DNA of 64,000 nucleotides from Limnothrix sp. BL-A-16. GTDB lineage: Bacteria; Cyanobacteriota; Cyanobacteriia; CACIAM-69d. Location of the stretch: the NCBI GenBank assembly GCA_041937175.2, contig CP166615.1:3520001-3584000 (forward strand). The letters run 5' to 3'. The notes under the pieces are model-generated. The model did not search any database. It was not told where the DNA came from and saw nothing but the letters and a program-made list of their open reading frames with translations. The position numbers were made by a program, and so were the translations under genes. This document shows, piece by piece, positions 1 to 64,000 of this stretch (position 1 is its first letter; each line of letters starts with the position of its first letter).

Positions 1-154
1 TGAGAACTGCTCCTGAAAAATCCCGCTTGTCTTGCCTTGCTCCGGTTTTCGGCTGCTGTTTTAGCTACCTGCCAGCCCCGGTCTCTGTTCTGGTTGCTAT
101 CCAACGGTGTCAGACCCTGGGGCCGGGCGATCGCCCCTGACTCTCGCGCGGCCT

Positions 155-1171
155 ATGACCCCTGCAATTGCGATTCGGAACCTACAAAAACGCTATGGCG
201 ATGTTACCGCCGTTGATAACGTATCGCTGGAGGTGAAACCCGGCGAGATTTTTGGGCTGTTGGGCCCCAACGGCGCGGGCAAAACCACCACGATTCGCTG
301 TCTTTGTACCTTGGCCCAGCCGGACGGGGGAGAAATTTTTGTGTCGGGGGTGTCGGTGTTGCGCGAACCCCGATCGGCCCGCAAACGGTTGGGCTATGTG
401 GCGCAGGATGCTGCGCTGGACAAGGTGTTAACCGGGCGGGAAATGCTGGAGTTGCATGGCGCGCTCTATCACTTGCGACGCGAGGCGATCGGGCAGCGAA
501 TTGCGGCCATGGCAGATCTGCTGGGGCTGGGTGACTGGCTCGATCGCAAAACGGGAACCTATTCCGGCGGCATTCGCAAGCGCTTGGACTTGGCCACGGG
601 GCTGCTCCACGAGCCAGATGTGCTGGTGTTGGATGAACCCACGGCGGGGCTGGATATTGAAAGCCGGATGGCCGTGTGGGAGTTTTTGCGGAAGTTGCCC
701 CAGTGGGGGACAACGGTTTTGATCACCAGCCATTACCTGGAAGAGATTGATGCGCTGGCCGATCGCGTGGCCATTCTGGATCAAGGCCAGGTGATTGCCT
801 TGGGCACACCGTCGGAGTTGAAGGCTCGGTTGGGGGGCGATCGAATTTCCCTGCGCATTCGGGAGTTTACCCCCGCTGCCGAGGCGGAGACGGCCCAAAC
901 CCTGCTAACGGCGCTGCCCTGTGTCAAGGATGCGATGATCAACCGGAGCCAGGGAAATACGCTGAATTTGGTGGTGGATGATCTCGATCGGGGGTTGCCC
1001 CTGGTGCAGCAGGCCTTGGAGCAGGCGGGGTTGCCGGTGTTTGGCATTGCCCAATCGCGCCCGAGTTTGGATGATGTTTATCTGGCTGCGACGGGCCGGA
1101 CATTGCTCGATGCAGATTTGGCAGCGGGCGATCGGGATCCCAAGCTGGCCCGCAAACAGAATATGCGCTAG
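155..1171 (+). CDS. ABC exporter ATP-binding subunit (DrrA/NodI-like)
   Basis: Walker A GPNGAGKT, signature YSGG, Walker B LVLDEPT; ATG at 155 preferred over GTG at 107. Confidence 0.9.
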   Translation: MTPAIAIRNLQKRYGDVTAVDNVSLEVKPGEIFGLLGPNGAGKTTTIRCLCTLAQPDGGEIFVSGVSVLREPRSARKRLGYVAQDAALDKVLTGREMLELHGALYHLRREAIGQRIAAMADLLGLGDWLDRKTGTYSGGIRKRLDLATGLLHEPDVLVLDEPTAGLDIESRMAVWEFLRKLPQWGTTVLITSHYLEEIDALADRVAILDQGQVIALGTPSELKARLGGDRISLRIREFTPAAEAETAQTLLTALPCVKDAMINRSQGNTLNLVVDDLDRGLPLVQQALEQAGLPVFGIAQSRPSLDDVYLAATGRTLLDADLAAGDRDPKLARKQNMR

Positions 1172-1235
1172 ACCCTAGACCATACTTCCCCAAGTTTCCA
1201 GTTCCCTACATTCACCCCCATCCCCCTCAACCGTC

Positions 1236-2102
1236 ATGAGCACGACTTTGCCCACGGACAGTCCCACCCGATCGCCCGCCTTGGAACCCTCACCCCTGGC
1301 GGAATTTTGGCAAGAAACGGCGGCCCTGCTGCGGCGATTGTTGATTCAACTGCAACGGCGGCCGGTGACCTTGGTGGCCGGCACGATTCAGCCCCTGATG
1401 TGGTTGGTGTTGTTTGGGGCCCTGTTCCAAAACGTCCCGGCCGATTTGTTTGGCGATCATGTGGGCTATGGGCAGTTTTTGGGGGCAGGGACGATCGCCT
1501 TTGCGGCCTTTAGCGGGGCGCTGAATGCGGGCTTGCCGGTGATGTTCGATCGGGAATTTGGCTTTCTGAATCGGTTGTTGGTGGCTCCCTTGGTGTCGCG
1601 CTTTTCGATCATCACCGCCTCGGCCCTGTACATCGGCTTGCTGGCCTTGATCCAAACCGTGGCGATCGTGATTGCGGCGGCTGTTTTGGGGGCTGGGCTG
1701 CCGGGGGTGGCGGGGTTGGCCGTGGTCGGGGCGATCGTGCTGCTGTTGGTGGCGGGGGTCACCTCCCTCAGCTTGGGGCTGGCCTTTGCGCTGCCGGGCC
1801 ATGTGGAATTAATTGCCGCCATTTTTATCACCAACCTGCCCCTGCTCTTTGCCAGCACGGCCTTGGCTCCCCTGTCGTTCATGCCCGGTTGGCTGCAGTG
1901 GGTGGCGGTGTTGAATCCCCTGAGCTACGCGATCGAACCCATTCGCTACCTTTACCTGCATCCGGACTGGAGTTTTAGCAGCATTGTCATGCAAGCGCCG
2001 TTTGGATCGGTTAGTTTTGGTATGGCCCTCGGGGTTCTATTCATTTTTGATTTGGTGGCGATTGGGCTTGTGCGGCCATTGCTGCAACGGCGGATGGCAT
2101 AG
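1236..2102 (+). CDS. ABC-2 type permease (Ycf38-like)
   Basis: Multi-TM protein with DREFGFLNRLLVAP and NPLSYAIE motifs; follows the ATPase. Confidence 0.88.
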   Translation: MSTTLPTDSPTRSPALEPSPLAEFWQETAALLRRLLIQLQRRPVTLVAGTIQPLMWLVLFGALFQNVPADLFGDHVGYGQFLGAGTIAFAAFSGALNAGLPVMFDREFGFLNRLLVAPLVSRFSIITASALYIGLLALIQTVAIVIAAAVLGAGLPGVAGLAVVGAIVLLLVAGVTSLSLGLAFALPGHVELIAAIFITNLPLLFASTALAPLSFMPGWLQWVAVLNPLSYAIEPIRYLYLHPDWSFSSIVMQAPFGSVSFGMALGVLFIFDLVAIGLVRPLLQRRMA

Positions 2103-2135
2103 GGCATTGGAGCGCAGGAGCAGGCTAGACGTGGC

Positions 2136-2858
2136 ATGGAGCAAAATTTAAAAGACAAGCTGGATTGCTTTTTAGGATCCCCCTATGGACGCACGATGCT
2201 GGGGGAATACAATTACCTCCACGCCTCGGAATGGTTGCAACAATATTGCGAAGCAGCCGGCGCAATCGCTAATCTGCCGGATTGGTTGCTCCTTCTGTTG
2301 GAATTGGGGCAAGAGTCGGCGGAAATTTTTGCAAGTTTGACCGATGCCGGAACCTTAGAGACCGATCGCAAAACCATGTCTCTGTTGCTGGAGCGGCGGG
2401 GGCCCCTCTTGGCCCAAACCAGCGGCCGGCTGCGACAGACCTTGGAACTCCATCGCCCGGGCCTTGACCTCAGCCAGGATGCGATCGAAGACGCTAGCCT
2501 ATTGGCATCAACCCATCCATCGCGATCGGGGTTGGCGGGTTCCGGCCGTCGCGACAACCGCGACAACCGCGACAACATTGTTAACCGCGACAACCGCGAC
2601 AACATTGTTAACCGCAACCACTGGGAACCGAAGGCGGACTTTTTGCCTCACAGTGAAAGACGGGTGATTGGCGATGTGGGGGGCACACCTCTGCTGTTGG
2701 TGGGCTATGAAAAAAACCAGTCCCGATCGCCCATGGTTGCTCGCGCCACTTCCGGTAACCCTCAACAGGATTCACTGTTTGCGGTTCCCCTGTCCGATCT
2801 GCTGGTGCATTCTAACGAACCCGTTAATATCCCTGAATTGGAGTTAGCCGAATCATGA
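2136..2858 (+). CDS. hypothetical protein with internal RDN repeats
   Basis: 240-aa ATG ORF in the same gene run; stop overlaps next start (ATGA). Confidence 0.6.
   Translation: MEQNLKDKLDCFLGSPYGRTMLGEYNYLHASEWLQQYCEAAGAIANLPDWLLLLLELGQESAEIFASLTDAGTLETDRKTMSLLLERRGPLLAQTSGRLRQTLELHRPGLDLSQDAIEDASLLASTHPSRSGLAGSGRRDNRDNRDNIVNRDNRDNIVNRNHWEPKADFLPHSERRVIGDVGGTPLLLVGYEKNQSRSPMVARATSGNPQQDSLFAVPLSDLLVHSNEPVNIPELELAES
2549..2620 (+). repeat. in-frame 9-bp/27-bp tandem repeat (CGCGACAAC)
   Basis: cgcgacaac x3, attgttaac, cgcgacaac x2, attgttaac; encodes RDNRDNRDNIVN... Confidence 0.9.
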
Positions 2859-3226
2859 GCCATCCCTTGATCGCTCCCTCGATCGCCTGGTTGTCGGGAT
2901 CCTCGATCATCACCATCTTGAGCATTCTGGCCTTGGGCAGCAACCCCGCGATCGCCCAATCCTCGGCCCTGGGTGACCCGAATGCTAATGGGTCGTCCGG
3001 TGATGTGCGCCCCAATGAAGTGTTTCAAGGCTCTGGTGTTTCTGCCCAAGACTTGATTCGCAATATCATGTTGGCCCCGGGGCAAACCCTGGATGATTTC
3101 AATCAACAACAATCGGGACGGATTGACAACGCTGCCAATGAATTTTTGCGCCAGCGCCAGCAGCGATTGGAACAAAACGGCCAAGGCGGTGCGAGCGTGA
3201 CCCCCAGCAGCCCCACTCGCAATTAA
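2855..3226 (+). CDS. putative exported hypothetical protein
   Basis: Hydrophobic N-terminus ending PAIA-Q (signal-peptide-like). Confidence 0.7.
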   Translation: MSHPLIAPSIAWLSGSSIITILSILALGSNPAIAQSSALGDPNANGSSGDVRPNEVFQGSGVSAQDLIRNIMLAPGQTLDDFNQQQSGRIDNAANEFLRQRQQRLEQNGQGGASVTPSSPTRN

Positions 3227-3241
3227 TTTGCAATATTGTTA

Positions 3242-3447
3242 GGGCCTGTCGTTATGGCTGGGGATCCAGTGGAAACGGTTAATTTTCCAAGCCCCAACCG
3301 TCGTAACAAGGGGCTTAAGCCCCTGGTCTCCCACAATCCGCTAACGAAGAAATCAGGGTTTCAGGTGATTTGGCAACAAGCCCTCAGCCTTTTCCCACGA
3401 TCCGCTAACGGAGGAATCGCAGTTGCGGACGATTTGACGACAGGCCT
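3242..3447. mobile_element. MITE-like element with imperfect 13-bp TIRs and internal CAAGGGGCTTAAGCCCC palindrome
   Basis: TA|GGGCCTGTCGTTA...TGACGACAGGCCT|TA; interior homologous to 10417-10525 and, inverted, to 49015-49369. Confidence 0.7.
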
Positions 3448-3451
3448 TAAC

Positions 3452-3489
3452 AAAACCCCGTCGATCGAGACTCGATCGAGCGGGGCTTT
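3452..3489 (-). terminator. rho-independent terminator downstream of ilvD
   Basis: Hairpin CCCCG-TCGATCGAG/CTCGATCGA-G-CGGGG followed by a T run on the minus strand. Confidence 0.65.
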
Positions 3490-3567
3490 GCAGATCTGAA
3501 TAATGATCGGAAATAACTGGGTGGATTGGGTCGCGCTGAATTGCTGAATTGACCCAGCCCCCAACCC

Positions 3568-5253
3568 TTACAGCAAGTTCAAATCCGTCACGGCTCCCAA
3601 GCTGCTGGAAGAGACCAACTTGGCATATTTCGCCAACGTACCTCGCTTGTAGCGTGGTTCCGGCGGTTGCCAGTTGGCCCGGCGGGCCGCCAGTTCCTCA
3701 TCGGACAGATTCAGTTGCAACTTGCGGTTGGGCGCATCGATCGTGATGCTGTCACCCTCTTGCACCAGGGCGATCGTGCCACCCACGGCCGCCTCGGGAG
3801 CCACGTGACCCACCACCATGCCATAGGTTCCACCCGAGAAGCGCCCATCGGTGATCAGTCCCACCGAGTCGCCCAGACCCGCACCGATGATCGCCGCCGT
3901 CGGAGCCAACATCTCCCGCATTCCGGGGCCACCCTTGGGCCCTTCATAGCGAATTACCACCACATCACCGGGGTTGATTTGATTTGCCAAGATCGCCTTT
4001 AAGCAATCCTCTTCCGACTCAAACACCCGCGCCGGGCCGGTGATCACGGGATTCTTCACGCCGCTGATTTTGGCCACGGAACCTTCGCTGGCCAGGTTGC
4101 CCTTCAGGATCGCCAAGTGACCCTGTTGATAAAGGGGTTTGTCGAAGGGACGGATGACATCTTGGTCGGGGCGTGGTTCGTCGGAGATCTCTGCCAGGGT
4201 TTCCGCGATCGTCTTGCCGGTGATTGTCAAGCAATCCCCATGCAGCAGCCCCCGATTCAGCAGAACTTTCATCACTTGGGGGATGCCGCCGGCCTTGTGC
4301 AAGTCCGTGGCCACATAGCGACCGCTGGGCTTCAGGTCGCAGAAGACGGGCACGCGGGCGCGGATTTCTTCAAAGTCGTCCAGGGTGAGGGGCACGCCGA
4401 TCGTGTTGGCGATCGCCAGCAGGTGCAAGACCGAGTTGGTGGAACCACCCACGGCCATGATCACGGAAATGGCGTTTTCAAAGGCCTTGCGGGTCAAGAT
4501 TTGCTTGGGCGTGCGGCGGGCTTTGATCGCTTCGGCCAACACGCGGGCAGACTCGGCCGCGCTGGCGGTCTTCTCGTCATCCTCAGCGGCCATGGTTGAG
4601 GAGTAGGGCAGGCTCATGCCCATGGCCTCGTAGGCGCTGGACATGGTGTTGGCGGTGAACATGCCGCCGCAGGAACCCGCACCGGGACAGGCGTTGTGTT
4701 CCACGGCCATCAGCCGGGCTTCGTCAATTTTGCCAGCGCTGAATTGGCCCACGGCTTCAAAGGCGCTGACGACGGTGAGATCTTCGCCATGCAAATGGCC
4801 GGGTTTGATCGTGCCGCCATAGACGAAGATGGCGGGAATATCCAAGCGGGCCATGGCGATCATGGCTCCGGGCATGTTCTTATCGCAACCGCCGATCGCC
4901 AGGATGCCATCCAGGCTTTGGCCATTGCAGACGGTTTCGATCGAGTCGGCAATTACGTCCCGCGACACCAGGGAATATTTCATCCCTTCGGTGCCCATGG
5001 AAATTCCGTCACTGATCGTGATCGTGCCGAAAATTTGGGGCATCACGCCAGCTTCGCGGGCTGCAGCCATGGCGCTGTCGGCCAGGGTGGCAATGCCCAT
5101 GTTGCAGGGGGTGATGGTGCTGTAGGCGCTGGCGATGCCGACGATCGGTTTGCTGAAGTCATTGTCACCAAAGCCCACTGCACGGAGCATGGCGCGGTTG
5201 GGCGATCGCTGCACACCGCTGGTGACCTGTTGGCTGCGGAAATTGTCGGACAT
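3568..5253 (-). CDS. ilvD: dihydroxy-acid dehydratase
   Basis: [23 protein letters not shown] and LITDGRFSG motifs. Confidence 0.97.
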
Positions 5254-5350
5254 GGGGTTTTGCTCTCTCTAGCCGATCCAGAAAAGCGATCTTTTATTGT
5301 CGCACTGGGTCTGGCGAATCAAGCTGATCAAATCCCGATCGCCTGGTTTC

Positions 5351-6325
5351 TTAATGGTTTGGCTGGCTTGGAGAACTGGGATGGCTTGGTTTGGGGCTGA
5401 TGGGATCGAGGGTTGATGCCCCAGTCGGTGGATTGGCGGTTTTACGGTTGGGTTGATTACGGGTTTTACTGCTGGGTTTGCCGTTGGCCAAGACGCGATC
5501 GCCTTCGGTGATCTCGGAGCCTGGCAGGGGTGCGGTGGTGAAGCGATCGACCGCCAATTGCAGATAATCCGCTTCTTTTTCGATGCCAATAAAGGCGCGA
5601 TCAACTCGTAGGGCCGAAAGGCCCGTCGTGCCGCTGCCGCTGAAGGGATCGAGTACCAGGTCTCCCGGATTAGTGCTGGCGGAAAGGATTCGATCGAGTA
5701 AATCCAACGGCTTTTGAGTGGGGTGTTTGCCTTGCAATTTCTCCGAAGCCGGTGGGGTGGGAATTGACCAAACACTCCGCATTTGTCGGCCAGAAAGCTT
5801 GAGGGGATCGCGTGGAAAATCTCCCAGCTTCATGGCTTCGTAGTTAAAGACATGTTTTCCCTTTTTGCTTTTACGGGCCCAAATTAGGGTTTCATGGCTG
5901 GCTGTGAAAAAGCGGCAGGATAAATTAGGGCTGGCGTTGGGTTTGTACCAACAAATATCATTCAAAACATGGAAATCCAAACATTGCAGCGCAAAGCCAC
6001 AGGCGTAGATATTGTGATAGGTTCCTGAAATCCAAATTGTGCCATTGGGTTTCAAGATCCGCCGACATTCTTGAATCCAAGCGCGGTGAAATTCAAAATC
6101 CTGTTCAATGCCATTGCTGCGATCCCAATCGCCTTTATTGACACTGACAGCCCGGCCGCCATGGCAGGTAAACCCGTTATTAGACAGGTTATAGGGCGGA
6201 TCGGCAAAGATTAGATCCACACTATTGGCCGGGAACAGGGGCAAAATTTCAAGGCAATCGCCCTGGTAAAGGGTGCATCGATCGCGCTGGTAGAACGGCT
6301 GGACTGCCACAAAAGGCTCGGACAT
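5351..6325 (-). CDS. beta-class N6/N4 DNA methyltransferase, DpnA-like
   Basis: IFADPPY precedes DPFSGSGTT; SVNKGDWD and KHPTQKP resemble DpnA-type enzymes. Confidence 0.88.
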   Translation of the reverse strand: MSEPFVAVQPFYQRDRCTLYQGDCLEILPLFPANSVDLIFADPPYNLSNNGFTCHGGRAVSVNKGDWDRSNGIEQDFEFHRAWIQECRRILKPNGTIWISGTYHNIYACGFALQCLDFHVLNDICWYKPNASPNLSCRFFTASHETLIWARKSKKGKHVFNYEAMKLGDFPRDPLKLSGRQMRSVWSIPTPPASEKLQGKHPTQKPLDLLDRILSASTNPGDLVLDPFSGSGTTGLSALRVDRAFIGIEKEADYLQLAVDRFTTAPLPGSEITEGDRVLANGKPSSKTRNQPNRKTANPPTGASTLDPISPKPSHPSSPSQPNH

Positions 6326-6907
6326 GGTTCTAGGCCCAACGACACACCAAAAGGAAGGCTGGAACGGGACAAAACCACGCCCCGATCGATACAGAAAAAT
6401 CAGCTTATCGAGAAAACAAGATTGTGGCTAGCTAAATCCGCTGCTTAAACTTAGTCGCAAACCTAATCTAAACCGTTGGTTAACTCTACTATCAACCCTA
6501 ATCTAATGCAGGGAACCGTAGCTAGGTTAGCCAGAAAATAACAATCTGGCTAGGTAATTTGCCAATTCTGTTGACTGATCAATGGGCTAATCTTGACGCT
6601 GGGCCAGCTCTTGAGGGCTTTTGGGAAACGACAAATCGAGACCGATGCCGCTGTGAACTGCCTGAAAATTTTGAAATGGGAGCCAAGTTGTTGTCGGAGG
6701 GCATCCACTGCCACCGGCTGATGGGCGATCGCCCGCCGAGTGAGTCGCGATCGCCGGTTAACAAGCCGGTTCAGTTGATTGGGCCGGTCAAATGATTGGG
6801 CCGATTGAACCGATCGAACCGAACCAACGGATTGCGCCAAGACTTCATGGGCAAATTGGGCCGCTGGGCCCGTTATGGAAGGGGATGCTCAATGGTCTAA
6901 CGGTTGA

Positions 6908-7963
6908 TTAACCCCACCGATCGTCGCCTTTGCCCAAGGGTTCGTCCAGGGCCATTTGTTCGATCGCGCTGGCAATTTTTAGGGCCTTCAGGGCCTGTTC
7001 ACCGCCGATCGAGGGTTGCATCTCGCCCCGCACACAGTTCACAAAGTGCTCCAATTCCGCATGGAGCGGCTCCGTGTTCCCGATCGCCACTGACTCGATC
7101 GACCCATCCAATCGATAGCAAGCCTGACCGGCGCGATCGCCCGCCGGATAGCTGGAAGTTTTGCGATGAACCAAAATTTGACGCGCCAAGAAATCCGCCT
7201 CCACCAACGAATCTTGGCAATGGGCGGCAATTCGGCGAATTTTGCGGTGGGTCACCTTGCTGGCCGTCAGGGTGGCCACAATTCCATTGGCAAAACCCAG
7301 GGTTGCCGTCACATAGTCCAACTGACCGGAAGCGGCCCGGCTGCCGCTGGCCGACAGACGCACCACCGATGAGTTGGCAATTTCCAAAATCAGATCAATG
7401 TCATGGATCATCAAGTCCAACACCACCGACACATCATTGGCGCGATCGGCGTGGGGACTCATGCGATGGGCTTCGAGCGCTAACACCCGCTCCGTTTTCA
7501 GAACATTGAAGCATTCTTGAAACGTGGGGTTAAACCGTTCGATATGTCCCACCAGCAAAATGCATTGACGTTCAGCCGCCGCATTCACCAAGGCCTCCGC
7601 TTCAATGATGCTGGCGGCGATCGGTTTTTCCATGAGCACATGCACCCCGGCCCGCAGGCAGTCCATGCCCACGGTGTAGTGCAGCTTGGTGGGAACCGCG
7701 ATGCAAACCGCATCCACCAACGGCAGCATGTCTTTGTAGTCTTCAAAAAACCGGACGCGGTATTTGCTGGCCAGTTCCAGCCCCCGCTCCACATTCAGAT
7801 CTGAAATTCCCACCAATTCGGCATCCTTAAGCAAGCTCAGGATCCGGGCGTGGTGTTGTCCCATGTTGCCGACCCCGATCGCGCCAACGCGGATGGGATG
7901 GTGGCTCGGCCGGGCGAGGGCAGGCCGAATTTGAGCATCGAGCGATTCGCTACGGGATTGCAC
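6908..7963 (-). CDS. Gfo/Idh/MocA family oxidoreductase
   Basis: GVGNMG, HVLMEKP, GHIERFNP and DLMIHDID motifs. Confidence 0.92.
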   Translation of the reverse strand: MQSRSESLDAQIRPALARPSHHPIRVGAIGVGNMGQHHARILSLLKDAELVGISDLNVERGLELASKYRVRFFEDYKDMLPLVDAVCIAVPTKLHYTVGMDCLRAGVHVLMEKPIAASIIEAEALVNAAAERQCILLVGHIERFNPTFQECFNVLKTERVLALEAHRMSPHADRANDVSVVLDLMIHDIDLILEIANSSVVRLSASGSRAASGQLDYVTATLGFANGIVATLTASKVTHRKIRRIAAHCQDSLVEADFLARQILVHRKTSSYPAGDRAGQACYRLDGSIESVAIGNTEPLHAELEHFVNCVRGEMQPSIGGEQALKALKIASAIEQMALDEPLGKGDDRWG

Positions 7964-8071
7964 GCGCGTTTAACAGCAGCAGTGAAGGGGCAATGGGGCG
8001 AGGAGTGATGCCGCCAGCGTCGGCCGGCCACATCCTACCATAGGGTGGATTTTCGCAAGAATTCTTGACCC

Positions 8072-8827
8072 ATGACCGTCGTACCGCCTGGAACTCCGGA
8101 AGCCGCCCCAACGCCCTCTGCCCGATCGCCCCAGCGCCAACCGCCCAAAGCCGTTGTGTTGCTCTCCGGTGGTTTGGACTCATCCACGGTGCTCTATCAA
8201 GCCAAGGCCGATGGTTGCGACTGCTACGCCCTGTCTTTTGATTATCAGCAACGCCACCGTCGGGAACTGCAAGCGGCTGTGGCGATCGCCCAAGCGGCCG
8301 GCGTGGTGGCCCATCAAGTGGTGCGGTTTGACCTCACCCAATGGGGTGGCTCGGCGCTGACGGATACAGCCTTGGAGTTACCCAGCGATCGCCCCCTGGA
8401 CGGCATGGCGGCGGAAATTCCGATCACCTATGTGCCGGCCCGCAACACGATCTTTTTGAGCTTTGCCCTGGCCTATGCGGAGGCGATCGACGCGCAACGG
8501 GTTTATATCGGTGTCAATGCCCTGGACTATTCCGGCTATCCCGACTGCCGACCCGACTACTTGGCGGCCATGCAGTCGGTGTTTCAGTTGGGCACGCGCC
8601 AGGGCCGGGAAGGCCAGCCGATCGAAATCGTTGCGCCCTTGGTGGAACTGCGCAAAACGGACATCATCCAACTGGGCAATCGCTTAGGTGTGCCTTGGGC
8701 GGAAACTTGGTCTTGCTATGCGGGGGGCGATCGCTCCTGTGGCCGCTGCGATTCCTGTCGGCTGCGGCTGGCGGCCTTTGCGGAATTGGGCTTAACCGAT
8801 CCAGTGCCCTACGAGGCGCATGGTTAA
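8072..8827 (+). CDS. queC: 7-cyano-7-deazaguanine synthase
   Basis: SGGLDS, YVPARN, SGYPDCR and the C-terminal Zn site TWSCY...CGRCDSC. Confidence 0.95.
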   Translation: MTVVPPGTPEAAPTPSARSPQRQPPKAVVLLSGGLDSSTVLYQAKADGCDCYALSFDYQQRHRRELQAAVAIAQAAGVVAHQVVRFDLTQWGGSALTDTALELPSDRPLDGMAAEIPITYVPARNTIFLSFALAYAEAIDAQRVYIGVNALDYSGYPDCRPDYLAAMQSVFQLGTRQGREGQPIEIVAPLVELRKTDIIQLGNRLGVPWAETWSCYAGGDRSCGRCDSCRLRLAAFAELGLTDPVPYEAHG

Positions 8828-8938
8828 GCTTGCGCATGGTTAGGCGGATACATTAGGCGGGCGCATTCCAGCAGGAGCCGATCGGCTTGTTCTGTCAGGC
8901 CGCTCGCTCGGAATTCCGCTACCATATGGGTCGCTTGA

Positions 8939-10417
8939 TTGCCATTGCTGAGCGCCAGCCCCTTTGCCGTGACCGTTTCCCGCCGCCCGATCGCCGTTGA
9001 CCTGTTTGCCGGAGCCGGAGGGATGTCCTTAGGCTTTGAAATGGCGGGGTTTGATGTGGCGGTGGCGGTGGAGATTGACCCGATTCACTGTTTAACCCAT
9101 CAGTACAACTTTCCACAGGGGGCGGTGCTTTGTCGGAGCGCGGCGGAGGTGACGGGGGCAGAAATTCGGCAGCAATTGGCGGCGGTGTTGCGGGCCGATC
9201 GCCCCAGTGATTCAGCCTTGACTCACCACGCAAAGGGCCAAACATGCCAACAGTCGATCGATCTGCTGCCGATCTCGACAACGGGCCCCAGCTTGCAACC
9301 CGCCGCGATCGAACTAGGGCTAGAAGAACCAGAACTGGAAATTGATGTGCTCTTTGGGGGGCCGCCTTGCCAGGGATTTTCGATGATGGGAAAGCGGGCC
9401 TTTGATGATCCGCGTAATGCCTTGATGTTTCACTTTGCGCGGCTGGTGAATGAGCTGCGGCCCAAATATTTCGTGATTGAAAATGTGCGGGGCATGACCC
9501 TGGGCAAACATCGAGCGTTTTTAGGCGAATTAATCAACTTATTCGCTGATTTTGGCTACCAAGTGGAGGCTAATTATCAGGTTTTGAATGCGGCCCATTA
9601 CGGCGTGCCGCAGGATCGCCAACGCTTGTTTCTGCTGGGGGCCCGATCGGGCTGGCCGCTGCCCAGCTATCCAGCCCCCCAAACTCGTCGCCCGCCGGTT
9701 TGCAAAAGTGCCAAGCGCGATCGAACCCTGGCCGATTTGCCGATTTGCCCCACCGTGGCCGGGGCGATCGGGGACTTGCCCGACGTGGATCACTATCCCG
9801 AACTGCGATCGGGCGATTGGTTGGACTCGGGCCAACTGGCCGATCCCCCCGGCGACTATGCCCGCTGGTTACGGGGCGCATTGCGGGATCCCGCTGACTT
9901 TAGCTATTCCCGCCGATCGCGCCGATCGGGCCTGTCCGGTTGTTTGCGCACCGACCACAGCGCCGCCTCAGTGGCCCGGTTCCAAACCACGCTCCCCGGC
10001 GAAGTTGATCGCATCAGTCGCTTTTTAAAACTGCATCCCGAAGGCATCTGCAACACCCTACGGGCCGGAACCCCCAGCAATCGCGGTGCGTTCACCTCGC
10101 CCCGACCCATTCACCCCATCCAAGGGCGTTGCATCACCGTGCGCGAAGCGGCCCGCCTTCACTCCTACCCCGACTGGTTCTGTTTCCATGGCACGAAATG
10201 GCATGGAATGCGGCAAATTGGTAACTCGGTGCCGCCACTGTTGGCGCGGGCCGTGGCTGCCCAGGTGCGATCGTGCCTGCCCGGCGAACCCACCTTGCCC
10301 GATCTCCCCCTCATAACCGGCGATCCTCAGTGGTTGAGCTACACCATGAGCCAAGCCGCCGATTTTTACGCCGTCAGCCGCCATGCGATCGCCCCGCGTC
10401 GCCGCCAAGGATCCTAG
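8939..10417 (+). CDS. C5 DNA cytosine methyltransferase
   Basis: DLFAGAGG, GGPPCQGFS, ENV, QDRQR, QIGNSVPP (motifs I, IV, VI, VIII, X); start uncertain. Confidence 0.93.
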   Translation: MPLLSASPFAVTVSRRPIAVDLFAGAGGMSLGFEMAGFDVAVAVEIDPIHCLTHQYNFPQGAVLCRSAAEVTGAEIRQQLAAVLRADRPSDSALTHHAKGQTCQQSIDLLPISTTGPSLQPAAIELGLEEPELEIDVLFGGPPCQGFSMMGKRAFDDPRNALMFHFARLVNELRPKYFVIENVRGMTLGKHRAFLGELINLFADFGYQVEANYQVLNAAHYGVPQDRQRLFLLGARSGWPLPSYPAPQTRRPPVCKSAKRDRTLADLPICPTVAGAIGDLPDVDHYPELRSGDWLDSGQLADPPGDYARWLRGALRDPADFSYSRRSRRSGLSGCLRTDHSAASVARFQTTLPGEVDRISRFLKLHPEGICNTLRAGTPSNRGAFTSPRPIHPIQGRCITVREAARLHSYPDWFCFHGTKWHGMRQIGNSVPPLLARAVAAQVRSCLPGEPTLPDLPLITGDPQWLSYTMSQAADFYAVSRHAIAPRRRQGS

Positions 10418-10525
10418 GGGCTGTCATCATTACGCCACCCCCCCTAGACAAGGGGCTTAAGCCCCTTGCCCCCCACGATCCGCCAACGGTGGAATCAGGG
10501 TTTCAGGCGATGTGACGACAAACCC
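10417..10525. mobile_element. short MITE-like element, same family as 3242-3447
   Basis: TA|GGGGCTGTCATCA...TGACGACAAACCC|TA; palindrome at 10449-10468. Confidence 0.6.
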
Positions 10526-10537
10526 TAGGGACTGTGC

Positions 10538-12100
10538 CTAAACCGCGCTCTTGCCTTGCAGTTGGGCCGGCTCGATCGGCAGTTCAATCACAAATTCCGT
10601 GCCCTGGCAAGGTTCCGAGATGCAGCGCAACCGGCCTCCGTGGCGCTCCGTCACAATTTTGTAGCTAATTGACATGCCCAAACCCGTACCCCGGCGAGCA
10701 GACTTGGTTGTGAAAAACGGCTCAAACATCCTCGATTGAATATCCCTTGGCATTCCGCATCCATTGTCACGAATCGAGATCCGCAGCCATCCAGAGCTGA
10801 TCAAAACCGTTTCAATCCAAATCTTAGGCGGTTCCCGTTTTGGGCCCGATCGCACTGGTAATTCACAAGCTTGATTTTGATCCTCAAGGGCATCGATCGC
10901 ATTCGCCAAAATATTCATAAAAACCTGATTAATCTGTCCCCCATAGCAAGAAATTAGCGGCACATCACCATAGTTTTTAATAATTTCAATACCTGAAGTA
11001 ACCTTCGCCTTGTTTAGTCTGCTCTTGAGAATCATCAATGTGTTATCAATACCTTCATGAATATCAAACCAATCGAGCGCACTGGCATCCAAGCGCGAAA
11101 ATTGGCGCAATCCCTCCACAATTTCACGAATTCGCTGACTGCCAATCTGCATGGACTGAAGCACCTTCGGAAAATCATCCAAAGCAAAAATAAGGTTTTC
11201 CAAGTCCAAATTTGCCAAAGCCACAGCAGCATCAAAAGAATCGCCAGCATCAGGATCGAGGCTTTGAGAATTTTGATCGAACGCCGCCTCACTCAACCAA
11301 TTTTCTGACAACTTGGCACGAGATAGTTCATCCCACTCCCTTGCTCGGGGAGAGGCTTTTAATAAAACCTGACAAGCCTCTAACAAATCTTGAGCATAAT
11401 TGAGGCAATGATCTAAGTTGCCGTAAATGAAATGTAAAGGGTTATTGATTTCATGAACAATGCCCGAAATCATTTGCCCCAAAGTGGACATTTTTTCGGC
11501 CTGTACAAGTTGAATTTGTGTTTCCTTCAGCTCCTTCAGTTGTTGTTCAAGTTGGCGTGCTTGTTTTTCTGCCTTGAATCGCAAATGTTCCTGAATCGAT
11601 AAAGCATCCTTTAATTGTTCTTGGCTGGCAATTAACTGCTGATTGAGAGTCTCCACTTGCTTCACAGACATCTGCGTCGTTTGTTGCAGAAAAACCAAAT
11701 CTGGTGTTACATCATGCAGCGGAAAATCCTTCAGCTTAATTCCTATATCTGTCAATTTCTGTGCGTTGATTGCAGATGGTGAACATAGAAAAAGAATAAT
11801 TTCTGGTTCTAGTAATTCCACCATTTGCCCCTTTAAAACCAAAGGGATATTCTGAGATTCCAACAGAAATAGGGATTGTTTTTTCCTCAGAAAAGCCTCA
11901 ACACTCATGGAAATCCGAGGACGGCTAATCGAGAAATGATCTGCAAAAGACCGCCCCTTCAACGGGTGGGGATAGATTCGATCGAGCGCTTGCCCCACCT
12001 GAACAATTTGCAGTTGATGATTGAGGGCCAGATGAAACGGAAAGAGCTGCACCAGCAACTCCGCTGAAAGACTGAATTGGGGTGAGGGCAACTGATCCAT
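10538..12100 (-). CDS. HNOBA-domain sensor histidine kinase
   Basis: LFPFHL...LKGQM...DFPLHD (HNOBA/PAS-like), H box HEINNPL, QVFMNILANAIDA, GTGLG; ATG at 12100 lies just past the H-NOX stop. Confidence 0.9.
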   Translation of the reverse strand: MDQLPSPQFSLSAELLVQLFPFHLALNHQLQIVQVGQALDRIYPHPLKGRSFADHFSISRPRISMSVEAFLRKKQSLFLLESQNIPLVLKGQMVELLEPEIILFLCSPSAINAQKLTDIGIKLKDFPLHDVTPDLVFLQQTTQMSVKQVETLNQQLIASQEQLKDALSIQEHLRFKAEKQARQLEQQLKELKETQIQLVQAEKMSTLGQMISGIVHEINNPLHFIYGNLDHCLNYAQDLLEACQVLLKASPRAREWDELSRAKLSENWLSEAAFDQNSQSLDPDAGDSFDAAVALANLDLENLIFALDDFPKVLQSMQIGSQRIREIVEGLRQFSRLDASALDWFDIHEGIDNTLMILKSRLNKAKVTSGIEIIKNYGDVPLISCYGGQINQVFMNILANAIDALEDQNQACELPVRSGPKREPPKIWIETVLISSGWLRISIRDNGCGMPRDIQSRMFEPFFTTKSARRGTGLGMSISYKIVTERHGGRLRCISEPCQGTEFVIELPIEPAQLQGKSAV

Positions 12101-12104
12101 AGCC

Positions 12105-12656
12105 CTAGTCAGTGGTGTAGTGGATGAGGAACGTATCGCATTCATCACCCTGAGCACGATCGGCAATTTGGGTAATTTCCACTTCCGTATCGAAGCGATC
12201 GCCCAGTCCTTCAATCAAGCCTTCCACCATGGGCCCCAATCCTTGGCGGGTCGATCGATAGTGTAATTCCACCGTTTGATGGCCGACCTGATCACAGTCG
12301 AAGGATGGGGGACGAAAGGAGGGAAACTGCACCCCTAGTCGCGTGTGCAAATCATCCAAATTGCCCAAAAAATCCACCAGGTTATCACCACACATATCCA
12401 TGATTTCCTGATAGCCAGCCGTCTTGGTGTAACCCACCCAATAGTGGCCAAATTTGCGCAACAAGTCCGTTGCAGAAATATCTAAAATCGTGGTTGCCGC
12501 TTGCACAATGTTATGGGTGATGTCGTCAGGATAGGACTTCATCACGAAAAAATGTTCTTCCGAGAGCTGAGCATGGGCCATGATGTCGTCCCAGATCTCC
12601 TGGCCATATTGCTCGCACATCATCATCCGCAAGGCGCTGTTAATTAAGCCATACAT
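12105..12656 (-). CDS. H-NOX heme nitric oxide/oxygen-binding protein
   Basis: MYGLIN start, proximal His in LDDLH, PSF, YxSxR motif (HYRSTR). Confidence 0.95.
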   Translation of the reverse strand: MYGLINSALRMMMCEQYGQEIWDDIMAHAQLSEEHFFVMKSYPDDITHNIVQAATTILDISATDLLRKFGHYWVGYTKTAGYQEIMDMCGDNLVDFLGNLDDLHTRLGVQFPSFRPPSFDCDQVGHQTVELHYRSTRQGLGPMVEGLIEGLGDRFDTEVEITQIADRAQGDECDTFLIHYTTD

Positions 12657-13290
12657 AAAAATAAAGTAAAATCCTAATCTAATGGAGTAGGGAGTTTTGA
12701 GTGCATGATCAGCCGTCTTGCTGAATCATGTTCATTATATAAAGATGGCAGTTTTGAGCGTCAAGGGATCTTGATGGTTATCCTAATGATGCTCAGGAAT
12801 TTATGAGATAAATTTGGTTAAAACTAACACCTTCAATTAATCCGAAAATTTTTGACTGTTCACTTGAACACAGTTACTTTAAAGAATTTCTGTAAAGAAT
12901 CGAACATAAATTAAAGGCGGGGCCCAAACCTTTCAATCAAAAGTTTTGTATCTGTGACATTGCGCGATCAGGTTGTTTTGGTACAGGAGAGACCGTAACA
13001 AAACTTGGCAACCTGGATCCATCCTCAATTGAGAAAGAGTAGATCTAGGCGATCGCGTGAGGCTTCATGAATGAGTTCTGAATTAATAAATCGCTTAATG
13101 CGTGATTAGCGATTAAAAAGAGCAGTGGTTCACAAATTGCTAAGGCGTTGAACTCAGGTTGCGTCCATTCACGCTGCCCAGAACGCCCCAAGGGTCATTG
13201 GCTGGCTTTGGGTTTGCGTTTGCGCGGGGTGGGTTGTTGGGCGCGATCGGCTCGAATCCGTTCTAGCAATACTGCGGCGGGTTCAAAAAT

Positions 13291-13905
13291 TTAAGCAATG
13301 AGTTCTCCCAAACTAACCTGATTAGCATGAATAGCCATTCGCTTGATAAGGTCAGTATCCTGGTACGGAGGCTTCGTCTGTTTAGTCAGTTGAGAGTAAG
13401 GCTTTTGGGCATTTCGGATTTTTCTTTTGTCTAGGGTGACTTGGGTAATCGCAATATTTTTACGTTGATATTGGCTTAGGAAATCTGATTGATTCCAAAA
13501 GCGTTGACCGATCGCAGTGCAGTAATGAAGAATGCATTGTGCGCCTAAAATTTGCTGCTTGATGGACTTTAGATCAGCATCAGACTTTTTCAATTCAATA
13601 TATAAAATCCACTGACCGATAGCAGCATCGTCGCAAATCAAAATATAGTCGGCACAGCGCTGCTCACCCCTGCTTCCTTGGAATAGCTTGCGTCGATCCC
13701 AAAATTGATCGGCACGGATCACCAGCGTTTGTTCAGGGCAGTTAGTCACAGTAAGGGCATACATTTCTGTTATAGATCCTCCCTGTTTCTGTCGCTCTGA
13801 GAGTTTCACCTGATAGCAATGGCGACCATACTGGATATCTTGGGGCTGGCAGGGAACGAGTAGTTTCTCATGAATCATGGAGCGCAAAATTTCTATCTCC
13901 GCCAT
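13291..13905 (-). CDS. hypothetical protein, possible PD-(D/E)XK nuclease fold
   Basis: RCADYILI...YIELKK...KQQ pattern; ATG directly after the ATPase TAG. Confidence 0.6.
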   Translation of the reverse strand: MAEIEILRSMIHEKLLVPCQPQDIQYGRHCYQVKLSERQKQGGSITEMYALTVTNCPEQTLVIRADQFWDRRKLFQGSRGEQRCADYILICDDAAIGQWILYIELKKSDADLKSIKQQILGAQCILHYCTAIGQRFWNQSDFLSQYQRKNIAITQVTLDKRKIRNAQKPYSQLTKQTKPPYQDTDLIKRMAIHANQVSLGELIA

Positions 13906-15291
13906 CTAATCTGCACCCCAAATAATTGCCTCTTGAATTTGATTCATTTCATCGATCGTTTGATCAAAGCTACCCACTTCGATGCCCTGATCGACATTAA
14001 TATCAGCCGCAGAAAGCGTTTGGCGTTTGACTTTGCTTCTGCGCCCTGGAACCGCAATTAAATCCAGTTGGGCAATATAGACTCTCATTTGTTCAGGAGT
14101 TAGTAGCTCTTCCGGTTGATATCCCCAGCGATCTCGAATTTTTTGAAGATGGGGTTGGTCGCGATTAAGCATGATTAGATGATTAATTTCCTTAATCAAA
14201 TAATCGCTATGGGTAGTAATGCAAACCCTGATGCCCACATTTACCAGTCTCGCTAAAAGCCGTGCAATACGGCGCTGATTTTCGGGATGTAAGTTTAGCT
14301 CTGGCTCATCGATAATCAACAGATCACCAGGTTGGGCAGCGTGCTTTAGGTAGAAACCAATATCCAAGAGCGATCGAACTGCGCTAGAACTTTCATCCAT
14401 CGTTAGCTTCAAGCTTTTACGATGACTGGGACTATAGTAAATGCCATTATTACGAACGCTATATTCACCGCCTACCAACTGCCTAAAATCTTCTAAGATT
14501 TCAGGGTGCTGATCAACCAAGAAGCTTTCTTCTTTGGAGACAACTTCAAGGTTGCGCGTAAAATCAACATTTTGTTTTACGGGTAATGCATAATCTCGAT
14601 AGACCTTGAAAAGTAGTTCCATCGGATCAAAATTTTTGTTGGATTGTCCCATTTCTTCTAACAAGCGATTGCGAGCAAAATTCAGCTCATTGCGGAAGAT
14701 GGCTGCTCCTGTTCTTTCAGCACTTGCAATGAAGGGGTGAGGAAGATAATTCGAGAAAATTAGGTCTTTCAGTGCATTAGAAATAATACTTTTAACAGCC
14801 GCCTCAGGGATTAAGCTACTTTCATTGGAAATCAACAGTGTGATTGTTAAATCAAGATTGTTTTGGGGCTTGACCAGGGAAAATATTTCTACATCTTGAG
14901 ATTGAATGTTATGTTCAAATGCCTGATCAAATTGAAGTCGTAAAAAATCTAATTTAATCCTAAATTCAGCATCTTTGAACTTATTTTCTGGGGCAGCAAA
15001 GATTTTATAAAGCTGTTGACTATAAAATTCACAACCCTGCTCAAGGATTTCCTGAGCCTGCTCCAAATAACTGGGGATATGCAGGGAAACAGAGCCTTTA
15101 GAAAAAAGCTCATTGATAACTCTGGATTCAATTTCAAAATTTAGAATATGGGGCCAAGTCTCTAAAAAACCGAAGAGGGCATAGACCGCGTAGGTTTTGC
15201 CGGTATTGTTCGATCCACAAATGATTGTGAAGTCTCCTAGGGTGAATTTTGCATCTTGAATTGGCCCTAAGTTTTTAACCTGAATTTCCAT
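13906..15291 (-). CDS. ABC-type ATPase (AAA_15/AAA_21-like), non-transport
   Basis: IQVKNLGPI, Walker A GSNNTGKT, AERTG, Walker B IIDEPE, LHP, ITTHS; no TM segments. Confidence 0.88.
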   Translation of the reverse strand: MEIQVKNLGPIQDAKFTLGDFTIICGSNNTGKTYAVYALFGFLETWPHILNFEIESRVINELFSKGSVSLHIPSYLEQAQEILEQGCEFYSQQLYKIFAAPENKFKDAEFRIKLDFLRLQFDQAFEHNIQSQDVEIFSLVKPQNNLDLTITLLISNESSLIPEAAVKSIISNALKDLIFSNYLPHPFIASAERTGAAIFRNELNFARNRLLEEMGQSNKNFDPMELLFKVYRDYALPVKQNVDFTRNLEVVSKEESFLVDQHPEILEDFRQLVGGEYSVRNNGIYYSPSHRKSLKLTMDESSSAVRSLLDIGFYLKHAAQPGDLLIIDEPELNLHPENQRRIARLLARLVNVGIRVCITTHSDYLIKEINHLIMLNRDQPHLQKIRDRWGYQPEELLTPEQMRVYIAQLDLIAVPGRRSKVKRQTLSAADINVDQGIEVGSFDQTIDEMNQIQEAIIWGAD

Positions 15292-15359
15292 AGGTTCGTA
15301 ACACTACTGATGCATGATTATTACGACTAATTATAGAAAGTGGATCAGAGTAAGAAAAG

Positions 15360-17606
15360 CTAGTGGGCGAGTTGGTCGGTGGTTTCGGCTGCCCAGGCGG
15401 CGCGGACGAGGCGAATATCGGCGTAGGTGTGGCGCTGTTGTAAGAATTCGTAGATTTCTGTGAGGCGTTGGGCCCCGCAATGGTCGATCGCCCGAACAAT
15501 GTCTTGCTGGATGTCGGGAGCCACGAAATCATCGATGTTGATCGCGTAGCCCTTGCGAATCAGCTCTTCGATGTGGGTGGTGATCGTGGTGGTGCGTAGG
15601 TTGCGGGCTTCGGCGATGTCGGCCAGGCGGTGGCCCTGTTGGTAGAGTTCCCAGGTGCTGTAGATCGTGGTGCTGACGGCGCGGCTGGTGCGATCGCTGA
15701 TTCGTTGGTCGATCGCCTTGGCCGGTGAATCCAGGTTGAATTCTTGGCAAAAAGCCCCGATCGCCGCCGTGAAGGTTTGGCCGTATTGCTCCAGTTTGCG
15801 GCGACCCACTCCGGGCACATCGGCAAATTGCGCCAAATCCAGGGGCCGCAGCTTGGCCATGGCCCGCAGGCTGGCATCGGTGAACACCACGTAGGGCGGC
15901 ACGTTTTGTTCGTCGGCCAGTTGTTTGCGCAGTTGCCGCAGCCGATCGAACAGGGGCTGTTCTTCGGGGGCCAGGTCTTCGGTGTTGCTGGTGGGGCGAT
16001 CGCGCCGTTGGGGTGGCACGGCGACCCAGACTTCTCGCTGTTTGCGCAGCACTTCCCAACTGAGGGCGTTTAACCGCAAGACCCGATAGCCATCGGTGGT
16101 TTCATCGACCAAGCCTTCGTGCCGGAGCGATCGCGCCAGCAAATGCCACTGTTCCGCCGTCCGATCCTTGCCAATGCCGTAGGTCGAGAGTTCTTGGTGG
16201 TTATTACGCAAAATCTTTTCGTTTTTGGAGCCGCGCAACACATCGATGATGTATTGCGTGCCGAACCGCTCCCGCACCCGGGCCACGCAGGAGAGGAATT
16301 TTTGGGCCGGAATCGTCCAATCCTCTAGGGGTTTGGGGTCGCGGCAATTATCGCAGCCGTTGCAGTTGCCGGGAAAGGCTTCGCCAAAATAGCCCAGTTG
16401 GATCGTGCGGCGGCAAACGGTGCTTTCGGCATAGTCGATCGTCTGGCGCAGTTGCTGTTGGGCGATCCGCTGTTCGTTGGGGTCGGGCTTTTGGCCGATC
16501 AAATATTCAATGCTGCGAATGTCGCCCGTGCCGAAATAGAGGATGCAGCGGGCGGGGTCGCCATCGCGGCCGGCGCGGCCCGATTCTTGGTAATAGCCTT
16601 CCAGGTTGCGGGGCAGGTCGTAATGCACCACCAGCCGCACATCGGGCTTGTTGATGCCCATGCCAAAGGCGATCGTCGCCACCATCACCCGCACATCGTC
16701 GCGAATAAAGCGGGTTTGGTTGTCAGCGCGGCTTTCGTTGTCCATGCCCGCGTGGTAGGCCAGCGCTTCGATGCCGTCCATTTGCAGCTTGCGGGTCAGC
16801 TCGTCCACCCGTTTGCGACTGAAGCAATAGACGATCGCGGAGCCATCGGTGGTGCGCAACAACCGCAGCAGTTCGGGATAGGTGTTGCGATCCTTGGGCC
16901 GCACTTCGTAATACAAATTGGGGCGGTTGAAGCTGGCGATATGGATTCGCGGATCGCGCAACTGCAACTGATGCACGATGTCTTGGCGGACGCGATCGGT
17001 GGCCGTGGCGGTCAGGGCCATGAAGGGCACGTTGGGATAGCGATCGCGCAGGCTCCAAAGTTGCCGATATTCCGGGCGGAAGTCGTGGCCCCACTCGGAA
17101 ACGCAATGGGCCTCATCGATCGCGAATTGGGCCAAACCGATCGTCTGATGGATTCGATCGATTAGGGGCAAAAACCCTTCGGTCATCAACCGTTCGGGCG
17201 CAACGTAGACCAACCTATAGACGTTGTTCAGCAGTTCCAATTCGCGCGATCGCAACTCGGCTACGCCCAAACTGCTGTTCAGAAAGGTGGCGGAAATGCC
17301 GTTATCGCGCAGGGCGGCCACCTGGTCTTGCATCAGGGCAATCAGCGGCGACACCACCACGGTCAGCCCCGGTTGCAACAGGGCGGGCAGTTGGAAACAG
17401 AGGGATTTGCCGCCGCCCGTGGGAATCACGACCAGTTGATCGCGCCCGGCCAGTGCTGCTTCCACGATCTCCCGCTGGCCGGGCCGAAAGCTGCGATAGC
17501 CAAAATACTGCTTGAGGGCCTGGTCAAGGTTGGGATCGGTGACCCGATCGGGCGCTGTGAAGGGTTGCCCCGCCGTTTGGTTTGTTGTCTGACCAACCCC
17601 GATCAT
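15360..17606 (-). CDS. recQ: DNA helicase RecQ
   Basis: [34 protein letters not shown], Zn-RQC, HRDC and a C-terminal HTH; start uncertain. Confidence 0.96.
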
Positions 17607-17790
17607 GTGCCTTGCCGTCACTCGCCGTGCAATTCCTTGCTGAATTTAGCTCAAAACGGCAGTCCATACCGATCGGGCTGGGGAGGGGCGATCGATCCAA
17701 GTCTGGGGTTCATGGGCAACCTGGCATAAGCAAGAAAATAGTCCTCATCAATGTCAAAATAATCACCAATGGGCTGATCTGCATACGGGC

Positions 17791-18546
17791 ATGAACTCTT
17801 CCTTTTTGTGGCGGTGGCTTGTGCGGCAATCTTGCACAGTCGGGATGCTGCCCGTGAATCATTCGGTTTCTGGATTGGGTTTTGGCTCCGTGGTTTTGGG
17901 TAATAACCTGGATTCTGGATTGGGTTCTGGCGCTGTAACATTGAGTGACGAGCCATCAGGTCATCCAAGACAGGAACCTTCTCACTCAATTTCGGGCTGT
18001 TTATTGACAGATCCCGCAGTTTTGGGTCACTCAGGGGCGGGGTTTACGCTGCTGGAATTGTTGATGGTGGCGGCGCTGGTGGGCATCCTCAGCGCGATCG
18101 CTGCGCCCGTTTGGCTATCTTTTGCCGATAACCAACGCCTCAGCGCAGCCCAGGATGCGGCCTTTCGGACGATGCGGATTGCCCAGGCCCGGGCCCGCCA
18201 CAATCGACGGATTTGGGAAGTATGTTTTCGGGATACGGGTCGATCGGTGGAGTTGGCGGTGCAACCCGCTCGAACAGGATTTTGTGACAATGCCCGGTGG
18301 GAACCCCTGCTGGCGGAAGCAACGGGCACGATCGGTGTGGCGATCGATGGGGACAACAGCACCCTGCGATCGCGCAGTGGCGTTTACCGAATGCAATTCC
18401 AGGGCAGTGGCTGGGTGAATGGGCAACTGGGCCGAGTCACCTTTCAACTGCGCGATCGGGGGGATGATAGCCGCCGGAGTTGCGTGTTTGTGTCAACCCT
18501 CTTGGGTGCGTTACGGGGCGATCGCGATCGGGCCTGTTTGCGCTGA
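17791..18546 (+). CDS. type IV prepilin-like protein (FimT/GspH-like)
   Basis: G-FTLLELLMVAALVGILSAIA prepilin motif near 18040; the true start may be downstream. Confidence 0.8.
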   Translation: MNSSFLWRWLVRQSCTVGMLPVNHSVSGLGFGSVVLGNNLDSGLGSGAVTLSDEPSGHPRQEPSHSISGCLLTDPAVLGHSGAGFTLLELLMVAALVGILSAIAAPVWLSFADNQRLSAAQDAAFRTMRIAQARARHNRRIWEVCFRDTGRSVELAVQPARTGFCDNARWEPLLAEATGTIGVAIDGDNSTLRSRSGVYRMQFQGSGWVNGQLGRVTFQLRDRGDDSRRSCVFVSTLLGALRGDRDRACLR

Positions 18547-18600
18547 TTCGCTGGTGCTGATCTCGATGGTTCGCTGGCGGCTGTTTTAAGTTCCAGCTTT

Positions 18601-19089
18601 TTAATTTCCAGTTTTTTCGCTTGCGCCCTGGCCCAACTCGGGAGCCACGGGATACCAACGCCAGCGCTGGAGCCGAAACTGTAATGTTGTGAACCGGGCC
18701 CGTTCCGCCATTGGGAGATTGAGCAATTGCTCCACGGGTCTTACTGTGCCATCGGTCTGCACAGCCAAATTATCCGCGTCTAGTTCCAACATCCAATTGC
18801 CGAACCGACAGGTGACCGGCGCAATCCGAAAGCCACTCAAGGACTCGATCGGGTGGCCAATGCGGGCCCCCACGCAAAACACATCCTCCGGGGCCCGACT
18901 CACGCCCCGCAGCGCGATCGCCACTTCCTCGCGTAATTGCTCAGATTGCTCAATTAACGATTGCCACTCGGCCAGGCTGGAGGAACCACCGGCCAAAGCA
19001 GGCTGGACTTCCCAGCCAACGGTGGTCGCTCGGACAACGCCCACCAGAATGGTGATTAGCCCCAAAGTCCAATGTACGTATTTACCCAT
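18601..19089 (-). CDS. putative exported hypothetical protein
   Basis: Hydrophobic N-terminus, two Cys; fills the gap between convergent and divergent neighbours. Confidence 0.6.
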   Translation of the reverse strand: MGKYVHWTLGLITILVGVVRATTVGWEVQPALAGGSSSLAEWQSLIEQSEQLREEVAIALRGVSRAPEDVFCVGARIGHPIESLSGFRIAPVTCRFGNWMLELDADNLAVQTDGTVRPVEQLLNLPMAERARFTTLQFRLQRWRWYPVAPELGQGASEKTGN

Positions 19090-19394
19090 TGATCGGGAAG
19101 CAACCGCCGAGCGCCCAGACGATTACGTAGCCTCTGTTACAGTTTTAGCCCGATCGCCTCGACCTCCGCTCGGTTCTCAAGAAAACCACACAGCAATTTC
19201 AGTGCGTCTGGTCACCACGATCCGATCGCCTGCCTCGTATCATGCAACCGAAGCGGGCCCCTCATCGGATTGGCCCACGGAAAACGGCCGAGAGGTGAGT
19301 TAAGCACAGCACTGACAACCCTCCTCCACCCGGCCGCTATTCACCGGGCAATCCTAACCTCACCCCAGCAAACCCTCAGAGCCACTGACTGACC

Positions 19395-20294
19395 ATGGAT
19401 CACGAAAGCGAATACATCAGCAAAGCCGAAGCCACCCGGGTGCGCGTTCTCAGCGAAGCCCTGCCCTACATTCAGCAGTTTGCCGGGCGCACGGTGGTGG
19501 TGAAATATGGCGGCGCAGCCATGAAAGACGATCGCCTCAAGGACAAGGTGATTCGTGATGTTGTGTTCATGTCCTGTGTGGGGCTACGTCCGGTGGTGGT
19601 GCATGGGGGCGGGCCGGAAATTAACAACTGGCTGGGCAAACTCAACATCGAGCCACAGTTTCGCGACGGGCTGCGGGTGACCGACTCCGACACCATGGAC
19701 GTGGTGGAAATGGTGTTGGTGGGCCGTGTGAATAAGGAATTGGTCTCGCTGATTAACCAGGCCGGCGGCATGGCGATCGGGCTGTGCGGCAAAGATGGCA
19801 ACCTGGTGACCGCTCGCCAAAAGGGCAACCGTGAGGAAATTGGCTTTGTGGGCGAAGTCAACAGCATCAACATCGATGTGTTGGAACCGATGCTGAACAA
19901 TGGCTACATTCCCGTGATTTCCAGTGTGGCGGCCGATGCGGATGGCCAAGCCTACAACATCAATGCGGACACGGTGGCCGGGGAGTTGGCCGCCGCCCTA
20001 GGAGCCGAGAAGATGATTCTGCTGACGGATACGGCCGGGGTGCTGCGGGACTATAAAGATCCTTCAACCCTAATCCCCAAGGTGGATATTCAAGGGGCCC
20101 GGGAGCTAATTTCCCAAGGTGTTGTCGGCGGCGGCATGATTCCCAAGGTGAACTGTTGTGTCCGATCGCTGGCCCAGGGGGTGCGGGCTGCTCACATTAT
20201 TGATGGCCGGATTCCCCACGCCCTGTTGCTGGAAATTTTTACGGACGCGGGAATCGGAACCATGATTGTGGCCTCCGATCTGATGAAGTCCTAG
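19395..20294 (+). CDS. argB: acetylglutamate kinase
   Basis: [34 protein letters not shown]. Confidence 0.97.
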
Positions 20295-20348
20295 GGGGTG
20301 GGCGCGGTTCTTCACAATCCGGATCCGGTTGCTATGAGACAGTGGGGG

Positions 20349-20368
20349 CAAGGGGCTGAAGCCCCTTG
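20349..20368. repeat. palindromic repeat CAAGGGGCTGAAGCCCCTTG
   Basis: One-mismatch copy of the dispersed palindrome. Confidence 0.8.
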
Positions 20369-20434
20369 TCTAGTATGGATATTGCGGAAGTTCCCTGAAG
20401 CAACCTGAACCGTTCTGAACTGTTTCGAGCAATC

Positions 20435-21532
20435 ATGACCTATTCCACAAACATCCTGGGCGTGGCGATCGCCGGTACGGGGTTTGGCCAAAAAATCCAT
20501 CTGCCGGTGTTGCAACAGCACCATCGCACCCGCCCGATCGCCCTGTACCATCGCCAAGTTCAAACGGCCCAGGCGATCGCCCAACGGCATCAGCTTCCCT
20601 ATGCTTTCGATAGCTTTGAGGAAATGGTGGCCCTGCCGGAGGTGCAAGCGGTGATGATTTCTACGCCGCCTTTTTTGCACTACGCCATGGCCCAAACGGC
20701 CCTGGCGGCCGGGAAGCATGTGCTGTTGGAAAAACCGGTGACGATGACGGCGCAAGAGGCGATCGCCCTGGAGCAGTTGGCTACAAAAACAGGGGCGATC
20801 GTGGCGGTGGATTTTGAGTTTCGGATGGTTCCGGCTTGGCAATATTTGGCGGAGCTGCTGGCGGACGATCGCGTGGGTCAAAAACGCCTGATCAAAATCG
20901 ACTGGATGGCCTCCAGTCGGGCCGATGCCAGCCGGCCTTGGAATTGGTATGCCCAGCGATCGAGCGGCGGCGGGGCCCTCGGGGCGATCGGGTCTCACAC
21001 CTTCGACTACATCCATTGGCTATTTGGGCCCGTGCGGCGGTTATTTGCCCATTTGGTTACCTCCGTGCCCGATCGACCCGACCCCAGCAGCGGCCAACTG
21101 AAACCGGTGGATTCCGATGATATTTGCCAAATCTTGCTGGAGCTGACCGACGGCACGCCGGTTCAGGTCTGTTTAAGCTCCACAACCTACCAAGGGCGGG
21201 GTCATTGGGTGGAAATCTATGGCGATCGGGGCACGCTGATTTTGGGCAGCGACAACCAAGCGGACTATATCCACGGGTTCAAGCTTTGGTATGCACCCGC
21301 AGGCGAGCCGTTGCAAGAATTGCCCATTCCCGATCGGCTGGCGTTTCCCCAAACCTATCCCGATGGGCGGATGGCGGCCGTGTTGCGGGTGGTCGATCGC
21401 TGGGTGCAGGCGATCGATCAAGGCCAGGCGATCGCCCCATCCCTCCGCGAGGGGATTGCGTCTCAGCAGCTCATGGACTTGGCCCACGAATCCCACGATC
21501 GGGGGCAATGGGTGACGGTTCCCGATGCTTAA
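20435..21532 (+). CDS. Gfo/Idh/MocA family oxidoreductase
   Basis: GTGFG, HVLLEKP, GGGALGAIGSHTFD. Confidence 0.9.
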   Translation: MTYSTNILGVAIAGTGFGQKIHLPVLQQHHRTRPIALYHRQVQTAQAIAQRHQLPYAFDSFEEMVALPEVQAVMISTPPFLHYAMAQTALAAGKHVLLEKPVTMTAQEAIALEQLATKTGAIVAVDFEFRMVPAWQYLAELLADDRVGQKRLIKIDWMASSRADASRPWNWYAQRSSGGGALGAIGSHTFDYIHWLFGPVRRLFAHLVTSVPDRPDPSSGQLKPVDSDDICQILLELTDGTPVQVCLSSTTYQGRGHWVEIYGDRGTLILGSDNQADYIHGFKLWYAPAGEPLQELPIPDRLAFPQTYPDGRMAAVLRVVDRWVQAIDQGQAIAPSLREGIASQQLMDLAHESHDRGQWVTVPDA

Positions 21533-21710
21533 TCGCCCCAAACCCACCAGGGCTGCCCCTTGCGAACCGGGGTGGCGAGCGACCCCTGTTGAAATATCTT
21601 CGATCTGAACTATGCTCTTGAGATGAATCTGCCCAGCTCGATCGACGGCGGCCACAGCGAAACCATTTGGCATTCCGTCGCCAGCCGCTGGGCAACCCGC
21701 TCGTGATTCA

Positions 21711-21822
<112 letters not shown>

Positions 21823-21861
21823 CGCGGTGTTTATTCCTTCCACTTCTGCGAGGTTCGGACT

Positions 21862-22422
21862 GTGGAGTCCTCACAACTTTTGTCACCGACGGGCGAAACG
21901 CTCGCGGCCAGTTCCGCATCCCCATCCGTTGTTTTCAGCCAAGCTGGCTCCGGGAAAACCAGCCCAGCGCCAGCCAGTGGAGCCACCTCGGTTGCCTTGA
22001 CCCAAGCGGCCGACCAACCCGCCACGGTTCCCATGGCCCTGTTGGTTTGCACAACCTGTGCCAGCACTTGGCAAAACGGCCAGCGCGTGGGCATCAGTGG
22101 CGGTGAGCAATTGCTCGATCGCCTGCAAAGCCGTTTGGCGGATGGGGGCAATGGCGCGATCGCCCTGACTCCCACCCAATGCATGAGCGCCTGTAGCCAT
22201 GCCTGTGTGGTGGCCTTTGCGGCAACCGGTAAACACAGCTACCTGTTTGGGGATTTGCCCCACGATCCGGCCCACCTGGATCAAACCGTGGAGGCGATCG
22301 CCGCCTGTGCCAATCTCTATCTCGATCGCCCCGATGGTCTTTTGGCTTGGGGTGAACGGCCGGAACCCTTGAAAAACGGCGTTTTGGCCCGCATTCCCCC
22401 CACCACGGTTTCAATCACCTAG
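21862..22422 (+). CDS. DUF1636 family metal-binding protein
   Basis: VCTTC, CMSACSHAC, GKHSYLFGDL, VLARIPP; GTG at 21862 or ATG at 22033. Confidence 0.85.
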   Translation: MESSQLLSPTGETLAASSASPSVVFSQAGSGKTSPAPASGATSVALTQAADQPATVPMALLVCTTCASTWQNGQRVGISGGEQLLDRLQSRLADGGNGAIALTPTQCMSACSHACVVAFAATGKHSYLFGDLPHDPAHLDQTVEAIAACANLYLDRPDGLLAWGERPEPLKNGVLARIPPTTVSIT

Positions 22423-22491
22423 GGGCTGTTGCCCACTCCCTAGAATTGTGCATTCATCCCATCCTCCCACTAGGGCTTGGAGAAATTACCC

Positions 22492-23133
22492 ATGCGACAA
22501 ACCAAAACATTGGCATCGGTTCAAGGTCATTTTGCTGGCGCTGTGGCCGGTTTAGCCCTGCTGTTGGCTGCGTTGCCCGCATCGGCGCACCACATGATGG
22601 GTGGTCAGGTGCCCAGCAACGGCTTTGAGGGATTCATGTCCGGTTTGGCTCACCCGGTGATCGGCTTGGATCACTTGGCCTTTGTGGTGGCCTCCGGCTT
22701 GGTGGCGATCGGGGCGGCCCGAGGCTGGATTGTGCCTGTGATCTTTGCGATCGCGGCCTTGGGCGGCACGGGTCTACACCTGCAAAGTTGGGATTTACCC
22801 TTCCCGGAGCTGATGGTTTCCGGTTCGGTGGTGCTGTTTGGGTTGTTGCTGGCCATGGGTCACCAACTGCCGACGGTGGCCTTGGGGGCGATCGCCCTGG
22901 TGGCTGGCCTGTTTCATGGTTATGCCTACGGCGAATCGATCGTCGGGGCGGGCATGGTTCCGCTCACGGCCTATCTGATTGGATTCACGGCCATTCAGCT
23001 CACGATCGCCCTGGGGGTGCGGGGGGTGGTGCAACGGTTGGCGGAAGGCTCGATCGCCCAAACCCTGCGCTACATCGGTTTTGCCATTGTGGGTGCGGGC
23101 GCGGCATTCTTAGCCTCGGCCTTGGGCGCTTAG
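22492..23133 (+). CDS. hupE: HupE/UreJ family Co/Ni transporter
   Basis: ASAHH, GLAHPVIGLDH, FHGYAYG. Confidence 0.9.
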   Translation: MRQTKTLASVQGHFAGAVAGLALLLAALPASAHHMMGGQVPSNGFEGFMSGLAHPVIGLDHLAFVVASGLVAIGAARGWIVPVIFAIAALGGTGLHLQSWDLPFPELMVSGSVVLFGLLLAMGHQLPTVALGAIALVAGLFHGYAYGESIVGAGMVPLTAYLIGFTAIQLTIALGVRGVVQRLAEGSIAQTLRYIGFAIVGAGAAFLASALGA

Positions 23134-23186
23134 GGGATACCTGAGAACTAACTTGAGAGACTTGCAAAGCACGAGTCATCGTGGGG

Positions 23187-23206
23187 CAAGGGGCTTAAGC
23201 CCCTTG
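23187..23206. repeat. palindromic repeat CAAGGGGCTTAAGCCCCTTG
   Basis: Perfect 20-bp palindrome between hupE and cobW. Confidence 0.85.
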
Positions 23207-23312
23207 TCTGCGTCAGTTGAGGAGACTCGCAAGGGAGCAGTTATGGCTGTTCAGCCATTCCCTTAGGGCCGCTCAGGACTGGAGTTCAAGGACTGATTTA
23301 ACACCAATAACC

Positions 23313-24377
23313 ATGCACAAAATTCCCGTTACCGTTGTTACCGGCTTTTTGGGCGCGGGCAAAACCACCCTGCTGCGCCATTTGTTGCAAAATCCCCAAG
23401 GCCGCCGGATTGCCGTTTTGGTGAATGAGTTTGGGGAAGTGGGGATTGATGGGGACTTGCTGCGATCGTGCCAAGTCTGTGACGAAGAGGAGACGACTGG
23501 CCCCAATAACGGCCCCAGCAACGTGATTGAGCTAACCAATGGTTGCTTGTGCTGCACGGTGCAAGAGGAATTTTTGCCGACGATGCAACAGTTGCTCGAT
23601 CGCCGGGAAGATATCGATTGCATTGTGATTGAAACTTCGGGGCTAGCGCTGCCCAAGCCGTTGGTGCAGGCCTTCCGCTGGCCGGAAATCCGCACGGGGG
23701 CGACGGTCGATGGCGTGATTGCCACGGTGGACTGCGAAGCCCTGGCGGCTGGTCGCGTGGTGGGCGATGTGGCAGCGCTGTTGGAGCAGCGGGCCGCCGA
23801 TGACAGCCTGGAGCACGAAACCCCGATCGAGGAATTATTTGAAGACCAGCTTGCCTGTGCTGATTTGGTGCTGTTGACCAAGTGCGATCGGGTGGAGCCG
23901 ATCGAGGTGGCGCGGGTGGAAACCTGGCTAAAGCAGGAGTTGCGACCCGGGGTGAAAATTGTCCGTTGCCAACGGGGGGCGATCGCGCCGGAACTGTTGC
24001 TGGGCTTCAATGCGGCCGTGGAAGACAACCTGGACGATCGCCCCAACCACCACGACCATCATGATCATGACGATGACCATGACCACGAGCATGACCACGA
24101 CGACGACATCAGCGCGATCGCCCTCACCCTCGGAGCCGTGGAGCCTCGCGCTTTGGTACAACGCCTAGAACGGCTGGTGCAGGAGTGGGAAATCTACCGC
24201 ATTAAGGGATTTGCCGATGTGGCCGGCAAGCCGATGCGGTTGGTGGTGCAGGGGGTGGGGCCACGGTTCGAGACCTTCTTTGATCGGCCCTGGCGGCCCG
24301 ATGAAGCGCGATCGACCCAATTGGTGATCATTGGTCGCGATTTGGATCGATCGGCGATCGCGGCGGCCATTGGATAA
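23313..24377 (+). CDS. cobW: cobalamin biosynthesis GTPase CobW (COG0523)
   Basis: GFLGAGKTT, NEFG, GCLCCTV, ETSGLALPKPL and a His/Asp-rich linker. Confidence 0.93.
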   Translation: MHKIPVTVVTGFLGAGKTTLLRHLLQNPQGRRIAVLVNEFGEVGIDGDLLRSCQVCDEEETTGPNNGPSNVIELTNGCLCCTVQEEFLPTMQQLLDRREDIDCIVIETSGLALPKPLVQAFRWPEIRTGATVDGVIATVDCEALAAGRVVGDVAALLEQRAADDSLEHETPIEELFEDQLACADLVLLTKCDRVEPIEVARVETWLKQELRPGVKIVRCQRGAIAPELLLGFNAAVEDNLDDRPNHHDHHDHDDDHDHEHDHDDDISAIALTLGAVEPRALVQRLERLVQEWEIYRIKGFADVAGKPMRLVVQGVGPRFETFFDRPWRPDEARSTQLVIIGRDLDRSAIAAAIG

Positions 24378-24407
24378 GTTCAGGCGAAAAAAGGGTTGAT
24401 CAACAGG

Positions 24408-24953
24408 TCAAATCGCCTGATTCCAGGTCGTGCCCACAAACACGATCGCCGCCATCAGGGCCAACAGTCCTTGAATCACATTGCCAATAATCGATCCCAA
24501 CAGGATGCCCAAGGCTGCTTTTAGGGAAACTTTGAAGCGGGGCACGAGCGGTATGGTGCGCCGGTAGAGCATTTCCCCCACCACGGCTCCCAACACCGGG
24601 CCCAACAAAATGCCTGCCAAGGGCCCTCCGATCGGGAGGGCCGGCAACAGGCCAAAGAACCCCAACAGCAACCCCACGATCGAGCCAATTTGTCCCCACT
24701 GGCTGGCTCCGGCCTTTTGCGCGCCAATGATGCCCGCCAGGTTGTCGATTAACAGGCTCAAGACCAACACGGCGATCGACACCCACAGGGCCGTGGTCAC
24801 CAGGGCCCAGCCCTTGACGGCTCCCCAAATCACCACGGCCAACACCACCAAACTGGGCCCCGGAATGGCGGGGATGAAGGATCCCAACACGCCCACCAAG
24901 GCCATGGCGATTAAGCCCAAATACAAAATTGTCTGACCTGTTTGCCCGTCCAT
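24408..24953 (-). CDS. DUF456 family membrane protein
   Basis: PAIPGP, GAQKAGAS and GPVLGAVVGE patterns. Confidence 0.85.
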   Translation of the reverse strand: MDGQTGQTILYLGLIAMALVGVLGSFIPAIPGPSLVVLAVVIWGAVKGWALVTTALWVSIAVLVLSLLIDNLAGIIGAQKAGASQWGQIGSIVGLLLGFFGLLPALPIGGPLAGILLGPVLGAVVGEMLYRRTIPLVPRFKVSLKAALGILLGSIIGNVIQGLLALMAAIVFVGTTWNQAI

Positions 24954-25025
24954 GTTGAGTTGCGAATTGAGCTGCGAGTTGGTTGGCGAATTTGGGCGCG
25001 TTAATCGGGTTGGGATGACAGCGGC

Positions 25026-25988
25026 CTAGCGATCGAGCCGCACCCTCGGATCCAAAACCCCATAGAGGCCATCCGCAATCAGATTGAACAGCACAATCAA
25101 AATCGCATAGATAAACGCGATCGCCATCACCACGGGCGTATCGTTGCGCTGGATGGAATCCACCAGCAAGGAACCAATGCCCGGCACGCGGAACACCTGC
25201 TCCGTCACGATCGCCCCCGTGAACACCGCTGGCACATCAAGCGCCACCAGCGTCACCACGGGAATTAAGGCATTGCGCAAAATATGCCGCCCCACCACAA
25301 TCCATTCCGGCAGTCCCTTCGCCCGAGCCGTTCGCACATAGCCCTGATAAACCTGCTCCAGCACCGAAGCGCGGGTGAACCGCATCAGGCCAGCCGTTTG
25401 AAACAGGGCCAACACCCCGATCGGCATAATGGACTGCTTGAGCTGCTCTCCCAAGCTAGCGAAATCCACCACTTGCAGGTTGCTGTCATAGATAAAGGGC
25501 AGCCAGCGCAGTTGCACACTGAACAGCAAAATCACCAGCAAACCCGTGAAAAAGGGCGGCAGGGAAAAGCCAATGAAGGAAATGAGCGTGGCCGTGCGAT
25601 CGACCCAACCATGGCGCTTGAGGGCGGCAATTAGCCCCAAGGGCAGGGCAATGAGGGCGCTGAATCCGTAGGCCACTCCCACTACGGCCAGGGTGGTGGG
25701 TAACCGTTGGCCAATCAGTTCCAAAACGGGCACTCGGCTGACGAAGGAGTAGCCCAAATCGCCCCGCAGCAGAGACAGCAGCCACTTGAAATAGCGGATG
25801 TGAACGGGTTGATCCAGCCCCAGAGAGGCGCGAATTTGCGATCGAACCTCGGGAGAGAGGGCCCCGTTGGCGGCAAATTCACCCAAGGGGTCGCCGGGAG
25901 CCAGGGCCAGAATGCCAAAAATAATCAAACTGATGGCGAGCAGCGTTGGAATTGCCACCCCAATTCGTCCGAGGAAGTAGCGCCCCAT
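25026..25988 (-). CDS. peptide ABC transporter permease (DppB/OppB-like)
   Basis: APGDP, GLDQP, YVRTARAKGL, HILRNALIP, LDPRVR. Confidence 0.92.
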   Translation of the reverse strand: MGRYFLGRIGVAIPTLLAISLIIFGILALAPGDPLGEFAANGALSPEVRSQIRASLGLDQPVHIRYFKWLLSLLRGDLGYSFVSRVPVLELIGQRLPTTLAVVGVAYGFSALIALPLGLIAALKRHGWVDRTATLISFIGFSLPPFFTGLLVILLFSVQLRWLPFIYDSNLQVVDFASLGEQLKQSIMPIGVLALFQTAGLMRFTRASVLEQVYQGYVRTARAKGLPEWIVVGRHILRNALIPVVTLVALDVPAVFTGAIVTEQVFRVPGIGSLLVDSIQRNDTPVVMAIAFIYAILIVLFNLIADGLYGVLDPRVRLDR

Positions 25989-26119
25989 GGGTTTAATAGC
26001 GGTTGATCCGGTTGCTGGATCAAATGATTGATCAAACTGATGATAGGCCGTTGGAATCGATCGCCCCGTAGCCAGCGAGACCCGCCTTGCAAGGGGTTTT
26101 GGGCGGGTATCGCTCGGCC

Positions 26120-27160
26120 TTAACGAACAAATTGGGGCATGATTTCAGCGGCGGTGAACAGGCCAAATTGCCCGCGCCGTTGCAGGGAAACGCCGGCCTT
26201 CAGGTAACCAAAGGCGGGGCCACAAACATTGGCGGCCATGCTGGTTTCGTCACCGAGGGTGAAGGTATGGGTGGAGATTTTGCCCTCGAAGGTGCGGCCC
26301 GTGACTTGCACGTTGGTGCTGAGGGGTTTTTTGGCGTTGCGCGTATCCACCACACCACCGACGGTGACCCGATCGCGGCTGCAAATGCCCGCCAACTCCA
26401 GCATCAGATCATCGGCATGTTCCATGTTTTCCAAGGCCAGGATGCCGTTGGTGGTGTCGAGGAGAGCTTCGACTTCCGCATCGGTCATCAGCCGGGCCCG
26501 CTCGGTGTCATAACCGGGCATGTGGGCGATGTCTTCGCGGATGGTGGCGCGGTAGGCCTCCCAGTTGGCGATGCCGACTCCGAAGGTAATTTTGACGCTG
26601 TGAACTTCCGCGTAGCTTTGGGCGGCGATCGTGGCGGCGGCGGTCAGCAGGCCGGGGGTGGCTCCGCAACCGGTGAGGTAGGTGATGCCGGCGTTGGCGA
26701 GCCGATCGCCCAGGGCCAGGATCTGTTCCATGGCGCTGGTGCGTTTGAGGGCATCCACCAACACACCGCGCCAACCGGAGGCGATGATTTGTTCGACAAC
26801 CTCGGCCATGAAGGTGTTGGGCAGGTTGGGCAGGGCCAGGAAGAAGCCATCGACGTTACCCTTGGCGGCTTCGATCGCCTCCAGGATGCTGGTGGGGCTG
26901 AGGGAGCCGCCGGGCAGATGGCCCACGGAACCCCGATCATGGTAGGTGGCGATCGCCCGATCGGGATCTAGCCCTTCGGGGTTGTAGGCAAAACCATCGC
27001 GATCGACCGCTGCCACCAGCAGCATTTCGCGCTTGGGAGCCAGCACCCGCGCTGCCGCTTGGCCCAAACCGCCAAAGCCCATCACCCCAACCCGAATTGC
27101 GCCGGCCTTGTCCGAATTCACCATTTGCGCCGATGCCAAGTCCACAACCGAATGACTCAT
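26120..27160 (-). CDS. bioU: BioU, alternative biotin pathway enzyme replacing BioA
   Basis: [32 protein letters not shown] and [12 protein letters not shown] match the Synechocystis BioU as I recall it. Confidence 0.88.
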
Positions 27161-27806
27161 AACGGAATCCCCAAACTGAACGGGTCAATCAACTTCCAAC
27201 AAATTCCAACAAACAGATTCCAACCAATTCCCAGCGCGGGAAAACGCGGGAATAAAGATAACCCCCAATCATTGCAGTGATCGGTAAATCTCAGCAATCG
27301 CGATCGCCGGGTCACCGGCCCGGACTCGGTGGGTTTTGATCGATATTGCTTGGGTGGTGGGTTGCCCAAACCAGTAGCTGACAATACTTTCGAGCGATAA
27401 ATGCTGGGTGCTCAATGACCGATCGATTGCCCCAAACCCTTGCCAATGCGTCCCTTGACTGCGATCGGAAGTTACGCCACACTATCAAAAAGGCAAAGTC
27501 AGCGCTCCTATCCAATTTAAACAATTGTCAAGAAGCGTCTCGAAATGGATCGTTTTTGGGCGATCCGCATCGATCGACCCTCGATCGACATTTCAGACCC
27601 TCGGTAACTCGGTGAAATCCCGATTCTAAAAAGACCATGGTTTGCTCGGTTGGCGCTTTCCGCCGCTCGGAACTCCCCCGTTGGGTTCTCCGTTGCGGAG
27701 CGATCGCCCGAGCCAGTGCTCAAACATCTGTACGAGTTATCCCCGATTGGGGACTTGTGCAAAGGCCTTGAGACCGCCTGTTGGCCGCCTAGTCTGGAAA
27801 CCCTGC

Positions 27807-28019
27807 ATGGAAACCCTGGAATTCATCATTTACCCCGATGGTCGGGTACAGGAGAAAGTCACCGGTATCATCGGGGCCTCCTGTGCCGAAGTGACCGCCG
27901 CCATTGAAGCACAACTGGGGCGGGTCATCAGTCGCGAGGTAACTTCCGAAAACTTTGCTCGGGCCCAAGCGGATCGCGAGGCCTCGATCGAAGCCCAAAC
28001 AACCTTCAGCGAGTGGTAG
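27807..28019 (+). CDS. DUF2997 family protein
   Basis: METLEFIIYPDGRVQEKVTGIIGASC; adjacent to DUF1257. Confidence 0.88.
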   Translation: METLEFIIYPDGRVQEKVTGIIGASCAEVTAAIEAQLGRVISREVTSENFARAQADREASIEAQTTFSEW

Positions 28020-28146
28020 CACTCTGGGATTTCTAAGGCGCAGCTTTCGAGCCATTCGGGAGCGGCGCTTTAAAAATTTCAGCCGCGCTTGCTCCGGGGG
28101 GTCTGCATCGTTCAACCCGTTCAGATCGCTGTTAACGAAAACCACC

Positions 28147-28533
28147 ATGTCGCACTTTAGCCAAATCAAAACGCAACTTCGCAACCTGACTTCCCTGAAA
28201 GCCGCCCTCACGGATCTGGGCATGGATTGGAAAGAAGGCCCCGCCACCGTGCGTGGTTATCAGGGGCAAACGGAAACCGCCGACGTGGCGATCGAACAGC
28301 CCAACGGCTACGACATCGGCTTTGCCTGGAACGGCCAGGAATATGCCCTGGTGACCGATATGCAATTTTGGCAACTGAACGGCTCGGTCGATCGGTTCCT
28401 GAAGCAAGTGACCCAGCGCTATGCCTTCCACACCGTGATCAACAGCGGTGCTGAACAGGGCTTCCAGGTGGCCGAACAGGTCAAGAATGAGGACGGATCG
28501 ATCCGTCTGGTGTTGCAACGCTGGAATGGTTAA
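28147..28533 (+). CDS. ycf35: DUF1257 / Ycf35 family protein
   Basis: MSHFSQIKT...VRGYQG...DIGF.WNG...DGSIRLVLQRW. Confidence 0.9.
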   Translation: MSHFSQIKTQLRNLTSLKAALTDLGMDWKEGPATVRGYQGQTETADVAIEQPNGYDIGFAWNGQEYALVTDMQFWQLNGSVDRFLKQVTQRYAFHTVINSGAEQGFQVAEQVKNEDGSIRLVLQRWNG

Positions 28534-28752
28534 GGTTCGTTAAGGGAGAGGCTTTGATCCTTTCTGCGCAACGACTCAACCGGCCGCGTCGTCTCCATTG
28601 TCTAGCGCTGGCTTTGCCCAAAGCAGTGGCGATCTCGCCAGATTTTCTCGCTTGCGATCGGGGCAGGTTCTCAGAGTCCACAAACTCAGAACTTGCCCCG
28701 ATTTGTTTTTTCCGATTGTCGGCTTGCTATACCACTAGAGGCAGGAAAAACC

Positions 28753-29259
28753 ATGGATCAGGAACCACAAGCACCAATGGAATCCGCAATGGGATCCGCA
28801 ATGGGATCCACCGAGCCGGGGGCCGACCATGACGCGGGCCCAGGGTTTGCACCAGAACTGGGCGGATCATTGCGCGGCCTGGGCGATCGCACCGGATTTG
28901 AACCGGAGCTGGGCGGTCTGGTGCGCCAAAAGGGTGTCTATGTGGACGAAATTACTTGCATTGGCTGCAAAAACTGCGCCCACGTGGCTCGCAACACCTT
29001 TTACATTGAGCTGGAATATGGCCGGGCCCGAGCCATTCGCCAAGACGGCGACCCCGAGGAGCTAATCCAAGAGGCGATCGACACCTGCCCGGTGAACTGC
29101 ATCCATTGGGTTCCCTTTGCGGAACTGAAACGCCTCGAAGAGGAACGGCGATATCAAGAAATTCCCACGGCGGGCTTCCCGATCGATAAATCCGTGATTG
29201 CGGCTAATTTGCGTCGTCGCAAGGAAGCGGCCAGAAAACGGCGATCGGAACAGGCTTAG
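28753..29259 (+). CDS. ferredoxin (Fer4_13/15-like)
   Basis: VYVDEITCIGCKNC...AIDTCPVNCIHW. Confidence 0.9.
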   Translation: MDQEPQAPMESAMGSAMGSTEPGADHDAGPGFAPELGGSLRGLGDRTGFEPELGGLVRQKGVYVDEITCIGCKNCAHVARNTFYIELEYGRARAIRQDGDPEELIQEAIDTCPVNCIHWVPFAELKRLEEERRYQEIPTAGFPIDKSVIAANLRRRKEAARKRRSEQA

Positions 29260-29389
29260 AGGATGTCTGAAAAGTGTCTTTTGGCACGGGCAATGCACCA
29301 ATAGTCGTGGGGGCAAGGGGCTTGAGCATCTTGTCTTCGTCGATCGATGAGGCGTGCAGAGTATCGATTTTGGCTTTTCAGACATCCTC
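29259..29389. mobile_element. 131-bp MITE with perfect 16-bp TIRs and TTA target duplication
   Basis: TTA|GAGGATGTCTGAAAAG...CTTTTCAGACATCCTC|TTA; degenerate palindrome inside. Confidence 0.85.
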
Positions 29390-29502
29390 TTAGACAACAG
29401 CTAAGCCAAAGTTAGGCCAAAGTTCAACGGTCGATGCCCCTAGCCGATGGGCCGACCCTGTTTCCCGAATTCATGGTTCCCAAGCCGAAAGCAAATTAAC
29501 CC

Positions 29503-30057
29503 ATGGCCGATCAACCCATGAACGATCGCCCCATGACCGCGCGGCCTATGGCGATCGTCATTCGCCCCAGCTTGCCCAGCGATGCAGCGGCAATTGCCCG
29601 ACTTTTTCACGATACGGTGCGAGAAATTAACAGTCGTGATTACAGCCCCCAGCAGGTGCAAGCTTGGGCCCCGGATGATTTGTCGTTTCGCAACTGGGCT
29701 GAACGCAGCCAAACCCGCTGGACAATCGTGGCGGAAGATCGGTCAACCCCCGATCGCTACCTGATCGCGGGTTTCTGTGAATTGAAACCCGATGGCCATA
29801 TTGATTGCTTCTACTGCCACAAAAATTATCAACGCTGTGGTTTGGGTCGGCAGCTTTACCAGGCCCTAGAAACCGAAGCACTCGATCGTTCTCTTCAACA
29901 ATTACAAGTTGAATCCAGCATCACAGCGCGCCCTTTTTTTGAAGCGATGGGCTTTGTTATGCTCTCTTCCCAGACCGTAAGTGTTCGAGGCGAAAGTTTT
30001 GTGAACTACAAGATGGTTAAAGCACTCAGCCCAATTCCCAAAAGCAGCATAACCTAA
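29503..30057 (+). CDS. GNAT family N-acetyltransferase (YafP-like)
   Basis: DYSPQQVQAWA, HKNYQRCGLG, SITARPFFEAMGF. Confidence 0.9.
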   Translation: MADQPMNDRPMTARPMAIVIRPSLPSDAAAIARLFHDTVREINSRDYSPQQVQAWAPDDLSFRNWAERSQTRWTIVAEDRSTPDRYLIAGFCELKPDGHIDCFYCHKNYQRCGLGRQLYQALETEALDRSLQQLQVESSITARPFFEAMGFVMLSSQTVSVRGESFVNYKMVKALSPIPKSSIT

Positions 30058-30656
30058 GATTTAAACAAGCAAGATTTGCATCTTTATCATGCAATTTTTC
30101 TTGATGAAAATTCGAGAATTAATCACTAACTGGCTTGTGATTGAAAAATACGTAATCAGTTAATTAATTTCAATTAAGTCAATTCAGTTCTAGCCTGAGA
30201 ATCATGGAGCAAATGTTGATTGTTGATTCCTGAATTGAGAACTTAGTTATAAATTTTGTCAACTGCTGGGATGAGATTCTAGCAATGGAGAAACGGGCGT
30301 GCTACCTTGAAAGTCCGGAAAAACTCGGAAATTAGTTCGAGGATTTTGAAGCACTACCCTTGCTGATTTCCTGTCTCTGTCACGATCTTGCCCCCTTGAT
30401 CCCGATATGTTGGTATCAATTTAAACCAGAAAATCTGTATTGATCAATCCTGGTTCTTCCGGTATTGCTTGTAAAGCGGCCTGTGAAAGCTAAATCCTAA
30501 GGCTATGAATCAGAGAAAACATAAAATAATCCTAAAAAACTTGAATTGCCATCTGTTGTTGTGGTTCGGTCTGAATGACCGATCGGCCCTCGGCTTAGAG
30601 TCAGCCTGCCACTCACTGCGCTTTTCCTCTTCACTGCTGAAACTGATGGCTCCAAA

Positions 30657-31670
30657 ATGATGGTTCTCCAAAAATTTCGACCCAAACGGTTCCCACAATT
30701 TCTGTTGGTTTGTGCATTCGTTCTGAGCTTGGTGATCCATGGCTGCTTGGCCGGTGGAAATCGCGAGCTGCCGACCTTGCGGGTGGGGATGAATAATTGG
30801 CCCGGCTACATGGTTGCGCTCTACGCCAAAGAAGCGGGCCTCTTCCAAAAGCGCGGTCTCCAGGTGGAGTTAGTGCGCTTCACCAATCAGCAAGATAATA
30901 TTCGAGCGACCATTCGCGGTTCGTTGGATGCCAGTTTTGTGCCCCTCTGGGAGGCAATGCAGGTAGACCCGGGAAACGATCGCCCCGCCTATGTGATGGT
31001 GGCGGATATTTCCCATGGTTCCGATGGGATTGTGGCGCGATCGGCCGTGCCCTCAGTGAAAGATTTGCGGGGCAAAACCGTGGCGGCCAAGTTGGGAACC
31101 GTCAGCCATCTGATCTTGCTAGAGGCTTTGCAGTCTCAGCAACTGAAGCCAACGGACGTGAAAATTAAAGATGTTTCCAACGATATTGCCGTGCAGTTGT
31201 TGTCCAAAGGTGAAGTGGATGCGGCGGTGGTTTGGGAACCGTTGCTGAGTGAAACGGCGGCCAAAATTAAAGGCAAAGTGATTTTTACCACCAAAGATGT
31301 GGACAGTTTGGTGATTGATGGATTGGCCACGCGGGCTAGCTTTGCAGCGGATCATCAAGCGGAATTAACCCAACTCATGTTGGCTTGGTTGGATGCCATT
31401 CATGCGGTGGATACCCAGCCCGATCGCGTGTTTGCCAGCATTGCGCGTCAGTTGGGCCAAACGCCAGAATCCGTTGCTAAGGACTATTCCGGCCTGCTGA
31501 AAGGTGGAATTGAATTGAATCGTCGGATGTTTGAGGGTCGGCTTGAGGCGGCTAAAAATGAAATTGTGCAGTTGCTGAAGTTAGACCCGCGCCATCGCCA
31601 GGTTATTCGTGAAGATATTGAATTCGATCGTGGGCCAATGATGACTGCAATTGAACAATGGAAACCCTAA
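30657..31670 (+). CDS. NMT1/SsuA-like periplasmic substrate-binding protein
   Basis: Signal-like N-terminus, [30 protein letters not shown]. Confidence 0.88.
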
Positions 31671-34009
31671 TTTCAAGCCAAAACCCAGACCAAAAGTCCA
31701 GAACAATCATCATTGGCCCCTTGCCCAAATCTCCCAAAGTGGTTGCTCCTGCCCGCAGCCTGGCTCGGCAGCTCCTCAGCAAGCTGGGAATTTCCCTGAT
31801 GGCCATTGGGGTGACCATTTTGGGCGTGAACTATCATCTCATTTCGGCCCAACTGCAAAACCAAATAGGCAAGCGGGCCTTTGCTATTACCCAAGGGTTG
31901 CAGTTTGCTACGGAAGGACTGCTGGAAATTAGCCAAGAGAGCATTTTGCGGCGAGTGGTGCAAAATTATGCCACCCTGCCAACGGTGCTGGAAATTGCTA
32001 TTTTGCGACCCGATGGCACGGTTTTAACCCATAGTTCCGGCTTCCTAGAAAACCAATCCTATGCTGCGAAATACCCTGCCCTGGCGGAACCAATTCAAGG
32101 TGCGTCTGCCTCGGGGGTCGAAGCCAGTTACCCTCTGCAATTGCAGGGGCGATCGGTGTTGGTGAGCCTGATGCCTTTTAGCAGCACGCTCTTTCAGGTG
32201 CAAGGGAAGCGAGGTTTGGCCGTGGTGATGCTTGATCAAGAGCAAACGGCCTTGGAAATTCGCCAGAGTTTTCTGACTTCCATGGTGACTTGGGGGGCTG
32301 GCATCATTGGCATTTTGGGTTTGGGAACTCTGCTGTTGCAGCGCTTGGTGTTGCGGCCTTTGAATCAGCTTCAGCGGGCGATCGGGGTTAGCCAGGGGGG
32401 CATGACTTTCACCTTGCCTCCGCAAATGCCTGACCACGAGATTGGCTTTTTGGCAAAGACATTTGAGCAGATTTTTACCCAAAATATTGCTTTGCTAAAT
32501 CAAGCCCAACAGCAAACGGTGGATTTAGCCAAAGCCAAAGAAGCGGCGGATGTGGCAAACACGGCCAAGAGTGAATTTTTGGCCAATATGAGCCACGAAT
32601 TGCGAACACCGCTGAACGGCGTTTTAGGCTATGCCCAAATTCTCCTGCGATCGCGCACCATGACCGAAAAGGAGAAGCATGGGTTAACAGTGATTTACCA
32701 ATGTGGCTCTCATTTGCTGAATTTGATTAATGACATTTTAGATCTGTCCAAAATCGAAGCTCGCAAGCTAGAAATTCTGCCGGCTCCGGTGAATTTTCCG
32801 GCCTTTTTGCAAAGCGTGATCGAAATTTGCAAAATCCGTGCTGAACAAAAGGAACTCAATTTTATCTATGAAGCCGATCGCCCTTTACCGGAAGGGTTGT
32901 TGCTGGATGAAAAACGCCTGCGTCAGGTACTGATTAATTTGTTGGGAAATGCGATTAAGTTCACCGATGCGGGGTCGGTGACGTTGAAGGTGCAATGGGT
33001 CGATCGCCCCTCGGAATCCACTGCGCCACCCCACAACTCCCAACAGCTTTGCTTGCGGTTTGTGGTGCAAGACACGGGCATTGGCATGAGTGTTGATCAG
33101 TTGGGGCGCTTGTTCACCGCGTTTGAGCAGGTGGGCGATCGCCGCAGAAACGCGGAAGGAACTGGTTTGGGCTTGGCCATCAGCCAGCAAATGGTGCAGT
33201 TGATGGGAGGCAATATTCAGGTACAAAGCACCTTGGGGGTGGGGAGTATTTTTTCGTTCCAGTTATCATTCCCGGCAACCGATCGCTGGCAAGTGCCGTT
33301 GCTGGAGTCCCGCAATCAGTTGGTGGTGGGCTATGAGGGGGCGAAACTGAACCTGTTGATTGTGGACGATCGCCCCGAGAATCGATCGGTTCTGGTGGCA
33401 TTTCTAGAGCCATTGGGATTTGGTGTGACCGAAGCGGAAAATGGAAAAGTGGCTTTGAATGATTTGCGATCGCGGCTTCCCAATCAGCTTCCGGACTTGG
33501 TGATCACAGATTTAGCTATGCCTGTGATGGATGGCTTTGAAATGCTGAAACAAGTTCGTCAGGATCCGCTGCTCTGTCACCTAAAGATCTTGGTTTCTTC
33601 GGCTTCCGTGACGCAACTCGATCGCCAAACCAGCATTGAAGCGGGCGGTGATGATTTTTTGGTCAAGCCCGTGTTAATGGCCAATTTGTTGGAAAGTTTG
33701 CAGCGCCATTTGGGCGTGGTTTGGCGCTATGAATCGGAGGATGTTGCTGCGGGTTCTCAGCCCGAGGTAGCCCATTTAACAAATGAATTTGCCGAACAAA
33801 AAGCAATTCATTTACCCGATCGCACAACCCTAGAAAACCTGCTAGATCTGGCCCAGCGGGGACGCTTAAAACAGCTCTTAGCTGCCATTGACCTTCTGCA
33901 AACGCAAGATCCGCAAATGCAATCCTTTTTGAGTGAACTGCGATCTTTGGCGAAAACCTTCCAAGCGGAACGGATTGAAACTATTTTGCAGGCGGCACTG
34001 GACAGTTAA
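31658..34009 (+). CDS. membrane hybrid sensor histidine kinase (HAMP-HisKA-HATPase-REC)
   Basis: Two TMs, [29 protein letters not shown], receiver DLAMPVMDG. Confidence 0.93.
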
Positions 34010-34098
34010 GAGCAATCGTTGTCTAGCGAAGATCATACTGAGCTGACCATTGCTGGGTCAGCAATTACCAGTCAGCCATCAACCTTTGGAGAGTTCTC

Positions 34099-35466
34099 AT
34101 GACCAATATGCTATCGGGTTTGATTTTGATTGTGGATGATACGCCCACCAATCTAGATGTGGTTTGTGAAGCGTTGAGCGATGCGGGATTTGAGGTGGCC
34201 ATTGCCACTAGCGGTGAACGGGCGCTGCAACAGGTGCAGCGGGAACTGCCGGATTTGATTCTTTTGGATGTGATGATGCCGGGAATCGACGGGTTTGAAA
34301 CTTGCCAGCGTTTGAAGGCCGATCCCTTGACTCGATCGGTTCCGATTATTTTTATGACCGCGCTTTCGGATACGGATAGCAAAATTAGGGCCTTAGATTT
34401 AGGAGCCGCCGATTACATCACGAAGCCCTTCCAAGAACAAGAAGTGCTCGCAAGGGTTAAAACCCATCTGCAAATTCGATCGCTGACCAAAGAATTAGAA
34501 CAGGATCTGGATCAAAAAAATGCGGCTCTGCAAGCTTCCCAGTTGCACCTGATTCAAAGCGAAAAAATGTCTGCGCTGGGAAACCTGGTGGCCGGAATTG
34601 CCCATGAGATTAATAACCCGATCGGGTTTTTACGCGGCAGCATTGAGCATATTCAAGACTATTTGGAAGATTTGATGGAGCATTTGGACTGTTATCAACA
34701 AACCTACTCGGAGGCGAGCGATAGGATCTTGAATCATGCGGAAGATATTGAGCTGGACTTGATTCGCGAGGACTTACCAAAAATTCTGGATTCTATGAAA
34801 TCCGCTAGTCATCGAATTGCGGAAATTAGCACCAGTTTGCGAACCTTTTCGCGATCGGACAGTAATAACGAAGATGCGCAGGTGATGGCGGATATCCACG
34901 AGGGTTTGGATAGTACGCTGTTGATTTTGAAATATCGCCTGAAAGCGAGCGATCACCGCCCAGAAATTTTGGTTCAAAAACTGTATGGGAACTTGCCGGA
35001 AGTGCCTTGCTTTCCGGGACAGCTCAACCAGGTTTTTATGAATTTGTTGGCCAACGCGATCGATGCCTTCGATGAAGCCACCCATCAACAATCCTTTGTG
35101 GAATTGGCAACTCGGCAGCCCGCCATCACGATCGAAACCCTCCTAGCACCCGATCAACAATCGGTGGAAATTTGGATTCGTGATAATGCCTTCGGGATGA
35201 GCGAGGCGGTGCGGCAGCGAGTTTTTGACTGGGCCTTCACCACCAAAGGGGTGGGGCGTGGCACGGGGCTGGGCTTGGCGATCGCCCGTCAAATTGTGGT
35301 CGATCGACATCAGGGCGAGCTGACGGTGGACTCAACTTTGGGGGAAGGCAGTCGTTTTTGTTTGCGGTTGCCGCTGTCCTCAACGCTCTCTGACTTGACT
35401 CGGGAAAGTGGCGCGATGATGGGGATATTGTCGCCCAGCCCGTTGGTAGAGTCCCATTGTTCTTGA
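34099..35466 (+). CDS. response regulator-histidine kinase hybrid (REC-HisKA-HATPase)
   Basis: ILIVDD, LLDVMMPGIDG, HEINNP, GRGTGLGL. Confidence 0.93.
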   Translation: MTNMLSGLILIVDDTPTNLDVVCEALSDAGFEVAIATSGERALQQVQRELPDLILLDVMMPGIDGFETCQRLKADPLTRSVPIIFMTALSDTDSKIRALDLGAADYITKPFQEQEVLARVKTHLQIRSLTKELEQDLDQKNAALQASQLHLIQSEKMSALGNLVAGIAHEINNPIGFLRGSIEHIQDYLEDLMEHLDCYQQTYSEASDRILNHAEDIELDLIREDLPKILDSMKSASHRIAEISTSLRTFSRSDSNNEDAQVMADIHEGLDSTLLILKYRLKASDHRPEILVQKLYGNLPEVPCFPGQLNQVFMNLLANAIDAFDEATHQQSFVELATRQPAITIETLLAPDQQSVEIWIRDNAFGMSEAVRQRVFDWAFTTKGVGRGTGLGLAIARQIVVDRHQGELTVDSTLGEGSRFCLRLPLSSTLSDLTRESGAMMGILSPSPLVESHCS

Positions 35467-35548
35467 GGGCCACCGTTCTTGCTCAATTAGCCGAAAATCG
35501 TCCCTGTGGATCTGGCTCAGATTGTTCAACGGGAATTGCCCAACCTTC

Positions 35549-36640
35549 CTAGATCTCCAGAGATTCCAGCACCCAGGGAGATTGCTTCGGGGGTTCCACC
35601 TGCGGATAGAGCGTTAGCACTTGCTCCAAGCCCAGACGCGATTGAGCAGCGGTGCTGAGGGGTGATTGTCGCTCCCGATCGAAATGTTCACCGGCCGCAC
35701 AGGCAATCATGGCCGCATTGTCTGTGCAAAACTTCATGGGCGGGAACAAAACCCGTAGCCCCAAGGGTTCCGCCGCTGCCGCCAGGGTTGCCCGCAAGCC
35801 CCGATTGGCCGCCACCCCACCCCCGATCGCGATCGTTGAAAACCCCAAATCCTGGGCCGCTGCGATCGCCCGCTTGGTGAGGGCATTCACCACCGCCGTT
35901 TGAAAGCTGGCGGCCAAATCCGCCAAAGGCAATTCAGGGGATTCCGCTTGCAGCTTTTGCACCAATCGCAACATGGCCGTTTTCAGGCCGCTGAAGCTGC
36001 AATCGTAGGGATGAAAGCCCCCGTCCGGCAACGAAACGCGCCCTTCCGGCAACTTGAAAGCCTTGGGATTGCCCTCGGCCGCCAGGCGATCGATCACGGG
36101 CCCGCCCGGATAGCCCAAGCCCATCAGCCGCGCCACCTTGTCAAAGGCCTCTCCCGCCGCATCATCCCGGGTTTGGCCCACCGTTTCATAGACACCCGAG
36201 TCGCGCACCGCAATCAAGCTGGTGTGGCCCCCAGAGACCAACAGGCACAGGAACGGCGGCTGCAACGTTGGCTCCATTAAATAGGAGGCGCAGATGTGAC
36301 CTTCCAGGTGATGTACCGCCAAAAAGGGTTTTTGGTGCAGCATGGCCAGAGTTTTGCCCGCCGTCAACCCCACCAACAGGGCCCCAACCAAACCGGGCGC
36401 ACTGGTGGCGGCCACCGCATCGATCGCCCTCCAGTCGAGACCCGATTCCTGGAGCGCTTGGGCGATTGTCCAATTAATCGTTTCCACATGGCCCCGGGAA
36501 GCCACCTCCGGCACAATGCCACCGTAGGGCTGGTGGAGGGCAATTTGCGACGAGACCACATTGGCTAGCACTTGACGATTCTTTACGATCGCCACCGCCG
36601 TCTCATCACAACTTGTTTCAATTGCTAAAGCAGTCGCCAT
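35549..36640 (-). CDS. tsaD: tRNA t6A threonylcarbamoyltransferase
   Basis: [36 protein letters not shown]. Confidence 0.97.
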
Positions 36641-36864
36641 CGTTGGGAATTTGGCTGATATGGTGAGGGGCAGTATTGGCCATTTGTTGAAGTCTAACTG
36701 GTTTCGGCCGAAGACTTCAAACGCGCCCTCTGCCTAGCCTTGCGCGGTCTGGTGTTCCTCCTTAAAGGGATCCAAACCCACGGGGCGATCGGGCAAAGTT
36801 CTCGCGACAAATTGCCGTGATTTGTAACAGAAACGTATTGTTTCATAAAGAAAGGAAACAATCT

Positions 36865-37347
36865 ATGCGTCAGTTGTTTGCAATTGCGCTAGCGGTTTGC
36901 CTCTGGTTTGGGTTTGCTGCCCCGGCTAAGGCAGATTACTACGCTAACCTGACCCCCTGCGGCCAGAACGCTGCCTTCGTGAAGCGCGCCAAAGCAGCCA
37001 CCACGCCCGAGGCGAAAGCTCGTTTTGAAAAGTATTCCACCCTGCTGTGCGGTGAAGAGGGTCTGCCTCACTTGATCACCGATGGCAACCTGTCTCACCT
37101 GGCAGAATTCACGATTCCGAGCTTGGCTTTCCTGTACATCGCTGGCTGGATTGGCTGGGCTGGTCGTTCGTACCTGCAAGCCGTCAAGAAGGGTGACAGC
37201 CCCGAAGAAAGCGAAATCATCATCAACGTGCCTTTGGCTGTGAAGTGCTCCTTGGGTGGTGCGGCTTGGCCCGCAGCGGCCTTGGCTGAATTCGGCAGCG
37301 GCAAGTTGTTGGCCAAAGAAAGCGAAATCACGGTTTCGCCTCGCTAA
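36865..37347 (+). CDS. psaF: photosystem I subunit III
   Basis: [35 protein letters not shown]. Confidence 0.97.
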
Positions 37348-37604
37348 ACCCGGTTGGTTTACCGGGGTGCGGTAAGGGCACAGGTTTTATGGTGACAAAT
37401 CGGATGACGACCCCGATCGGTCAGCCTCCGTTGCTGGCAAACAACTGATTCTGTGAGCGATCGCCTGGGGCTGGGAGGCACAACCAACCGGTCCGGTGAT
37501 CGCTTCCCTGTTATCAGAGATCGCCCCGTTTCCGTTCCCGCCTGGGCCATGGCCGATCAACCCCCACTCCCCTGTTTTTAGAGATCTGGATTCGGAGACC
37601 ATCC

Positions 37605-37730
37605 ATGAAAGACTTGCAGCGCTATTTGTCCTCGGCTCCCGTGTTGGCAGCCGCTTGGGTTACCTTCACCGCTGGCCTGTTGATTGAATTCAACCGGTTC
37701 CATCCGGATTACTTGGTGCCGCCCTTCTAA
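37605..37730 (+). CDS. psaJ: photosystem I subunit IX
   Basis: Read by hand: [41 protein letters not shown] (below the ORF track cutoff). Confidence 0.95.
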
Positions 37731-37866
37731 ACAAAGGGCGATCGCGGTTTGGGCGTTGGGTTGGGTCTGCCAAAGGGCAGCCAGAACACCGGCCCACGAT
37801 CCAAACAACCAGTTTTGAAAATGCTTTGTCCCGCTGATTGCACGCTTAACCTCTAGAGGGAAAACT

Positions 37867-38349
37867 ATGGCTTTGGACGTGGTTTCTCATAACGGCGATC
37901 CCCAGGTCGGCGATCTGGTGACTCCGATCTCCGGTTCTGGTTTTACGAAGGCTTTGATTCAAAATCTGCCGGCCTACCGCAAGGGTCTGTCGCCGATTCG
38001 TCGTGGTTTGGAAGTGGGCATGGCCCATGGTTATTTGCTGTTTGGGCCCTTTGCCTTCACGAGCCAATTCCGCAACACCAGCTACGGCACCTTGGTGGGC
38101 TTGATTGAAGCAATTATTTTGGTGACGATTCTGTCGCTGTGCCTGTCGGTCTATGGCAACGTGACGACCAAGGCTCCTTTGGCCTCCGTGGCCGTGTCCG
38201 AAGTGCCCGCTGAGTTGGGTACGAAGGAAGGCTGGAGCGAGTTCGCTGGCGGCTTCACGATCGGTGGCATCGGCGGCGCAGCCTTCGCTTACGCGGTCTA
38301 TTCCGTGGTGCAGTCGGGCGTGTTCCAAACCTTTGCGAACGGTCTGTAA
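37867..38349 (+). CDS. psaL: photosystem I subunit XI
   Basis: GDLVTPIS, NLPAYRKGLSPIRRGLEVGMAHGY, GWSEFAGGF. Confidence 0.96.
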   Translation: MALDVVSHNGDPQVGDLVTPISGSGFTKALIQNLPAYRKGLSPIRRGLEVGMAHGYLLFGPFAFTSQFRNTSYGTLVGLIEAIILVTILSLCLSVYGNVTTKAPLASVAVSEVPAELGTKEGWSEFAGGFTIGGIGGAAFAYAVYSVVQSGVFQTFANGL

Positions 38350-38387
38350 TTGATCCGGCCCTTGGTTTTCAACCTGAACTTTTAAGC

Positions 38388-38429
38388 CCAAAAAGGCGGT
38401 GGTCTCAATGGCCATCGCCTTTTGGTTTT
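38388..38429. terminator. probable bidirectional terminator after psaL
   Basis: AAAAGGCGGTGGTC-loop-GGCCATCGCCTTTT hairpin between convergent genes. Confidence 0.7.
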
Positions 38430-38504
38430 GGGTGGTTATTGAATTTTGGGCCGCTTTTCTGGGCGCTGATTTCTGAATTTTCTGGATCTGGGTTTTCTGG
38501 ATCT

Positions 38505-40136
38505 TTAGGAGTCGATCGCGGCGGGCAAATCCGCCAGCCAGCCGGCCGCCTGTTGCCCATTGCTGGGGCCGCTGGCCAACCCCCAAGACCCGGTTCCCGT
38601 GATCACAAACCCATTGGGGCCACAGGGAGCCACCGTTGATTGCCCATCCGCATGAACCGGCCGCGCCCCCACCCAGGGTTGCAGAGCCGCCAACGCCGCC
38701 CAATCTGGGAATTCAGACTCCAAAGTGGGACAACCATAGAGCACCCACAGCTCCGGAAAGAACTGTGCCGCCGCCCTCAGTTGCGATCGCAGGGCCCACC
38801 GTGCGCCGGGATGTTGCAAATTGAGGGGCCGATCGACCCCGGGATAGAACTTGCAGCCGCCGATCCGAATTTCCCAATCTCCGGCGGCGGCTCCCAGGGC
38901 TTCCGGCTGGAATCGATCGAGCCGACGCGGATCCAAAAGATCCAGGGGAATGAGCCGATCGCCCCAGGCCGCGGCCCAGGTGCGATCGAGCCAATCGGTG
39001 GCCTCCCCACTCATATCCAACGCCAGGCGATCGAGCGCCCGCTGCTGATCCAACCAATCGAGAAAAGCCGCCGCCGGAATCAGGGTGGGGCTGATCACCA
39101 ACGGCCCGGCGCTGCCGTCCTGTTTCCAGGCCCGGCGGGGAAAAGTCAGGCCCTGGGCGATCGCCAATCGGGGAATGGCAAAGGTAATCGATGTGCCCGC
39201 GATCGGGAAGAGCGGTTGGCTCACCGCGCCGCTTTGCTCCAGCAGCGGATCAAACCCCGTGGCAAAGATAAACCGATCGGTGGCGCGGCCGAGGGTGATC
39301 GCTTTGCCCCCTTGGTGGGCCCGCAATTGCTGGATTTGCCCGCTCGCATCCCGATCGATGCCGGTAATGTCCGTGTTTAGTTGCCACTGAATCCGCCCCA
39401 TTTGATTCAGCCGATCGGTCAATTCCGCCACCAGCCGTCCCGCATGGATCGCGCCCCCCGGTTGGCGGGTGATTTGGCCCGCAAAATCCGCCGCCCCCAA
39501 GAAAGGAGCCAAACCGGGATTCAGGGTCAAGGCCTCCGCCACGGACACCAGGGCCGCCAGGTCGCGATCGCCCGTGGCCCGATGCAGCCGCGCCACTTCT
39601 TGGCTCGCTTTGGCAGCGGCTTGGGAACCCTGATAAACCCGCAGTTTTGCCCCCAGTTGCAAGCCGGTGCGAGCCGCCAAAGCGGGATCCTGTTCCGCCA
39701 ACTCGCGCCAGAGGTGCAAATTGCGGAACCCCAATTGCAGCATCGCCCGCTCCCGATCGGCCGCTGTGGGTTCCTGGGCCCGGGCCCGCTCCAAAAATGC
39801 CCCGATCGCCGTTCGATCGGCCCCTTGGGCCACAAACCCCGGATAGGCATAGCCCCCTTGATCCACGGGTGTTTCAAAGGCTTGGGCCAATTGCGCAGGG
39901 GTGAGACCCCCGGCCACCAGCCCTTCGGTGGCCGTCAAGCTGCGCCCATTGCCGGCCGTCAAACCAGCCCCCGGCGTGGCAGCGCGATCAACCATCACCA
40001 GGGGCAGTTCTGTTTGGCCCGCTTGGCGAATGGCCCAAGCGGTCAACAAACCCGCCACGCCCGCACCGACGATGTAGACACGACGGGCGCGGGGCCCGGT
40101 GGTGCGATCGACAGGATTCAACAGAACAGAGGACAT
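38505..40136 (-). CDS. FAD-dependent oxidoreductase (DAO/DadA-like)
   Basis: IVGAGVAG, C-terminal WVGARP and TGTGSWGL. Confidence 0.8.
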   Translation of the reverse strand: MSSVLLNPVDRTTGPRARRVYIVGAGVAGLLTAWAIRQAGQTELPLVMVDRAATPGAGLTAGNGRSLTATEGLVAGGLTPAQLAQAFETPVDQGGYAYPGFVAQGADRTAIGAFLERARAQEPTAADRERAMLQLGFRNLHLWRELAEQDPALAARTGLQLGAKLRVYQGSQAAAKASQEVARLHRATGDRDLAALVSVAEALTLNPGLAPFLGAADFAGQITRQPGGAIHAGRLVAELTDRLNQMGRIQWQLNTDITGIDRDASGQIQQLRAHQGGKAITLGRATDRFIFATGFDPLLEQSGAVSQPLFPIAGTSITFAIPRLAIAQGLTFPRRAWKQDGSAGPLVISPTLIPAAAFLDWLDQQRALDRLALDMSGEATDWLDRTWAAAWGDRLIPLDLLDPRRLDRFQPEALGAAAGDWEIRIGGCKFYPGVDRPLNLQHPGARWALRSQLRAAAQFFPELWVLYGCPTLESEFPDWAALAALQPWVGARPVHADGQSTVAPCGPNGFVITGTGSWGLASGPSNGQQAAGWLADLPAAIDS

Positions 40137-40354
40137 GGCAACGGCTTGAGGTTTAGGGGATGGGAGCAGACAGGTCGATCGGGCGGGCGATCGAGTGTAA
40201 TAAATTTAGAATAACTATTCAACGATGAATCGATAAAAGCTTCAAGGGCTAAACAGCGGTCACCATGACCGTTGGCAACGGCCGCTGTAGCCCGAAACTC
40301 ATTTTAAAAACGATCGCCCCAACGATCGCCCATTCACGCCGCTGCCCGATCGGC

Positions 40355-41236
40355 CTAAGGTTCCGGTTCCGTCGCCGGAGCGATCGCCGCAAACAGCGCC
40401 GAATAGTCCGTGTTGCCCAACCCCAGGGCGATCGCCCGTTCCACCACTGCCCGCACCGCCTGCACCGGAGCCGTATCAATTCCTTGGGCCCCCGCCGCCT
40501 GGGCAAACAAGTCCAGATCCTTCAGCAGATGCTTCGTGGGGAAATTGGGGCGATCGAAGTCCCGATCGAGCATCCGTTGCAGCTTCTTATCAAAGGTCGG
40601 CGCGTAGAGGGCGCTGGGTCGCAAAATCTGCAAAAAGGTCTCCACGGCAATCCCTTCCCGCTGCACCAGAGCCAAACTGGCCGCAAAGGCCGTGGTGAGC
40701 GACCCAATCAACTGATTCATGGCCAACTTCAACGCCGCCGCCGACCCCACGGGCCCCACCAACAGCGGCTCGGGGCCAAAGGTTTGCAACCAAGCCCGAT
40801 CGCGCTCAAACTGGGCCGGCGTGGCCCCCACCATCAACAACAACTTGCCCGCGCTCAGTTCGGGAATGCTGCCCAGGACGGGCGCTTCGTAATAGTCACA
40901 GCCCCAAGCGGTTAACTCAGTGCCGATCGCCCGGCTTTCTTCCGGAGCGATCGTGCCCATTTGCACCACGGTTTTGTCCACCAGCAGCGACCCGATCGCC
41001 CCCTCCAGCAGCACCGATCGAATGGCGGCCCCATCCGCCAGCCACAACACCACCCGATCGGCCGGGGCGATCGCCGCCGCCAAATCCGTTGTGGTGTTCA
41101 GGCGATCAATCCCCTGCAACAGTTCCAGGGCCTCGGGCGATCGGTTCCAAGCCACCACGTCTTCGCCCGTGGCCGCCAGCCGCCCGGCCGCGGCCCGACC
41201 CATTAACCCCATGCCCAACACGGCTACTACAGTCAT
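40355..41236 (-). CDS. NAD(P)-dependent beta-hydroxyacid dehydrogenase family protein
   Basis: GMGLMG, WNRS, EAPVLGS, LKLAMN, KHLLKD. Confidence 0.9.
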   Translation of the reverse strand: MTVVAVLGMGLMGRAAAGRLAATGEDVVAWNRSPEALELLQGIDRLNTTTDLAAAIAPADRVVLWLADGAAIRSVLLEGAIGSLLVDKTVVQMGTIAPEESRAIGTELTAWGCDYYEAPVLGSIPELSAGKLLLMVGATPAQFERDRAWLQTFGPEPLLVGPVGSAAALKLAMNQLIGSLTTAFAASLALVQREGIAVETFLQILRPSALYAPTFDKKLQRMLDRDFDRPNFPTKHLLKDLDLFAQAAGAQGIDTAPVQAVRAVVERAIALGLGNTDYSALFAAIAPATEPEP

Positions 41237-41689
41237 TGCGCTTACTTTTGTTCTGAGCGATTAGTTTGCATGATCCTTAAGATCGCATCAAACTGCTCAG
41301 AAAATATGAATCCTTAAATGTCAATTATCAACTGAATCGATCATCCCGTAGGTTGAATGGAAGTAAGGCTAAATTGTTATGAAATGGTTGATTTTTCTCC
41401 CATACACCGAAAATTTTGACCACCCAACCGATCGGGGAAAGGGTTGGTTTGATCGATCGATGGCGGTGCATGGGAGATAAGGGAAAAGGGTTGTTGGCAA
41501 TCGAAAAACCCGTTACTTTTCGGGAGCGGTAGGGTTTGTGGGAGAACGCTTTCGGGGTAACGATTTGGCTTTTTGGTACTCCCACGCACCGTCGATCCCC
41601 TCTCGGGATCACGAGATCGTTTTTCTGCGTCCATGGCAGATGATTTCCCCGGTTAAATTGGAAGGGTTGATCGCCCTGCTCACAAATCT

Positions 41690-42058
41690 ATGCTGTTAAC
41701 CGCTGCCGAACTCGTGACCATGATCGTGGATGGCTTCATCGCCGCCGGAGCCGGAAAGCTGACCGAAGCGGCCCTGCCCAAGCTGCGAACCCTCTGGAGC
41801 AAAATTCGCGATCGCCTGGCCCGTCGCCCGGAGCTGCCTGCCCTGCCGGAAACGCCAACGGGGGTGATCGATCCGCAAGTGCTGCCGATCCTCGATGCGG
41901 AATTGGTGAATGATCCGCCCTTTGCTGAGGAAGTGCGGGCGATCGCTCAGGAATATCAACAACTGATCCAGCAACAAGCCCAAATGACCCAAAACAACTA
42001 CGGCAGCAACAACAAAAACTATCAAATCGGCTCAATCAACGAAGCAAACTTTTCCTAG
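41690..42058 (+). CDS. small helical (Bell-like) protein with C-terminal N/Q-rich putative amyloid motif
   Basis: AGAGKLTEAAL..LW.KIR, DPPFAEEV; C-terminal TQNNYGSNNKNYQIGSINEANF is shared with the downstream NLR. Confidence 0.75.
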   Translation: MLLTAAELVTMIVDGFIAAGAGKLTEAALPKLRTLWSKIRDRLARRPELPALPETPTGVIDPQVLPILDAELVNDPPFAEEVRAIAQEYQQLIQQQAQMTQNNYGSNNKNYQIGSINEANFS

Positions 42059-42070
42059 CTCATCATTCAA

Positions 42071-42154
42071 GTAGGTTGGGTTGAAGCATGAAACCCAACA
42101 CCGACAAAGTTCGCATTGATCGTGTTGGGTTTCGCACAGCTCAACCCAACCTAC
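42071..42154. repeat. GTAG-type REP doublet (REPIN-like hairpin)
   Basis: GTAGGTTGGGTTGA...GAAACCCAACAC-spacer-GTGTTGGGTTTC...TCAACCCAACCTAC inverted pair. Confidence 0.85.
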
Positions 42155-42168
42155 TGAGGAAAGTTTCT

Positions 42169-42348
42169 ATGCAGATTCGTTATGACCCTGAAGCTGATGT
42201 GTTGATTTTGATTTTGCGGGATTTGCCCCCAATTGATTCGATCGCAGAACCCGGCGGAATGATTGTTAGCTACGGGGAAGGTGGGGAACCTGTTGCGATC
42301 GAGTTGTTGAATGCATCTCGATTCATCAAGCCAGACGACTTCAACTAA
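42169..42348 (+). CDS. DUF2283 family protein (antitoxin-like)
   Basis: MQIRYDPEADVLIL...GEPVAIELLNAS; GAGGA RBS upstream. Confidence 0.85.
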   Translation: MQIRYDPEADVLILILRDLPPIDSIAEPGGMIVSYGEGGEPVAIELLNASRFIKPDDFN

Positions 42349-42351
42349 CCC

Positions 42352-44853
42352 TTGAGGCTGAGTGATCCAGTGATTCATGATGTGGTTTCGGTAGAAGTGC
42401 TGACCGGCTATTGTCTGAAGCTGGGTTTCGATGACGGCGTGATCGGAATTGTCGATATTAGCCAGCAGGTTCGCTTTCAAGGTGTTTTTGCACCTTTGGC
42501 CGATCGGGCATTTTTTGAACAAGTAACAGTCAATGCCGACATTGGATCAATTGCTTGGCCCAATGGTGCTGATCTTGATCCGTTGGTGTTGTATGCCGCT
42601 GTCGCTAAAAATCAGACGCAAAATAATTACGGCTCCCACAACAAGAACTATCAAATTGAGTCGATCGGCGTTGCGAACTTTTTCGGCAATCCGATCGAGC
42701 AAGCCTTTGACCAGTCGGATTTGTTGCCGGGGCGATCGGAGGAGGAGATTGAGCGGACGGCGGAGTTGGTGCAGCTCGATCGGTGGCGGCAAGAGTCGGG
42801 CGATCGCTGGGCGGTGATTGTGGGGCCCGGCGGGGCGGGCAAAAGCACCCTGGCTGCTCAATGGTTCGATCGCGACCAGAAGTCTCAAGCATGGGCGGGG
42901 CGACTCTGGACGGATTTGGGGCGGGGGCCGAGCTTTGCGGAAGTGGCGCGGCGGGCGATCGTCCAGTTTGGCGCGGCCAGCCAGGAACAGGCGGAACGGC
43001 TGGAGGAGTCGGAATTATTGCGGCGGCTGTTGGTGACGTTGCAGCAAAGCCCCTGTCTGTGGGTGCTGGATAACCTGGAAACGGTGCTGGAGGCGCGGGA
43101 ACTGCCCGCAGACTATCGGGCGTTTTGGCGGCAGTGGCGATCGTCGTGCCGGGGGGCGGCGGGTTGGGTGTTGTTCACCAGTCGCGATTTACCGACGGAG
43201 ATGGCGGCGCAGCGGCTTGACCTGACGGAGGGCTTTACGCCTGAGCAGGGAGCCAATTTCTTGCAAAAGCGGGGAATTCGGGGCGCTGAGGCAGATTTGC
43301 AGGCGTTTTCCAGGCGGGTGCATGGCTACCCCTTGGTTTTGGGGTTGGCGGCGGGTTTTCTGTGGGCGCAGTTTGGCGACGATCCGCACCTGTCTAAGCT
43401 ACCGGCGGATTTCTTTGCGATCGCGGATCAACACCGGGACGATCCGCAAGCGACGCTGGAAACGGTGTTGCGGTGGAGTTTTGAGCGGTTGTCGCCGGAG
43501 TTGCGGGACTGGTTGGGGCGGCTCTGTGCGTTGCGGGTGGCGTTTGCCTTTGAAACGGAGGATGACCCGCAGCTATTGCAGACGTTGGTGGGGCGATCGT
43601 TCCTAATCCAAGACCAAGACTGCTTGCCGCCGACCAATCCCGATGCGCCGCGCCAATTTGTCTACCGTTGGCAACCGATCGTCCAGCAATTTGTGCAGCG
43701 CCAACAACCCGATCTGATTGAGGCCCATCGATTCGCGATCGCTCATCATGATCAGTGGTATGTAGACCACGACAAATGGCAAACCAAGGCTGATATCGAC
43801 AATTACATCGAAGATTGGTATCACGAGGGCGAACTGGCCAAGCTGACGGGCGATCGACAAGGAGAAGCCAAATCCCTGGGCAATCTGGGCCTTGCCTACG
43901 ATTCCCTCGGGCAAGTCCAGCGGGCGATCGACTTTCACGAGCAACACCGGGCGATCTCTCGCGAGATCGGCGATCGACAAGGAGAAGCCGCCTCCCTGGG
44001 CAATCTGGGCAATGCCTACCGTTCCCTCGGGCAATTCCAGCGGGCGATCGACTTGCACGAGCAATCCCTGGCGATCAAACGCGAGATCGGCGATCGCCAA
44101 GGAGAAGCCGCCTCCCTGGGCAATCTGGGCCTTGCCTACCGTTCCCTCGGGCAATTCCAGCGGGCGATCGACTTGCATGAACAATCCCTGGCGATCGCTC
44201 GCGAGATCGGCGATCGCCAAGGAGAAGCCGCCTCCCTGGGCAATCTGGGCGCTGCCTACCAGTCCCTCGGGCAAGTCCAGCGGGCGATCGACTTGCACGA
44301 GCAATCCCTGGCGATCAAACGCGAGATCGGCGATCGCCAAGGAGAAGCCGACTCCCTGGGTAATCTGGGTGTTGCCTACCATTCCCTCGGGCAATTCCAG
44401 CGGGCGATCGACTTTCACGAGCAATCCCTGGCAATCGAACGCGAGATCGGCGATCGCAAAGGAGAAGCCAGCTCCCTGGGCAATCTGGGCAATGCCTACT
44501 ATTCCCTCGGGCAATTTCAGCAGGCGATCAACTTGCATGAGCAACACCGGGCGATCTCTCGCGAGATCGGCGATCAACAGGGAGAAGCCAACTCGCTCAA
44601 TAACCGTGGCGTAGCGCTGGAAAAACTTGATCGCCTAGCAGAAGCCCAAGCAGACTTTGCAATGGCTCGGGATTTATTTCGCCAACTGGGTCAACATCAC
44701 TATGCCAAAATAGCTGAGCAAAATTATCAGCGAGTCACCCAAGCCCTGCAAACACCCCCACCCATCCCCACCGAAAAGCCCCGATCTCCCTGGTGGGTAC
44801 GACTGTGGCAAGCTTGGCGGCGCTGGCTCCGTCGCCTCTTCGACGGCCCGTAA
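42352..44853 (+). CDS. NLR-like STAND protein: DUF2442 + N/Q motif + NB-ARC + TPR repeats
   Basis: N-terminal LGFDDG...GVFAPL...IAWPNGADLDP (DUF2442); Walker A GPGGAGKS, Walker B WVLDNLE, FTSR, GYPL; 40-aa TPRs; start TTG 42352 or GTG 42369. Confidence 0.88.
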   Translation: MRLSDPVIHDVVSVEVLTGYCLKLGFDDGVIGIVDISQQVRFQGVFAPLADRAFFEQVTVNADIGSIAWPNGADLDPLVLYAAVAKNQTQNNYGSHNKNYQIESIGVANFFGNPIEQAFDQSDLLPGRSEEEIERTAELVQLDRWRQESGDRWAVIVGPGGAGKSTLAAQWFDRDQKSQAWAGRLWTDLGRGPSFAEVARRAIVQFGAASQEQAERLEESELLRRLLVTLQQSPCLWVLDNLETVLEARELPADYRAFWRQWRSSCRGAAGWVLFTSRDLPTEMAAQRLDLTEGFTPEQGANFLQKRGIRGAEADLQAFSRRVHGYPLVLGLAAGFLWAQFGDDPHLSKLPADFFAIADQHRDDPQATLETVLRWSFERLSPELRDWLGRLCALRVAFAFETEDDPQLLQTLVGRSFLIQDQDCLPPTNPDAPRQFVYRWQPIVQQFVQRQQPDLIEAHRFAIAHHDQWYVDHDKWQTKADIDNYIEDWYHEGELAKLTGDRQGEAKSLGNLGLAYDSLGQVQRAIDFHEQHRAISREIGDRQGEAASLGNLGNAYRSLGQFQRAIDLHEQSLAIKREIGDRQGEAASLGNLGLAYRSLGQFQRAIDLHEQSLAIAREIGDRQGEAASLGNLGAAYQSLGQVQRAIDLHEQSLAIKREIGDRQGEADSLGNLGVAYHSLGQFQRAIDFHEQSLAIEREIGDRKGEASSLGNLGNAYYSLGQFQQAINLHEQHRAISREIGDQQGEANSLNNRGVALEKLDRLAEAQADFAMARDLFRQLGQHHYAKIAEQNYQRVTQALQTPPPIPTEKPRSPWWVRLWQAWRRWLRRLFDGP
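43849..44600 (+). repeat. 120-bp tandem TPR-coding repeats (six full plus one partial)
   Basis: Units start at 43849, 43969, 44089, 44209, 44329, 44449 and 44569; near-identical DNA. Confidence 0.95.
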
Positions 44854-44890
44854 AATCCATCTTTTGGTTATTGGAAAACGGAGAATCGGC

Positions 44891-45145
44891 ATGAAAGCGA
44901 TCGCCCTAGCAGAAGTCCGCGCCAACTTTGAGCAATACCTTGACCTCGCCAAAACCCAACCGATCGCCATTGTCGATCAGGGAAAACCCGTTGGATTTTT
45001 GATTGGCTTACTCGACCCCGACAACTGGTGGGAAGAGTGCTTGCTACGACATCCCAAATTCTTGAGCCATGTGGCCGAACAACGCCGCCAACTGCGATCG
45101 GGCCAAGGCAAAACCCTCGAAGAAATTCGCGCACGTTACGAGTAG
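44891..45145 (+). CDS. Phd/YefM-like antitoxin
   Basis: MKAIALAEVRANFEQYLD...PIAIVDQGKPVGFL; ends TLEEIR. Confidence 0.8.
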   Translation: MKAIALAEVRANFEQYLDLAKTQPIAIVDQGKPVGFLIGLLDPDNWWEECLLRHPKFLSHVAEQRRQLRSGQGKTLEEIRARYE

Positions 45146-45408
45146 GGCGACGCTCCCTTGATTCCCAGCGATCCTTTCATGCCCTACGCGATCGCTGCAA
45201 TGTCGCGGCCCAACGAACTCGTGGGGATTATCGTCGATCGCGTGGCGGTTGCTGCGCGTGGGAGATGAGCAGTGGATTGTTGTTGCGAAGATGGCATTCT
45301 CCCACACACCCTACGCGATCGCTGCAATATCGCGGCCCCAAGCAATTTCAGTAGAGCAATGGTTAGAAATGGGGTAACAGCTACAATCGCCATAGAGGAG
45401 GTAAAGTC

Positions 45409-45636
45409 ATGCAAATTAAAGACTTAACGATCGAAGAATTCACAGACTTATTCAAAAGCTTGCTGCGGGAAACCATTCAAGAAGTCCTCGCAGAAATGCT
45501 CACAGATTCCGAAGCCGATTTGCCGCTCAAACCCGGACTGGCCGAAGCACTCCTGAAACAGCGCGATCAGCGGCAAGCAGGCCAAACAACACCCCTCAGC
45601 ACCGAACAAGTCATGGCCCGTTTAGGACTCGACTAG
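45409..45636 (+). CDS. putative antitoxin upstream of RelE
   Basis: MQIKDLTIEEF...LSTEQVMARLGLD; ends 2 bp before the toxin gene. Confidence 0.75.
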   Translation: MQIKDLTIEEFTDLFKSLLRETIQEVLAEMLTDSEADLPLKPGLAEALLKQRDQRQAGQTTPLSTEQVMARLGLD

Positions 45637-45638
45637 CC

Positions 45639-45902
45639 ATGAGTTATTCGGTTGAATACGACCCACAAGCCGTCATCGATCTTGAACAATTACCCAAAAC
45701 TATGCAGAAGCGAGTAATCAGCAAAATCCAATGGCTAGCTGATAACTTTGCCCAAATTCAACCCCTGCCCCTCTCTGCCAACCTCGCGGGTTTCTATAAG
45801 CTCCGAGTGGGTGACTATCGGATTATTTATGAAGTCGATCGCGTCATTCGAGTGATCACAGTCGATCGTATCGGCCACCGCCGCGACATTTATGAATCCT
45901 GA
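45639..45902 (+). CDS. RelE/ParE family toxin
   Basis: YKLRVGDYRIIY...IGHRRDIY. Confidence 0.92.
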   Translation: MSYSVEYDPQAVIDLEQLPKTMQKRVISKIQWLADNFAQIQPLPLSANLAGFYKLRVGDYRIIYEVDRVIRVITVDRIGHRRDIYES

Positions 45903-45993
45903 GCGATCGATAGGGTAAAACGCGCACCCGAAACCATCCATATCCCATCCAAAAGCGATCGCATCGCCTGGCTTCGGTACCTCTCCGGCAGCC

Positions 45994-46950
45994 CTACTGG
46001 CCGGATTCGTGGCGTTCGTAGGCGGTGACGATCCGTTGGACTAGCGGATGGCGCACCACATCGGCGCGGGTCAGTTCACAAAAGGCGATGCCCTCAACAT
46101 TTTTGAGGATCCGCTGGGCGATCGCCATGCCCGAGGTTTGGTGATCCGGCAAGTCGGTTTGGGTAATGTCGCCAGTCACGACCATGCGCGATCGAAACCC
46201 CAGCCGCGTCAACACCATCTTCATTTGGGCCGGCGTGGTGTTTTGGGCCTCATCCAAAATCACAAAGGCATTGTTTAGGGTGCGACCGCGCATATAAGCC
46301 AAGGGAGCCACTTCCACGATGCCCCGCTCCATCAGGTTGGCCACCTTTTCCGGGTCGATCAGTTCGTACAGCGCGTCGTAGAGGGGGCGCAGATACGGAT
46401 CAATTTTTTGTTGCAGGTCGCCGGGCAGGAACCCCAGCCGCTCACCGGCTTCCACGGCGGGACGGGTGAGGATCAGGCGCTCAAATTCGCCCGCGAGCAG
46501 CGCTTGCACAGCGATCAGAGCGGCGAGGAAGGTCTTGCCCGTGCCCGCCGGGCCGGTGCAGAAGATCAGGTCGTGATTGCGGATGGCTTTGATGTAGCGC
46601 TGTTGGCGAAAGGTTTTGGCGCGGATGTTGTCGCCGCGTCGGGTGCGGGCGATCGAGTCCTGGTGCAAATCCGCCAGCTCACCGAGCCGATCGGTTTCAA
46701 TCGCCCGTTTCGCCGTCAGCACATCCGCTTCATCAATCCGCTGGCCGGCGCTCCAATAGATTTCTAAGGCTTTGACGATTTGTTGGCACAGGGCGATCGC
46801 CTTGTCGGGCCCGGTAATCACCAGTTCTTGGCCGCGCATCACCAGGGTTGTGCCCGTGTGTTTGGCCAGGGCCTTGAGGGTTTCCTCGCGATGGCCCGCC
46901 AGGGTGACGGCGCTGGTGCTGTTGCCCAGGTCGATCGACAGGGGAGACAC
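45994..46950 (-). CDS. phoH: PhoH family ATPase
   Basis: GPAGTGKT, LTRPAVEAGE, AYMRGRT, DEAQN, VVRHPLV. Confidence 0.95.
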   Translation of the reverse strand: MSPLSIDLGNSTSAVTLAGHREETLKALAKHTGTTLVMRGQELVITGPDKAIALCQQIVKALEIYWSAGQRIDEADVLTAKRAIETDRLGELADLHQDSIARTRRGDNIRAKTFRQQRYIKAIRNHDLIFCTGPAGTGKTFLAALIAVQALLAGEFERLILTRPAVEAGERLGFLPGDLQQKIDPYLRPLYDALYELIDPEKVANLMERGIVEVAPLAYMRGRTLNNAFVILDEAQNTTPAQMKMVLTRLGFRSRMVVTGDITQTDLPDHQTSGMAIAQRILKNVEGIAFCELTRADVVRHPLVQRIVTAYERHESGQ

Positions 46951-46952
46951 CG

Positions 46953-47327
46953 CTACCGCCCTCGGTTGGGTCGATCGGGTCGCGATCGCCGCCGGTCACC
47001 CCCGCGATCGCCCCGGCCTCGACCGTTACCCTCTTCCGAGGGGCCATCGCCCAAGCTATAGCCGCCATACACATCCAGGAAGGCCGCCCGGCCTTCGTGG
47101 TGGGCCGCCAAGTCCAAAACCGTGCGAATTGATTGAATAGTTTTGCCGCTGCGCCCAAACACCCGTCCCCGATCGGCCGGGTCAAAGGCCACCCGCAGCC
47201 AAACATTGTTGCCCGTATGCTCGCAGTCAATCCGCAAAGCGTCGGGCACTTCCAGCAACGGTTCAATCAGGTATTGCACAAGCCCCTCGTAGTCGATCGA
47301 GGGGCTGGGATTCGTCGAAGTTGTCAA
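46953..47327 (-). CDS. KH-domain RNA-binding protein (KhpA-like)
   Basis: DRGRVFGRSGKTIQSIR; lies between rpsP and phoH. Confidence 0.85.
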   Translation of the reverse strand: MTTSTNPSPSIDYEGLVQYLIEPLLEVPDALRIDCEHTGNNVWLRVAFDPADRGRVFGRSGKTIQSIRTVLDLAAHHEGRAAFLDVYGGYSLGDGPSEEGNGRGRGDRGGDRRRSRPDRPNRGR

Positions 47328-47493
47328 GCGGAACTCCGGCTACTCGAAAATGATTAGGGGCAAAGCCACCGGGGCGATGAACGCGATTCAGTGGGGCGAT
47401 CGCCCGAGCCTTGCCAAACAACAGGAGCAGGCTGCCGGCCAGTCGGGAAGGGAGAGGAATCTCGACAGACCAGAAAACTGCACCCTCAACCCA

Positions 47494-47751
47494 CTAGGCG
47501 TTAGCGGCCTTCAGTTGCTCAAAAATGTTGGCCTTTTCAAAGATGCTGCGCACGGTGTCGGTGGGTTGAGCACCAGACTTCAGGCGCTCGATGATCCGAG
47601 GGACTTCCAGGCGCGTTTCGTTCGTGCGGGGATTATAGAAACCCAGTTCTTCCAGGGCGCGACCATCGCGGCGCGAGGTACTTTGCATCACCACGATGCG
47701 ATAGCTGACTTCGCGTTTTTTGCCAAGGCGCTTGAGGCGAATCTTAACCAT
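47494..47751 (-). CDS. rpsP: 30S ribosomal protein S16
   Basis: [11 protein letters not shown]...YRIVV...RRDG...GAQPTDTV. Confidence 0.98.
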
Positions 47752-48155
47752 GGGGGCTGTTGCAACCGAATCGAGTGTAACGACTGTCGTTTTTGGGAAT
47801 AAACGACAAAAGACAAAACTTGATTCTACGCGCTGAAGCCAGATCGAGGCTAGGGGGTGGCCAGGATTTTTTCAGCGATCGCGGCTGCGGGTCTCCCTAT
47901 AATCAAATGCGGCAATAAATTTTGCTCATTTGCGGCAATGAATTCGGTTCAGCCGTCGCGCAATGCAGCAGTCAATGATGGCAACCCATAACAGTCGCCA
48001 TCCGCCCATAGTTGCCTTACCCATGAGCGCCAATGGGTAACCACCAGCGCCACTGGTGAGGATCCACGCCGACCCACGGCCAGGCCCTGGCGACCATCCT
48101 GGCCCTTAGCATCCAACTTTTGAGATCACGCTACCCAAAATTTACGCAATCCCCT

Positions 48156-48860
48156 ATGAGCAGCGCCACCAGCAACAAGGGCAACGACAAAGCCATCGTC
48201 AAGGACTATTTCAACACCACCGGGTTCGATCGCTGGCGGCGCATCTATGGCGACGGCGACGTAAACAAGGTGCAACGCGACATCCGCGAAGGGCATCAAC
48301 GCACGGTGGATACGGTGGTCTATTGGCTGAAGCAAGGGAGCAAACTGGCGGGCCAAACCATCTGTGATGCCGGTTGCGGTGTGGGTTCCCTCAGTGTGCC
48401 GTTGGCGGAGTTGGGGGCGATCGTTTCGGGTAGTGACATTTCCGAGGCGATGATCGGTGAGGCCAAGGAGCGTGCGGCCAAGCTGAACCTGGGCGATCGC
48501 CTGAGTTTTGAGGTGAAGGATCTTGAGGCGATCGAGGGTTCCTACGACACCGTGATTTGTTTGGATGTGTTGATTCACTATCCCGACCAAGACATCGAAA
48601 AAATGATTGGGCATTTGGCCGGCCGTGCCCAGTCGAAGCTAATCCTCAGCTTTGCGCCCAAGAGTCCGGTTTATGTGCTGTTGAAAAAAATTGGCGAGCT
48701 GTTCCCCGGCCCCAGCAAAACCACGCGCGCCTATTTGCACCCGGTGCGGGATGTGGTGCGGATTTTGCGGGCCAATGGGTTTGAGGTTAATCGGCGGGAG
48801 TTCATTGGCTCCCAGTTCTATTTCTCGCAAATTCTAGAGGCTGTCCGCCCACAGGAATAG
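48156..48860 (+). CDS. chlM: Mg-protoporphyrin IX methyltransferase
   Basis: YFNTTGFDRWRRIYG, CDAGCGVG, CLDVLIHY, FPGPSKTTRAY. Confidence 0.95.
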   Translation: MSSATSNKGNDKAIVKDYFNTTGFDRWRRIYGDGDVNKVQRDIREGHQRTVDTVVYWLKQGSKLAGQTICDAGCGVGSLSVPLAELGAIVSGSDISEAMIGEAKERAAKLNLGDRLSFEVKDLEAIEGSYDTVICLDVLIHYPDQDIEKMIGHLAGRAQSKLILSFAPKSPVYVLLKKIGELFPGPSKTTRAYLHPVRDVVRILRANGFEVNRREFIGSQFYFSQILEAVRPQE

Positions 48861-49014
48861 ACGTGAGGATGTGATCAGTAGGCGTGATTGATCAGTGGAG
48901 TAACGGACAGTGCGGATCGATCGGGATGTGATTCACCATACATCCCACCCAGTGGCGTTCCAGCCGCTCAACCCCATCGACTACAACCCAGCAACCCGAT
49001 CGTAAATCGAAGTG

Positions 49015-49310
49015 GGGCAAGGGGCTGAGGGCTTGTCGTCCAATCGTCTGCAACCCTGATTTCAACCCGATAATCCCATGAGGGACAAGGGGCTGAGGGC
49101 TTGTTGTCCAATCGCCTGAACCCCTGATTTCAACCCGATAATCTCGTGAGGGACAAGGGGCTGAGGGATTGTTGTCCAATCGCCTGAACCCCTGGTTTCA
49201 ACCCGATAATCTCGTGAGGGACAAGGGGCTGAGGGCTTGTTGTCCAATCGCCTGAACCCCTGATTTCAACCCGATAATCCCATGAGGGACAAGGGGCTTA
49301 AGCCCCTTGT
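49015..49310. repeat. four tandem 68-bp repeats ending in the ACAAGGGGCTTAAGCCCCTTGT palindrome
   Basis: GGGGCT recurs at 49021, 49089, 49157, 49225 and 49293; no unique spacers. Confidence 0.92.
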
Positions 49311-50380
49311 TACAACGACCGTGAGTGACGACTGCGGGCATGGAAAATCAACCGTCTCTCACTGATTCCAAGTTGCAAACTTTTTGCCAAAAACTGATCA
49401 TTCATTCACAAAATGCTTCGTGACCCTTTTGGGTGGAAATTCCCTAGAAAAGCTTAAGAAAACCAAAACTTTTAACAGAGATAAACAGAATTGAAGTTTC
49501 ATCAAAAGTAGGTAAAACAATATTAAGTAGAACACCGATCCCAATCTTGATCAGATCCCAACATTGCATTGACCCAGATCACAGATTTTTAGCTGCACCT
49601 TTGCCATGACGACCCGATCGAGTCAGTCATAGTTGCCGTCTGAACAGTTGCAGGCCGCCGCTTCTCTTCAGGGAAGAGTTTGCCGAAATGTCGTCTGAGT
49701 TTTGAGTGGGACTCACTTGGTATCAGAGGTAACCAATTAGGGATCGCGCCATTCGGAGGAACCGATGTCTTTAAATTGAAAGGAATTGTTGCTAAATTCC
49801 CCCGATCCCCGATCGGCTATTCCATAATGCTAAGAACGAGAATGAATTAGCCCCTCGATTCCATGATTGGTTTTGATCACCCTTGTTCCCTGCTCTCAAA
49901 ACCAGTCGCATCGCCTCTGAAATTGCTTTTTAAGGCATTCCTCCGTTGAGGTTTATGGCCGGTTGGCCGCCGGCTATTCACTGAATTTGTTGAAGTTATT
50001 GACAGTGCTATCTGCAAGGTCGTGAGGAGTCGAAAACGACGGAAATGCTCGAGAACAGCCCTTTCAGTCCCCTACTGCTTGAATTGGACTAATTGAATTG
50101 GGCTAATGGATATCGCACTCAAATGGATTCCGTCGTTTTTTGAGTTTTCTTGGTTAACGGGATGACTCAGCTCATATCGGTGTTGTTTTTCGTTGTTTTT
50201 CGTTTCTGATCGCGTTTTTTTATCACTGGATGTGAAGGATCGATCGCCCAGATCCGGTGCTCCCGCCGCAAATGCTCCTTGCATTGAGGGGGCGATCGCA
50301 CCTTCAGCCCATCCGCCGTTTAGACAAGCCAGTCGATGCCTCGGTTTAGTTCCTCAAATTTTTGCCAGATGGTGACCACA

Positions 50381-50569
50381 ATGCTGACCGTAGAAACGAT
50401 TTACTGCCCCAACTGTGGTTCGCGTGCAGAGCGTCATCGAATTCGCACGAGCAACGTGATTCGGACTCAGTGCCATGCTTGTGACTACTTGATGGTGACC
50501 TGCTCGCTCACGGCTCGGGTGCTGGAAGCCTACGCGCCAGGCATCGCGATCGCCCAACGATCGGCTTGA
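50381..50569 (+). CDS. small cyanobacterial Zn-ribbon protein
   Basis: CPNCGSRAERH...TQCHACDYLMVTC...EAYAPG. Confidence 0.8.
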   Translation: MLTVETIYCPNCGSRAERHRIRTSNVIRTQCHACDYLMVTCSLTARVLEAYAPGIAIAQRSA

Positions 50570-50637
50570 GTTTTTGCCCAATTCATTCCAAAACTTGGTG
50601 AATTGGGCTTGTTAATTGGAAGGGTTAATCTAGCTCG

Positions 50638-51141
50638 TTAATCTAGTCGGCGGGTGTTGCCGCTGCGAACCCAGCCCTCGGGGCCGCTTTCGCCCAGGCG
50701 CACCCGCTGCCAACGTCGATCGGGACTGTCTCCCAAGACAATGACCCGATCGTTGTAGTCCACGCTGCCCAGCCTTGCGCCCGATCGATTGGGAGTCGAT
50801 CGCAACACCAGCCCGATCGGTTGGGTCACCCGGGCCCGATAGGCACCGGGAGGCAAGGGCGACGGCGGTGGCAAAACTGGGGCTGGGGAAACTGCGCTGC
50901 TGGGCGGTGGGGGCGGGGTCACCACCGCGCCGGGCTTGGGATCGTTGGCAAAGCTGGGGCGCGGCGGGGCCGTGGCAATTTGGGTGACGATGTAGCGAAC
51001 GGCAATCACCCCTCCGGCAGCCAAAAAGGCGATCGCGATCGCGATGCCACTAATGAGGCTGACCAGCCCGCGCAATAGTTTCCACAGCCAACGCACGATC
51101 GTTTGCGACTCCCGATGAGGATCAACCACCAACCTGTCCAA
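50638..51141 (-). CDS. membrane-anchored bacterial SH3-domain protein
   Basis: TM segment, Pro-rich linker, GLVLRSTP...WQRV...EGWVRSGN. Confidence 0.82.
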   Translation of the reverse strand: MDRLVVDPHRESQTIVRWLWKLLRGLVSLISGIAIAIAFLAAGGVIAVRYIVTQIATAPPRPSFANDPKPGAVVTPPPPPSSAVSPAPVLPPPSPLPPGAYRARVTQPIGLVLRSTPNRSGARLGSVDYNDRVIVLGDSPDRRWQRVRLGESGPEGWVRSGNTRRLD

Positions 51142-51335
51142 AATATTTTGCTAACCGATCTAGCCCAGAGATTTCGCCAGCCTAGCTAGCCAGAGATTTC
51201 GCCAGATATCTAGCCAGGATATCCTGCGATTCAGCCCGTATTTTCCCTTAGAACCTGTTCTGGTCAGGGCGAAAATTTGGCTAATGCGGCTCGTTCAGCC
51301 CATTCAGCCCGATCGATCCAGAATTAGCCCGAGAA

Positions 51336-52847
51336 TTAGCCCGAGAAAGAAGACAAGCCGCCCAAGGTGGTCGATCGGGATGCTAACCGCGCTTTGCCCG
51401 CGGCCGCCCATTGTTGAAGGGCTTCGATTTGCTCACGGGCCGTGCGAGCCAGGGGCACAATTTGGCTAACGGCGGCCACGATGTCATCGGTGGTGAAATC
51501 GCGGTTTTCGCTGAAGCCAATGTGCATCGCTTCCACGATCGACTGTTCAATTTCGGCTCCGGAAAAGTCCGGCGTTTCGTAGGCCAGGCGATCGAGGTCG
51601 TAGGTCTTGAGGTTGTGGGGGCGCAGTCGGCTTAAATGCACCTCAAAAATTTCGCGGCGCTCTGGTTGGCTGGGCAATCCCACAAAGAAGATTTCGTCAA
51701 ATCGCCCTTTTCGCAACAGTTCTGGCGGCAAGGACTGGATATCGTTCGCCGTCGCCACCACAAAAACCGGCGATTGCTTTTCCGCCATCCAGGTGACAAA
51801 CGTGCCAAAAACCCGCGAGGCCGTGCCGCCGTCGCCCTTGCCGCCCAATCCGGCGAAGGCCTTGTCAATTTCATCAATCCACAGAATGCAGGGAGCCAGG
51901 GCTTCCGCGAGCTGAATGGTTTGGCGCGTGCGGGATTCAGACTCCCCCACCAAACCGCCAAACAAACGCCCCACATCCAACCGCAGCAAGGGCAAGTGCC
52001 AATGGTGGGCGATCGCCTTGGCCGTTAGGGATTTGCCAGTGCCCTGAATCCCCACCAACAACAGCCCCCGGGGATGGGGCAGGCCGTATTGGCGGGCCCG
52101 CTCCGAAAATGCGCCGCCGCGCCGCAGGAGCCAGGCTTTCAGGTTGTCTAGCCCGCCAATATCGGACATCTGTTCCGTGGCGGGGCAAAAGTCCAAAATT
52201 TGGGTTTGGCGGATCGATTGGCGCTTTTCTTCCAGGATCAGATCCATGGTTTCGGGGGGGAGGTTGCCGTTTTGGGCGATCGCCCGGCCCAACACCCGCC
52301 GCACCCGATCGAGCGAGAGGCCTTGGCTCGATCGCACCAAGTCTTCTAAGTCTCGTCCTGCCAGGGTTTGGCCCGTGGCTGCCGCCAGCCGTTGCACCTC
52401 CTGGCGCAGTTCATCGGCGGCGGGCAGGGGAAATTCCAGCACCGTCAGCACTTCGCTAAGGTCTTCGGGAATTTGCACCTGCGGGGAAAGGAGCACAATG
52501 TTTTTGGGTTGGGCCTTGAGCGATCGCGCCAAGTTACGCAACTTTCGGGCGATCGCAATATCATCCAAAAATCGATGAAAATCCCGTAAAACAAAGACTC
52601 CCGCCGCCGAATCGGGGAATTTTTCTAGAAACTCCAGGGCTTGCAGCGGATTGCGCTTACCTGCCCCCAAATCATTGGGACTGCCGCTGTAGCCTTCCAC
52701 AAAATCCCAAACATAAACCCCGCGATTGCCCTGGCTTTGGGCACATTGGGCGATCGCCTTTTCCACCCGCTCCTCTTCGGCGGTGGGGATATAAATCAGC
52801 GGATAGCGGGCCCGCAGGAGCAGCGAAAATTCCTGAAAAAAATCCAT
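51336..52847 (-). CDS. ycf46: Ycf46-family AAA+ ATPase
   Basis: RARYPLIYI, IGGLDNLK, GIQGTGKS, WIDEIDK, LRKGRFDE. Confidence 0.9.
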   Translation of the reverse strand: MDFFQEFSLLLRARYPLIYIPTAEEERVEKAIAQCAQSQGNRGVYVWDFVEGYSGSPNDLGAGKRNPLQALEFLEKFPDSAAGVFVLRDFHRFLDDIAIARKLRNLARSLKAQPKNIVLLSPQVQIPEDLSEVLTVLEFPLPAADELRQEVQRLAAATGQTLAGRDLEDLVRSSQGLSLDRVRRVLGRAIAQNGNLPPETMDLILEEKRQSIRQTQILDFCPATEQMSDIGGLDNLKAWLLRRGGAFSERARQYGLPHPRGLLLVGIQGTGKSLTAKAIAHHWHLPLLRLDVGRLFGGLVGESESRTRQTIQLAEALAPCILWIDEIDKAFAGLGGKGDGGTASRVFGTFVTWMAEKQSPVFVVATANDIQSLPPELLRKGRFDEIFFVGLPSQPERREIFEVHLSRLRPHNLKTYDLDRLAYETPDFSGAEIEQSIVEAMHIGFSENRDFTTDDIVAAVSQIVPLARTAREQIEALQQWAAAGKARLASRSTTLGGLSSFSG

Positions 52848-53027
52848 ATTAATGACCGAATCACCAGCGGCCGAGTCCGAAATGCTGAAATTGGCTCTAG
52901 GGCGTATAAACGGCTTCTCTGCCCGCAATTCAGCATACCGCCTCTCTTGTTGAGGCGTGTGTTGCGGCCTGGGCAGGCGGCCAGATTCTGAGGTTGATTG
53001 TCAGATGATCCGAAACCCAATTCCACC

Positions 53028-53211
53028 GTTAGCAGATCGTGGGGGCGTTAGCAGATCAGATCGTGGGGTGTTAGCAGATCAGATCGTGGAGGTGTTAGCA
53101 GATCAGATCGTGGGGGCGTTAGCAGATCAGATCATGGGGGTGTTAGCAGATCAGATCGTGGGGGTGTTAGCAGATCAGATCGTGGGGGACAAGGGGCTTA
53201 AGCCCCTTGTC
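53028..53211. repeat. seven tandem ~24-bp repeats (GTTAGCAGATCAGATCGTGGGGGT) ending in the dispersed palindrome
   Basis: Units at 53028, 53047, 53070, 53094, 53118, 53142 and 53166; palindrome at 53188-53211. Confidence 0.92.
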
Positions 53212-53319
53212 TTCATCAGTCGCTGGGGTAAGCTGCGTATCAACTTTGGCTTTTCAGACATCTTTTTAGAAAGTCAATTCAATTTTTCAACCGTTGAGTT
53301 TACTTAAACTTGCTATCAG

Positions 53320-53982
53320 CTAGTCCACAATTAAACCATCTCGAATTTGAATTTTGCGCTGGGTGCGATCGGCGATCGCTAAGTCATGGGTAATCAACAC
53401 AATCGCGATGTTTTGTTCATGCAATTGATCAAATAAAGTCATCACCTCTTGGGTGGTTTGGCTATCGAGAGCACCGGTTGGCTCGTCCGCTAACAGTAGA
53501 GATGGCTGATTGATCAACGCTCGGGCGATCGCCACCCGTTGCTGTTGACCTCCCGACAGTTGATTGGGCCGGTTATGGAGTCGATCGCCTAACCCAACAC
53601 TCACCAAGGCGGCTTCGGCGCGGGCCCGGCGATCGGCTTTGGGGAGGCCCGCATAGACCGCTGGCAACATCACATTTTCCAGGGCTGTGGCACGGGGCAA
53701 CAGATTAAATTGCTGAAAAACAAAGCCAATGCGCTGATTGCGAATGTAGGCTAATTCTGTCGGATTCAGCGCGGTTAAGTTGCGATTTTCAAAGGTATAG
53801 ATTCCTTCTGTGGGGCGATCGAGGCAACCAATGATATTCATCAGGGTTGACTTGCCCGAACCTGAACTACCCACGATCGCCAAGTAGTCATTGGCAGGAA
53901 TATCTAAATCAATCCCCTTCAAAATGGGCACGGTATTTTCGCCCAGTTGATAGGTTTTGGTGATGTTTTTCAGGGTAATCAT
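53320..53982 (-). CDS. ABC ATP-binding protein (MacB/LolD-like)
   Basis: GSSGSGKS, LSGGQQQR, ADEPTGALD. Confidence 0.93.
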   Translation of the reverse strand: MITLKNITKTYQLGENTVPILKGIDLDIPANDYLAIVGSSGSGKSTLMNIIGCLDRPTEGIYTFENRNLTALNPTELAYIRNQRIGFVFQQFNLLPRATALENVMLPAVYAGLPKADRRARAEAALVSVGLGDRLHNRPNQLSGGQQQRVAIARALINQPSLLLADEPTGALDSQTTQEVMTLFDQLHEQNIAIVLITHDLAIADRTQRKIQIRDGLIVD

Positions 53983-53993
53983 GGAAGGTTGCC

Positions 53994-55268
53994 TCACTCG
54001 CTACGCAGGGCGGCGATCGGGTCAAGTCGAGCGGCATTGCGCGCAGGAATGACCCCAGCCGCCAAACCCACCGCCGTCGATAATCCAACCCCAACTACCA
54101 CCGCACTGCCCGAAATCACTAAGGCAAATTGAAAGACCATTGATGCCACCACGGTCACGCCAATGCCCAAAATGATGCCGACGGTTCCTCCCAAAACAGA
54201 AATAGCCACGGACTCAACCAAAAACTGACTGAGAATAGCGCGATCCGTTGCTCCTACGGCTTTGCGCACACCAATTTCGCGGGTGCGTTCTACTACGGAA
54301 ACCAACATAATATTGGCGATGCCGATGCCGCCAACCACTAAAGAAATCGCCGCAACGGCCACAATCGTGGTTGTCAGTAACCCCAGAATGGTGGTCAAGG
54401 TTTTGAGGATATCGGCCTGGTTGGTAACGCGAAAATCATCATCGGTAGGCGACATGATTTTGTGGCGCAATCGCAGAATATTCGTGACTTGAAATTTCAG
54501 GGTTTCTAATTGCGATTCATGCTGACTTTTAATAAAAATGCCATTCACAGAAATACCCGTGAGCGCATTCCTGCCGATCGTGCGGGCTGACATGGTGGTC
54601 AGGGGAATATAAACCGCATCATCGCGATCTTGCGGCCCCTGGGAACCCTTGGCTTCCATCACGCCAATTACTTTGTATAGTTCACCGCGAATGCGAATTT
54701 TTTGGCCAATGGGATCGATGTCCGCCGGAAACAAATTCCGTTGCACCGTGGGGCCAATCACGACTACTGAAGCCGTTTCATCGAGTTCCGATTGGCGGAA
54801 AAAACGTCCCACTTGCGGATAGGTATTGCGTGCATCCGGAAAGCTCAAATCTGCGCCATAGGCCGTGGTGGATGTGTTGGTTTGGTTGTAAACCACCTGC
54901 ACGGGCCGTTGTAAATAGGCGGCAACGACGGTGGCTGAGGGGGCTTGTTGGGCGATCGCCTTGGCATCTTCCCAGGTGAGGGTGCTCACAGACCCCATGG
55001 CTTGCACCACGCCGCCACTTTTCGCCGAGCCAGACATCACTTGCAACACATCAGTTCCGAGGCTGCGAATGCTGTCTTCCGTAGACTTCTGCACGCCCTG
55101 CCCGATCGAGGTAATCGAAATCACCGATGAGATGCCAATAATCACCCCCAACATGGTTAAGGCGCTGCGGAGTTTGTTATTCCAAAGGGATTCGATCGCC
55201 ATTTCCATAATGTCGATCATTGAAATCGTTAAGCGATTAGGCTTTGCTTGGGTCATTGCAATATTCAC
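53994..55268 (-). CDS. MacB/FtsX-like ABC permease
   Basis: RSALTMLGVIIG, GGIGIANIMLVSVVERTREIG, DPIAALR. Confidence 0.93.
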   Translation of the reverse strand: MNIAMTQAKPNRLTISMIDIMEMAIESLWNNKLRSALTMLGVIIGISSVISITSIGQGVQKSTEDSIRSLGTDVLQVMSGSAKSGGVVQAMGSVSTLTWEDAKAIAQQAPSATVVAAYLQRPVQVVYNQTNTSTTAYGADLSFPDARNTYPQVGRFFRQSELDETASVVVIGPTVQRNLFPADIDPIGQKIRIRGELYKVIGVMEAKGSQGPQDRDDAVYIPLTTMSARTIGRNALTGISVNGIFIKSQHESQLETLKFQVTNILRLRHKIMSPTDDDFRVTNQADILKTLTTILGLLTTTIVAVAAISLVVGGIGIANIMLVSVVERTREIGVRKAVGATDRAILSQFLVESVAISVLGGTVGIILGIGVTVVASMVFQFALVISGSAVVVGVGLSTAVGLAAGVIPARNAARLDPIAALRSE

Positions 55269-55272
55269 CAGC

Positions 55273-55368
55273 CATTGGATAGGATCAGTCGCTGTCGGTT
55301 GGTTGAGACCGGCCGAATTTCATTGAATAGAATCAGTCGCTGTCAGTTGGTTGAGAACTGTCGAATTT
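55273..55368. repeat. diverged 48-bp tandem duplication
   Basis: CATTGGATAGGATCAGTCGCTGTCGGTTGGTTGAGA... then CATTGAATAGAATCAGTCGCTGTCAGTTGGTTGAGA... Confidence 0.8.
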
Positions 55369-55395
55369 CAGCAGCCGAAATTGCAGCCTAAGATC

Positions 55396-56928
55396 CTAGG
55401 GAGGCGGTGGTGCTTTGGGCAGAATACTGAAGCCTTTTGAGCCAGAATCTAAATTGCTGGGCGGACTGACCAATACTTGCTCATTGCCCTGTAACCCGGT
55501 TTTCACTTCGGTGGAGCCTTCAACCGTCAAGCCCGTTTCAATCTTGCGAAAAACAGGGTTACGATCGGCTCCCAAAATATAAACACCTTCACCCTCGGCT
55601 CGGCGCACCACAGCCGCATTGGGCACGAGCAAAGCACTGGCAAGTTGCCCAATTTCAAACTCTGCTTCGACATTCATGCCTGCTTTTAACTGGTTCGACT
55701 GGGCATCATTAATTGCAATGTAAACTTCAAAGCTCGTCACATTTTGCGAGACCGTTGCCTTTGGTGCAATTCGAGCAACATAACCCCGAAATTGCTGACC
55801 AGGAAAGGCATCTACTTGAATGCTTACGGGCTGATTGAGGCGAATATTGCGAATTTGCGCTTCGGCTAAATTCACGACGACTTCTTGGCGATCGCTGGCC
55901 AAAATTAAAATTGAAGAAGAAGAAGCCGATTCGCTACCGCCCGCCACCGATGGGCTAACGAATGAACCCACATCGGCATATTTTTTAATCACAATTCCAT
56001 CAAAGGGAGCGGTGATTTTGGTGTCTTGCAGTTGGGTTTGAATCGATCGCAAATCACCGCGCGCCGACTGCACTTGGGCCTTGGCTTGGGCAACATCCTC
56101 CACACGACTACCCGCTTTGAGTAGGGCAACAGCTTGTTGCTGCTGACGCACGCGGGCGATCGCCTGGGCGATGTCTTCTGGGCGATTGCCAGCCCGTTGT
56201 AGTGCCAGGGCTTGGGCCGCCTCGATCGACTGGCGTTGCGCCACCTCGTAGTCTGTCCGTTTTTGGTCGAGGGTCTGCGCCGAAATTGCCCCATCCTGGA
56301 ATAGCTCTTGATAGCGCTGATAGTCGGACTCGCGCTGCTTTAAGGTGGCCTGGGCTTGCTGCGATCGGGCCACCGCTTGGGCAATTTCCTGGGGGCGATT
56401 GCCCGATCGCAGCATTTGTAACTGAGCTTGACTTTCCGCCAGTTGGGCCTCCGCTTGGGCAATTTCTTGGGGGCGATTACCCGCCGTCAAGCGTGCCAAG
56501 TTGGCCTGCTGTTGGGCGAGCTGGCCTTGGCGCTGCATGAGCTGGCCTTGTAAATCCGCATCGTCCATGAAGGCAACTACTTGGCCCTGACGCACCCGAT
56601 CGCCCTCCTTCACCAGCAGCGATTTGACGATGCCCGCCGTTTTGGGGCCGAGGTTAATCGATCGCTCCGCCGCGATCGTGCCATTGGCGGCGATCGTCAC
56701 GGTCACGGTTTGCCGTCGCACCGGCTGCGTCAACATCACCGTGGTGGAGCGATTGCCCCCCGTGAGTTGAGCCGCCACATTCCCGCCACCAAAGAGCAGC
56801 AGCGGCACGATCGGCAGCCCCCACTTCAGCCAACGCCCGCGATCGCGAGTCTGCATCACCACACCTGCTTGGCCAGAATGGGAAGCACCAGAAAGCCGAG
56901 ACCAAAGGTAGGAAAGGGAATTGGGCAT
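55396..56928 (-). CDS. MacA/HlyD-like membrane fusion protein
   Basis: VKEGDRVRQGQ, long coiled coil with GNRPQEIAQA repeats, ITAPFDG; start uncertain. Confidence 0.9.
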   Translation of the reverse strand: MPNSLSYLWSRLSGASHSGQAGVVMQTRDRGRWLKWGLPIVPLLLFGGGNVAAQLTGGNRSTTVMLTQPVRRQTVTVTIAANGTIAAERSINLGPKTAGIVKSLLVKEGDRVRQGQVVAFMDDADLQGQLMQRQGQLAQQQANLARLTAGNRPQEIAQAEAQLAESQAQLQMLRSGNRPQEIAQAVARSQQAQATLKQRESDYQRYQELFQDGAISAQTLDQKRTDYEVAQRQSIEAAQALALQRAGNRPEDIAQAIARVRQQQQAVALLKAGSRVEDVAQAKAQVQSARGDLRSIQTQLQDTKITAPFDGIVIKKYADVGSFVSPSVAGGSESASSSSILILASDRQEVVVNLAEAQIRNIRLNQPVSIQVDAFPGQQFRGYVARIAPKATVSQNVTSFEVYIAINDAQSNQLKAGMNVEAEFEIGQLASALLVPNAAVVRRAEGEGVYILGADRNPVFRKIETGLTVEGSTEVKTGLQGNEQVLVSPPSNLDSGSKGFSILPKAPPPP

Positions 56929-57066
56929 GGGTGTTTTCCTCCACAAAAATGCCTGGTGAATGTCACGAGTTGGCGGCGGTTGGACGGAGCGATCGCCAAT
57001 GAACGAACAGCAGAATGAACAACAACGGACATCGATCAAGGGCGATCGCCCAGTCTTTTGATCAAA

Positions 57067-57082
57067 AAGTTAGTACTTACTT
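57067..57082. promoter_or_regulatory. putative TetR operator upstream of the efflux operon
   Basis: AAGTTAGTACTTACTT, a near copy of the palindrome at 57804-57819. Confidence 0.65.
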
Positions 57083-57155
57083 ATTAATTACCTAAAAAAA
57101 TCCCACCAAACAGACGCGATCGCGGACGGCCACATGCTCGATCACTTTCCCGACT

Positions 57156-57800
57156 TCAGCCCGACGGCCGGCCCTCTGGCGCGATCCCTGGCCAAAGGAT
57201 GTCGATTAGACTGGCCACAAACTGTGAAGGTTCGATGCGGTGGCTCGGTCTTGGATCTGATGACTGGCCGAGCTGCGGCCCTTGGGAAATGGGTCGCAGT
57301 TCATTGGCAATGACGTAGTTGATGATGCTGCCCACCAGCAGATGCGCCAAGGCCGTTGGGTCGATCGCCCGTAACCAGCCCCCCGCCACGGCCCGCTCCA
57401 AAAACAGGGCCAACAAACGACTATCGCGCACCGGAGGCGGTGGCAAGTGAGGGGAGTGCGGCGGGTGAGGCATTTTTTTTTGCGCCATCATCATGAACAC
57501 CCGTGGCAAGCCTTCTTGATAGAACGCCAGCATTTCGTCACAGATTTCCGTCAGCTCTGCTTTGATATTGGCGGTCGGCTGTCGGTCTTGCAGGCGCTTC
57601 ACCCAGTCGGGCGTTTCCGTCACCCCCATCGCCGCCAAAAACAGGGCTTGTTTGGTGGGAAACCGCTTAAACACCGAGGCTTCGGAAATACCGGCGCGTC
57701 GGGCAATTTCCACCGTCGAAGCCTTCACGCCCTGCTCCAAAAACACCTGACGAGCGGCGATCAAGATGGCTTCGTTGGTGATTTTGGGCGGGCGAGGCAT
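57156..57800 (-). CDS. TetR/AcrR family regulator
   Basis: ILIAARQVF...IARRAGISEASVFKRFPTKQALF HTH. Confidence 0.93.
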   Translation of the reverse strand: MPRPPKITNEAILIAARQVFLEQGVKASTVEIARRAGISEASVFKRFPTKQALFLAAMGVTETPDWVKRLQDRQPTANIKAELTEICDEMLAFYQEGLPRVFMMMAQKKMPHPPHSPHLPPPPVRDSRLLALFLERAVAGGWLRAIDPTALAHLLVGSIINYVIANELRPISQGPQLGQSSDPRPSHRIEPSQFVASLIDILWPGIAPEGRPSG

Positions 57801-57803
57801 AAA

Positions 57804-57819
57804 AAGTAAGCACTTACTT
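57804..57819. promoter_or_regulatory. putative TetR autoregulatory operator
   Basis: Palindrome AAGTAAG-CA-CTTACTT, 3 bp upstream of the TetR start codon. Confidence 0.7.
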
Positions 57820-57928
57820 ACTCAAGAGTTTGCGCAATTTTCCCCGGCTCGTCAAGGCCCATGGGCGATCGCCTCTTGTTGTCCGGGGAGATCCATCCCG
57901 ATCGCCCGGGTTATGGCCGATCTAAGGA

Positions 57929-59695
57929 TCAATTGGCCAGGGTTCGCTCAAACCAGGCCTGGATAGTGGCAGCGATCGCCTCGGCCAGCCGCCCTTGCTC
58001 AGTCGGATCCGTAATCCACTCAGATTCGGTGGGGTGGCTCATAAAGCCCAATTCCATCAAAACGGCAGGGGCGATCGTGGGGCGCGCTAGGGCCAAGTTG
58101 CCCCAAAACACACCGTAGGAGGGTCGATCGAGCCGGCGGGTCAGCTCGTCATGCAAAAACTGCGCGAGGCCTTGGGCTTGGGGCTGATACCAAAACATGC
58201 CAATCCCCTGGGTGGTTTCGGCATTACCATCGTCGGGCAGGGCGTTGTAATGCACCGAGAGGGCGATCGTCGGTTCTAGCTCGGCAATTTGGGCCAGGCG
58301 ATCGGGAATCGGTAAATCTTGATCGGTCGATCGGGTCAGCACCACCCGCGCCCCGCGTCGCTCCAAGGCGGCTTGGAGTTTCAGGCTGGTTTCCAAGTTC
58401 GGGGTCTTTTCGGGGATGCCGGCCGCATTAATTGCGCCCGATTCCCGGCCCCCATGGCCCGGATCCAACAAAATCGTGATCCCCGCCAGAGGAGCCGACC
58501 CCGATCGCAAGGGGGGATGCTTGATCCGCCAATGGAGCACGTTGCCTTCATAGCGCAAAGTCCAGCCCCAGGCCTGGGCGGTGGCCAGTCGGGCCCGATA
58601 TTCCAAGCGATTCCCCGGCAACACTTGCCAAGTGAGTTGACTAATGGCCGGGTTGCGCTGCAAAAACAGGGTGTCCGTTTGGGCGATCGCCTGATGCAGC
58701 GTCAAGATCAAATCCTGGCCTTCCTGGCGCACTTCCACGGGCACGGGTTCGCTGAGGGGAAACTGCACTTCCACAGCCGTTCCCTGATTTTGGGCCCGAA
58801 TGCCTTGCACCACCGCTTGTAGGGGGGTGGAGCTGGGTTCAATCGCCACTTCGCTGGCCTGGATCCAAGCCCCATAGTCGAGGCGCAACCAATCGCCCCG
58901 ACGGCCAGTGATCGTGGCTTGGCTGCCTTGGGGCAAGGGCGTGAGGCGGCTGTGGTCAGTGCTGGGGCCCGTGCGGGCCACGCCCCAAGGAACCGTCACC
59001 CGGGCCCGATCGCGTCGATCGCGCGGCCAAACGGTGATTCGGCCGCGAGGGGTCATGGGCATTTCGCCATCGATGTAAAACCGCACCTGGCCCCAATCGT
59101 CGGGGCGATCGGGCGTGAAGCAGCCCTCATAGGTCGTCAAGGACGAAGGCGGCGGGAGATCGCTGCCCGTCAGTACCGAAGAGTTGGGCAACGGCGATCC
59201 ACCGGATGGCCGGGGCAACATCCGAAAGGTCTGTTCTGCCACCCGCGCATCAATGGTCAAGTTGGGCCGCCCCGTCACCCGCAGGCAAATTGGCTCCCCG
59301 ATCGGCCAGCCCCAATCGGCCATCGGCTCCAGGGCGGCCAGGGGCGTGCTCAACAACGGCTGATTGGAGATGCGGTTGATGGTGCGAATTTCCGTGCGAT
59401 CGGCCCAGCGGATTTCAAACCGGTTGGGGCCCAGTTGCAACGGAAAACTGGGGGCAAAATGCCCAAAAGCACTGCGATTCACCCCTTGGCCATTGATCGT
59501 GACCGAGCCGGTGGGTGGCGCAGTGCCCAGGAAAAAAATTCGATCGCTCGTAGTTTGGTGGCCATCGGGCGGATAGACCAGCCGCAATTCCGGGGAACTC
59601 GGGGCCGGTTGGGCGATCGCCACCCCCGCCCACAGCAACGGCGCGATCGCCCCCACCATCAGCCGGGAAGCGCCCCCCAGTTCCCACGGTCTCAT
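57929..59695 (-). CDS. N-acetylmuramoyl-L-alanine amidase (Amidase_3)
   Basis: LLDPGHGG, EK, LSVHYNA, VLMELGFM; signal peptide and an SH3-like segment. Confidence 0.92.
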   Translation of the reverse strand: MRPWELGGASRLMVGAIAPLLWAGVAIAQPAPSSPELRLVYPPDGHQTTSDRIFFLGTAPPTGSVTINGQGVNRSAFGHFAPSFPLQLGPNRFEIRWADRTEIRTINRISNQPLLSTPLAALEPMADWGWPIGEPICLRVTGRPNLTIDARVAEQTFRMLPRPSGGSPLPNSSVLTGSDLPPPSSLTTYEGCFTPDRPDDWGQVRFYIDGEMPMTPRGRITVWPRDRRDRARVTVPWGVARTGPSTDHSRLTPLPQGSQATITGRRGDWLRLDYGAWIQASEVAIEPSSTPLQAVVQGIRAQNQGTAVEVQFPLSEPVPVEVRQEGQDLILTLHQAIAQTDTLFLQRNPAISQLTWQVLPGNRLEYRARLATAQAWGWTLRYEGNVLHWRIKHPPLRSGSAPLAGITILLDPGHGGRESGAINAAGIPEKTPNLETSLKLQAALERRGARVVLTRSTDQDLPIPDRLAQIAELEPTIALSVHYNALPDDGNAETTQGIGMFWYQPQAQGLAQFLHDELTRRLDRPSYGVFWGNLALARPTIAPAVLMELGFMSHPTESEWITDPTEQGRLAEAIAATIQAWFERTLAN

Positions 59696-60514
59696 TTACT
59701 TGCTGGCCCGCTCAAAGGCGGCCTTGAACGCCTCAGGGCTGGGCGCACCCTGCACCGGCTCACCGGCCATCAAAAAGGTGGGAGTCCCTTCCAAACCCAA
59801 GCTTTCCGCCAACTCCGCATCGGTGGTTACGGCTTTTTTGGCCGCCTCGCTGTTGCGATCACGCTCAAACCGGCTCAAATCCAATCCCAACTTCTTCGCC
59901 AATTCCCCATACAAGCCATCGGCCAGACGCGATTGGTTGGCAAACAGTTCATCGTGATATTCCCAGAACTTGCCCTGTTGCTGGGCAGCCCAAGCGGCCT
60001 GGGCGGCGGGAATCGCCTGGGGATGGATGCTGGTGAGGGGGAAATGCTTAAAGGTCAGAATCACCCGATCTTGATAGTCCTCCATGAACTGCTTCAGGGG
60101 AGCCAAGGCCCGGCCGCAGTAGGGACACTGAAAATCGGAAAACTCCACCAACAGCACTCGACCTTTGCCAAGGGTGGGAGAGTTGCCAATTACCTTTTTC
60201 GGGTCAGATTTGGCATCACGGGCGAAATTTTGCCGCAATTCCCGCTGCTTTTGGGACTGCTGTTGGTTATAGTCCGCCACAGATTCCAAAATCACTTGCG
60301 GATTTTTGCGGATTACGTCCAGCACTTTGGCTTCAAAATCCGCATCCACATTGCCCCCGGCGGACAGGGCGATCGGCTGGCAGGCCACCAAGAAGAGGGT
60401 GGTGGACAGGGCTAAGGCTCCGGCTCCGGCCCAAAAGCGCAGGGAAGAGGCCCGAAACAACCAATGGGCCAGGGTTTGAAAAAGAGTTTGGAGGGTCTGG
60501 AATGCCTTGAGCAT
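59696..60514 (-). CDS. DsbA-family thioredoxin-fold lipoprotein
   Basis: EFSDFQCPYC, GTPTF, lipobox-like LVAC. Confidence 0.9.
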   Translation of the reverse strand: MLKAFQTLQTLFQTLAHWLFRASSLRFWAGAGALALSTTLFLVACQPIALSAGGNVDADFEAKVLDVIRKNPQVILESVADYNQQQSQKQRELRQNFARDAKSDPKKVIGNSPTLGKGRVLLVEFSDFQCPYCGRALAPLKQFMEDYQDRVILTFKHFPLTSIHPQAIPAAQAAWAAQQQGKFWEYHDELFANQSRLADGLYGELAKKLGLDLSRFERDRNSEAAKKAVTTDAELAESLGLEGTPTFLMAGEPVQGAPSPEAFKAAFERASK

Positions 60515-60691
60515 GGGCCTGAGCCTAAATGAAAGATCCTGAGAGCGATTAAAAAACAAACAGAGAACCGAAAAACGAGGGCCGAAAACCTCGACAGGGA
60601 CACAGTGACCCCAAATCAGTGGTCTAAGCAGCACCCGAGGGCGATCATCTATCCCCGCAAGGACTGACAGGGGAGGCCATTGGCCAGTTCC

Positions 60692-61237
60692 TTAGTCGGC
60701 GGCGTTGGGGCGATCGGGTCGTTGCAACATGGCAATCAACAGACAAATGATGCCCACATTAATCGACACATCCGCCAGATTAAACACCGGGAACCGAATC
60801 AGCCGGAAATCCAGAAAGTCAATGACGTGGCCCAGGGCAAAGCGATCGATCCCATTGCCCAACGCGCCCCCCAGCACAAACCCGTAGCCCCACTGTTCCC
60901 AGCGGTTCATGCGCGGGCTGCCCAGGGCCAGGGCCATCAGGGCCGCACTGACCGCCAACGAGAGCCACCGCAGCCAGCCGCTGCCCTGGAACAGGCTGAA
61001 GGCCGCGCCGGAGTTGACTACGTAGGTGAAGTGAAACCAACCGGGGATCAGCGGGATGGTCTGGGGCGGAATCGTGAGAGCGAAGGTGCTGGCCACCCAG
61101 GCTTTGGTGATGCGATCGACCCCGACGCTGGCAACGGCCACCACCCAAAACCAGCCATTTTTGGAGACCAGGCGGCCACAGGATTTGGCCCAGGCGGGAA
61201 TCGGTTTGGATCGAGACTCTGGCACCGGACTATCCAC
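60692..61237 (-). CDS. lspA: lipoprotein signal peptidase II
   Basis: DRITK, NSGAAFS, GGALGNGIDR, VIDF, FNLAD; start approximate. Confidence 0.92.
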   Translation of the reverse strand: MDSPVPESRSKPIPAWAKSCGRLVSKNGWFWVVAVASVGVDRITKAWVASTFALTIPPQTIPLIPGWFHFTYVVNSGAAFSLFQGSGWLRWLSLAVSAALMALALGSPRMNRWEQWGYGFVLGGALGNGIDRFALGHVIDFLDFRLIRFPVFNLADVSINVGIICLLIAMLQRPDRPNAAD

Positions 61238-61295
61238 AAAATTCAACGGTGGCGGCTCTCTGGGGGTGATGGGGTTCCCGCAGGATCGCCAACTT

Positions 61296-61853
61296 TCAGT
61301 AGAACACGAGATGTCGAAAAACTGAAGCGATCGTGGCGGCGGCGCAGGCGGCCACCAGTTGCCCCGGCAAGGCCGCTTGGGAGTACGTGGTGGCGATCGC
61401 CTCAAATTCGTTGGCTCGCAGGGCCATGGCATACACCAGCCCCACCCCATGGAGCACCGCCAGCCCGATCGCACAACCGATCGCCAACTGCTCCACCTTG
61501 GGCGGCCCCAAAAAGGCCCAGCGCCCGCAGAGCCACCCGGCTGGCACAAAGCCCAAGAGATAGCCAAAGCTGGGTTCTTGGATATATTGCCAACCGCCGC
61601 CCCCTTCAAAGATGGGCAACCCCGCCAAACCCAACAACAGGTAGGCAATCTGCGAGAGGGCCGCCGCCGTCCCCCCACCCAAGCAGGCCACCAGCAACAG
61701 TGCCGCCACTTGGTAGCGCGTGCCCAAAGACACCACCCGCACCCCCTCCTGGAGCCAATCCCAAGGGGCCGTGGGCACAAAAACTTCCACAAAGGAGGCG
61801 GCGATCGAGAGTAAGACCCCGATGGCCGCCCAAAGCAAGGTTTCTAGGCGCAT
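61296..61853 (-). CDS. bioY: biotin transporter
   Basis: YLLLGLAGLPIF.GGGG, PSFGYLLGF; downstream of bioB. Confidence 0.92.
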   Translation of the reverse strand: MRLETLLWAAIGVLLSIAASFVEVFVPTAPWDWLQEGVRVVSLGTRYQVAALLLVACLGGGTAAALSQIAYLLLGLAGLPIFEGGGGWQYIQEPSFGYLLGFVPAGWLCGRWAFLGPPKVEQLAIGCAIGLAVLHGVGLVYAMALRANEFEAIATTYSQAALPGQLVAACAAATIASVFRHLVFY

Positions 61854-61959
61854 GACGATCGCCCCATTAACGCCCCATGAATGCCCAAGGGAGCGCAACC
61901 GCCGGGGTCACCCCCCGAGCGATCGCACGCCCGATCGTTCACTTAACCCGATCGCCCAT

Positions 61960-63075
61960 TTAAATCGTTGCGGCCGTTGCGCCGACGACGGGCGCTTCGC
62001 CACCCACCAGGCCCAATTCCGCCAACATTTCATGATCCTTCTCGGGCGGTTGCCCCATGGTGGTCAGGTAATGGCCAATCAGCATGGCGTTCAATCCTGC
62101 TTTCAGTCCCAGGGCTTGCAGCTCACCCATCACCACTTCTCGGCCGCCCGCATAACGCAGGATTCGATCGGGCAAAATCATCCGGAAAATGGCGATTGCC
62201 TTGGCCGCTTCATAGGGATCCAGCTTGGGGCGATCGCCCATCGGCGTACCAGCCCGGGGGTTCAACAGGTTCAGCGGAATTGATTCCACCTCCAAATCCC
62301 GCAGCGCCAGGGCCAAGTCCACCCGGTCTTCCCAAGTTTCGCCCATGCCCAAAATGCCCCCAGTGCAGGCCTGGATGCCCGCCGCCTTCAGGGTTTTGAT
62401 GGTGGCAACGCGGTCTTGCCAGCTATGGGTGGTGGCCACGTTCGGGAAAAAGGCCTCCGACGCTTCCAGGTTGTGGTTATAGCGCGTCACGCCCGCTTCC
62501 TTGAGGGCTTGGGCCTGATCCGCATTCACTTCACCCAAGGCGCAGCAGGGCTTGATGTTGGTTTCGGCAATGATTTGCCGCACCGTTTCCAGAATTTGTT
62601 CAAATTCGCTTTCTTGGCGACCACCGTACTTGGGGCCGCGCCCTTGGCTCACCAGACAAAAGCGCTTGGCTCCGGCGGCTTCGGCGGCCTTGGCTTGGGC
62701 CAAAATTTCTTCGGGAGTCCGCAAACCATAGATCGGGGAATCCTGACCGGGGTGGTGAGCCGACTGGGCACAGAAGGAGCAATTTTCCGAGCAGGAGCCG
62801 GATTTCACGTTGCCGATGCTGCACAGGTCAACCACGTTGCCGCAACGGGCTTGGCGCACGCGATCGGCGGCGGCGCAAAGGGCCAAAATATCTGCCTGAT
62901 CATCAATTTGGGTCAGGATCAGGGCCGTGGCTCGCTCGATCGCCTCGCCGGCAATGACTCGATCGGCCAATTGATCTAACCACTGGCCGAGCGCCGCACC
63001 CGTGAGACCCTCAGACGCAGCAGACGGCTGCCAAGGGGTGGCCGATCGAACCGAAGACGGAAGCGCTTGAACCAC
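61960..63075 (-). CDS. bioB: biotin synthase
   Basis: CSENCSFCAQS, YNHNLE, CTGGILGMGE, GHYLTT; GTG start with GGAG RBS. Confidence 0.96.
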   Translation of the reverse strand: MVQALPSSVRSATPWQPSAASEGLTGAALGQWLDQLADRVIAGEAIERATALILTQIDDQADILALCAAADRVRQARCGNVVDLCSIGNVKSGSCSENCSFCAQSAHHPGQDSPIYGLRTPEEILAQAKAAEAAGAKRFCLVSQGRGPKYGGRQESEFEQILETVRQIIAETNIKPCCALGEVNADQAQALKEAGVTRYNHNLEASEAFFPNVATTHSWQDRVATIKTLKAAGIQACTGGILGMGETWEDRVDLALALRDLEVESIPLNLLNPRAGTPMGDRPKLDPYEAAKAIAIFRMILPDRILRYAGGREVVMGELQALGLKAGLNAMLIGHYLTTMGQPPEKDHEMLAELGLVGGEAPVVGATAATI

Positions 63076-63425
63076 GGCTGACTCCTCCAACAAAGAAACC
63101 CAAAGAATTCCCAACGGCCCCATCCACCACCAGATCCATTTCGCCAGATCCATATTCGGAGTCGGTCATCAGCACAGGACGGCCGATGCCCTTCCCGAGT
63201 GGCGGAAAACAGGCCAGGGGTGACTCCAAATTGTACACGGTTGATTCGCTGCCCACCCTTGGCCCTCCGGGGCGATCGCCTCGATGGGGCGATCGGGCTG
63301 GCCATCCAGCACGGTAGGATAGGGCTTAGTTTGTCAAGCGCTCGGTCTGTGGCAATGGCTACCATCGATTCAGCCCGTGGCTCAAAGTCTTGGCATTAAA
63401 AGCACTAGCAGGTTTTTAACGTTTT

Positions 63426-63830
63426 ATGAAGCGATTTCTCTCTGGGCTACTGGCGCTGGTGATGGTGGTGTCGATCGGCCTGACGGGCTGTGCGGCGGGT
63501 GACTCGGCTAACGGCATCAGCGGCAACTACCAAGCTGATACCCTCGCCTTGGTCGGCAGCCTGCGGAACGCCATCACCCTGGCCGATAGCGATCCCGCAA
63601 AACGAGCAGCTCAAGCCGATGCTCGCGCCAAAATCAATTCCTATGCCTCCCACTACCGCCGGGATACCCGCGTGGCTGGGCTAAATTCCTACACCACCAT
63701 GCGCACGGCCTTGAATTCACTGGCTGCCCACTATTCGGCCTATCCCAACCGCCCCGTGCCTGAAAAGTTGCAAAAGCGTTTGGAAACTGAGTTCCGGCAG
63801 GTGGAAGCGGCCCTGAATCGAGGCGCTTAG
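63426..63830 (+). CDS. psb27: photosystem II assembly lipoprotein Psb27
   Basis: Lipobox LTGC, SYTTMRTALNSLAAHY...NRPVPEKL. Confidence 0.95.
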   Translation: MKRFLSGLLALVMVVSIGLTGCAAGDSANGISGNYQADTLALVGSLRNAITLADSDPAKRAAQADARAKINSYASHYRRDTRVAGLNSYTTMRTALNSLAAHYSAYPNRPVPEKLQKRLETEFRQVEAALNRGA

Positions 63831-63860
63831 GGAAGTTTCGATACACTCAATACACTGAGC

Positions 63861-63888
63861 ATGGGGCGGTTCGATCGCCCCATTTTTA
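63861..63888 (+). terminator. rho-independent terminator after psb27
   Basis: ATGGGGCG-loop-CGCCCCAT followed by a T run. Confidence 0.7.
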
Positions 63889-64000
63889 TCGCCTTCGTTG
63901 ACCTAGCTCAATTAAATTCCCCCTAGTGTCACCCTTGGGGGGGTAGGAAGCCCGCCCTTGGTCGTGGGAGCTGAGAATGCTGGAAGTTGAAGTCCACCAA

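Follow-up and report, generated by a model that had tools for sequence, protein, structure and literature searches.

An in-frame deletion probably joined a DUF2442 domain to the receptor of a Bell/BASS-like NLR pair in Limnothrix

Introduction

How did the amyloid-type motif of a cyanobacterial NLR come to lie behind a folded DUF2442 domain, and does that domain serve the receptor? The question is raised by a locus in the window (the whole 64,000-nt stretch of Limnothrix sp. BL-A-16 DNA that was analysed), in which a small effector gene and an NLR gene carry matching motifs. The original prediction offered two answers: an insertion had replaced the NLR start, or DUF2442 acts as an integrated sensor, decoy or regulatory domain.

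In the fungal NWD2/HET-S system, a motif at the extreme N-terminus of the NLR templates the prion-forming domain of a neighbouring pore-forming effector. In plant integrated-domain ('decoy') NLRs, the integrated domains recur, are conserved across lineages and have been shown to bind effectors. Descriptions of bacterial NLR/amyloid pairs have to date come mainly from bioinformatics, and a free N-terminal receptor motif has been taken as defining. The preprint of Dyrka et al. (2020; bioRxiv 10.1101/2020.01.06.895854) describes 346 Bell/NLR BASS pairs, 57% of them no more than 10 bp apart, under a linkage criterion of 5 kb. It also describes GFP- or RFP-fused BASS motifs that formed and transmitted aggregates, which suggests that amyloids can form despite an adjacent globular domain. 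Bab/Agp of E. coli (BASS11) is described as an antiphage abortive-infection system (Ibarlosa et al., 2024; 10.1101/2024.11.07.622273).

Results and Discussion

The effector ORF ends in NNYGSNNKNYQIGSINEANFS, and 18 of the 22 residues are identical in the NLR-side copy, NNYGSHNKNYQIESIGVANFF; the two motifs form a 68-nt direct repeat of 76% identity at the DNA level. The features of the locus are listed in Table 1. In the AF2 model of the effector (mean pLDDT 81.1), helices were predicted at residues 5-20, 28-44, 64-74 and 76-105, the first of them hydrophobic, and the tail (104-122) scored below 50. The effector had no match in Pfam at E ≤ 0.01 and none in NCBIfam. A Foldseek search with the model gave a best E-value of 2.3 and no PDB match, and VIA-align reached a Z-score of 6.6 at best and did not distinguish between many helical bundles, among them the ZAR1 CC domain (Z 6.5). 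In the protein atlas, the effector lay near clusters with PF20701 HetE-N (score 0.94), which serves as a lead only. On length, predicted helices and context, this protein, which no Pfam model matched, may have a Bell-like domain. We found 28 homologues of the effector, some labelled Limnothrix or Oscillatoriales by their sources. Genome-wide, the window pair was the sole Bell/NLR pair.

Table 1. Coordinates of the features at the locus, numbered from the first letter of the window.
Feature	Position	Strand	Basis
Bell-like effector gene, 122 aa: helical N-terminal domain and C-terminal amyloid-type motif	41690..42058	+	ORF
Effector-side motif NNYGSNNKNYQIGSINEANFS	41993..42055	+	effector C-terminus; direct repeat with NLR-side copy
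REPIN-like REP doublet, two inverted GTAG-type repeats, 86-nt hairpin	42070..42155	.	inverted repeats
DUF2283 gene, 59 aa from ATG 42169, orphan antitoxin-type	42169..42348	+	PF10049
DUF2442 domain, motif, NB-ARC and TPR array in a single 833-codon ORF	42352..44853	+	ORF and Pfam
Complete DUF2442 (DhiA-antitoxin-type) domain, now the NLR ORF N-terminus	42370..42606	+	PF10387
In-frame TTG-GTG-TTG, sole candidates for internal starts immediately 5' of the motif	42583..42591	+	
Deletion junction, 123 nt of G001 missing	42613..42616	+	alignment against G001
ACG (Thr) codon, ATG in all four related contig sets	42616..42618	+	contig comparison
NLR-side motif NNYGSHNKNYQIESIGVANFF	42622..42684	+	match to effector motif
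NB-ARC NTPase domain, ORF residues 148-310	42793..43281	+	PF00931, 33.8 bits
TPR array, 120-nt period (approximate limits)	43849..44700	+	TPR_12 and self-similarity

The NLR ORF matched NB-ARC (33.8 bits) and TPR_12 (280 bits in eight stretches), and staggered self-similar matches at 120-nt spacing marked the TPR array. As predicted, DUF2442 has no stop codon of its own and reads in frame into the N/Q motif within one ORF (...LYAAVAKNQTQNNYGSHNKNYQIESIGVANFF). Instead of lying at the receptor N-terminus, the motif starts around residue 91 of the 833 codons, separated from DUF2442 by a linker of ~4 residues; it was modelled by AF2 with pLDDT 50-72 directly after the last DUF2442 helix. The expected lack of an ATG at the motif also held, with none in frame across 42352-42700 (before residue 117), and the nearest alternative starts were indeed TTG 42583, GTG 42586 and TTG 42589. 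No Shine-Dalgarno-like sequence was found in the 20 nt upstream of these codons. The source annotation of the protein (P0001, 827 aa) begins at GTG 42370, with GAGG 11 nt 5' of it. The main receptor product would probably be a DUF2442-NLR fusion started at GTG 42370; unfused protein from the TTG/GTG codons at 42583-42589 would be a minor share at most. The effector and the NLR are collinear, and the distance between them is 293 nt to the NLR ORF and 563 nt to the NLR motif, which lies within 5 kb and beyond the typical spacing of such pairs.

The GTAG REP doublet, the DUF2283 gene and the DUF2442-like domain that had been noted between effector and NLR are all present, and the cassette is, as proposed, antitoxin-like in nature. 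DUF2283 scored 42.6 bits with PF10049 (cut-off 23) on an ORF at 42088-42348 that passes through the REPIN; the likely start is ATG 42169, with GAGGA 7 nt 5' of it. Compared with G001, a genome of the same genus, the DUF2283 gene had a dN/dS of 0.73 (3 synonymous and 8 non-synonymous differences). DUF2442 scored 42.8 bits with PF10387 (cut-off 23.9), with ORF residues 11-83 aligned to profile positions 1-69 of 72. It was modelled with pLDDT 96-98 over residues 1-80, and its fold matched 2auw_A (E 2.1e-4, rmsd 2.5 over 82 columns). The NCBIfam DhiA equivalog (NF048016) gave 24 bits, below its cut-off of 200 (E 4.4e-5), and the relationship of this domain to DhiA appears to be distant.

DUF4160 and DUF2442 are described as the dhiTA toxin/antitoxin pair (PMC8198452; PMC12065111), and DUF4258 as a BECR-fold toxin family (PMC11980606). 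No DUF4160 was found between 42058 and 42352, and DUF4258 had no match in the whole genome, including beside DUF2283. The two DUF4160 genes of the genome (C1:3181151 and C1:1733934) each adjoin another copy of DUF2442. The DUF2283 and DUF2442 of this locus are therefore orphans. The domain resembles the antitoxin of DhiTA, the type II system of Dickeya dadantii, as that system is described (PMC8198452; PMC12065111), in being a DUF2442 above the Pfam cut-off, and one orthologous locus, L018, has the canonical DUF4160-then-DUF2442 order; in contrast to DhiTA, the window domain has no adjoining DUF4160, is distant from the DhiA model and is fused to an NLR.

The origin of the fusion was indicated by sister alleles. 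Among the 41 genomes searched for the locus (40 relatives and G000), it was found only in G001, at 91% nucleotide identity and in the same gene order. The match fell into two pieces, with 123 extra nt between them in G001 (query 1315/1316). In G001, DUF2442 is a separate ORF of 116 aa that ends in a TGA stop. After a spacer of 33 nt, the NLR opens in the same frame with an ATG immediately at the motif. Exactly 123 nt are missing from the window, in frame; they hold the DUF2442 tail with its stop codon and the 33-nt spacer, and extend to the second base of the NLR ATG. The suspected loss of the NLR start is thus borne out by this in-frame deletion. The suspected insertion is not, since the cassette is already present in G001, and two orthologous loci farther removed, L017 and L018, have a more complete version of it. 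Among DUF2442 homologues, it is this lost tail that varies; of the standalone ones, P0006 has it in full and P0003 up to the contig end.

The hexamer CTCAAT of G001 occurs at L006 2466-2471 and again at 2580-2585. A deletion between these copies predicts the junction ...K-T-Q-S-S-M-T-Q.... P0002, an NLR of 769 aa with 83% identity to that of the window and with no DUF2442 domain, has nearly this sequence at its N-terminus (...KTQSPMTQNNYGS); the window lacks a further 9 nt. Over NLR residues 26-400, identity to the window was 92.2% for P0002, 90.6% for G001 and about 80% for L017 and L018, values that fit this deletion history. A contig of the P0002-type allele in the public run X1 skips 42318-42614, and the body of DUF2442 is absent there. 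The gene order is Bell, DUF4258 (25.2 bits against a cut-off of 25), DUF2283 and NLR at L017, and Bell, DUF2283, DUF4160, DUF2442 with its own stop and NLR at L018. Because these more distant loci hold DUF4258 with DUF2283, or DUF2283 with DUF4160 and DUF2442, in the same gap, the cassette appears to be an old, dispensable and decaying pair of toxin-antitoxin-like modules. The fusion itself appears to be specific to one shallow lineage and to have arisen by deletion.

The junction was checked in contigs of four public runs from four studies (X1, X3, X6 and X10), which represent other strains or populations than the window's source (best share of sampled words 0.61). It was crossed with no gaps in all four, in accordance with the prediction, by X10 record 9 (41600-43100), X6 record 25 (41600-42918), X1 record 4 (42284-42714) and X3 record 19 (42288-42669). 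The DUF2442 part showed few differences among the run contigs. Since the fused junction persists in strains with as much as ~3% local divergence (43 of 1501 nt), the fusion is not obviously harmful. Every contig over position 42617, in all four runs, has T for the C of the window, giving ATG in place of ACG two codons before the first N of the motif, and the window is the only one of the five sequences that has no ATG at the motif. These related strains could make an ordinary unfused receptor from that ATG; the window strain probably could not do so efficiently. In the NLRs of both G001 and P0002, codon 2 matches the window ACG, on which basis the ATG of the relatives would be a regained start; given ATG in all four other sequences, the ACG would instead be a loss in the window strain.

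The combination of DUF2442 with NB-ARC and TPRs, which the prediction had not recognised from described NLRs, was sought in other proteins, and no second DUF2442-NB-ARC protein was found among the candidates screened. A search with ORF region 1-140 gave two matches among 343 candidates, the window protein and P0002, which is without the domain. The DUF2442 domain searched against longer proteins matched four of 110 candidates, none of them another NLR. Exhaustive HMMER searching with DUF2442 gave 2531 matches, with no NB-ARC protein in the best 150. Nine of the matches, namely seven with lengths of 228-963 aa, P0006 (110 aa) and P0104 (249 aa), were compared with Pfam, and none contained NB-ARC. 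These searches cover word-sharing candidates or the best 150 of the 2531 matches, and rare DUF2442-NLR fusions elsewhere are possible. Other multidomain DUF2442 proteins carry sigma-70 regions (P0138) or TPRs (P0104).

Collectively, these results make it likely that the locus is a BASS-NLR pair with a decaying toxin-antitoxin-like cassette, in which an in-frame deletion fused a passenger DUF2442 to the receptor. The locus would be a pair of genes for cell death by amyloid signalling, of the Bell/BASS-NLR kind, in which the effector ends in a ~21-residue N/Q/G-rich motif whose counterpart normally stands first in the downstream NB-ARC/TPR receptor. The gap would long have been occupied in the clade by DUF4258/DUF2283 and DUF4160/DUF2442 modules, whose decay would have left the window and G001 with just two antitoxin-type genes; a REPIN lies upstream of DUF2283. 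The window lineage would then have lost the 123 nt holding the variable DUF2442 tail with its stop, the spacer and the NLR ATG, so that a complete DUF2442, about four linker residues and then the motif would follow one another. The fusion looks like an accident of gene decay and not a new kind of sensor, with DUF2442 as a probable passenger domain. The effect on signalling would be neutral to dampening, since templating of the effector motif should be hindered, though not necessarily abolished, by a folded domain of 9 kDa directly against the receptor motif.

A more severe outcome, which we consider unlikely, is that the deletion and the ACG for ATG together switched the receptor off, with templating blocked or the protein barely made, as a case of early pseudogenisation. 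The rule in this family is a motif at the receptor N-terminus, and here it follows a folded domain by ~4 residues, at about residue 91; described pairs are moreover typically at most 10 bp apart (57% of 346 in the preprint of Dyrka et al.). The lack of an in-frame ATG and of a Shine-Dalgarno-like sequence before the internal TTG/GTG codons points the same way, as does the standing of the window as the only one of five sequences without the motif ATG, and with a single Bell/NLR pair in the genome no paralogue would mask the loss. However, the fused ORF runs over 833 codons with no stop, frameshift or truncation and with the TPR array intact, the effector is under strong purifying selection relative to G001 (dN/dS 0.09), and the BASS-GFP/RFP fusions described in the same preprint still formed and transmitted aggregates.

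That DUF2442 is instead a functional integrated sensor, decoy or regulator, comparable to the integrated decoys of plant NLRs, we regard as very unlikely. By binding a DUF4160-type toxin or a phage factor, or by dimerising, such a domain might determine when the motif can nucleate. DUF2442 is complete and confidently folded in an open frame, four other strains or populations retain its fused junction, two DUF4160 toxin-type genes remain elsewhere in the genome, and DUF2442 is known in a few other multidomain proteins (P0138 and P0104). Its dN/dS against G001 was 0.22, counted from only 7 synonymous and 5 non-synonymous differences; together with the few differences among run contigs, this is compatible with a domain still under selection, but the pairwise value spans mostly pre-fusion time. 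A simple deletion from an unfused ancestor, still seen in G001, explains the fusion. The integrated-domain part of the original prediction found no support: there was no second DUF2442-NB-ARC protein among the candidates screened, orthologous systems have DUF2442 as a separate gene (G001 and L018) or not at all (L017 and the P0002 type), and the ATG of all four related strains would bypass the domain. The fusion shares with plant integrated-domain NLRs an unrelated small domain built into an NLR and differs from them in being restricted to one shallow lineage and explained by deletion.

Slightly slimmer still is the chance that the accidental fusion has since been co-opted, with DUF2442 as a lid or sensor that could hold the motif from nucleating until the domain is bound, displaced or degraded, for example by a DUF4160-type toxin or phage factor. 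If so, this would be a bacterial NLR in which an integrated toxin-antitoxin-derived domain gates amyloid signalling, and the ATG/ACG polymorphism would determine how much of the receptor is gated, and how much ungated, from strain to strain. An assembly or base-calling artefact is extremely improbable: the window assembly is the sole source of the C at 42617, ACG is unique to it among the five sequences and the best run shares 0.61 of sampled words, so that a single-base error is possible for 42617 only, but gapless bridging by contigs of four runs from four studies shows the fusion itself to be real, and the genome is assembled in 2 contigs at 100% completeness.

Under the preferred reading of a deletion in a decaying cassette, the pair can be placed among known systems. 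Like fungal NWD2/HET-S, it pairs an NLR motif with that of a neighbouring effector; in contrast, the fungal receptor motif has no extra folded domain N-terminal to it. With the Bell/BASS pairs described by Dyrka et al. (10.1101/2020.01.06.895854) it shares a small (~120-140 aa) effector, predicted to be helical, a collinear NB-ARC and TPR partner within 5 kb, a common N/Q/G-rich motif of ~21 residues with which the effector ends, and a filamentous cyanobacterial host lineage. It differs from that description in that its receptor motif is internal, behind DUF2442, and in having two small genes and a REPIN between effector and receptor; the N-terminal receptor motif is found in G001 and potentially in all four related contig sets. 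Bab/Agp likewise consists of two adjacent genes with a common amyloid motif, the sensor activating a membrane-targeting cell-death effector by templating, as described by Ibarlosa et al. (10.1101/2024.11.07.622273), and this analogy suggests defence by cell suicide as the likely role of the window pair. The host phylum and the motif of Bab/Agp are different, and the two systems are likened by description only.

The alleles form a natural series: DUF2442 separate with ATG (G001), fused with ATG (four related strains), fused without ATG (window) and with the DUF2442 body deleted (P0002 type). The locus is thus a natural experiment in which an amyloid motif is blocked N-terminally, and the series allows a direct test of whether amyloid templating fails, proceeds or comes under control when a folded domain lies at the N-terminus. 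Toxin-antitoxin-like cassettes can, it appears, persist for long inside a Bell-NLR operon, where fusion by loss of a stop, a spacer and a start can occur. For annotation, sister alleles should be compared before such fusions are called new receptor classes.

REPINs are reportedly REP doublets that form hairpins and are mobilised by RAYT transposases (Bertels and Rainey are said to have described them in 2011). The element in the window resembles them in having two inverted GTAG-type repeats, a stable hairpin and a dispersed family. Its GTAG-starting copies at 42070-42084 and 42141-42155 are 15 nt long and 100% complementary, and an inner 12-nt palindrome lies at 42090-42101/42122-42133. The RNA fold has an energy of -52.2 kcal/mol (z = -7.9), and none of 200 shuffles folded as well. 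The genome holds 19 exact occurrences of the REP 14-mer GTAGGTTGGGTTGA, 12 hairpin-oriented doublets (at most 2 mismatches), six full-length copies (at least 70 nt) and 80 single REP matches at no more than 2 mismatches, compared to four per shuffled Mb. The single Y1_Tnp match of the genome lies at C1:1721528-1721869, with no REP match at 1720500-1723000, that is, within about 1 kb of the gene; unlike in described REPIN systems, this Y1_Tnp gene has no neighbouring REP copy, and the RAYT link is putative. Copies of the REPIN also occur in G001, G002, G013 and other genomes. In the public runs, summed contig depth was very high over 42059-42160.

The fused locus belongs to a probable Bell/BASS-type effector-NLR pair

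The window lies in a cyanobacterial genome of 4.56 Mb in two contigs (G000:C1:3520001-3584000), and the source labels on close homologues of the locus proteins are Limnothrix or Oscillatoriales. ORF, Pfam and repeat analyses identified an effector gene, a REP doublet, a DUF2283 gene and a fused receptor gene in this order. The DUF2442 domain was complete within the first ~85 residues of the 833-codon ORF (42.8 bits, profile positions 1-69 of 72 in Pfam), and the ORF ran without a stop from DUF2442 via ...LYAAVAKNQTQ into the N/Q-rich motif NNYGSHNKNYQIESIGVANFF and then NB-ARC. The effector-side and NLR-side motifs were identical at 18 of 22 residues. No in-frame ATG was found within the first 116 codons of the ORF; GTG 42370, with GAGG 11 nt upstream, is the start in the source's 827-aa annotation (P0001). 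DUF2283, DUF2442 and the NLR have one reading frame in common and are separated by stop codons alone. The original prediction had described a REP doublet, a DUF2283 gene, a DUF2442 domain running stop-free into the motif and a missing ATG, and this anatomy was borne out in every detail. Scanning 41200-45200 for promoter-like and terminator-like sites gave 2 and 6, respectively, which does not exceed the shuffle means of 1.7 and 5.0. No promoter-like site was found on the forward strand inside the locus, a result that carries no information on an internal promoter.

Coordinates of the locus features, motif pairs and junction-spanning contigs (window coordinates unless another locus is named)
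Feature	Position	Strand	Details
Second dispersed repeat	41528-41640; 41393-41546		Upstream of effector
Effector ORF	41690-42058	+	122 aa; C-terminal end NNYGSNNKNYQIGSINEANFS
REP doublet	42070-42155		86 nt; two inverted GTAG-type repeats flanking inner palindrome
DUF2283 gene	ATG 42169 (likely start), stop 42346-42348	+	Pfam 42.6 bits; GAGGA 7 nt upstream of ATG
Fused ORF	42352-44853	+	833 codons: DUF2442, motif, NB-ARC, eight TPR_12 stretches
In-frame alternative starts	TTG 42352; GTG 42370; more GTG/TTG up to 42496; TTG/GTG/TTG 42583-42591	+	
TPR array	43849-44600		120-nt tandem repeat
Antisense ORF	43603-44577		324 aa; apparent by-product of the TPR repeat
Phd/YefM-type antitoxin gene	44864-45145		32.4 bits; immediately 3' of NLR; no toxin called beside it
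Two-gene pair	45409-45902		Second gene ParE toxin (48.2 bits)
Motif pair, window	41993-42055; 42622-42684		
Motif pair, locus L017	3240-3327; 3905-4010		
Motif pair, locus L018	90-171; 1024-1150		
Contig X10 record 9	41600-43100		43 differences
Contig X6 record 25	41600-42918		30 differences
Contig X1 record 4	42284-42714		3 differences
Contig X3 record 19	42288-42669		6 differences

From its context and motif sharing, we assign the locus to the Bell/BASS-type effector-NLR pairs as defined by Dyrka et al., whose preprint (bioRxiv 10.1101/2020.01.06.895854) gives 346 pairs, 91.3% of them collinear and 57% at most 10 bp apart, with receptors sought within 5 kb. It is the sole such pair in the window's genome. 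In the proposed mechanism, the receptor would trigger, by amyloid templating, a suicide effector that targets the membrane. By analogy with the family, the Dyrka et al. preprint and the abstract of the Bab/Agp preprint (10.1101/2024.11.07.622273), the pair plausibly has a role in phage defence. In its structural model, the effector has a domain of four helices, the first of them hydrophobic, and the tail that bears the motif is disordered. Pfam searches at E<=10 returned only sub-threshold CATRA-N (E 0.04-0.16) and PreAtp-grasp, NCBIfam returned no match, and a sequence search of the PDB gave nothing meaningful (best E 0.03, a designed protein). The effector fold had no Foldseek match in the PDB at E<=0.001, and a wide VIA-align search scored no higher than Z 6.6, with unrelated helical bundles tied; a HeLo/Bab/CC-like fold is neither supported nor excluded by these fold searches.

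The junction lacks 123 nt present in an unfused relative

Among 41 genomes searched (40 relatives and the window's own), the locus was found only in G001, a genome of the same genus. The match was 91% identical and in two pieces, with 123 extra G001 bases falling exactly between window 42614 and 42615 (alignment A1). The order in G001 is the same (effector, REPIN, DUF2283, DUF2442, NLR) and all the genes are separate: DUF2442 is a 116-aa gene with a TGA stop followed by a 33-nt spacer, and the NLR, which shares its frame with DUF2442, begins with an ATG right at the motif (MTQNNYG...). Because these 123 nt are absent from the window, it lacks the last ~30 DUF2442 codons, the DUF2442 stop, the spacer and the NLR ATG. 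The locus is a real gene fusion in an operon for NLR amyloid signalling, and it came about when stop, spacer and start were lost. The proposal that the NLR start had been lost, possibly dampening the system, was close to the mark, but the mechanism was a deletion within an old cassette rather than the insertion envisaged.

Among DUF2442 proteins, length and sequence vary freely in the tail that was lost, and the conserved core (...WPNGADLDPxVLYxxV...) is kept in the window. AlphaFold2, using an alignment of 48 sequences, modelled residues 1-80 with pLDDT 96-98; the last DUF2442 helix extended into the first motif residues, with low confidence beyond. The DUF2442 model matched the N-terminal domain of 2auw in a fold search (E 2.1e-4), and searching the PDB by sequence gave 0 matches at E<=1.

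A second deletion allele suggests a path to the junction

G001 carries two copies of the hexamer CTCAAT at a distance of 114 nt, one closely following the domain core and the other shortly ahead of the NLR ATG. A deletion from one copy to the other would produce the junction ...K-T-Q-S-S-M-T-Q-N-N.... The N-terminus of P0002, a 769-aa NLR 83% identical overall to that of the window, is MDAADVAKTQSPMTQNNYGS, which corresponds to this predicted junction with a leftover of the DUF2442 end in front of it. The DNA context of P0002 is deduced only indirectly, from a single 200-nt contig in the lake metagenome run X1 that carries the P0002 diagnostic substitutions and its 21-nt motif insertion; a genome scan gave only G001 again (L020), and a metagenome scan only 76%-identical relatives (L017, L018, L019). 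Since this contig joins window 42317 to 42615, the DUF2442 body is gone in the P0002-type allele. The same metagenome contains both the fused allele (depth 5.4) and the P0002-type allele (X1 record 5, depth 19.4), and two receptor alleles therefore co-occur in one sample. Relative to the CTCAAT junction, the window junction is without a further 9 nt, ATG included. The losses could have come as 114 nt and then 9 nt, or as 123 nt at once. Over NLR residues 26-400, the window is 92.2% identical to P0002 and 90.6% to G001, identities that fit G001 as an outgroup with the ancestral unfused state.

Related strains share the fusion and have an ATG at the motif

No public sequencing run is the window's own source; the best shares 0.61 of sampled words with the window, and one RNA run shares 0.07. 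We examined contigs from four runs of four studies. The junction was crossed without a gap by contigs from all four runs, each showing the DUF2442-motif fusion. This indicates that the fusion is common to a shallow group of strains. All four runs have a T at 42617, where the window's ACG (Thr) is replaced by ATG (...AKNQ-M-QNNYGS), leaving the window alone among five sequences in lacking an ATG at the motif. Two histories can be considered for this codon. ACG matches the second codon of the G001 NLR and of P0002, and the ATG form cannot be reached by one contiguous deletion from the P0002-type junction, both of which favour the ATG as a regained start. The presence of ATG in the four other runs favours the ACG as a loss confined to the window strain. 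Under either history, most strains appear able to initiate independently at the motif, which speaks against DUF2442 being needed.

The original prediction had also considered DUF2442 as an integrated sensor or decoy. When word-sharing proteins of 458-1458 aa were compared with residues 1-140 of the fused protein, 343 candidates yielded 2 matches, P0002 and the protein of the window itself; the DUF2442 domain against longer proteins matched 4 of 110 candidates, with no other NLR. HMMER, run exhaustively over 1.84 billion representatives, gave 2531 relatives, the best 150 of which were almost all 70-230 aa. NB-ARC was found in none of nine HMMER matches, long ones included, scanned with Pfam: these had DUF2442 by itself or together with DUF4160, sigma-70 regions or TPRs, while P0105 (963 aa) had HYR repeats and no Pfam DUF2442 match. 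A literature search found no paper naming both DUF2442 and NB-ARC, and among the matches listed for DUF2442, DUF4160, DUF2283 and DUF4258 none concerned NLRs. No other DUF2442-NB-ARC protein thus emerged from the word-sharing candidates or the best 150 of 2531 relatives. A selected integrated domain is marked by recurrence. Since these searches found none, and related strains have an ATG at the motif, a sensor or decoy role is not supported and we consider it very improbable. The main value of the locus is as a natural series of alleles on which the N-terminal-motif rule can be tested.

The gap between effector and NLR holds an old cassette

In two more distant loci, L017 and L018, the NLRs are ~80% identical to that of the window and the gap occupants differ. 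L017 has the order effector, DUF4258 (25.2 bits), DUF2283, NLR, and L018 the order effector, DUF2283, DUF4160 (80.2 bits), DUF2442 with its own stop, NLR. DUF4160/DUF2442 is listed as the Dickeya toxin/antitoxin pair dhiTA (PMC8198452), and DUF2442 is reported typically to follow DUF4160 (PMC12065111). DUF4258 is placed among the BECR-fold toxin families as uncharacterised (PMC11980606), and one paper uses the name DUF2283 for FseA/QseM-type regulators (PMC4755241), a usage on which nothing here rests. The window DUF2442 matched the NCBIfam antitoxin DhiA weakly, far below the cut-off (E 4.4e-5). DUF4258 had no match anywhere in the window's genome, and the genome's two DUF4160 genes adjoin other DUF2442 copies. 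From the L017 and L018 occupants and these family assignments, the window and G001 have each of two modules reduced to its antitoxin-type member. Judged by these arrangements, the gap cassette is old and decaying, in an operon long host to toxin-antitoxin debris. In another strain, a sense codon takes the place of the DUF2283 stop (window 42346-42372 region), and DUF2283 reads through into DUF2442 as one protein of 160 aa (P0003). The neighbourhood of the NLR is also rich in toxin-antitoxin genes.

The REP doublet folds as a long hairpin (-52.2 kcal/mol, z = -7.9). The genome contains 6 full-length copies of the element and 12 doublets in hairpin orientation, and the REP core occurs 80 times at <=2 mismatches compared to 4 per shuffled megabase. 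Copies are also present in G001, in two other genomes (G002 and G013) and in other cyanobacteria. No REP copy was found beside the genome's single Y1-transposase (Y1_Tnp) gene, so the 86-nt element is REPIN-like by structure and copy number and not by a link to a RAYT. In the DNA search, query positions 203-340, where the second dispersed repeat lies, matched several G002 sites and one in the window's genome at 84-91% identity; inverted repeats I3 and I8 are close to it.

Motif alleles, divergence and genomic context

Three unrelated motif alleles (NNYGS..NKNYQI..; AGVNIQ..STVKVVRDI..NVSF; AGVNVIA.DQST.KAIGSIQ..VNINF) occur in a clade of near-identical Bell and NB-ARC domains, and effector and receptor alleles agree within each of the three loci read (window/G001, L017 and L018). 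Because the alleles differ between loci yet match within each locus, the motif pair seems to have been swapped as a unit at both gap ends, with the cassette between staying. Counted from the motif, the NLR is 588 aa in G001 compared to 745 aa in the window, which suggests variation in repeat number.

Nei-Gojobori dN/dS between the window and G001 was 0.09 for the effector, 0.41 for the first 436 NLR codons, 0.22 for the DUF2442 core (7 synonymous, 5 non-synonymous) and 0.73 for DUF2283 (3 synonymous, 8 non-synonymous), the small-gene counts being too low for weight and the comparison spanning mostly pre-fusion time. Synonymous divergence from G001 was ~0.40 in the effector (41690-42058) compared to 0.08-0.15 in DUF2283, DUF2442 and the NLR (42169-43900), and the differences in X6 and X10 were also concentrated in the effector gene. 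Recombination inside the locus is possible on this pattern. Homology to G001 (window 41652-44860 against L020) sets in 38 nt ahead of the effector gene and stops inside the NLR TPR array. A tRNA gene lies ~120 nt upstream of the effector in G001. The G001 flanks map elsewhere in the window's genome (C1:4377189-4378788, a tRNA at C1:1012287, and C1:2975164-2978053), so the chromosomal surroundings of the ~3.2-kb unit differ between the two species.
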